Shown: in pieces, positions 1 through 64,000 of the stretch
Layout of the letters: every line of letters starts with the position of its first letter
Position numbering within the stretch: position 1 is the first letter of the stretch
DNA from: Negaprion brevirostris
Lineage: Eukaryota
DNA: 64,000 nt
Assembly: GCA_030324005.1 (NCBI GenBank)
Contig: JARDVH010000042.1
Coordinates: 47,509,987-47,573,986, forward strand
Direction of reading: 5' to 3'
Notes under the pieces: generated by a model
Seen by the model: only the letters and a program-made list of their open reading frames with translations
What the model was told of the DNA's origin: nothing
Database searches by the model: none
Made by a program: the position numbers and the translations under genes

Positions 1-13719: not shown

Positions 13720-16110
13720 CTAGCCTACTCTTGTACCAACAGTATTTATTTCAGTTATTTTCTGGTTAATGGAAACCCCCAAGAGTTCATAGTGAGGGAT
13801 TCTGTGATGGTAATGTCATTGAAGATCAAGTGGTGATGGTTAAATTTTCTCTCATTGGAAATGGTCATTGTCTGGCATTTTGTGGCGTGAATGTTTCTTG
13901 CCACTTGAGAGCCTAAGTCTGAATATTGTCCAGGTTTTGCTGCATTTGACCAAGGACTGTTTCAGTGTCCAATGAATCGCAAATGGTGATGAACATTGTG
14001 CAATCATCAACGACATCTCCACTTCTGACATTAAGATGGACGGAAGATCATTGATGAAGCACTTGCAGATTGTTGGGTCTAGGAGACTATCCTGAGGAAT
14101 TCCTGCAGTGATGTCCTGGAACTGATATTGAGTCATAGAGGTTTAGAGCGTGGAAACATGCCCTTTGGCCCAACTTGTCCATGTTACCTTTTTTTGTTAA
14201 AACCCCTAAACAAATCCCAATTGCCCGCATTTGGCCCATATCCCTCTATACCCATCTTATCCAAGTAACTATCTAAATACTTTTTAAAAGACAAAATTGT
14301 CCCTGCCTCTACTACTATATCTGGCAGCTTGTTCCAGACACTTACTACCCTCTGTGTGAAAAAATTGCCCCTCTGGACACTTTTGTATTTCTCCCCTCTC
14401 ACCTTAAACCTATGACCTCTAGTTTTAGATTCCCCTACCTTTGGGAAAAGATATTGACTATCTAGCTGATCTGTGCCCCTCATTATTGTATAAACCTCTA
14501 TAAGGTCACCCCTCAGCCTCCTGCGCTCCAAGGACACAAGTCCCAGTCTATTCAGCCTCTTCTTATAACTCAATCCATCAAATCCCAGTAGCATCCAAAT
14601 AAGTCTTTTCTGCATTCTTTCTAGTTTAATTATATCCTTTCTATAATAGGGTGCCCAGAATTGCACACAGTATTCCAAGTGTGGCCTTACCAATGTCTTG
14701 TACAACTGTTACAAGACATCCCAACTCCTGTATTCAATGTTCAGACTGATGAAACCAAGCATGTTGAATGACTTCTTCACCACTCTATCCACCTGTGACT
14801 CCACTTTGAAGGAGCTATGAACATGTACCCCTAGATCTTTTTGTTCCGTAACTCTTCCCAGCGCCCTACCATTAACTGAGTAAGTCCTGTCCTGGTTCAA
14901 TCTACCAAAATGCATTACCTTGCATTTGTCTAAATTTAACTCCATCTGTCAATCTTCAGCCCACTGGCTCATTTGATCAAGATCCCGCTGCAATTGGAGA
15001 GAACCCTCTTCACTGTCTACCATGTCACCAATCTTGGTGTCATCTCAAACTTACTAACCATGCTCCCTAAGTTCTCATCCAAATCATCTAAATTCTCATC
15101 CAAATGATAAATAACAGTGGGCCAGCACTGATCCCTGAGGCATACCGCTGGTCACAGGCCTCCAGTTTGAAAAACAATTGTTTACAACTACCCTCTGGCT
15201 TCTGTCAAGAAGCCAATTTTGTATCCATTTGGATCCCATGAGATTTAACTTTATGTGACAACCTACCACGTGGTATCTTATCAAATGAACCCCGAACAAT
15301 CACAGCCATCTTCCNNNNNNNNNNNNNNNNNNNNNNNNNNNNNNNNNNNNNNNNNNNNNNNNNNNNNNNNNNNNNNNNNNNNNNNNNNNNNNNNNNNNNN
15401 NNNNNNNNNNNNNNAAGTCCGTAATGAGGTCAGGAGCTGAGTGACCCTTCCAGAACCCAAATTGAGCATCTCTGAACAGGTTATCACTCAGCAAGTGCCA
15501 TTTAATTGCATTGTTGATGACCCCTTCCATCACTTTACTGATGATGGAGAGTAGATTGATGGCATGGTAATTGACTGAGTTTGATTTATCCTATGTCTTC
15601 TGTACAGGACAATGTGGGCATCTTCCACATAGCTGGGTCATTGTCTGTGTTGTACTGCAACAGCTTGTCTTGGGGCATGGCAAGTCCTGGATAACAAGTC
15701 TTCAGTGCTATTGTCGAAATATTGTCAGGTCCCATAGCTTTTGTAGTATCTACTGCCTTCAACCATTTGTCGATAACATGTGCAGTCAATTGAACTGGCT
15801 GAAGAATGGCATCTATGATGCTGGTGACCTCTGGAGGAGACCAAGAGAGATCATCCACTTGGCACTGGTGGCTGAATATTGTTGCAAATACCTCAGCCTT
15901 AAATTTTGCTCTGATGTACTGCTCACTTCCATCATTGAGGATGGGAATATTTGTGGAGCCTCCTCCTACAGTGAGTTGCTTAATTGTCCACAACCATTCA
16001 CAACTGAATGTGGCAGGACTGCAGAGTTTAGATCTCATCCATTGATTGTGGAATCCCTTAGCTCTGTCTATTACGATATCTAATTTTGTCATCAGGTATC
16101 TGGGAGACTC
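13720..16110 (-). mobile_element. CR1-group LINE ORF fragment (family of 40157-52457), interrupted by a classic CR1 and a gap
   Basis: KAMGPDNI..LKTC.P.LA, MEGVIN..DAQFGF..HSAPDLIT, AGIPQ..FINDLPS in minus ORFs. Confidence 0.85.
14132..15285 (-). mobile_element. 5'-truncated classic CR1 LINE
   Basis: WIQNWL..QRVVV..SG.PQGSVL; KCKVMHFG; LYKTLVRPHLEYCVQFWAP..FFTQRVVSVWNKLP. Confidence 0.95.
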
Positions 16111-16869
16111 ACGTTTTGCCATCGCCAATGATCATGCAGTCCATTCCAATTCTGATCTCCAAGGTCTTCCCCTCCATAGTGGTCAGTGTGGCTATGATTG
16201 GAGGACCACTCCTGCTTATCTGACTCTCCCTGGACTCTTTTCTCTTCTCAGGAGAGAAAACATGTTAGAAATGGATTTTGTCGGGAGGAGGGAATGACAA
16301 TGTATGTGGAAGGCGACTGTGAGGAATTGGTATGAAATAGCAGAATGATAAGGTAAGTGTGTGTGTTGGCTGTTCAGATGGATATGTAAGGTAGTTCCTG
16401 GAGGGAGAAGAATAAATGGAGCTGCAGGGTGTGTTGGGATGTGTTCGGTTGTGTGGGAGAATGCTGGGACTATGTTGCTTGACACTTGGAAGTGAAACAC
16501 TACTCATCTTTTCACAGAGTCCCTTAAGAACTGCTTCCTGGTTTGAAGGATCTTCTTATTCATTTTCTTGACCTCTTCCCTCCAGCAATTGAAAGTGGAA
16601 ACCATAAGTTTGTCTACTCCTATAAGAACTGACCATCTGCAACCAAATCTCACACATCCTGAGCGCCAGCATGCTGCAACAATGCTTGATTCAAACAGAA
16701 AGAACAGGTCATCCAAGTAATAAATAAATGATATCAGTCAAAGCACGGTTAAGGGCTGGCTACAAGAAATAAATCAGACTTTCAATCTATGCAGCTGGCT
16801 TGAATGCACTGTAAATAATGAAAAGGTTTAGAATAAAAACACACATTTGCCCTGAAAGATTGTCATAAG

Positions 16870-17099
16870 CAGCATGATAGAACATTGGTTAGCACTGCTA
16901 CTTCACAGCACTGGGGATCCAGGTTCAATTCCCGCCTGTGTCACTGTCTGTGTGGAGTTCTCCCCGTGTCTCCATGGGTTTCCTCCGAGTGCTCGAGTTT
17001 CCTCCCATATTCTAAAGGACACGCTGATTAGGTGCATTGACCCAAACAGGTGCCGGACTGTGGCAACTAGGGGAATTTCACAGAAACTTCATTGCAGTG
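16870..17099 (+). mobile_element. tRNA-derived SINE with the alternative (cacagtaacttcattgcagtg) 3' part
   Basis: Head like 2183; tail like 8235-8380, 18905-19203, 21075-21350, 34830-35100. Confidence 0.85.
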
Positions 17100-17652
17100 N
17101 NNNNNNNNNNNNNNNNNNNNNNNNNNNNNNNNNNNNNNNNNNNNNNNNNNNNNNNNNNNNNNNNNNNNNNNNNNNNNNNNNNNNNNNNNNNNNNNNNNNC
17201 ACTCCTATCTCTCTGCAAGCACACATGGTGTGCTGCCAGCATATTGCACATTTCCCTGCTGCTGCTCTAGAAATATAATCTTCATTGATAACCCCCAAGA
17301 TACAGCATCTGCTACCAGCCAAATGGAGCTTGGAGCATCCTGCATTTCCATTGTTACATTACTGTCCCTGTGTTTAGCATCTGCCTTTTCTCACTTGTGA
17401 GCTGTCTGTCAGCAAGTGAAAATCCTTAACAGTCCGAATGAAGCATGAGTGTCTGAGTTGATGCACGGTCTGCATGAGTCCTGTGATGGGACATCCTCAG
17501 AATGAGTTATTTCCTCTGAGGAGTAATCATTGTCTGCTTGGAGGACAGTCAAAAGTCCTTTCATAGCGTGAAAGGCATAAGTTAGAATTGTGTCAACATG
17601 AGTAAATGTTCAATGTCCTGTGGCTACCTGATATTTAATTTTGTGACCAGGT

Positions 17653-18180
17653 CATAGAATTTCTCCAGTGCAGAGAGAGGCCATTCGGCCCAGTGAGTCT
17701 GCACCAAGTCTCTGACAGAGCATCTTACCCAGGTCCACCCTTGTCCTATTCCCACGATCCCGTGTATTTACCCCGCTAATCCCCGAATCTACACATCTTG
17801 GGACACTAAGGGGCAATTTAGCATGGCCAATCCACCTAAACGATACATCTTTGGACACTAAGGACGGGATTTTCCAGCCACGCTCGCCCCAAGGTTGAAA
17901 AATCCCCTTCAAGATCAACAGACCTTTCCATGGTCCATGTCCCGCCTGCTATGATTCCTGTGGCAGGCGGGATGAGAAAATTCCACCCTAAATGTCAATT
18001 TAACCTAGCCCATCCATCTAACCTGCATATCTTCGGACTGTGAGGAAGTTGGAACACCTAGAGGAGACCCAAGGAGACACAGGGAGAACATGCAAACTCC
18101 ACACAGTCACCTGAGGCCAGAATTGAATCCGGGTCCCTGGTGCTGTGAAGTGGCAGTACTAACCACTGTGCCAGTGTAGT
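17653..18180 (-). mobile_element. HE1-like SINE interrupted by a MITE
   Basis: catagaat tail at 17653; head gtactaaccactgtgcca at ~18157-18175. Confidence 0.85.
17862..17988. mobile_element. PIF/Harbinger-type MITE
   Basis: Imperfect TIRs ggacgggattttcc / gagaaaattccaccc; TAA duplicated at 17859-61 and 17989-91; related copies near 23360-23485 and 29483-29605. Confidence 0.75.
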
Positions 18181-18904
18181 GTCCTCTCCCTCCTGTCTGC
18201 AAAAGGAGCAACCCTTCACTGCATTCCTTTACAGCCCACAGCAGGGCTGTCAGGGAAATTCAGAGAACTTCCGAGATCCTCCTTCCTTGCAGAAGCTTCA
18301 AGAATCATTGTGGAATTCCGCCTCTCTGAATTTCCTGCCAAGGACTCTCTAACTAATCCCTGTACTTTTGTGATGGAAGTCTTGAAGTGGGATGCTTATG
18401 CTATAACTGAGTTAAGTAACAAATTAACTCCAAGAACAATTGGCTCACTGCTGCCATATTCCAATCCAATTCTCTTCTTGCACCTTGTGGTGCACTAAGG
18501 CAGACTTTCATCTGTTTCCATAATTAGTTATTCCTGGAGCAGGTCACTAGTCTGTCACCAGTGGCTTATATGGCATGAGGAGTGCCATGCCGCATCAACT
18601 GTGGCTGACCAGGAATCTCTCCCGCTCTTATTGCCAATCATTGGCATGTTTGGAAGGACCTGTTTGGCAATATAATGAATGCATTTCCTTGGTCATCACT
18701 TCCAGGGGTGTAACTTGAACCTGGAGTTTCTGGCTCAGAGGCAGGTACTGCGCCACAAGCCCTCCAGACTGCTGTCATATCTCCTCCTCCAGTTGCCACC
18801 AGGTGTGATGCTGATGGATCAGTTTCATTGAAATCCTGCCCATTGTGGTTCATACGGCATAATGCCACTTGGTGGAACTGTAATCTAAATGTGGAGGAAA
18901 CAAA

Positions 18905-19203
18905 TTTATTTATTTATTAGTGTCACAAGCAGACTTACATTAACACTGCAGTGAAGTTACTGTGAAAATCCCCTAGTCGCCATACGCCGGCACCTGTTTG
19001 GGTACACTGAGGGAGAATTTAGAATGGCCAATACAAGTAATCAGCACGCCTTTTGGATTGTGGGAGGAAACTGGAGCACCTGGAGGAAACCCACACAGAC
19101 ACAGCGAGAATGTGCAGAGACCGCACAGAGAATCACCCAAGCTGGGAATCGAACCCAAGTCTCTGACGCTGTGAGGCAGCAGTGCTAATCACTGTGCCAC
19201 CAT
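18905..19203 (-). mobile_element. tRNA-derived SINE
   Basis: Complete head (gaggcagcagtgctaatcactgtgccacc on +), core and (ttta)n tail. Confidence 0.9.
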
Positions 19204-19337
19204 GAAGCATTGAAAGATAATTTCACTATTTAGCCATTGCACAAATTTTTATTCATTTCAATAAGTAAACTCTGCTGATAATCTTCTATATCAGCACAGA
19301 CGTATGCAATTTACATTTTGAAGCGTTATCTCATTAC

Positions 19338-19570
19338 ATAGAATCGTAGAATCCCTACAGCACAGGAGGAGGCCATTTGGCCCATTGAGTCTGTGCCAAC
19401 TACAATCCCACCTAGGCACTATCCCCATAACCCTAAGTATTTACTCCTGCTGGTCCTCCTGACACCAAGGGACAATTTAACGTGGCCAATCAACCTAACC
19501 TGCACATCTTTGGATGTGGGAGGAAACCGGAGCACCCAGAGGTGCTAACCATTGTGCTACCTTGCTACCC
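19338..19570 (-). mobile_element. Internally deleted HE1-like SINE
   Basis: atagaatcgtagaatccctacag tail, gggaggaaaccggagcaccc core. Confidence 0.85.
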
Positions 19571-20701
19571 AAAATCTTCTTTGTGTAACATTATGAATTT
19601 AATAGATGCCAACTGAAATACTAAAAAAAAACAAGTTTAGTTGACTTACTGTATGAAGTGATATAACTTTTGACCTCCAGTGTTTTTTCTGAGTTTTCTA
19701 GTTCGATGCCTTCTTTCCTGGAAATAGTGACTCATGCTGGGATATGGTTTCAATTACTCTGAATACCCCTTGACACAATGCTAGGATGACAACCTTGATA
19801 TATAAAGCTGACTCGAGTCACTGATTATTTGACTGGATTGGGAGTATTATAGCTGAAACTGAATATATCCTCACGTATGCCACTCAGCTGGCAATCCGGA
19901 GCTGGAAAGCTGACACTTTATTTTCTCCTCTCTAATCTAAGGATCAGACCAATTGCTCAGACCAATTGCCTTTCCTCTCTGAGGTGAAGGCGGTTAACAT
20001 AACATAGGCCAAGGATCAAACTTGGTGCTTTCATGATTTGTTTTGACACAGGAGTCAAACACAAGCAATGCAAGGGAGATTCTGCCTCGTCTGGAACTTT
20101 GTTTTGTGTGCACATGAGAGATCTTGATATGAAATAACCTTGGCTCTGGCTTTGGGTTCAGAGAATAATTGGGAGCAGGCAGTGTTGCCATGGGCAGTGG
20201 ACAGTGTAGTGGAGATGGACATTTTAACAGCAGTTTCCTGCTATGACTGGCAGCAAGAAAATCAGCAGCTGCAGCAGCAGTAGAATGTAGAAAGTGTAAG
20301 GTTGTCCGCTCCTGTAAGAACTGACCATCTGCAACCAAATATCACACATTCTGACCACCAGCATGCTCAACAGTGCTCGGTTCAGACAGAAAGAACAGGT
20401 CATCCAAGTAATAAATAAACTACATCTGCCAANNNNNNNNNNTTCACGGTTAAGGGCTGGCCATAAGGAACAGATCAGATTTGAAATCTGGGAGGCTGGC
20501 TTTACTTGAATACGCTGCAAACGATGAAACATTTTTGAATAAAAAGCACTGTTTTTTGGAAAATGCGCACTTCGTCATAATGTATATGCAATGTCTAAAC
20601 AGTTAAGGGCTTCAAATTATATAGCTCTTGTACCCGCAGGAATGACTGGTTAAATCAGGAAATGAAAGCTTATAATATTGATACTCAAAACTCACATGAA
20701 G

Positions 20702-20720
20702 GATTGGTTGCCACGGTAAC
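20702..20720. promoter_or_regulatory. Candidate RFX X-box overlapping an inverted CCAAT box
   Basis: ATTGG at 20703-20707 running into GTTGCCACGGTAAC (20707-20720), which fits GTNRCC-N0-3-RGYAAC. Confidence 0.45.
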
Positions 20721-21074
20721 ACGTTTGGTTGGTTAGGCATGTACACCTGCGGCTCCACTATGATAAAGGTCACCATTCACTACCGTCTGTACCACAACAC
20801 ACAGCGCAGTTACCCACTGAGTCAAACAGGGCATCAGTAAGCTAATCATTTTTACATTCCATTGAATGGCTTAATTAAAATCAGTTGTACATTCCTAAAT
20901 TAAATGTGTGGATTCTAATGATTGTTTGTTGTTCCAAAGTGTCGCTGGGATATCATAACAAGAATCGTTAGTTGGAGCCTGTAGCCTTGACATGCAAGTG
21001 GTCATAAATAAATAATTAAACAAGTAGTCATCCCAAAAGTAAAGCCTAATGGTCAGAAGTTTAAGGTAAAAGTA

Positions 21075-21350
21075 AAGTTTATTTATTTGTCACAAGTAAG
21101 GCTTACATTAACACTGCAATGAAGTTACTGTGAAATTCCCCTCGTTGCCATACTTCAATGACACGTCTTCGAATAAATGCACCTAACCAGCAAATCTTTC
21201 AGAGTGTGGGAGGAAACTGGAGCACCCGGAGGAAACCCACGCAGACACGGGCAGGATGTGCAAACTCCACACAGACAGCGATCCAAGCAGGGAATTGAAC
21301 CTGGGTCTCTGGCGCTGTGAGGTAGCAGCGCTAAACACTGCACCACTTTG
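21075..21350 (-). mobile_element. tRNA-derived SINE
   Basis: Same head, core and tail as 18905-19203. Confidence 0.9.
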
Positions 21351-22119
21351 TAACCATTAAAAATGACCATGAGAAATGGGATCTAATACAATAATCAGTT
21401 ATGTTACCAAAATGTTAAGATGTTAAAACCATATGTTTCATGTTCTCAAAATTCGCATTCAGATTCATGTTTTCAAACACTTTTTCATACCAAAGAAACT
21501 GAGTCCATCAAAGACTCTTTGTCAGGAGATAAATATTTATATTCATGTTAATGTGTACTGTGAATGTGCCACTATTCAAAGAGCTGTGAGAATTTTCAAC
21601 TCGAGGTGCTGGTGGATCCAGAGGCAACGTAGGTCAGACAAGCACATTTAGAGCCATATTAACATTTCTCTAGATGATGTTAACTCATTCCAAAAGGTAT
21701 TGATACCAATTTAATAATATTTTCCTGGCAACAGTCGCAAATTAATTCCACCAGATGTATTTATTGTGATTTGTAACATGATTACACTAATAGGAAAGAA
21801 AATATTTTAAATGTGCTGATTAGACCTTCTTTAATCCAATTGTTCGTCACAGAGGAGTAAGCATTTCCAGAAGTTAATGAGTAACTAACAATGATTGTAG
21901 AATTAATTTGATGTATTATAGGGCAATACGTACCTAGTAGCAGAGATAAACACCATTCACGCAAAAAGGAAAATACTCTCAAGGCTTGATTGCTTAATAT
22001 CAAATCGATGATAACTTGTGGTGAGATAAATAGCAATACTAGCCCCCTACTGATTCCTTTTAGCTCTGTATTTCCAGGGTCATGGCGATAATGTTATTAA
22101 ACCTAAATCTCCAACAAAG

Positions 22120-22790
22120 CAAAGAGCAAAGAACAATAAACAATACAGTGCAGGAGTAGACCCTTTAGCCCTCCAAGCCTGCACTGATCATGTGTTCTGA
22201 ACTAGACCATTCACTTGTATCCCTCTATTCCCAGTCTGTTCATGTGGCTATCTAGATAAATCTTAAATGATCCTAGCATGTCTGCCTCAACCACCTTGCT
22301 TGTTAGTGCATTCAAGGCCCCCACTACCCTCCGTGTAAAAAAATCCCCCACATATCTGTATTGAACCTTGACCCCCTTATCTTGAACTTATGACTCCTTG
22401 TGTTTGTCATTTCTGACCTGGGAAAAGCTTCTAACTGTTCACCCTATCTATGCCCCTCATAATTTTATAAATTTTGATTAAGTTGCCCCTTAGCCTCCAC
22501 ATTTCCAGGGAGAACAACCCTAGTTTACTCAATCTCACCTCATAGCTAATAACCCTCCATACCAGGCAACATCCTGGTAAACATTTTCTGCACTCTCTCC
22601 AAAGCCTCCACATTCTTCTGGTGGCAACCAGACTGTACGCAATACTCCAAATGTGGTCTAACCAATGTTCTATATAACTGTAACATCATACGCCAACTTT
22701 TATACTCTGTGCCCTGTCCAATAAAGGCAAGCATGCCATATGCTTTCTTCACCATCTTTTTCACCTGTGCTGCTACCATTAAGGATCTGC
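22120..22790 (-). mobile_element. 5'-truncated CR1 LINE
   Basis: VKKAYGMLAFIG..LYRTLVRPHLEYCVQ..LERVQK.FTRMLPG. Confidence 0.9.
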
Positions 22791-23039
22791 AAGAACCTAA
22801 AAATAACGGAATGAACAGTACATCCATTTTGTGAATTAGACTTTTTGGCAAGGTGGCACAATCATACATTCTATTAGAGCTCCAAAGAGATTCAAAACAA
22901 ATCTGTGCTGATGATTCTGCGCAAGATGAAATCCTGTTCTCAGCTGTGATTTTGTGGAAATACCAGCTGGAGACTGGATGCATCTTTACTGAGGGGAATC
23001 ACCTCTGCTGTTTTCACAGATAATAATCACCTGTCAATG

Positions 23040-23330
23040 GAACAGTTATTCGCAGAGATCCATGAGCAAAGTTCCTCTCAGAATGTTGTGTGACTTTAGA
23101 GCTCTTTGCCTCAAAAGGTGGTGGAAGCAGGCTCATTGAATATGTTTAAGGTGGAGGTAGATAGATTCTTGTTAGTCAAGGGAATCAAAGATTATGGGGG
23201 TGGGGAGGTGGGTGGTGGGAATATAAAATTTGGAACACAAACATGTCAGCCATGACTTTTTGAACGGAGGAGCAACCTCGAAGTGCTGAATGGCCTACTT
23301 CCCTTATTCCCTTTGTCTCTATGTTATCTA
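23040..23330 (+). mobile_element. CR1 3' fragment
   Basis: ttcctctcagaatgttgtg..gaggtagatagattctt..gaatggcctact 3' UTR pattern. Confidence 0.7.
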
Positions 23331-26300
23331 TCGATCCTCTCAATGGCAAATGACATGTGTGCCGGAATTTTACTGCTTCGCTAGCCCAAGGCTCGTAAGA
23401 TGCTACCACAGTCAACAGAGAATGTCGTTCTGTGAGCCTCCCCTCCCCTGATTCCGGGGCAAGCAAGATGCTAAAATTCTGGCTGTGGCGTCAAGTGACA
23501 GGAAGTGGACTGTTGAAACTAAAAATATTAATTGGTTGTAACTTTAATCTCTGTGTGCAGGAACATATTTGGGGATAACTTGTCCATAATAGATGCACCT
23601 AATATGGGTGCAATTTGCTTATTTTGACTTACTCACAACACACAATTGTTATGTAATGTAAACAGCATACAAATCTACTCTTGTCCACTAATACCAACTT
23701 TATGGCAATTATTAATCTATGGGTATGACAGTGAATTGGTGAAAGTCAGTTTTGCAACGTGTATAGATGGGAGTTAGTGTGTCAAGGGTTCTGGGCAATG
23801 CATTGGAGCATGGCTANNNNNNNAGAGGATTAGCCATGATCATGTTGAATGCTGGAGCAGATGTGAAGGATTGAATGGCTTAGTCCTGCCCTTACTTTCT
23901 ATGTTATTAACTGAACACATACCAAGGGGTCGAAAATGATCCTTATCATGCTGTTTATGGTTGTAAATGGGCTTAGTGGATTTTTAAGCACTAACAAGCA
24001 GCATGCGCTAAAAAGTATATTTTTTCACTAACCTTCCTGAGATACCAGGCCACTCTTCTTTACCAACCCCCAGCACCTTCATGAGCGTCACAACTGACAT
24101 GTAGATAGTTCAAATTCGAACACTGTTAACAAGTAAACGTCTGATCTAGAAGCACAACAAGTGCTAACAGCTTGCTCCAATTATGGCATTGAGGTTTGAA
24201 GTCTAATTCTGGGAGACCCTCAGGCCTGTCACACTGTGCATGTATCTTATCACTGATACACCTGAAAATGAGCCACAACAAATTTCTACTGCAATAATTT
24301 CCTCTCACATTAAAGTCCCAGATATCAATTGTAGATAAAGAACGTAACTTGGCATTCATCCTTTTGCTTAAAATTCAATAGCCACCTGNNNNNNNNNNNN
24401 NNNNNNNNNNNNNNNNNNNNNNNNNNNNNNNNNNNNNNNNNNNNNNNNNNNNNNNNNNNNNNNNNNNNNNNNNNNNNNNNNNNNNNNNAAATTTCATTTC
24501 AATATGGTAAAACATCCAATGCTAATTTCCATGGAATAATTTCAACAAAAAGATCCATGTTACCAATAACATACAGTGCAATTTCAGCCAGTGATTTTCA
24601 TCCTCAATGCTGTCTGAACCAATATACTATGACCAGCATGTATCATCAGCATCATCTCAGACTCCCACTGCTAACAGAAGTTTAAAACAAGCAGAAAACC
24701 ATTGATTCAACTCAGGCAGTTTCCTACTCAGTACCTATGACAGCAATACTTTTTCTAAGTTCAGATACAGTCTAAGTTATTAAAGTAATTGCAGGGGCAC
24801 TTTCCAGCTCATTCAATGTTCCAAAAACAATGATGAATAAGAGTTAAAAGTTTGTAAGTGGCTAAAGTGGAAAATCAGGCGATCCGCAGCTGAATCAGAA
24901 ACTAAACATGAATTCATAAGTTGAGAAAAAAATCAGAACATTGGATTGAAACTTGATGGTTCTAAAAGCGATAACAGTGACAGAATCATATGCCCTACCT
25001 CTCGCACTCAAAATGATAACGTGTAAGATAAAATTCAGTTGATTTTTAAAATTTTAACTTCAAATTTAAAGATGGAAGAATAGCAAATTTGATTTTTAAC
25101 ACTTAGCCAAATGTCTTGCATTGAGTCGAATGCATTTTCAAATCACTTTAAATGTTCCATTCCGGTTCTTAGAAGTTTTCTTATTTACAATTTTGTCATA
25201 GCAATCTTAGTTTAATCCTAAAAAAGATAATGAACAATACTTTTTAAAATCAAGTTTATATTTATTGCTTGATTCTTCGCGCATTAAGTCATTTCAAAAG
25301 AACACTTAGAAAAGCTATTCCAATTTAATACAGGAATGTGTCTATATTCCCACAGTTTGAAAGTGACAAAACAGCTGTACGCATTGGAATATCTTTTGAT
25401 TTAAACTTAAAAATCAGATTAAAAAGATATTGATCCAGCATTTCCCCTTGTAATAACACATTTAAATTTCATATCGTCTACAAAAGCAATTATCTATTTT
25501 GGTAAATATGCCACATTTTAATTTTGAATTCCACCATCCTATTTTGTAACTTATTGTAACAGTTTCAGACAGATGCAGCCAGATCTAAATTATGCAGCTC
25601 ATTTGCATATTCTAGTCATAGGGTACATGCAAATGAAGGTCATTTACATAATGGATTCCTGTCATTGCTACCGCTCCTTTCTTTGCTCCTTATTCAGCAA
25701 GCTTTGATATCACAAGCCAAGTTCTTTNNNNNNNNNNTCAAGTAAATTCCTTCAGTAACCATCAGAAATTATCTAGTAAAACAGGTATCTATGTTCCAGC
25801 ATTTCATTTCTTTCTTCTTCCTTAATTGCAGGAAATAACTTTGCCTTAATGAGGTACTTTATTTAAATTAGCACCTGAGCCAATTAGTCAGCTCTGACCT
25901 TGTCTTGCAAAGAAAAAAGGTTGCAGGAGAGTGGTATTTAAAAAATTTAAAAGCCTCTCCCCTTTGCCTCATCTTTTCAAATGTTAGGTAAAACAGCATG
26001 CTGATAATTATTTTCACAATATGTATATTTAAATAGGCAAAAGGTAATTAGGAATATGCTCATTGTGAATATGCCTGATTGAATAATAAAAATGCCAGTG
26101 TTTATGTGCAAATAAGTAGTTTTAATTATTTTATCTTCCATATGTCACAAAATTGACATTGAATAAGATTTCTGTAACCATTGTCAGAGGCTGTCCTACC
26201 ACCGGTCATAGCCTGAATTGAAATTTCTTGTTTAATATAAAGGACAATTATTGGTAAACATGGTGAATTTCTTCTTGCCTTAAATTATTAGTTTGATGCC

Positions 26301-27239
26301 TGGAATGGATAGCGCTAGTTTTCATACAGCAGGCAGCAGCAATACCAAGATGCAACTTTAGCCTTGTTGCCATTATTTGGCTCTGCAATCATAAGAGATA
26401 AAGTCAGTCCTACGTATTCTGTGGCATAGCTATCATTAGCTACTTAGAAAATGCAACCTGCCCACATTGGGGAAGCACTCCAGTTGTGTAGTTCTACTGT
26501 GACTAACCATGACAGCATGTTATGAGGTCCTGTGCAGTATGCTGGATGGCAAATTAGCATTGCCCTCCTGTGTTTAGGTTAAAATTGGATAAAGATATGA
26601 TCAAATTTTAAAATCAAGATATTGTTTGACTGCGAACCAGTAAAGGTCAGCAAACACAAGGGTAATAGGGAAAAAGGACCTACTGCAAATTAAGCTGCAG
26701 GTCACAGAGTTTTGAAATACCTCAATATTATGAAGGATAGAATGTGGGAACAATAATTATGTTCAGAAGTATCAAAGGTATGAGTGAAGTGTCAGTAGTG
26801 AATGAGCTAAGGGGGTGAAGTAAAGCAAAGTTATAGAGATGGGAAAAAGGTGGTCCTGGTGATGGCACAAATATCAGGTCAGAAGATCAACTCAGAAGCA
26901 AACATGACATTGGTTATGCGCAGGCTTCCTTAATATGACTGTTACTAGGCAGAGGTAATGAAGCTGGTAGCAAGGCAACAAAGTTTTGAACTGGAGACCA
27001 AGGCAGCAGTGTCAGCCTTCCCAATATGTTGTTGAATATTAACATGATCAAAATATTAAATAATTACATTGATTTTAATAGACATTCAAATTAATCAAAT
27101 TGAAATTTAAAACTGACATAAGGAGCTTTTTTTACAGAATGAATGATCGGCATATGGAAAGATATTTCCAGACAGAACTGTGGAGGCGTAAGCCATGGAG
27201 TCATTTAACAAATGACTGGCTGACAAACTCAATTGTCCC

Positions 27240-27810
27240 TCACCCATTTTTGGACACAAACAATTTCAGCTGGAGCATTGGGTACAGTTCTAGGTGCCAC
27301 ACAATAGGAAGGAAGTGAACACATTGGAGAGGGTACAGAAGAGGTTAACAAGAATGGTTCCAGAGCTGAGAACCTTCAGTTATAAGGATAGATTGGAGAG
27401 GTTGGGTTGTTCTCTTTAGAAAGAAGTTTGATAGAAGATTTGATATAGATCTTCAAAATCAGGAGGGGGATGGGTTCTTGTACAGAGTGGATAGAGAAAA
27501 ACTGTTCCCCCTCATAAAAGGATCAAGAGCGAGACGGCACTGATTTCCAAATGTAATGCGAAATAAACTTTTTTACATTGCGAGTGGTTCAGGTCTGGAA
27601 TGCAGTGCGTGGAAGTGTGGTGGAGGCAGGCTCAATCAAAGCATTTAATAGGACGTTAAATGATTACTTGAATAGAAACAATGTGCAGCGTTATGGGAAA
27701 AGGGCAGGGGAATGACACGAAGCTATAGAGCTCGTGTGGAGAGTTGATGCAGACACAATGGGCAAATGGCCTCCTTTTGTAAAATAATAATTCAGTAATT
27801 CTGTGATCAA
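27240..27810 (+). mobile_element. Degenerate CR1 3' fragment
   Basis: LERVQKRLTRMVPEL, RVVQVWNA, aatggcctcc 3' UTR. Confidence 0.8.
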
Positions 27811-29619
27811 ATTTCTGGCCATAAAATGCTGCAGGGGTGTACAGCACCATTTCTCTGGATAGATAAACTCTGATGGTCCAAATTACCTCATGAATCTAGT
27901 CTAAGGAAAGGGATGAAACTGTCTCTCAACTGTAAGGTTCTGAAATGAAAGATGTACTTGCTGCCTCAATACGGTTGCAATAATAAGTTGAATCCAATCA
28001 GTAACTGCTACAAAGTACCAAGGGAAGATTTGGAAAGTGGAATAATACCACATTGTTGCACTAAGAGGTTGTTTTTCTGAAGTAGAAGCTCTGGAATATT
28101 GTTGGAATGGAGTCATGGAGTTTTAGTTTCAGCTAACTGTTTTATATCTCATCTGTGAATACTTGATGCTGACACTAGATGCATATAATAGAATTAACTA
28201 ACATTCTTCACTCTGGTGACTATAAATTTGTCCAAAACCTATGACAAATGAATTAATCTCACACTAATGGGTTAGGCATAAGGTTTAATGTTATTGACTT
28301 GTGCTCCTGATGAGGAACATTGCCTTAGGAACTCAACAGTTTTTCTGACAATTTCAATGAATGATCAGGAAACTGCACAGTGTGTCTAAATTTCCAATAT
28401 CTAAGGATCCCTAAGGGAGCTCAAAGTTGATAAATTAACCTTATAAAGGCAATTTGTGATAGGAAAGCAATTTTCTTCAGTACAGAATTTCGTAAGCCCA
28501 CTTTGGACCTCCACTGCCTTCAGTATGCTGTGTTTAGTGTTCTAAATTATTGGCAACCTATAGAGCAGTGACACTGAGAGGCAGAAACCTGGCCTAAATT
28601 TCTACTCGTCAGTTTAGGGGCACTAAAGCCAAAAAGCAAAGCTGACCATCCATCCATTTATTCACTGCTAATTTTGATAGCAGAGTCATATCAACGTCAG
28701 GTGAGAAGAATGTGACAATCTTGATCAAACTGTCTCCTGCTTGGGAGAGGGAAACTGGAGGTAAACTGAAGAAAAAAACATGAAAATACTCAGCTGGCAC
28801 GTGATGATAAAATCCATTGTCACTGCCATCTCCCTACCTCCGGTTCAGACATTTTTAATGCCCATTATCAATCTTCTCTTCAGGCTTTCTAATGTGTAGC
28901 TTCTGCTTTGATCTTCCATTGGGTATTTTCCTCCTGGGAATCTTTGGAAGGTGCAGAACTCTCACCATCAATTCAAATTGCTTGTCAAGCACTTTGGTTA
29001 CCTNNNNNNNNNNNNNNNNNNNNNNNNNNNNNNNNNNNNNNNNNNNNNNNNNNNNNNNNNNNNNNNNNNNNNNNNNNNNNNNNNNNNNNNNNNNNNNNNN
29101 NNNNNNNNNNNNNNNNNNNNNNNNNNNNNNNNNNNNNNNNNNNNNNNNNNNNNNNNNNNNNNNNNNNNNNNNNNNNNNNNNNNNNNNNNNNNNNNNNNNN
29201 NNNNNNNNNNNNACCCAGAGAAATGGTGCTTTACACCCCTGCAGCATCTTATGGCCGGAGATTTGATCACAGAATTACTATTTTCCTGAAGGAGGCCATT
29301 TGGCCCATTGTATCTGCAGTGACTCTCCACATGAGCTCTCTAGCTTAGTATGATTCCCCTGCCCTTTTCCCACAACCCTGCACATTATTTCTATTCAAGT
29401 AATAGCAGCTGCTATATCTCTTATTCCTTAACAAAATCCTTATTCCTTGACATTACATTGTACTCATTAATGAGAGTCGTAAGGCAGGATTTTCTGGCAG
29501 CGCTCACCCAAAATCTGGAGCTTCCCGCCCGAAGTCAATGGACCTTTGCATGGTCCCTGCTCCACCTGCGACGATTCCTGTTGGGGGCGGGACAGAAAAC
29601 TTTTGCAGACAGAGTAATA

Positions 29620-29795
29620 GAGTCATAGAGCAATACAGCATGGAAATAGGCCCTTCGGCCCAACCAGCCCATGCCGACTATGGTGCCCTCCCAGTTAGTC
29701 CCAATTGCCTGCATTTGGCCCATATCCCTCTAATCCTTTCCCATCCATGTACTTATCCAAATGCTTTTTAAATGTTACTATTGTACCTGCCTCAA
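29620..29795 (-). mobile_element. CR1 3' end
   Basis: EAGTI..FKKHLDKYM..EGYGPNAGNWD; agagtcatag tail. Confidence 0.85.
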
Positions 29796-32700
29796 TTATA
29801 AGCTTGTACTTGGTGGTAAGTATAATAAAAAGACAGGCAAAGAAAGTAAACACATACAGTAAAATGAGCTTAATCATCAAGTAGTATATGAAAATGAAGC
29901 TCCCAAGTCTTTGCTAAAAGTTTTTTAAGTTTAAGGGATTGGGTGTTGGATTGGTAAAATGTTGGCCTTTCTGCTTTTCGATCTGAGTTTATATTCAGCT
30001 AAGTCTCATGGGATTAAAGTCTCTAGTCTGCTGGCCGTAAGGAATTCTTGTGAAATCACTTGGATAATGACAATTCAGTTTCTACTTGGCCCTGATGTCG
30101 ACTGAAAATCTTCCTCCAATCCACCTCTCAATTTGATGCCAATTGTCACAAAACTAGTATTCAAAATGATATGGCAAGGAGGTCCTGCTGTAAGAGTGGA
30201 AAGAAATCTAAACATGTAACTACTGTACCTGATCTAGGAACCCTTGTTGCTGATACCAAGTACCTGAAACGGAACATGTACAATTTCCTGTATCCCTCAC
30301 TTTGATAAGCGTAAGATTAAAAATGTTGACAAGTTTTTTCCCAATCGAGGTACAAATCACCAAACCATCGTAGCCATTTCACACTGAAAGTGATTGCTCC
30401 ATCAACGCCTTGAGAACAATCAATAGCATTTTGTGGAAAACATTTGAGTTGCAATGGTAGGACTCTGTCCCACTGTGTATGATTAAAGTTAGACATGATT
30501 AAATGTCATACTCTGAGAATAAGCCACTCTGCCACACAACACTGCAAAAATAAAACCCATTTACTTTGATTTCTTCTAATTAGGGCAACAATGAAGCTGG
30601 TCAGCTCTACAGTTGGTCTTTTTAGGCCTGTTAACTCCTTGAAAATGAACTTGTAAGCTTCTTTGAAAACACAGGGGAATTCTATATTTTGTTGCAAATG
30701 ACGAGATGTCCTTGATTGTTGTCATTCTTGATCAGTGTGCTGTGGCGAGCCTGTGAAGCAGCAGGAATTTCCACCAGAGGTATTATAATTCTGTTAGCCC
30801 AGGCAATCTGGCATCATGCCAGGAATAAAATCAAGTTAAAAGGTACGATTGAAGATGTTATGATCATTATTATTTATTAAATTGTCCGTTAACAGAATTA
30901 ACAATTCCATGTTGGAAAGATGAAAATCCTCAAAAATGACCACAAAGCCGTAGCACCAAAAAATAATGCATGACTCTAGCAGCGGGAAGGATGTTCCGAT
31001 TCTCTATACAGAGCTCAGAACGTGAGAAGCATTAAGCAAGGAATAGACTAAATGGACCACTTAATATTTGGAATGCAGCCTTTGATTAAAGAACAGTTAT
31101 TATTTCAAAGTTTGCTGAAATATTAAATGGTTTGTTGAGTGAAAGATTTATAAAACTAGAAAATGGCAGATTTGACTGGAGATAATGTTGGGAGATAATG
31201 ACTTTGGATCTAAATAAGTATTGAGTTGCTGGATCAAAATCCTGGAACTCTCCCACCTCCACCACCCCCTCCCCATCCCATTTCCCCATCCTCCACCAGC
31301 ACTGTGGGTGTACTGNNNNNNNNNNNNNNNNNNNNNNNNNNNNNNNNNNNNNNNNNNNNNNNNNNNNNNNNNNNNNNNNNNNNNNNNNNNNNNNNNNNNN
31401 NNNNNNNNNNNNNNNNNNGTCCATTCTTGGAAAGGTGGAAAATTGTTCAGTTCCATAGACAGCTGGCACTTTGGATGTGGTGGGGTGGGGGCGGGGTGTG
31501 AAGGGGCTAGTGGTGGTAGGGGGGGGGAGGTAGTCCTGGATGGGGGTGGGTGTTTGAGCACAGTGGTTATGGGGGTGGTGTGGGAGATTATAGTTTTCTA
31601 TTGGATTGAACCCCACAATTGACATTGGACCCTAATTTGATTATGTTCGGCAGTCTTCCTCCTGCTTCAGCCTAATGGATAATGCAATTTACTGCCTTGC
31701 TTAAAACACAAGGGCTGGGATTTTCCCAAGCAACTCGCCGCAGAGACAGCCCACCATTGGTTGGCGAGGGGCAGGGCTGGAAAATCCACTGGCGTGAACA
31801 GCTGGAAAATTTGAGGTGTCAACAGCAAGATAGAAGCTGAATTTTAACTGATTGCTGTTCATTGTTCAGTCCTTGAGTTGATAATCTTTCCAAATGAAAA
31901 TATTGAAATAAGGTGCTTTAATGATAACATTGACATGGTACAGTTAAGTGTAAACAGTAAATATAGACTCATTCAGCTACTTGTTAAGGTCTCTGATTGT
32001 TGTAAATCCAGGAAAGATTAACTAAGTGCACAACTCTCATTGGGATCAATTTCAACCTCAGGTGTAGAAATGGGTGGGAAAGTGATGCTAATTGGGGTTC
32101 ATCTAAGTTAGAGAAATTGGTTGGCAGTAGGGTGGTTGTGAAATATTTTGGGCTTGCCACTTCTTAAAGCCAACCTATATTGCTGGCATTGTCATTGTTG
32201 ATGTATGCAGCTGTGGAACACCAGACACAATGTCGATTGCCGCAACACCCTGAGGTCCTTATCGAAAAAACAATCAAGGCTGGGAAACGGATCCTGTTTC
32301 TCTCAGAGTAGATAGGTGCCCTATCAAAGGTTAAAATTCATGGTGAAGTGGCTCACCCAATCAGCAACAAAAAATTGAATCCCAGAACCGGGCTGTAGTG
32401 CTGGAGAAACAGTAATGCCTTTACCCTTCTTCACATCTCTCTTACTCTGAATACAACACCACACATGTCCTGAGAATGAGAAATCCTTCCCTTGGCCAAG
32501 GTTTTCTGGCCATTACCGCCAGTGAGATCCTTTGATCCTGCTGAAAACAACTTCTCGCTGTGGGTTCCCCCTGTGGCAGAGGGTGTGAGCAATGGGAAAA
32601 CCTGTTAACAGCAGAGGGACTGGAATATTCTCATTGCCAGCCAATGGTAGGCAGCCTTTGCTGCACATTTGTATGAAGGGCCAGAGAATCATTGCCACAG

Positions 32701-33659
32701 GCTTTGGAGGGGTCAGCTTTCAACCAGTAAATATTCTTGTAAGCCAACCATTTCTCAATGTATTGTATATCCTGACACAGGATACTGCCTTGAGTCAGAA
32801 GTAGTTGGTGTGTCTACTATTTAGGGCTAGAACATAAGAAGCTGGAACTGGCAAAGGCTGTTCCACCATTCAACAAAGTCATAGCTGATCTTGTACACCA
32901 CTTTTCTGCACCATCCCCATATCTCTTAATCCGCTTTGTAGCGAAAAATCTAGTGACCCCTGTCTTGAATACTGACTGAGCATCCACAGTTCTTCATGAT
33001 TGCCTTAATGCACACTGCAGTTGAGAACTCTGCGCCGAAATCTGCGACATTGGCCGGAATTCTCTGATCTTGCCCATGGTTAGGATGCTCCAGTCCCGCT
33101 GCGGTGAATGGAAATTCAGCTGAGTGCTCGACATTGGAGAATTCCGACTGTTACTTCTGAGTTGTCTGTGCTGGTTTCATGCAGGTTTTGGACTATACCA
33201 CCTTCTCTGTCAGAGGTAGGCTGGGACACCAACTATGTGACAGCAGGGAAAAATGTTTTTTAATGTTTGAATAGAGAAATGAACAACTAAATTTTGCAAA
33301 AAGCTTCATTAACTGGAGATATGCTCATCTGTTTCTTCTCCTGGCCTCTACATTGAGTATATTCAGAGATTTCAATCTACATTTCAACTCACCTTGGCCT
33401 CTCACCTCTGTTTTTGATGCCCTGCTATCCTCCTTTAAACTCAGTCTCTATGGATACATTCTCCTACCCAACATACCAGCCTCTTGATTTGCCATTGTAC
33501 ATGGCCGCTGTTCCCCAGCTCTCAATCAGAGAAGATCACCTTAGAACTTTCCCTGTGTTTTTTTTTTGTACTGTCAACATCCTTTACCTTTTTTATTGCT
33601 GCCTCTTCTTTCATGCTTAATAAACACTTCACCAAATTATGTAAAGTTGCACTCTCAAA

Positions 33660-34820
33660 TGCCTAAAATCCGTGGTCCTCCATACATCTTCCATACACCC
33701 TTTTATAGTAGTTCATACACTGAACCACTTCCATCTTTCTAACTTCGATGCCTTTGGGGCCATTCCAGTTTCTTCACCTCGGCCACATTTATTCTAATGC
33801 TGCACCTTCCATACCATCCATTTAATATGCGTTCCATTTTCCTCAGCCGATGGTTCCCCTTCCACAGTGGTTATCAGTGCTCTCGACCACGTACTTTTCA
33901 TTTTCTGCACAACTGCTCTTGGCCCTTCACCATCCACCTCAGGCAAATCATTGGTTCCCCTTGCCGTCACCTTGTACCTCATCAATCTCCAATTTCAACA
34001 CATCGCCATTCCTGTCACCTCCATTGTAAGGCGCCCAACAAATATCTTCCTCTCCCCTTTCAGCATTCCAAAGGGATTGTTCCCTCCTCAGCACTCCGGG
34101 CTGCTCCTCAAACACCCTGAGGCCCCATTGCTTTTCCACTGCACCTTCCCAAGCAAACATAGAGATGCAATATCTGCCATTTTATCTCCTCCCTTCTCAC
34201 AATCCTGGTTCCAAAGACTCCTCGCAGGTGAGGAAGTGATTTACCAGTACTTCTTACAATTACACAAACTGTATTCACTGCTCCCAATGTCGTTGTTTCT
34301 ACACTGAGGAGATTAACTGCAGAACACCTCTATTCTGTTAGAATGTCTGACCCTGGCCATCTGGCCACCTGTTATTTTGATTCTCAATTTCACACACTGA
34401 GCATTGTTACACTGTCACTTACACTGTTTCAACGAAGTTCAACATAAACTCTCGGAACAGCACTTCACCTTCTGATGTTGCACTTGACAGCCTTCTGAAC
34501 TCAACGTTAAGTTCAACAATTCCAGGTCATGGTCTCTGCTCTGATAAAACACCTTCTAAACATTTTTTTCTTTGGGGAAAGAATGTGTCAATATCATTTT
34601 GTTCTCAACAACAACATATACAAATTAGCTTGGATTTTACTAGTTTTTTTTGGTTTAAGTTTAGAACGACAGTTGTTCATAATGATTCTGTCGTTCCCAT
34701 TTACATCACCCACAGACACATTTTTTAATTCTTGTCCCACTATATGCCCTTCAGTCGAGCTCCATTTTCCTTTTTGTCATTGAACCTGTCCTGTCACCCA
34801 CCCTATCCTCCTTCTTTTTC
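33660..34820 (+). mobile_element. Highly degenerate Penelope-like element
   Basis: Parallels 12935-13710 (caggtgaggaagtgatttacc..tgtattcactgctcccaatgt; gaacagcacttcaccttc). Confidence 0.65.
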
Positions 34821-34829
34821 ATTGGTGCC

Positions 34830-35100
34830 ATAAGTAGGCTTAGAATAACACTGCAATGAAGTTACTGCGAAAATCCCCTAGTTGCTACACTTTGGTGCCT
34901 GTTTGGGTACACTGAGGGAGAATTTAGCATGGCCAATGCTCCTAACCCGTACGTCTTTTGGACTGTGGGAGAAAACCGGAGCACCCGGAGGAAATCTACG
35001 CAGACACAGGGAGAACATACAGACTCCACGCAGTCACTCAAGCCAGGAATTGAACTTGGGTCCCTAGCACTATGAGGCACTAACCACTGTGCCACTGTGT
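34830..35100 (-). mobile_element. tRNA-derived SINE
   Basis: Same family as 18905-19203. Confidence 0.85.
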
Positions 35101-36098
35101 CACCTCACAGAGTTTGGGCTGGATTTTCACCATGGAAGTGGAAGGTAGGAGCCGAGCTTTTATCAGAAATCCATCTCCGGGGAAATGGATTATAGTTAAG
35201 ATTTTGATATGGGGAAATGCTTAATAGATATGGAGATGGGTTTCCTGCTCATTAGAACCAGTAGAGGAAGGAATGGAGGTGGAAAAAGTGTGGAAGTCAT
35301 CTAGCTACCCAATGCCGCCATCACTGAGTCTACTGGCTGCTCTGAGGGAGAGCACTATTGTTTCAGCCACAGTACCAGTGTTACCACTGCATAGTACTTG
35401 TGCTCACAGACCAGTTAGATATTGTGGGAGTAAATCCCTTCCTATTGATGAATTTGATGGACTTTGGATCATAGAATCATAGAATTCTATGTGCAGAAGG
35501 AGGCCATTCAGCCCATTGAGCCAGTACTGGCAACAATCCCAAGCCCTATCCCCATAACCCAATGCATTTACCCCGCTAATCCCCCTGACATTAGGGGTCT
35601 ATTTATCATGGTCAATTCACCTAATCTGCATATCGGTGTCCTGATAGCCACATGGGTACAATGATTCTCTGTGCCTAAGCAAATCCAGCAATAGCAGTGA
35701 AACCCAATATCCTCTGTCCCTATAAGGCTGTGTATGTTGTGAAATTAATGCACTATCAGCTCTGGAAAAGAGGACTTTAGTAACAAACGACATGCAGTGG
35801 TGTGTTGCCATGTTTGATGTGCCAAAAGGAGGGCAGTGGATTCTTGTAAGGAGAAGTGAAGAAGTTCAAAGGCATATTGACTTTGACCATAGTGTTGGGG
35901 CTGGGGAGGCTGAGCTTTAGTCCTGGTTTGGTATCCATTTGGCTTCAACATTAATTTCTGAAGGAAGTAATCACACAGGGATAAAAGAGAGCTTTAATTT
36001 TAAGAAGTAGTCTTCTAAAATACCTTCTAATCCTACTTTCTTTGGGGAAAGAAAGTGTTAATGTCATTTTATTCTTAAAAGCAACTTATACAAACTAT

Positions 36099-36717
36099 GG
36101 CCATGATTTTACAAGATCTCAGACAATATGCTGGGATTTGGGTGGGCTGAGGGTGGTGTGCTCACCACCTTCCACTGCTGCTGACATCTTACCATTGGTA
36201 GAAAGGTGGAGAAGCTAATTGAAGCCCATAAGTGGCCCATTAAGTGCCCATTCCCAATTTTTCAAACCTTCCACTGCACGTAGAGACTGCTAGATATTCC
36301 CTGGTAGTTCTCCTAGTTGGGCACATTGTGGCTCACACAGGGCCATCTCAGTGGCAAGGGCTGCTCCTGGTAGGAAGGATCCCTCTACCCCACACACCTG
36401 CCCTCACCAAACACCATTCCTCCCACTTTCTGGACCTTCTGACTAGCTCTGGTGACCCTGATTCCACTTACCTTGGTTCTAGCAAGTGTCAGTGCTGCTA
36501 CTCCAGGCTGGATGGTGCTGCTGGGACAGCAGAATTACCAGTCCTCCAATTGCCCAGCATTTCCTTGGAATTGTATTGTGTTCCTGAAAGGGCTGGGACT
36601 CTAACACCAGGATCAGGCTCTTATTTGCTTGATGGATATAAAATTTAATTGGGGCTCCCAGAAACAGCCGAGGTGAGACTGTCATCAACTTTCCAGCTGC
36701 CCCATAAAATGCTGGCC
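36099..36717. mobile_element. Non-autonomous Harbinger-type DNA element
   Basis: TIRs ggccatgatttta / taaaatgctggcc with TAT on both sides. Confidence 0.6.
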
Positions 36718-38383
36718 TATGTGTTATAAGCATCCTAATCAATCTTTCAAATTATACCAATGTGTCATTAAAGAACTACAAAAAGACTTATCAAAGACTG
36801 TTTAGTGAAAATGGTATCCCTTTCAAATCAATGAGTTCTTCTGGACTGGAAAAACCCATTGTGGCTGGACTGTTCTGAGCTCTTGCAATTTATCTGATTT
36901 GCAGTGGTTATCAAACATTTGGGTTGCCTTTGACCCTGAGATTTAAATCGGTCACTTACGGCGATCTTTGGAACCTGCAGACAATTGTTAAATGGTACAT
37001 GTGCGTGGGATACCTAAACGTCTCCACTCATACTTCAGATAAAAAAGCTCACATTCTACTGAACAAGAATATCTCTGCACCACTAACATATACTTAAAAT
37101 GTCTGACTGATTAAACTACTTTCTGAGATCACTGATTCTTGCATACGCTGTATTGCTGGCCTAAGTATTAGGTTAGTGCCTATCGATGATTAACTTCCAA
37201 TTGCTGCACCAACATACTTGGCACAAGAAAACCAGTGTCATTTTGTTACACTAGACCGTTTGGGAGAAATTAGAATGAGATTAAAAATTCATTTCAATCC
37301 AAGACAGATCAAGAGAAACTGAACTCAAAGCAGTTTAAGAAATGCTAAATATACTTGAATATGTGGCAATTTGTTGAGAAAAGTACTCAAGATGTAAAAA
37401 GGCTTATGTAAGCTATCGTCCAACTCTGTGTTGTCACATTGCTGGAGATGAATGAATGTAACAAACAACTGGGAAAATTTTGCATGCCTTGCTGTTTTTA
37501 AGTATATGTGCATTTGTGATATAATCAATATTAAACAGGCAGCAATGTTTCTTCAAGTCTGATGTGATTGATAAACTGACTTTAATGATGTGTGACACTT
37601 GAGGGTAGTGATCAATGACAGACTCAGGAGATTTTTCTGCTGATTAGTGCTGATAATTTGACACAGCCAATACTAATAGAAGGTTCACATATGTTGAATG
37701 TAGCTTATCATCACACATCCTGAAGTGGTCGTGTGATGGTAATGTCACTGGACTAGTAATCCAGAGGCCTCGGGTAATGCTCTGGGGACTTGGGTTCAAC
37801 TGATGAAGTTTGAAATCAATAAAATCTGGAATTAGAAATCAAATGATGATCAATGAGTGCTGGAGAATCTGGGGAGAATAGTCGGCTGTGCAGCTGGCTT
37901 GCAGTACACTGCTTTATTAGCCTGAGCCAGCACTTGGAAAAAAAGATCCTGGAAAATTCCACCCATAGGGTGGAAGGGATGGAGATGGAGATACATTTCC
38001 CACTGTGGATGCTGCTGGAAATTCACACGATACCTTGTAACCCAGGCCTCATGAATTATGCAACTGGAGTGTTCCCAACATTCCTTGCCTCCCTGGGTGT
38101 CCTGCTTGGTGAAGTGGAGGCTAGGAGATACATCCTCTGTACACAGGCTGGGCTGAGAGGACTGAGCAGGGAGACAATTCCTGCAGCAAAGCTCTATTCA
38201 CTGTATAAGTAAAGGGTGTTGATGATGGAAGACCAGCCTTGATAAGATTATTATAAACACAGCAACTATTCATTGGCACATTTATCCTATATATTTCAAA
38301 AACTCTGTTACGATCAACTGAGGAGTGGGAAAAAAGGGAGAGTTCATGCACCAACCCTTACCCAGTTGCAACATTGCATTTAT

Positions 38384-38827
38384 GGGTAGAATTATGGTGA
38401 GTGATTGGCACTCGCCATCCCAAGAGCCGGCACCTAACGTGAAGCTGTCGACTCTAAGTCCCACCGCCATTTGCAAAGTGATAGCAAAGTTGGGGGGTAG
38501 GATGGGGAGAGGGGGGTGGGATGGACGGGTGGGAGTGGAGATACCCTTCTTTCCCACCCAAGATGGGGGAAAAGTGAAAATGTCACTTTCCTGCACCCAC
38601 GCCTGCCAGGCTCGAAATTGAGGCCGAGTGGGATAAAGCCAGTAAGTGGCCACTTGAGGCCCTTAACAAGTGAATGGGTGGATTTCACGCTCGAGGCCCT
38701 GCCCGTCCAAGCATGAGATTGTGTCTGGGTTTGGACGGGCGGGTTCCAGGGGGGAAATCCCGTCTATTCAATGTTATGCTTCCTCCAAGCCTCAGAACCT
38801 GCTTTGGGGAGAGAATAAAATTATGCC
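38384..38827. mobile_element. Non-autonomous Harbinger-type DNA element
   Basis: Ends gggtagaattat / aaaattatgcc; internal taagtggccact..ttaa motif also seen in 36099-36717. Confidence 0.5.
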
Positions 38828-41044
38828 TAATGTGTACTCTGGAATTTTCTGTCCAGTAACTTCATTATAACAGCAATAATGTTAGCCTCACTGTGATTGT
38901 TAATGTAAAATCTGGGCCAGCAAGGACTAAGACCATGTAGCTGCTCTATTATCTGCAGTCATAGCTTGACAGTGCACATACTGTAACAGTACCTCAACTT
39001 CCTTAACCTCAACAACATAAAACTTAATAACGTTTCAGGTGATGTAAGTAAACTTTGCTGCATCCTCTGTGAAGACTACTGGAAAGTAACACTTTCTATA
39101 TTGCCAATTGTCTTAGTTTTCAGCCCGAGATCAATAATAAGTAAGGACGGCAGCAGTGTCTAGTAAACTGCCAGCATATTGCCTCAGGCAATTATATGCC
39201 ACCTTCACTTCAATGTGAAGTAGTGCTGTTGTGTGGAAATAGCAACANNNNNNNNNNNNNNNNNNNNNNNNNNNNNNNNNNNNNNNNNNNNNNNNNNNNN
39301 NNNNNNNNNNNNNNNNNNNNNNNNNNNNNNNNNNNNNNNNNNNNNNNNNNNNNNNNNNNNNNNNNNNNNNNNNNNNNNNNNNNNNNNNNNNNNNNNNNNN
39401 NNNNNNNNNNNNNNNNNNNNNNNNNNNNNNNNNNNNNNNNNNNNNNNNNNNNNNNNNNNNNNNNNNNNNNNNNNNNNNNTTTTGATTTCACAGTACATTA
39501 AAGTGATTGATGTGAGACCATCTTTATTCAATAGTTCCACGCCATTTGAACTGTGCATTTGGGACAGAACAAAGCCAGCCCACTCAACATCCTTTGGAAT
39601 GTAACGTGGCTGGGATGAGATTGGTCTCTGTCAGTATTGAAAGGCTGTTTACACCATGCCTAATGTTCTTTCTCATGAATTCTATGTAATATCAGTTACC
39701 ATATTGCTATGAATGCGCTCCATCCTCTGCTCCATTAGTAGAATATACCATTATTTCCTAACCCTCAGGAACTGTCTTTGAGCCCTTTTCTCTTGTCACA
39801 TTTTCACTTCCTTTCAAAAGGCTAATAACAATCACTTTCTTCTATCAAGTTATTTCCCTCCTCTGGCAAACCCTCCTTCGCCAATCCCCACCACTCCACT
39901 TTTCTTTAACAAAACCAGTAAGTGCCAGAAACACTGACCAGATCTGGCTGTATCCATAGGGAGAGAAACAGTGTTACTGTTTCAGGTTTGTGACATTTTA
40001 CCAGAATTTTTAATCCTCTTTTTTACTTCCTTCTGTTTGGTATCTGCTTATTGTCCAATGCCATATAAAGTGTCCTTTGTACATGAGAAACACATAGAAA
40101 TGTCAGCAGTTGTGCATCACACCAACAGCTGTAAGATCTATTCATTATAGTCATTAAGTAATGGCCTAGTGGTATTATCGCTCGACTATTAATCCAGAAA
40201 CCCAGATAATGATTTGGGGACCTGGGTTGGAATCCCACCATGGCAGATGGTGGACTTAGAATTCAGTAAAAAATATCTGGAACTAAGATGACCATGAAAC
40301 CATTGTCAATTGTCAGAAAAACTCATCAGGTTCACTGATGTCCTTTAGGGAAGGAAATCTGCCATCCTTACCTAGTCTGGCCGACATGTGACTCCAGAGT
40401 CACAGCAATGTGGTTGACTCTCATCTGCCTTCTGAAATGGCCCACCAAGCCACTCAGTTGTACCAATCGCTACAAAGTCTCAACAAAGAAATGAAACCAG
40501 ATGGACCACCTGGCATCGACCTAGACCTTGGAAAAGACAACGGCAAAACAAACAGCGCTGTCGACCCTGCAAAGTCCTCCTTACTAACATCTGGGGGCTA
40601 GTGCCAAATTGGGAGAAATGTCTCATGGACTAGTCAAACAACAGCCTGACATAGTCATTCTCACGGAATCATACCTTACAGATAACACCTAGACACCACC
40701 ACAACCATCCCTGGATATGTCCTGTCCCACTAGCAGACAGTCCCAGAAGAGGTGGCAGCACAGTGGTATACAGTTGGGAGGGAGTTGCCCTGGGAGTCCT
40801 TAACATTGACTCCAGACCCTATGAAGTCCCATGGCTTCAGGTTAAACATGGGCAAGGAAACCTCTTGCTGGTTACCATGTACCATCCTCCTTCAGCTGAT
40901 GAATGAGCATTCCTTCATGTTGAACAACATTTGGAGGAAGCACTGAGGGTGGTAAGGGCGCAAAATATACTCTGGATGAGGGATTTCAATGTTCACCACC
41001 CCAAGATAGCTCGCCAGCAGCACTACTGATTGAGCTGGTCGGGT

Positions 41045-41177
41045 CATAGAATCATAGAATCCCTACAGTGCAGAAAGAGACCATTCGGTCTATCGAGTCT
41101 GCACTGACCACAATCTCATCCAGGCCCTAACTCCTTATCCCTACATATTTACCCCTAATCCCTCTAACCTATGGGTC
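41045..41177 (-). mobile_element. SINE 3' fragment inserted in the LINE endonuclease
   Basis: catagaatcatagaat tail; gggtc on both sides. Confidence 0.8.
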
Positions 41178-41446
41178 TCAAAGAATATAATTGCAAGACT
41201 GGGTCTGCAGCAGGTGGTGAAGGAACCAATAAGAGAAAATAACATACTTGACCTCATCCTTATCAATCTGCCAGCTGCAGATGCGTCCGACTATGAAAGT
41301 ATCAGTAAGAGTGACCACCACACAGTTCTTGTGAAGACGAAGTCCCATCTTCACATTGAGAATAACCTCCATTGTGTTGTATGGCACTATCACCATGCTA
41401 AACGGAACAGACTTCAAACCAATCTAGCAACTCAAGACTGGGCATC

Positions 41447-42375
41447 TGTAGTTGAGAATTTTGATTAATTCTAAATACCCAATATGTGGATAATTATCAN
41501 NNNNNNNNNNNNNNNNNNNNNNNNNNNNNNNNNNNNNNNNNNNNNNNNNNNNNNNNNNNNNNNNNNNNNNNNNNNNNNNNNNNNNNNNNNNNNNNNNNNA
41601 TGTGGATAATTATCAGCTAATGTTTCAATATGTGGTTTGAGAATAATACAAAATATTTAGGTAACGTCTTAATAATGTTATTAAGATGTTACCTAACATC
41701 TTAGGTAAGATGTTACCTAAGATGTTAGGTAACATCTTACAAATGTATTTGTAACATGCCAGTAAAATGGAAGATATATTCATGAAAGATATCAGCACAA
41801 GCCATACACAAATTATGTAACAAAGTAAATTACCAGGCCAAATAAAGGTGTTTTTTGGTATTAGAGTTGGTTTAAACTGGTTAGAGAAATGCTGAATCAT
41901 AAGAAGGCATTTTTGGGAGAGACCTACCGTAACACGAACAGATGAATGACAGATCAATATTTGAAGGTATCTAAATATGATTAATTGAAGGACATGCCAT
42001 TGTTAGATTGACAGAACAGTGAATGAATGAAAGTGCTGTTAATTAAGTGCTGGGCTGAAAAATCTGACAACGAAAACTACAACCAATTCTACTCTTTGGC
42101 ATGAAATTGGAGATCTTTTGTGAAAGCCTGCTAGCTCATTAGCTGTGTCGGTGGAACTACTGATCTCCCATTTTGGCCAAAATGAGATTTGTCTTGTCTT
42201 AATTGTATGTTTGTCTGAATATTGTTAATTTGTAATGTTTTTGATTCTAACATACCAATGTTTTAATAAAACTAGCTTAAGAATTTCATTGAACCGAATA
42301 AACTTTCTTTTGCCTTTGTGAAATTAAATGTGTAATGAAAAGATTTAGTCTTTAAATTAATCAGGCCACCTAAAA
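41447..42375 (+). repeat. 5' LTR (includes a 100-N gap; last ~15 nt missing)
   Basis: Colinear with 48680-49410 from tgtagttgagaatt to aatcaggccacctaaaa. Confidence 0.95.
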
Positions 42376-42839
42376 GATACAGGATGATCTTGGAGCTGAC
42401 GGTCGAGTGAACACTTCCCATAGAATGGTGAGTACATACTTTATATTGCTCACTTTTTTTAGTAGAGGGGGAAGCACTCTGAATCACTGGATCTGTTAGC
42501 CATCTGGACCTCTTGTGGGTGAAAAAGGCAAAAAAAAATTTTTTTAAATTGACACAGAAGTGTGGATCGGGATAGCAACTTGTCCACATACAGTAGGTTC
42601 TGCAAGGACGTGCTAATTATATAGAGTTTTAAAAGTACTGGCGCAAAAGTATAGGTCGGAATAGCAACTTACTCACATACAGCAGGTTCAACAAGGACAT
42701 GCTGATTATATAATGAAGGGCGCGTAAAACAGGGAACTAAGATAAAGAGAATTAGTTTCGCTGAGACAGTGGTGCAACAATGCCACGCTCTTACTAATTA
42801 AAACAGACCATTCAAAAATACTGGACAATTAAATGGTAG

Positions 42840-44292
42840 TCAAAAGATGGATAAGTTATAAAATATAGAAGGTATAACTTAAAGAAAAAGAGAAATAAGA
42901 GTTAAATGGTAATTTAAAAATGCAGAACTTGTAAAAAGGCTATAACTAAAAAGAAGTCTTTTTTTAAAAAAAATGAGTTTAGAAAGTTCCAAGGTCAAAA
43001 AATGCTTTCTGTGTAAACACTGTATATTGCCAAAGATTTCTGTAAACAAGTCAGGTTTGAGACAAGCAGAAAGTTAATCCATTCAGTCCTACACAGGATG
43101 AATCTTTGTGTTTCAAAATTTGCAGTAAGTAATATGAATTCTTAATCTAAATCAAAATATAATAGGAGAGGGAGAGAATGTCTCGTGGAAAGCACACAAA
43201 AGAGAGTGGGTGGGGAAGTGTGAAGTTTACATTTGCCCCTATTGGACATTTTGTGATAACAGCGCCAACTAAATTAGGGCTATTCAACAANNNNNNNNNN
43301 NNNNNNNNNNNNNNNNNNNNNNNNNNNNNNNNNNNNNNNNNNNNNNNNNNNNNNNNNNNNNNNNNNNNNNNNNNNNNNNNNNNNNNNNNNCACTCCCACT
43401 TTTCGCTGCCGGGCCACTTCATCCACTTATTGCAGCCCAGGAGCGATGTGGCAGGGGCACATTTTTCAAATTTCTTTTGACCGTGCTTCACAGTTCAAAG
43501 GTCTGATCGGAGCTGCAGCATTTCAGGCATGATAAGCCCTGCCCACAGCGCAAGTCAGACCCTCAGTTCTTTATTCAGGCCAGGTGCGTATGGGGGCACC
43601 TGAAAACAGTTTTCCAAGTCAGATCCAAACTGTGCCCAGATTCAGCACTTAGGATCAAAATGGTAAAATTGGGCCCATTGTGTTTTAAAAATTTGCAGCA
43701 ATAAATTTGAATTGTTAATTCAAATCACAATATAAAAAGGAAGGAGGGAGAATGTTTAATGAAAATTACACAATTTGGGTGGGTAAGTGTGAAGTTTACA
43801 TTTGCCTTTTGGATATTTCGTGATAACAGCACCAACTAAATTAGGGCTAATCAACAATGGCAATGACCTAACAGCATTTTGATTAGATTGTGAGGAGTGG
43901 AAGTTTAAAATCAGCAAACTAATTATGAGAATGAGATAAGTAGTCCAAAACACAGAGTACATTTAGGTATAAATTTTAAATATGTGAAAGTTGAAAATCA
44001 CAACAGATATGAAATGGGCTCAAAAGAGACTTAATTCAACAGAATAAATAAACATTGAAAGAGGTAAACAGGTTGATTAATAGACATTAGAAAGCCCATA
44101 TCACTAACATAGGAAGAATGTGTTCAAGCAAGCTACTACAACGATGGTATTTGAATTGAAGAATGAATAATCAAAATAAATTACTACCTGGAATCAAATT
44201 GAAAGGTTTGATTTCTGTTTCAACGATTTTATTATGTTATAGAAATCAGTTTTACAACAGAGAAACTTCGTAAATTGTTAACTGCAAAATGA
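42840..44292 (+). pseudogene. gag: Probable gag remnant, assigned by position only
   Basis: Lies between leader and protease; A-rich, many stops; no capsid motif or CCHC knuckle recognised. Confidence 0.4.
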
Positions 44293-44580
44293 CAATTGGC
44301 TCCCCAAGAGTCTGATGGTGATATGGATTTCCGGATGTATGTAGAGACAGTGCTAGAAGGACAGAATTGTATTAAGTTAATTGATACTAGAACAACTATA
44401 CCACCAACAGACTTGAATTTACTAACCACTGATCAAACAATAGAATAACATGGAGTTGCTGGAGGAGTTAAAGTCACACTGCTCTGTATACCAACAATTA
44501 AAAAAAACATTTTCAAATCTGAATGTGAAAAAATAAAAAAGGAAGCTTCCTGGGGATAGAGTTACTGTCTAGTTAGGAGT
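44293..44580 (+). pseudogene. pro: Retroviral aspartic protease remnant
   Basis: LIDTRTT (44377-44397, degenerate LxDTGAT), I..GVAG flap, FLGIELL after a frameshift (LLGRD-like). Confidence 0.85.
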
Positions 44581-44779
44581 GATAATTGATGCCAGAACAG
44601 GAAACATCAGATGGCACCATATATTCAAACACAATAAATAGGGAAAAAGGAAATGTTGTAGCATTTCGAGGGTCGCAGCATTTCAAACAGATCGGGAAAA
44701 GGGATCAATCTGGAAAAAAATGGCTGCACAATGCCCTTGAATTTGAGCTAGAAATTAACAAGATCGTGAAAGTTTAAAT

Positions 44780-45400
44780 GTCCACTAGAAAAGATTCAGG
44801 GAGAAGTTGAAGCTGTTAAACGCATTATCACACAATTGGGAAAACAAGGAGTAGTGACAAAGACAGTGTCTTCTACTAATTCACTTATATGGCCAATTAA
44901 AAAAAAACAGATGGAAGTTATAGGTTAATTGTGGATTACACATTTCTAAACAGATATGCAACATGGGCACACTCAATAGTTGTAAATCCAGCCAGCAATC
45001 TAAACACAATTGGGATAGATCAAATGATTTTTATTATATTAGATGCGGCCAATGGATTTTGGCCTATTTCAATAGCAAAAGAGCATCAGTACAAATTTGT
45101 CTTCATAGCGGGAAATCAACAATACACTTGGACTCGTCTATCACAAAAGTTTCACAATAGTCCAACCATTTTTCACAAACATAATGGCACAAATACTCGA
45201 GCCTATTAAATGTGCAGGAACCACCATTCTACAATATGTAAATGATGTTTTGATTGCTTCACAAAGCAGGAAAATAATTCCAGAAGATTGAAAGAAGGTT
45301 TTACACAACCACACATAGTGAAAGGAATGAGGCAAGTGTTAGGATTGTTCCAATTATTGTAGGAGTTTTGTGGAAGATGACGCAATACTAGCAAAACCAC
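44780..45400 (+). pseudogene. pol: Reverse transcriptase remnant
   Basis: NSLIWPIKK/DGSYRLIVDY..LN, ILDAANGFW, QYTWTRLSQKFHNSPTIFH, ILQYVNDVLIA (YVND 45235-45246). Confidence 0.95.
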
Positions 45401-45469
45401 TGCAAGATTCGATCAACGGAGAAAGGCTTAGTAGAGAAAAACAATAGATTGGAAAGACAAGGAAATACA

Positions 45470-46150
45470 GGCTTTTACTGACATAAAATCAGCCTTAGTT
45501 AAAGTTCCAGCATTAGGATTACCAAATCTCAGTAAACCATTTCACATTTTTTGTCAAGAAAGAGATGGAATACAAACAACTATAGTCACCCAGAAACATG
45601 GATATAAATTGAGACCAATAGGTTATTATTCAGCACAATTAGATTCAGTTTCTAGAGGAATGCATAGATGCATAAGAGCATTAGCTTGCACCTCTTGGGC
45701 CATAACTGTGTCTGAACCAATCACACTGATGGGAAGAATAATCCTTCATAGTCCACACAGCATTGTACAATTGTTAGAAGCTGAAGACTGAAAGGACTAT
45801 CAGATGGAAGGAGATCAAAATGGGAGGCTAATCTCTTGCCAGGGGATAAGCATGTAGAAATCAGTAAGGATGTGAGAGATAACCCAGCTGGGGGGCTCAT
45901 AGTACTGGGAACTGAGCATGAATGTGTATCTGAAGTCAACAAAGAAATTAGTGAAGGCATATTAAAAGAACCATTGTCAGGGAAAGATGTGATTAATCTG
46001 TATGTAGATGGATGCAAGAAAAACATAGATAGTGCACCACGTACTGAATGGGCAATAGTAAATGAGGAAGGAACAATAGTTGCAGGAAAACAAATTCCAG
46101 GAGAGTCAGCATAAGTAGCAGAATTGATAGCTCTAATTAGAGTTTTAACA
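45470..46150 (+). pseudogene. pol: Tether/connection domain and N-terminal half of RNase H
   Basis: PALGLPNLSKPFHIF, RPIGYYSAQLDSVSRGM..CIRALA, LYVDG, SA*VAELIAL. Confidence 0.92.
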
Positions 46151-46159
46151 TGGAGACAA

Positions 46160-46960
46160 GAGAAAACTTACAAACGGACTTTACACAGCTATTACTAAGG
46201 AAGAAAGGGAAAAGTTAATGATTATTGTTCAATTCACTCAATGGGTAGAACTCCCATGTAAAGATGCTACAGCCAAAACTGTGGCTTTGATATTAGCCCA
46301 TGAAATAATATCACAATGGAGAATACCATTACAATTGGACTCAGATCAGGGAACTCACTTCTCTGGGAGAATGCTGTGAGAAGCATGTCGTATATTTGGG
46401 ATTAAACAGCAATTTTATTCACCATATCATCCACAGAGCTCAGGAATGGTAGAACGAATGAACAGAACATTGAAAAATAGTTTGGCTAAACCCATTTTAG
46501 AAGAAGAAAATAATTGGATGCAAGCTTTACCTGCAATTCTATTAAGACAAAGAGCCACTCCATCTCGAGGAACAGGATTAACTCCCTTTGAGCTGATGAC
46601 GGGTAGAGAAATGTATCTCCCAGAAGACGTTATCACAGGAGGAGTGGAGTTAATAAATGGAAAAGAAGCAGTCTATCAATCTTGAGAGTTTTAATAACCT
46701 GATTACGTTCCTATTAAAAAAGTAGCCATTCAATAACAATATAAAGATTGGATAAAATTAGCTGAGAAAGAAAATCTATATTTACCAACTGCAGGATGTA
46801 GGTTATCGGTACAATTAATGACTGAAAAAAAGGAATTAAGCACTAGACGGGAGGGGCCATTTGAAATAATCATTGCAGGAGAAACATGTGCTTTGGTTGA
46901 TGAAAAACATGGTCCTAGATGGAGACACTGGACACAGCTAAAACCTTACCCAAAGGATTA
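46160..46960 (+). pseudogene. pol: Integrase core and C-terminal domain; N-terminal zinc finger absent
   Basis: LQTDFTQ, LDSDQGTHF (~46335), PYHPQSSGMVERMNRTLK, TGLTPFELMTGR, EGPFEI, WRHWTQLKP. Confidence 0.95.
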
Positions 46961-47049
46961 AGTAGGAAAAAGAATCTGGATAAATTTATATAAAAATGTT
47001 TTAGACTTTTTAGTCTAATCAGATGGTACCGTAAAGCAATCCCCTAGAA

Positions 47050-48538
47050 AATGTTTAAATTTATGATTATTGATTCTAATTGTTTGGCCTTAGGGCCTCA
47101 TTGTGTGTAAAATTGCAGAATAGTAAGTACGCAAAAAAAATCAACCATCCATTGAAGAAAGAAAACATCAGTGAATAACAAGCTCGAACAATCTTTGGAC
47201 AAGGAACAAAAGCAGAGCGTGGTTAAAATAAGTACATTACTGTTATTGCCATAAACACAAATTGAGTGATAACACATGATAAAAAATATATTACATCTTG
47301 TAATAATATGTATACTTTGTATAGTGCAAGTAGTTATCAGGAGTTTAACAGAAACATTTATCTGTATTTGGTGTACACTTATGCTAGAACAGCTGATCTT
47401 CCTAAATGTTGGGTACATACTCAGCTACCAATTAATGCAGAGAAGAGGTTTCCTTTGCGGTCAATCCCTTTAAGGTGGGAGGAATTAATAATATAGGATC
47501 AATTAACCCAATTGTTCAGGAAACCAAGAGGAAGGATAATGGGATTTACAAAGAAGTGTGAAAGTGTGGATTTTTTACTTGAATAGACGCTCACCTGTTT
47601 TCAATACAGCCAAACGAGCATCTAATTTGATTCTAATAGATACAGGATTAGAAGAACAAGAAATCTAATGCATCAAAGTGATCAGGGAAGAATAGATATT
47701 GGGATTAATAAATTAAATCTACACCATCGACGTCAGGAGCAAGACTTGCTTAAACTCACTGAAGGATGATCACATGTGCAACGTTCAGTATACCCAACAC
47801 TTAATGGAACTTATTGGATTTGTGGAAACAAAGCTTACCCATGGCTGCAAAGGTTGGAAAGGAGCTTGTTACTTAGAATACGTAGTTCCACAATTTTACC
47901 ACTTTGATCAATTATCAGAGGAAATTACCAGATGTCGACATACTGCAGTGGGCATAGACTATTTATTTGGAATAATGGTGCCAGGATATTCACAAGTAAG
48001 ACTGAAAATGGAATTGGAAAATATTGCTTATCTTGGAAAGGTAGCTAGTGACATGGTTACTGCTTTATCACAGATCAATGATGAAGTGGTAGCAATGCGT
48101 ACAGTTGTGTTACAGAATGGAATGATGTTGGACTTCATTTTTGCAGCAAGAGGAAGAACATGCACTTAGATTGGATTGAAATACTGCACCTACATATCAG
48201 ATATTTTGGAGAATAACACCAATCTGGTAACTCGCATTCGGAAAGAGGTCAAGAAGTTTGAAAAACCAGGGCCATTCTCGCTGGAGAAATGGACAACAGG
48301 ATAGGTCGGAATTTTGGGAAAGAATATTTAATCAGAGCTATGTTTTTTTCTACTGATGATTATTGCGATCATAATGCTACTTAAATGTTGTTGCTCAAGC
48401 ACAAGCCAGACTGTTGCAAGAGTAGCATCGATCAAGGAAAAGAAGAAAGAAATACCAATGACTTCAGCTCCTTTAGATGCTTCAACTTATGATAATGAAT
48501 GCACTAGGGTTTTTTTTAAAACAAGAACTTTTCATTAA
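47050..48538 (+). pseudogene. env: Gamma-type envelope remnant (SU plus TM)
   Basis: CWVH (CxxC-like), GTYWICGNKAYPWL/KGWKGACYL, ISD-like VLQNGMMLDFIFAARGR, CT*IGLKYCTYI (CX6CC-like, from 48161), hydrophobic anchor then KCCC. Confidence 0.93.
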
Positions 48539-48670
48539 TAAATAATCAGTTAAAGATGCATTATCACATTGATTATAAAGGAAATACTTAAGCAGGATAG
48601 GGTAGATTACATTGTTAGAATTTTTTGACACAATTTTGGCCTTGTATTGCTGTTAGCCAATATGGCCAAC

Positions 48671-48678
48671 AGGGAGAA
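48671..48678 (+). promoter_or_regulatory. Short polypurine tract
   Basis: agggagaa just before the 3' LTR start (TG at 48680). Confidence 0.65.
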
Positions 48679-48679
48679 T

Positions 48680-49425
48680 TGATGTTGAGAATTCTGATTA
48701 ATTTTAAATGTCCAACATCAGCATATGTGGTTTGAGAATAATACAAAATATTTAAGTAACATCTTAATAATGTCTCTAAGAAATGTATTTGTAACATGCC
48801 AGTAAAATGAAAGTTATATTCATGAAAGATATCAGCACAAATCAGACACAAATTATGCAACAAAATATGCTGGGTGATAATACCAAAAGATAAAGGTGTT
48901 TTTTGGTATTACAGCTGGTTTAAACTGGTTAGAGAAATGCTGAGTCATAAGAAGGCATTTTTGGGAGAGACCTTCCGTAAAACAGACAGACGAATGACAG
49001 ATCAATATTTGAAGGTATCAAAATATGATTAACTGAAGGATATGCCATTGTTAGATTGACAGAATAGTGAATGAATGAAAGTGCTGTTAATTAAGTGCTG
49101 GGCTGAAAAATCTGATAATGAAAACTATAACCAATTCTGCTCTTTGCAGAAATCAGAGATCTTCTGTGAAAACCTGCTAGCTCATTAGCTGTGTGGATCC
49201 ATTGATTTCCCATTTTGGCCAAAATGAAATTTGTCTTTCTTAATTATATGTTTGTCTGAATATTGTTAATTTGTAATGTTTTTGATTCTAACATGTCAAT
49301 GTTTTAATAAAACTAGTTCAAGAATTTAATTGAATAAAGTTTTTTTGCCTTTGTGAAATGAAATGTTTAATGAAAAGATTTAGTCTTTAAATTAATCAGG
49401 CCACCTAAAATAATTACCCACAACA
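48680..49425 (+). repeat. 3' LTR (746 bp)
   Basis: tgatgttgagaatt...cccacaaca; AATAAA near 49306 and 49333; followed by GCATC. Confidence 0.97.
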
Positions 49426-50053
49426 GCATCCATGAGGTGCTGTGGGCCATCAACAGCAGTGGAATTGTACTCCAGCACAATTTGCAGCCTCATGGCCTGG
49501 CATATCCCCCATTTCAATCATTATCAACAAGCCAGGGGACCAACCATGGTTCAATGGAGAGTGCAGGGGGTCTTGCCAGGAGCAGCACCAGGCATATCTG
49601 AAAATGAGATGTCAGCTGGTGAAGCTACTGTACAGGACTACTTGTGTGCCAAATGGCAAAAACAGCAAATTTAGATCGAAGCGATTCTACAACCAATGAA
49701 TTGGATCAAAGCTTTGCAGTCCTTCCACATCCAGTTGAGGATGGCGATGGACAATTAAACAACTCACTGGAGGAGGAGGCTCCACAAATATCCCCATCCT
49801 TAATAATGGAGGAGTCCAGCACATCAGTGCAAAACATAAGGTTGAAGTATTTGCAGCAATTTTCAGCCAGAGGTAATGAGTTCATGATCTATCTCGGCCT
49901 CCTCTCAGATGTCAGTCTTCAGCCAATTCGATTCTCTCCATTTGATATCAAGANNNNNNNNNNNNNNNNNNNNNNNNNNNNNNNNNNNNNNNNNNNNNNN
50001 NNNNNNNNNNNNNNNNNNNNNNNNNNNNNNNNNNNNNNNNNNNNNNNNNNNNN

Positions 50054-50197
50054 AACCTCAGCTACCCTGGACACTAAGGGACAATTTCTTAGCATGGCCA
50101 ATCAACCTAACCCGCACATCTTTGGACTGCGCGAGGAAACCGGAGTACCCAGAGGAAACCCACACAGACACGAAGAGAATGTGCAAACCCCACACAG
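50054..50197 (-). mobile_element. HE1-like SINE fragment
   Basis: ggacactaagggacaattt..aaccggagtacccagaggaaacccacacagacac. Confidence 0.85.
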
Positions 50198-53100
50198 TTG
50201 ACAGATCTTTTTAAGATATGCCTGGTGCTGCTGCTGGTATGTGCTCCTGCATTCTTCATTGGACCAGTGTTGTTCCCCTGGCTTAAGCGTAAGTGTAGAG
50301 TGGGGGATATGCAGGGCCATATGGTTACTGACTGGTTGAGTACAATTTTGGATAAGAGCTGGGCTTCACTTGCACTAGTCCTGGCTTGAATTTACATGTG
50401 CAAATCACACAAAATCACATTCCATGGCACCAGAAATGGCAATGCAGCCACTGTAGTGGAAACAGCAGACAAACTATATTAACTGGACAATACATAGCCT
50501 CCTGAACTGTGTGCCCACACCAAGGCCAAAGTGCAACACTATTGTGCAGATAAATGTCTAGCACCCAGCATTCATGTTTCAGATTCACTTGCCGATCAGT
50601 ATCTGGCCCCTGAGTCAGCTCACTAAGCTTCACTTAAAGGCACACTTAGATGGAAACTGAAAAGCACAATACAACAGAAAAGGAAGCAGCTCTCATATGT
50701 CTCACCAATCAGGCCATATCATTGCTCCTGGTAAAACCACGTCGAGATGCAGCTCAGCGTGCCACCCTCAATATTACTGGTAAAAAGCTCATTTACATTT
50801 TCTCAATCCTTTTGAGCTCTATATTGTATGTTGGATATTGCAAAGGCAATGGACCCTGATAGCATTCCAACAATAGTAAAAAGAACAAAGAAAATTACAG
50901 CACAGAAACAGGCCCTTCAGCCCTTCAAGCCTGCACCGACCATGCTGCCCGATTACCAATGCGATGTCTGGGGAGTACCGAAGACTTGTGCTCCAGAACT
51001 TGCTGCTCCCCTAGCCAAAATCTTCCAGTATAGTTACAACACTGGCATCTACACAACAAAATGGAAAATTGCCCAGGTATGTCCTATACACAAAAAGCAG
51101 GACAAATCCAACCTGGTTAACTACTGTCCAATCAGTCTACTCTCGATCCTCAGTAAAGTGATGGAAGGGGTCATCAACAGTGCTAGCAGGCAGCACCTGC
51201 TCAGTGATGCTCAGTTTGGGTTTCACCAGAGCCACTCAGCTCCTGACCTCGTCACAGCCTTGGTTCAAACATGGAGCAAAGAGCTGAATTCCAGAGGAGA
51301 GGTGAGAGTGACAGCCCTTGACACCAAGATCGCATTCATCCGAGTGTGGCATCAAGGAGCCCCAGCAAAACTGGAATCAGTGGGTATCAGGGAGAAAATT
51401 TCCACTGGTTGGAGTCATACCTGGTACATAGGAAGATGGTTGTAGTTGTGGACGGTCAGTCGTCTCAGCTCCAGGGTATCTCTGCTGGAGTCCCTCAGGG
51501 TACTATCCTAGGCTCAACAATCTTTAACTGCTTTGTCAATTACCTTCCCTCCATCATAAGGATGTTCGCCGATGATTGCACGATGTTTGGCACTATTTGC
51601 AACTCCTCAGGTACTGGAGCAGTCCATGTTCAAATGCAACAAGATCTGGACAATATCCAGACTTGGACTGACACATGGCAAGTAAAATGCCATGCAATGA
51701 CCATCATCAATAAGAGACCCTCTTGCCACCACCCCTTAACATTCAATGACGTTACCATCACTGAATATCCCACTGTCAACATCCTTGGCGTTAACATTGA
51801 CCAGAAACTCAACTGGACTCACAACATAAACACCGTGGCTACAAGAGCAGGTTGGGGCTAGGAATACTAGAGTGAGTAACTCACCTCCTGACTCCCCAGA
51901 GCCTATCCACCATCTACAAGGCACAAACCAGAAATGTGATTAAATACTCTCCAATTGCCTGAATGGGTGCAGCTCCAACAACACTCAAGGAGCTTGACAC
52001 CATCCAGGACAAAGCAGCCCACTTGATTGGCGTCACATCTACAAACATTCAATCCCTCCACCATGGATGCTCAGTAGCAGCAATGTGTACAATCTACAAG
52101 ATGCACTGCAGCAATTCACCAAAGGTTCTTAGACAGCACCTTCCAAACCCGTGACCACTTGCATCTAGAAGGACAGGGACAGCAAATAAATGGGAACACC
52201 ACATCCTGCAAGTTCCCTTCCAAACCACTCATCATCCTGACTTGGAAATATATCACCGTTCCTTAACAGTTGCTGGGTCTAAATCCTGGAATTCCCCCCC
52301 CTCCCCCCATTAATTGCACTGGGGTCAACCACAGCTGCTGTGGACCACAGCGCTTCAAGAAGGCAGCTCACCATCACCTTCTCAAGGGCAACTAGGGATG
52401 GGCAATAAATGCTGGCCAGCCAATGGCACCCATGTCCCATGGATGAATAAAAGAAAACCATCACCAGATAGAGTTAAACCCAAATGTTTATTATTGATTC
52501 CAGTGTGACAACATATGGCAGAAGAAAGAAGTGACAGTTTTATTGCAGCAGGATCTTGTTTGGAAGTCAGAGTTTTCTTCATTTTTGAGTGGTTATTTTC
52601 ATAATTGTCAATCCATAGAATCTATAGAATCCTACAGTGCAGAAGGAGCCATTCAGCCCATTGAGTCTGCACCGACCACAATCCCACACCCATCATTCAC
52701 TTTTTTGAGTGACTTGACATATATTTTGGGTACTATTCCCACCACTTAAGCGGCACATGTTCACTGATACTTGAACATTTAAACTTATCCTTCAACCATA
52801 ACTACTCTGAGTATATGTGATGTTCCATAGCATTTGCAAAAGTGGCAGAGTACAAAGCAATATGGGATCAATAAGTCAATCCCCAAAAAACAATGGCAGT
52901 AGTCCCAATTTAATATGTCAAACATTCTCTTTTTGTCCCTTCCTATGATACACTTAGCTTTGTTTTGTATCTTTCGGCTCCTGTTCCAGCTTCTGTGCAG
53001 TTGACATTCACTGCACTGAGCAACCGTTTAACCCAATTTTTACCTCCTGCGTACGTCTTTAGAAATAATTGGGATGATTCACTTGCTGTTTGTAGAACCT

Positions 53101-53459
53101 TGTGAGCTGTTTGACTCTTGTGTTTGCGACATTACAATAGTAATTTCATTTCAATAATACTTCATTGGTTGTAGTGAAAAGTGGCACATAATTACAAACT
53201 GTTCTTTCTTGTTATTTGTGCTGAGATCAGGTAAAAGCACAGGTTGAGTCTAAAGTGGCACAATTATAGCAAGTCAACTTTGAGTATAACAAGTTAGCCA
53301 CTTTCATCAGTCCTTGTCCAAAAGGTTCCCAGTTCAGAATTTCATAATCTTAAACAAGTAAAGAGTTACGGATGTCAGAGAATAGTTTTAAACTTCATAT
53401 CCTGGTTACTATTGTGGTTCAACAAGAGGAGTAATAAGTGCTGAGAAATTCATGGACTG

Positions 53460-53755
53460 TAGAATCATAGAAATAGAATCCCCACAGTGCAGAAGGAGGC
53501 CATTCAGCCCATCGAAGCTCCACAGACTACAATCCCACCCAGGCCCTATCCCCAAAGCCCCACATATTTACCCTGTTAATCCTGACACTAAGGGGCAATT
53601 TAGCATCGCCAGTCCACCTAACCTACACATCTTTCGACTGAGGGAGGAAACCCGCACAGACACCGGGAGACTCCACACAGACGGTGATCTGAGGCCAGAA
53701 TTGATCCCATGTCCCTAGCGCTATGAGGCAGCAGTGCTAACCACTGTGCCACCAT
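53460..53755 (-). mobile_element. HE1-like SINE
   Basis: tagaatcatagaa tail through gaggcagcagtgctaaccactgtgccacc head. Confidence 0.9.
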
Positions 53756-56039
53756 ACCAGTACTGAGGAATCCTAAAGAGAAAAAAGGTACTTACCTTTA
53801 AATGGGAGGCTGGNNNNNNNNNNNNNNNNNNNNNNNNNNNNNNNNNNNNNNNNNNNNNNNNNNNNNNNNNNNNNNNNNNNNNNNNNNNNNNNNNNNNNNN
53901 NNNNNNNNNNNNNNNNNNNNNNNNNNNNNNNNNNNNNNNNNNNNNNNNNNNNNNNNNNNNNNNNNNNNNNNNNNNNNNNNNNNNNNNNNNNNNNNNNNNN
54001 NNNNNNNNNNNNNNNNNNNNNNNNNNNNNNNNNNNNNNNNNNNNNNNNNNNNNNNNNNNNNNNNNNNNNNNNNNNNNNNNNNNNNNNNNNNNNNNNNNNN
54101 NNNNNNNNNNNNNNNNNNNNNNNNNNNNNNNNNNNNNNNNNNNNNNNNNNNNNNNNNNNNNNNNNNNNNNNNNNNNNNNNNNNNNNNNNNNNNNNNNNNN
54201 NNNNNNNNNNNNNNNNNNNNNNNNNNNNNNNNNNNNNNNNNNNNNNNNNNNNNNNNNNNNNNNNNNNNNNNNNNNNNNNNNNNNNNNNNNNNNNNNNNNN
54301 NNNNNNNNNNNNNNNNNNNNNNNNNNNNNNNNNNNNNNNNNNNNNNNNNNNNNNNNNNNNNNNNNNNNNNNNNNNNNNNNNNNNNNNNNNNNNNNNNNNN
54401 NNNNNNNNNNNNNNNNNNNNNNNNNNNNNNNNNNNNNNNNNNNNNNNNNNNNNNNNNNNNNNNNNNNNNNNNNNNNNNNNNNNNNNNNNNNTTCCCGCTG
54501 AAGAAAAATATTGAAGGAAGTGAAATAGTATGAAACGAAGGTTGATAACCAGGAATAGGTGCACCATTCCTTAGAAGGTGCCCCAGTGAACAGGAAACAG
54601 GAAGCCGATGGGGCGAAAGTGCCAAACAAAGAAGATCCCAAACCAGGAAATGGAACAGGAAGAATCCACAAGAGAAGTGTCTATGGGACAAGGATAGGAA
54701 TCTGAAGGAAGTTCAGTATAGTCAAGTTAAAAGTAAGGAGCAGAGGCAAAGATCCTAAATTAAAGTGACAGAGCTACAGCAAGCAGACTTGGAGCAAAGT
54801 GGGCTTGAGAAAAGCCAGAAGAAAGAAGTAGGCAGCTGAAAAGTGGTGATTTCTCTCTAGGGGCCTTCAATGCAATGCTGTTCTGCTTGGCACAGCCGAA
54901 TATCTGAGAGTGTGCTTGAAAGCTGAAGCTTAAATGCACATAGAAACCCATAGGAAAGGAACATTGGAAGGAGCGATTAAAGCATGAGAACATTCAACAA
55001 TCAACTTACTGTCGAAACCAGACAGGCCCGGAACTGCCCGGCCAAGTGCTAACAGCCACATTGTTTCAACACGAACCGTGGTTTACACCTCCAGTGAACA
55101 TGCTTTTTTAGAAGAATGCCATGCAGACTTGGTGGCACACAGCTCAGCTGGAGATCAGAGGAACAGAATGATATGGCAGCACTTGACAGTTGAAAGTTCA
55201 AAGCCATGTCCTTCAACCTCAAATATAGAAAGTAGTCACCTCATTTGATCTTGCTGCCCCCTGCTAGTATTGGACACAAGCCACAGAATCTTTGAGAAGG
55301 GTGTGGAGAAGGAGATAAAATGAGCCCCAGCTCTCTCTGCCTTCTGTACCTTCTTCAGCTGCGTTTCCAGAGAGCACCTTCGACTGGCAGTTGAGCAGCA
55401 CAGCATCTCCAGCTCTTTGTATCTCATGGTAAGCATCATCAGGCTGACCAGACCCAGCAGACCACCTTGATGAGACGGCCCGAAGACCAGATGAAAGGGA
55501 AGCCCAAATCAATGACTACAGATCCTGAAACATCAACCAATGTTCAGAGCCTGAGGTATAGCCTGTCTTAGCCTTATTGAATGGGTATTGCTAGTCTTTT
55601 CAAACAAACAGTTCAAATATAGTGATAGAGACCTGTAGTTAGGATGCAGCAAATTCTCGGAAGTATGTGTCGGAAGTAGATAATTAGTCCGGATTTAACA
55701 CTGCTTACTTGGAGATTTAACATTGTTTACGGAAGAGTCCTGTGAAGAGATTGAATATTGTTTTTCCTGAATAAAGTGTTCAAATGCAGCTCAATAGCAC
55801 AGTTTATAACCCCTTCCATCACTTTGCTGATGATCCAGAGTAGAATGTGGGATGGTAATTGGCTAGGTTGCATTTATCCTGCATTTTGTGTACAGGATGC
55901 GCATGGGCAATTTTACATCTTGCTGGGTAGATGCCAGGATTGTAGCTGTACTGGANNNNNNNNNNTGGAACAACATGGCTATGTCCCAGCTTCTCTGATT
56001 AGTCCACATTACTGAGGTCCCTTATCTTTGGAACTATTC

Positions 56040-57715
56040 TCTCATTTCTGCAGCCTCTCTAAAGCCTCTCTGTCTTCCTAAAGTGTGCTGCCCCCAAATT
56101 GGACATTAAGTTCCAGCTGAGGCTTACCCAGTGCTTTATAAAAGTTATTTATAACTCCCTTGTTTTTCTACTATATAGATCAGGCTTCTCTCTAGCGATG
56201 GAAGCGGAACTGGGGGTCAGGATTTACAAATTCTAGGTTTTTTGCAGTATTTCTAAATTTGCAGTGCCTTCCCAGCACTGTGCTATTTAGTGTGGCCTTT
56301 TTGTAGGTCAGGAAGACCTTGGATCTTCCTCTTCTGAGGAAAATTGCTATTTTGACCATAAAGGAAATTTGAATTTCCTTTCTCCTCCCAGCAGCATTCT
56401 TTTGTGTTCTGCTGCAGGTTTTGTAAGACCTGAAATAGCCTGCTTCATTGGAGAGTTTGAGGTCACTGGCGGAAGCCTGCTGTAGAGTGGAGAACATTCT
56501 GACAGCCAAGTATGAAATATTTCAACAATTTCAAACATTATTATGAGACATTGTATTGGAAAGTAGATCTAAGTCTAGACTATTAATGTAATTCATGAAA
56601 AGCTATGACCCTAATATTGACCCCACTAAATACATTCTTCCAGTTTAAAGAAACAGCACACTGTTTTCTGCCATTCAGCCAACTTTCTGTCTCTGCTGCC
56701 GCTGATCTATTTTATTCCGTAAGTGTTAACTTGTCTGACAAGCCTATTATGTTGCACTTTATCTATTGCTTTTTGGGTGTCTTTGAATGCTACAACAATT
56801 GCATTGCCCTCATCAACTCTTGCTGTTATCTCAACTGTTTGTCTCAACAATCTCCTCTTTCGCTAGAACTTTGGCAATATCTTCTTTCTAAGTAAAGATA
56901 ATTCAAAGGTCTCACTTAGTATCTCAGCTATGCCTTCAGCCTCCGTATATCAATTTTCTTTATGCACCACTACTGGCTCTGCTCCAATTTTTGCCACCCT
57001 TTCACTATTTATAGGCCTATTGAAGATTTTTTGAATTCTCTTTTATGTTGGCTGTCGGTCTCCTACACTCTTTCCACATTGAATTTATTTCTTTTTTCAG
57101 TTCTCCTCTGAACTTTCTATATTCATATAGTTGCTTTGGAGTACAGATCTTGAGTATTGTTGAAAAAAGAGGAATGCTGTGAAAGTTTTACATCTTGTAT
57201 GCATCAGGACAGATGCAAGAATACCAAATCTCAAGAATGTAAGAAAAATGTGTTGATTGTTTGGCACGTGGATTCTGATTAATAGGTGCATTGCCATGAA
57301 GAATGTACCAGAGAACTGTTAACTACCAAGCTCAAATCAGCCTGGTTCTATATTCAACCTGCTTCTCCCTTCTATTTTCAACCTGACATTTGTCATATGC
57401 ATCTTTTGACTGCTTCACCTCGCTCTCTATCTCTTTCACTTTATAGGGAGCTTTGGTGTTTTTTGTCCTACCTGTCACCCTTGGTGGAAATGTACCTCAA
57501 CTTTGCACAAACATCTTGAAAGGCAGCTCTTTGTTCAGTTATAGTTTTGCCTGTCAATCTGTGATTCCAAAATATCTGGGCCAGATCCATTTCCACCCCA
57601 ATGCAGTTGGTTCTCTCAATTAATTATTTTTTTCTCTAGGTTGCTTGTCATTTTCCATAGCCAAACTAAATCTTATGATTGTATTTTCATGGTCCCCTAA
57701 ATGATCCCCTGCTGA
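56040..57715 (-). mobile_element. Old fragmented CR1 LINE pieces with unrelated inserts
   Basis: RT-end similarity at 56040-56170 and weak endonuclease/linker similarity at 56580-57715. Confidence 0.5.
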
Positions 57716-57719
57716 CACA

Positions 57720-59200
57720 TAGGGCTGAATATTGCAGGTCATCCGTGGGTGGGAAATTAGGCAGGTGGACGCATAAATTGGGGTGCATTGTGATTAGCAG
57801 AGACCTGTCTGCCCTGCCCACACTACAATTTTACAAGAGGCAGTGTTGGGCCTCGGATAAGTCCATGCTCGAAATGAGGCCACTAGCTGTGGCAATACCT
57901 CCAAAAATGAATGCAGGATCTTGTGTAAGATTAACTCACACATGTCAATGACAATGTAAGCAGCGAGTAAACTCAAGCTGTCTGCTGTTTTAATTGATTT
58001 CATTGTCAATTGTGTGCCAGCACTATCTGCACTGTTGATTGGCCAGACACCTCGACAAGGAGTTAATATTGCGAGCGGCAATACGTGAGAGCTGAATCCA
58101 ATTTGGAAAAAGAACAGGGGAATGGGACAATATGGGAAAGAGCAGATTCCAATGTTTTCAGATGCCATGCTGGAAGTCTGGGCGGAGGAGGGAGCCTCGA
58201 CAGAAGGCCAGGACGATCTTGGATGCAAAAGAAGAAGTCAGTGGGAGCAGGTAACCATGAAGGTTGATGGCTGGATTTAAGTCCTGAGTAACTGAATGTT
58301 GTGCAATATGAAGTTCAATGAACTCGGTCAAGTGGTGTGGCAACACCAGTGAATACATCTTTAAATGCCACTTTCTACCTACTGTGCTATGAGCCTCAGA
58401 ATTTACACAATTCATCACCCTCCCTATCACTGACTGCTAACAACTGCTTTCAAACAGCACTCAGACCTGGCATTTATCTGCTATGCTGTGCTTTCATATA
58501 GTTAGTATTTTTGCAGCCCTCACACGTAGACTACACAGTTTACACACACTGCTCAATATTCAACAACAGCCATATCAGCCAAAATGTACATGATGCTCAT
58601 TAGCACAATTGCCTCTCTCTTGTAAGACAAAGTGGCACACAGCTGGAGGCAGTAGAGCTAACTGGAGAACAGACATTGCAGCATCTAATGACCCCCATAG
58701 ACAGTACTGGCCAGAATTTGGACCCTCATAGCTGAAGTTGTGCCCTGCAGCAGGGTTGATGTTGTCCTCATAGCTAATCCTCCTTACATTCATCTAATGT
58801 CATAATTTGGTTTGATGTACAACCTGTAGACTGTGTAAAATGTGCCTCTTATCTCCCACTGTCTCTATACCATAATTGTACCCTTGTGCCTCTCTCCTTT
58901 CAGGAAAGAAACTCAAGAACTACAGCCTGTCTAGGCCAGAGAGTGATAATAAGTCACTCAATATCACACTTGCAGCCAGCAGCTCAAATAATGGCACTGC
59001 ATATAGTTTAGAGTGTAGGTTAGATGCTGGATTTGCACATGATGAGCCATTGGGCATGTGTACACAGCAGCCAAAGCATTAGGAATGGGTAGGACCAGTG
59101 CCAACTCACTAGGGGGCAAGACTTCACAATCTTGACCACTCTGAAACCTAATTGATATGGACACTGGGTACCTTGATTATTAAAATTAGTCTTTTGAGTT
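57720..59200 (+). mobile_element. Degenerate PIF/Harbinger remnant with Myb/SANT-like ORF
   Basis: gggctgaatatt start resembles local MITE TIRs; PMFSDAMLEVWAEE..QWEQVTMKV..CNMKFNEL (58122-58325) fits the Myb/SANT-like (MSANTD) pattern; right boundary is a guess. Confidence 0.6.
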
Positions 59201-59716
59201 CAATTAATAGTCACGAAACTGGTACTTAACAAATGGTAGGAGTCAATAGCATGTGAAGGAATGCAGTTATAAATACAGTGGATAAGAGAATACAGGTATA
59301 AATCTGGAGTTATAAGATTAAAATAGTGATTCTACAACAAGGTAGGGATTAAAAATTAAAAATGGAGTTAACCTGCTGGATGGAGGTTTGAAAGTTTGTA
59401 GACATGCCTCAACATAATTGTATTCTGAAGGACACCAACATCCTGTAGTATAGAATATGGTATATTCTCTAACACAAGGCAGCCATGAAAAAACGGAGGA
59501 ATTGCTACCGTGCATCTTGTAGATGGATACACACTGCTGCCTGNNNNNNNNNNNNNNNNNNNNNNNNNNNNNNNNNNNNNNNNNNNNNNNNNNNNNNNNN
59601 NNNNNNNNNNNNNNNNNNNNNNNNNNNNNNNNNNNNNNNNNNNGATGACCAGGAATTGGCAGTCAGAAATTGGAATTTGAGTGTTTGCTTCAGGTAGGAC
59701 CAGATGTCACTGTGGA

Positions 59717-59907
59717 AAAAGTAAGAAGTCTCACAACACCATGTTAAAGTTCAACAGGTTTATATGGAATCACGAGCTTTCAGAGCGCTGTTCCTTCCTT
59801 GGTTGTGTCCTGATGAAAGCTTGTGATTCCATATAAACCTGTTGGACTTTAACCTGGTGGTGTCAAACTTTTACTGTGCCCACTCCAGTCCAACACTGGC
59901 ATCTCCA
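59717..59907. mobile_element. Short hairpin Penelope-derived insertion (family of 10208-11001)
   Basis: Inverted arms aacaggtttatatggaatcac / gtgattccatataaacctgtt; cactgtgga at 59708-59716 and 59908-59916. Confidence 0.85.
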
Positions 59908-60314
59908 CACTGTGGAGAGAAAAATAGAGTTGACATTTTAGGTCAATAGCTCTTCATCAGAATTGATGAAAACTCATTGACTCAAAATGTTAACATTGTT
60001 TCTGTCTCCTCAGATGCTACCAAACCTGCTGGGTGTTTCCAGTGCTTCCTGTATTTTGCCTTTGTTCCGTTTTGAGGTGCCATGGTGCCATTCAGCAACA
60101 ACTGGTAGCATTAAGACAATTGTTTTCCAATAACCTGATGCCACAGATCATAGAATCCTTGCAGTGTAGAAGGAGGTCATTCGGCCCATCAAATCTGCAC
60201 CAACTACAATCCCATCCAGGCCCTATCCAGGCGAAACACCTCCGTTCAGTCCATAAGCATAACCTTGAGTTTCCTGCAGCTTGTCATAGATTGTATCATA
60301 GAGTCCCAATGATT

Positions 60315-60622
60315 GTATCATAGAGTGCAAAAGGAGGCCATTTGGCCCATTGGGTCTCCACCAACCACAATCCCATATAGGCCCCATCCCCATAAACCCC
60401 TTGCATTTACCCAAGTTAGTCCCCTGATGCCAAGGGGCAATTTAGCATGGCCAATCCACCCAACCTACACTTCTTTAGAATATGCGAAGGAACCAGAGCA
60501 CCCGGAGGAAATCCACGCAGACACGGGGAGAACATGCAAACTCCACACAGGTAGTGACCCGAAGCCAGAATCGAACCTGGGTCTGTGACTCCGTGAGGCA
60601 GCAGTGCTAACCACTGTGCCGC
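60315..60622 (-). mobile_element. Full-length HE1-like SINE
   Basis: Complete head, core and tail. Confidence 0.9.
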
Positions 60623-60944
60623 CTCCTGGAATCATCTGAGATTTCTCAATGAAATTATTTCCTGGTAACTGTTCCACAAGTGACCTATCTGTTTATTGCT
60701 CTTCTATTGTGTTATGCTTAAGTCCCAGGTCCAAAGGCAGAAATCCATTGCTAAAGCTTCAACTCTACCAACTCAAATTCTCCTTGGAAATCATTTAGTA
60801 CAATATTACAAAGCACCCGGCCTCCAATAGTTCACTGTCATTTACTCTTTAACTGACTGTTGGTCTCAACAACATCACCAATTTAGTTTTCTAAAACTCT
60901 GTTTCTTTTTCAAAGTTTTGCTGTCCCTTCTACATGGCAACATC

Positions 60945-62142
60945 CGGTGTCGTAGCTAAGGCAGGGATGCACGGGGAGCGACCGTTCCCTCTGAGCACAT
61001 TTTTCAGAAGTGGCGCCTTTTATACTCACTAACTCCTGCCCACACACAACCTCCTGACTGACCGCTCAATGAACCAATCCGGAGCACGGTCCCTCACCCA
61101 ATAACTGACATGTTTACGGAGAGGCTGGAACCTGTGTTGGGAATGTTCATAACCTCGGATCTGAATGGCAGAAACACACATGTAAGGTGCAGTGAGGTGA
61201 GTGGATAAACACACCAGTACTCGTTTGTTAACTACACTATCTTTTAATTCAGTCACAAAGTTGAGCCAGAAGTGATGAAGTTGAAATGTCCCATTTCTCT
61301 GTTGAAATTAACTATCTCGCAGCACTCCTGACATTATAGTGTCAGAGAGAAATATTCATTGTCCTTCCTACCGTCTGCAAGTGTCCACACAAGGGTATTT
61401 TGAATGCCTTTTGAACTTCGTGCATGGAATTCATTAATTACAGCCTACCTGTGATTATTGATTATTTTAAAAAATGTACATTTTGTGGTTATACATTGTG
61501 GTTTATGGGGAAGACCCACACCCAACCCCCGACAGCTCGGTAAACCAATCAGGAGCACGGCTCCTCACTCAATAACTCCCACCCACACACAACCCTCTGA
61601 CTGACAGCTCAATAAGCCAATCCGGAGCACAGCCCCTCACTCACTAACTCCCGCCCACAACAGCCCCCTAATTGACAGCTTGATAAACCAATCCTAGGAC
61701 GATATGTCACCCCTCCCCCCACTCCACCAATCCGATACATGGGATCTCACTTAGTGCTGACTGACAGCTGAGTTCACCAATCACAGCACAGCGCATCCAC
61801 AAGCTCTGCCAATCCGGACATGGCTCCTCAGCCCCGCTCCGTCAGTGGGGCAGCCCAGTCTACAGATGAACATCGGGATTCAGCAGTAGTCATTTTTCAG
61901 AAGTGGCATCTTTTCAAAAATATATGTTTTTTCAAAGGAAAGAAATTAAATTACTGAGAAAAGAATAGTTGTTTTGCATGCGATGTGATGACGCCAGACT
62001 GTGATGATGTCAGTGTGGGTGGGGCCTGGACAGGGCAGGCGGGGATTGATGGAATAATAATGAGAGGGGTGTCATTTTTTATTTTGCGGTGCTTTTCTTA
62101 TGTGCTCGCTCCCCCTAACCTTCTAACCTGGCTACTCCACTG
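60945..62142. mobile_element. Putative non-autonomous hAT-like element with internal tandem repeats
   Basis: Ends cggtgtcgtagctaag / cctggctactccactg (11/16 inverted match); no 8-bp TSD seen. Confidence 0.45.
61515..61820 (+). repeat. Degenerate ~72-bp tandem repeat carrying TGACAG and CCAAT motifs; one detached copy at 61025-61105
   Basis: CCAAT at 61545, 61617, 61688 with shared ggagcac and cactcactaactcc blocks. Confidence 0.8.
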
Positions 62143-62410
62143 CTGCTGCCATTGTGCCCTGGTGGTGGATGGGGTGCCAGTCAAGTGGGCTGCTTTGTCC
62201 TGGATGTTGTCCAGTTTTTTGAATGTTGTTGGAGCTGTGCTCATCCAGGCAAATGGAAAGTGTTCCATTACACTCCTGATTTGTATGTGTACATGGAGTT
62301 AGGAGGTGAGTTATCCGTCTCAGAATATCCAGCCTTAATACCTGCTCTTCTAGCTACAGTATTTATATGACTGTCCATTTCAGTTTCTGATTAATGGTAA
62401 CTGCCACGAT
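62143..62410 (-). mobile_element. CR1-group LINE fragment (family of 40157-52457)
   Basis: gggctgctttgtcctggatgttgtccagttttttgaatgttgttggagctg is the reverse complement of the 51970-52020 region. Confidence 0.8.
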
Positions 62411-64000
62411 GTCAAAAATAGGGTTTGATTTGAGCTATTATTGTCATATGCATTAGTATAGAATGAAAAGTATTGTCTCTTGTGCAAGATATAGACAAAA
62501 CATATCGTACAAAGAGAGGGAAAGGAGAGAGTGCAGGATGTAGTGTTACAGTGATAGCTAGGGTGTATATAAAGAGAAAGAGGGTTAATCTTGCTATGAA
62601 ATGAAACTTGTAACAAATGGCACTCACGGGGAGCGTTGGTTGGAAAGCTGGACTGGCAGCCTTTGGTTTTCATTTTATCTAAAATGAAGGGCAAATAATT
62701 AGGTAGCATGCCTACCATTACTTGAATGGTGCTCCCTGTGAGTGCTGTTCCTCACTAGAAATATCTGATTATGGGTGCAATATCTGCTCTTACACATTTA
62801 TGCCTGTGGTTTAGAATGTAACATTTAATTAAAGTATAAATTACTTACCATGACCAGAAGCGAGCCCAGACATATTTTGCAAAGGTGTTCATTTGTACTG
62901 CCGATGTGATACAATCATGCTGACAAGATTTATGTCTTACAACTGCAACACTCAGCAATGTATTCAAGAATAATTGGCTGCAAGTCCAGTTACTTGTGAT
63001 GAAAATTATGCGAAATGCATTTCATTGTTAATATGTCATTACAGTTGAAAGACATTTTTTTCTTTTCTGTTTTACAGATGGTGGTGTTTTTAAAGTTATT
63101 GAAAAAAAGGCTGCGATTCTCCTATCCCATGGGCCGGGAGAATCACACAGCAGGCAATGCGTGGGATTCGCATCTTGCTAACATCTCCCAGCGCCGGATT
63201 TTTGGCGCGGTCTGCTCCATGCTGGAAAATGGTGGAGAGGTGGGGCGAGATGGTGGCCTCTACATTGCACAGAGTGTGGGAGATTCTAGTGTGACTCCCA
63301 CTGACAAAACCAATGAGAATTACTCCAGTTTTCCTGCAAGTTCAACACTTAGAATTTTTCTGGGGAGAATTCCGTTCATAGTCTTTAATTCTTAGCATGA
63401 CATTAAACTGTAACCACGGGAGGAAACTACAAATGAGAGATTGAATTCTGCATTCCCCACATTTACGAACCTGCTTGCTTATTCTGTTGCACATAAACCT
63501 TCTGTTGGCAGCGGGGTTAGTTTTTGTTCTTGGGTTGTTTTGTGCCATTGACACAGTTTTCATTTTTGCTGGAGATTTATTCCAGGTTTGCCCAATCTGC
63601 TTCCCTAATGCTGTTGGAAGATCAACAAACACCCAGGAGGAAATAGTTGCAAACATTTTTGTTCTGGCTATTTGTAAAACTTCTTTTGATTTTCTGGAAA
63701 ACCCCCTCAAAAATTCCTTCTAGCAAAATGATAGAAGTGAGAAATTACTTTTAAGAAATACCAAGTGAGACAAATCTTACAGATATATATATGATGTCAG
63801 CTTCCATTATCTCTGGGGAAAGAAACCTTCCAAAGTTCTGTTCCAATAATACAAGAACTAAATTTATACATTTGCATCCCTTGGAGCACACATCAGGAAC
63901 TTAAGAGCACATCCACATGATTTTCTAGTAATTTATTTTTTGCCAGGACAGCAAGTATGTAAAATATTCCTATGGATGACAGAAACTAACCATGCAGCTC

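Follow-up and report, generated by a model that had tools for sequence, protein, structure and literature searches.

The question raised by the endogenous retrovirus at positions 41447 to 49425 of the window, a stretch of 64,000 nt from Negaprion brevirostris (contig JARDVH010000042.1, positions 47,509,987 to 47,573,986), is whether a complete and autonomous virus decayed where it had landed, or whether independence had been lost before integration. The element is an old, decayed, real provirus with remnants of pol and env, all on the forward strand, and what integrated was not an autonomous complete provirus with gag, pro, pol and env. We consider it probable that it belongs to a multicopy family that spread with the proteins of a related helper virus, and that the parent lineage lay on the class I side of the retroviruses.

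Both LTRs and the 5-bp target-site duplication named in the original prediction were recovered. The 5' LTR (41447-42375), delimited by LTR comparison, starts with TG, spans a 100-N gap (41500-41599) and lacks its last 15 nt, while the 3' LTR (48680-49425, 746 nt) runs from TG to CA; the pair differ at 63 of 679 aligned sites (~91% alike). The duplicated GCATC (41442-41446 and 49426-49430) is supported by the empty-site joint: uninterrupted copies of the high-copy host repeat around the insertion, which we take to be LINE-like, pass from one flank to the other, and in each of 4 runs the flanks overlap by 5 letters. Such a 5-bp duplication is a class III trait, present here but shared and not diagnostic; in hand counts made without a shuffled control, 10 of 19 elements matched at 4 or 5 of 5 letters in the 5-bp register, and none of the 19 was perfect in the 4-bp register. 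A polypurine tract with a 3-nt spacer lies at 48671-48679. Comparison with sister copies, which carry a tRNA-Ser(GCT) primer site (17/18 in the best copy, counted by eye without a shuffled control), identified a primer-binding site remnant at 42376-42385, most of the site being lost, and a leader at 42386-42970 that matches those copies at 69-85%.

It is at the gag position (42970-44236) that the proposed complete architecture breaks down, together with the lost primer site and the deletions in pol described below. A degenerate zinc-knuckle remnant near 42990 is followed by a non-coding segment, here called segment S (~43056-44250), and the interval from leader to protease contained neither gag homology nor an intact zinc knuckle. 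A tblastx comparison of the window's gag position matched 0 of 12 distant loci, and a horn-shark gag query matched the distant relatives and not the window. Comparison of close copies placed the final gag codons at 44237-44292, ending in an in-frame TGA (44290-44292) followed by CAA TTG; this TGA precedes the protease in 10 of 12 close copies, and no stable structure was detected downstream of it in the window copy (z 0.84). Gag has been replaced by segment S, whose origin was not traced to any known family: 21 frames searched against Pfam returned no family except a single match at E 0.097, Rfam returned none, stored proteins gave nothing under E 0.05, no frame was consistently open on either strand across 15 copies, and the fold was not unusual (z 0.12). 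A comparison of segment S with a decayed pro-RT region gave no support to that origin.

Segment S is not continuous, being interrupted by an N gap, by a repeat nested at 43391-43677 and by a duplication of 178 sites. The element contains two 100-N assembly gaps (at 41500 and 43291) that bound the stretch 41600-43290, and identity across the duplication is 84%, close to that between copies, as might be seen if different copies had been joined across the gaps and the architecture were partly an artefact of assembly. We find this scarcely credible, given that both outer ends of the duplication match, that each LTR is closer to the other (89% identity) than to any further match (88% at most), that junctions specific to the window are bridged by contigs of other organisms, and that gap-free copies repeat both the gag replacement and the reverse transcriptase (RT) deletion.

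Downstream, stops or frameshifts occur in every gene, and the expectation that all pol domains would be found did not hold. The protease remnant (44293-44600) has an altered catalytic motif, a stop common to 13 of 15 copies and no Pfam match. The RT (44760-45430) carries the motifs originally quoted, including YVND here where sister copies have YVDD, and is frameshifted, with ~40 nt lost near 44806 and ~128 nt lost at 45261/45262, after YxDD. The predicted gamma/epsilon-like tether (connection) domain was confirmed at 45435-45790 as MLV-like (E 2.6e-18), with no foamy or Ty3 match at E<10. Only the N-terminal half of RNase H follows (45785-46155), its start weak in the window (E 0.27) and clear in the relative L039 (E 1.2e-9); the ~637 nt absent after it correspond to the RNase H C-terminal half and the integrase zinc domain, and the integrase core and C-terminal part are broken (46157-46961). 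The env that had been called is indeed present as a gamma-type remnant (47050-48538, start approximate) with CWVH in SU, an immunosuppressive domain (ISD), an altered CX6CC and a membrane anchor; sister copies have CWVC, the ISD and CX6CC, and the TM matches syncytin-1 (E 5.6e-6). Protein word-index searches with the RT and TM pieces returned no match, and a search of viral contigs was likewise empty. As judged from these domains, a tether with a separate RNase H, env after integrase, a gamma-type TM and an RT that groups with retroviruses against a gypsy outgroup mark the element as a true retrovirus, a member of the Retroviridae and not of Ty3/gypsy, as had been proposed.

What the original prediction overlooked is that this gag-less, RT-deleted element is one of a defective multicopy family. 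The RT deletion, which bears 4-nt microhomology, has an identical junction in 13 of the 20 copies examined, as does a second deletion of 720 nt (13/20) that is absent from the window, and all four combinations of presence and absence of the two occur among copies; three TM stops are likewise common to most copies (7/8, 6/9 and 5/8). Inactivating lesions at the same junctions are found in separate insertions, and so they are older than integration. Since the replaced gag, the RT deletion and the protease and env stops are common to copies, packaging, reverse transcription and integration were likely made by a helper. Differences within the family are spread evenly over codon positions in RT (0.160/0.154/0.157), integrase (0.151/0.143/0.157) and TM (0.155/0.166/0.152), meaning that copies diverged neutrally with no third-position excess, whereas the family and its distant relatives differ in RT by 0.25/0.18/0.46, a third-position excess.

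A neutral codon pattern would suit any neutral copying, including that of one dead provirus through host segmental duplication or gene conversion without mobilization in trans; some copies (C194, C84, C115 and C163) are tandem or rearranged, and conversion might also yield the four deletion combinations. However, none of 55 upstream and none of 10 downstream flank pairs are alike, copies are spread over many contigs, and another full provirus is flanked by a separate duplication of 5 bp (4/5 letters), which makes copying by the host very improbable as the source of the family. In the favoured reading, proteins of a related virus would have packaged, reverse-transcribed and integrated a passenger RNA that may have retained only cis signals, namely the LTRs, the tRNA-Ser primer site, the polypurine tract and the leader. 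Copackaged genomes and template switching could have produced the mixture of deletions; the case for recombination is made solely by the four combinations, and the microhomology at the RT deletion could favor recurrence, while eight diagnostic substitution sites in integrase (4 versus 3) were uninformative. The parent would have been a simple gag-UGA-pro-pol-env retrovirus, presumably making Pol through stop-codon readthrough and entering cells via a gamma-type Env. The helper itself is a postulated one: the 150 RT matches that were scored, of 667 candidates, yielded decayed relatives and no virus whose frames are open. Stretches of 1095-2740 aa beside RT matches that had looked like long open frames proved to be N gaps.

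Where the parent belonged was addressed with RT, tether and integrase trees, which contained no foamy row and in which the window's RT row covers 24-37% of columns, the SnRV row is P0014, named from 5/5 short motifs, and loki-like rows carry labels assigned by motif and position. The lineage falls outside epsilon and gamma viruses yet on their side (95/93), with SnRV elsewhere. RT lies outside the 100/99 class I clade and grouping with WEHV1 was rejected (AU p 7e-7), so that the lineage is not nested in epsilon viruses, in agreement with the original prediction. The label 'SnRV/spuma-like' fared less evenly: NGFW is present and a pairing with SnRV alone was not rejected (AU p 0.155), but placement within the SnRV/ERV-L/frog-coelacanth ERV group was (AU p 0.021 and 0.005), and NGFW is not diagnostic because loki-like and gypsy rows have it too. 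Foamy viruses have a gag without zinc knuckle, pol in its own frame and a foamy-type Env (PMC8278194), and judged from their sequences the relatives, with zinc knuckles, gag and pro in one frame and a gamma-type TM, do not present that set. Lokiretrovirus, which has an Env like the paramyxovirus fusion protein and an RT sister to other retroviruses (PMC7947760), appears equally distinct, as the shark TM is gamma type and loki-like rows branch separately.

These results bear directly on the reading originally proposed, in which an SnRV-like provirus of clade Huo (class III) arrived complete and autonomous and then decayed at its site. Both LTRs, the 5-bp duplication and the NGFW held in common with SnRV fit it, as do the unrejected SnRV pairing, the listing in clade Huo of the whale shark element rh_ty_ERV4, and the foamy proteins that head the PDB matches for both RT and integrase, though in that search no SnRV, epsilon or gamma integrase match stood to compete. 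Against it are the absence of gag, trees that favor the class I side and, above all, lesions at identical junctions in separate insertions that predate integration; decay in place is largely refuted and the reading as a whole highly unlikely. Instead, the lineage, with rh_ty_ERV4 and the horn-shark Pol, likely branches beside class I (epsilon/gamma) with ancestral traits kept.

Among named proteins, the one nearest to the RT of a relative is the Gag-Pol of the horn shark, Heterodontus francisci (XP_067870587.1; P0001), which shares the starred clade in the RT and RT-plus-tether trees and is 47% identical over the window's RT piece, but whose gag has two zinc knuckles and no counterpart matched in the window. 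Among published ERVs, rh_ty_ERV4 (Xu et al. 2018, PMC6001957) comes closest, with 53 of 91 RT residues identical to the decayed window copy (by eye), NGFW, and resemblance in the end of gag, the TGA and the start of the protease; it is a separate family, published with gag zinc knuckles and an unbroken RT, and was placed at the end of clade Huo in the 2018 tree according to text order only, in contrast to the class I side in our trees. The anticipated novelty at family level stands, the family being new and its kind known, whereas the lineage, thought poorly sampled, had already been sampled in the whale shark. Snakehead retrovirus and CmiERV lineage I (Han 2015, PMC4422223) have NGFW, YVDD and an in-frame gag/pol stop in common with the shark family, but that stop is UAG in SnRV (PMC13517186) and UGA in the family studied here, identity is 42% over the RT piece and 25% over the thumb-tether, and the branch is separate. 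XtERV-S of Xenopus (PMC8278194) shares the tRNA-Ser primer site, the in-frame TGA, the 5-bp duplication, a gamma-like TM with ISD and CX6CC, and many internally deleted copies, and differs in its ERV-L-type Pol, YIDD, dUTPase and lack of a zinc knuckle, ERV-L rows lying elsewhere in the trees.

The family described here adds to a part of the retrovirus tree whose branching is poorly resolved and in which calls based on NGFW and 5-bp duplications would mislead because the traits are ancestral. Tentatively, and with more doubt than confidence, we suggest that the shark lineage is sister to all class I plus a gar-type group, in which case 'clade Huo' would be no clade, and NGFW, the 5-bp duplication, a Ser primer, readthrough of UGA and a gamma-type Env would be the ancestral condition of class I, retained in sharks; and that segment S acts in cis, having been captured, exchanged through recombination by two families of passengers and of benefit to their spread, a fish parallel of ETn. 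Much of the lineage's genomic copy number would consist of non-coding passengers, so that counts of shark ERVs would overestimate how often infection occurred. Neither mechanism is without precedent, and the surprise is limited accordingly. In the mouse, ETn/MusD and IAP I-delta-1 (PMC1331978) include non-coding or deleted elements multiplied by the proteins of coding relatives; those are class II, env-less and still active, whereas the shark family is on the class I side, retains an env remnant and is long dead, its helper being postulated.

The window provirus (41447-49425) likely belongs to a new family of non-coding passengers, now long dead, within a shark retrovirus lineage that has already been sampled. 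The 20 closest copies in the same genome (19 of 30 loci plus one earlier locus, or 20 of 30 loci) were surveyed for lesions, and 13, the window among them, have a deletion in the reverse transcriptase (RT) with an identical junction. A second deletion, of 720 nt in the tether and RNase H, has a clear junction in 13 of the 20, an altered one in two and an unreadable one in another; it is absent from the window and three other copies, the window instead having lost ~637 nt that cover RNase H sequence and the integrase zinc domain. Proviral flanks were alike in 0/55 and 0/10 pairs. A protease stop is common to 13 of 15 copies, as are stops in the transmembrane part of env to 7/8, 6/9 and 5/8 copies, and in pol and env the differences among 19 family copies fall evenly across codon positions, whereas between these 19 and 12 distant relatives third-position differences are roughly double. 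Given these common lesions and stops, the unlike flanks and the even codon positions, the spreading genome was already non-coding. We infer that the family was mobilized in trans by the proteins of a related virus; no such helper with open frames was found among 150 scored RT matches of 667 candidates. Two copies carry the 720-nt deletion without the RT deletion and the window carries the RT deletion only, so that all four combinations exist, for which recombination is the simplest reading; substitutions gave no confirmation of recombination between copies. Some family proviruses are tandem or internally duplicated (L083, C163; L037, C194; L137, C115; L139/L140, C84), and among them one LTR is flanked on both sides by internal sequence.

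The complete architecture proposed in the original prediction breaks down at gag, where the window holds a zinc-knuckle remnant and a non-coding segment, S (~43056-44250). Gag of the horn shark Heterodontus francisci (Gag-Pol XP_067870587.1, P0001) matched distantly related loci of the genome and found nothing in the window; the natural gag-pro frame taken from a relative aligns to the window from 44236 onward only. With the window's gag position as query, tblastx matched none of 12 distant loci; one family member tested did match. Across 15 copies, S contains many stops in all six frames, and no family match to it was found. A wider set of S comprises 228 candidates that are ~70-80% alike; 22 of 30 of these loci have a same-strand retroviral pol or gag no more than 1.5 kb away, and S in many cases continues straight into the RT thumb. 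A larger, older defective set in this genome (G000 loci L160, L162-L164, L167-L169, L172-L201) lacks protease and RT palm, so that S alone separates the zinc knuckles of gag from the RT thumb; the end of S comes in several variants. A repeat nested in the provirus at 43391-43677 was found in 7 of 201 loci and also in contigs of other organisms.

Upstream of the protease, 10 of 12 close copies have an in-frame TGA (one has TAA, one TGG), mostly followed directly by CAA TTG, a context similar to the UAG CAA UUA signal of type I readthrough; UGA junctions occur in fish and frog retroviruses (PMC13517186). Judged from sequence, stop-codon readthrough probably operated at the family's gag/pro junction. 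Two more distant relatives (L011/L041 and L014/L043) have a sense codon at the TGA position, and L043 reads openly from zinc knuckle into protease. Env is of the gamma type.

Searched against 1.84 billion representative proteins, the natural RT frame of a relative matched a horn-shark protein best. Tree rows were hand-picked from ~300 proteins (RT 60, tether 36, integrase 31, RT+tether 34; no foamy row), with snakehead retrovirus (SnRV) Pol (P0014) recognized by 5/5 short motifs, WEHV1 as P0028, and the remaining labels (class I, gamma, ERV-L, loki-like, gypsy) assigned from motifs and tree position. The window clusters with its genome relatives and horn-shark Pol (98/93; 99/94), and both RT (93/88) and RT+tether (95/93, C20 model) give this clade class I together with a gar-type group as its sister; the integrase tree places the lineage in a 97-supported set with class I, and the tether set has support of 83. 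In AU tests, whose groups were picked after the trees were inspected, grouping with WEHV1 was rejected (p 7e-7), bearing out the prediction of an RT outside epsilon/gamma. The predicted SnRV-like placement fared less evenly, since a position inside the SnRV/ERV-L/frog group (p 0.021) or wide Huo, a published ERV clade including SnRV (p 0.005), is rejected, while pairing with SnRV alone is compatible with the data (p 0.155). The NGFW motif also occurs in loki-like and gypsy rows and is therefore likely ancestral. P0198, a 1166-aa Pol from a cluster of 3937 NCBI-contig members, falls with the gar ERV beside class I; of nine Pols compared with the window by tblastn, it reached the highest summed score.

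By eye, the whale-shark ERV rh_ty_ERV4 has 53 of 91 RT residues in common with the window copy (PMC6001957), and the figure text of that paper places it last in Huo, by order and not by topology. The preprint bioRxiv 2021.11.23.469661 reports gamma-type-Env ERVs in six cartilaginous fish, among them ERVs with a class III, SnRV-related Pol. Literature searches, with Repbase and Dfam outside their scope, found no description of the family or of any non-autonomous shark ERV family, though the supplements of that preprint may include the family; further background came from PMC4977317, PMC7947760, PMC10435555, PMC8278194, PMC1331978 and bioRxiv 2023.10.17.562709.

As originally predicted, the provirus has both LTRs, which align as a pair, and GCATC on either side. 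Its host site is a high-copy repeat, presumably a LINE, of which uninterrupted copies span both flanks with a 5-letter overlap (4/4 runs). An LTR search returned 289 candidates, of which 40 were scored, at 78-89% identity with self excluded. Among 19 elements with both ends readable (gapped or altered ends excluded), a hand count in the 5-bp register found five perfect duplications, five matching at 4/5 letters, five at 3/5 and four at two or fewer; none of the 19 was perfect in the 4-bp register, 4-bp duplications being usual in gamma-like ERVs. The primer site lies 3 nt past the LTR in seven sister copies, the best matching a genomic tRNA-Ser(GCT) gene at 17/18 complementary letters (by eye), and ~25 nt are gone there in the window copy. 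Sister-copy LTR ends have symmetric 3-nt spacers (polypurine tract to TG, and CA to primer site), where retroviral spacers are usually two nucleotides, and an imperfect 14-nt terminal inverted repeat. Related species likely carry the insertion too, since contigs of three other organisms bridge window-specific junctions at ~96-97% identity and one contig spans the joint between 3' LTR and host. Between the two LTRs, 63 of 679 aligned positions differ (K2P 0.088-0.100). Assumed rates between 1e-9 and 7e-10 per site per year put the insertion at 44-72 My, and the 2.2e-10 of Han 2015 (PMC4422223) puts it at ~200-230 My; the age is therefore loose. A perfect 27-nt inverted repeat with a 4-nt loop (41682-41739), present in the 5' LTR only, stems from a local expansion that the 3' LTR lacks, and its matches to miRNA hairpins are sub-threshold. 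L058 is a solo LTR whose five-letter flanks are reverse-complementary rather than direct repeats.
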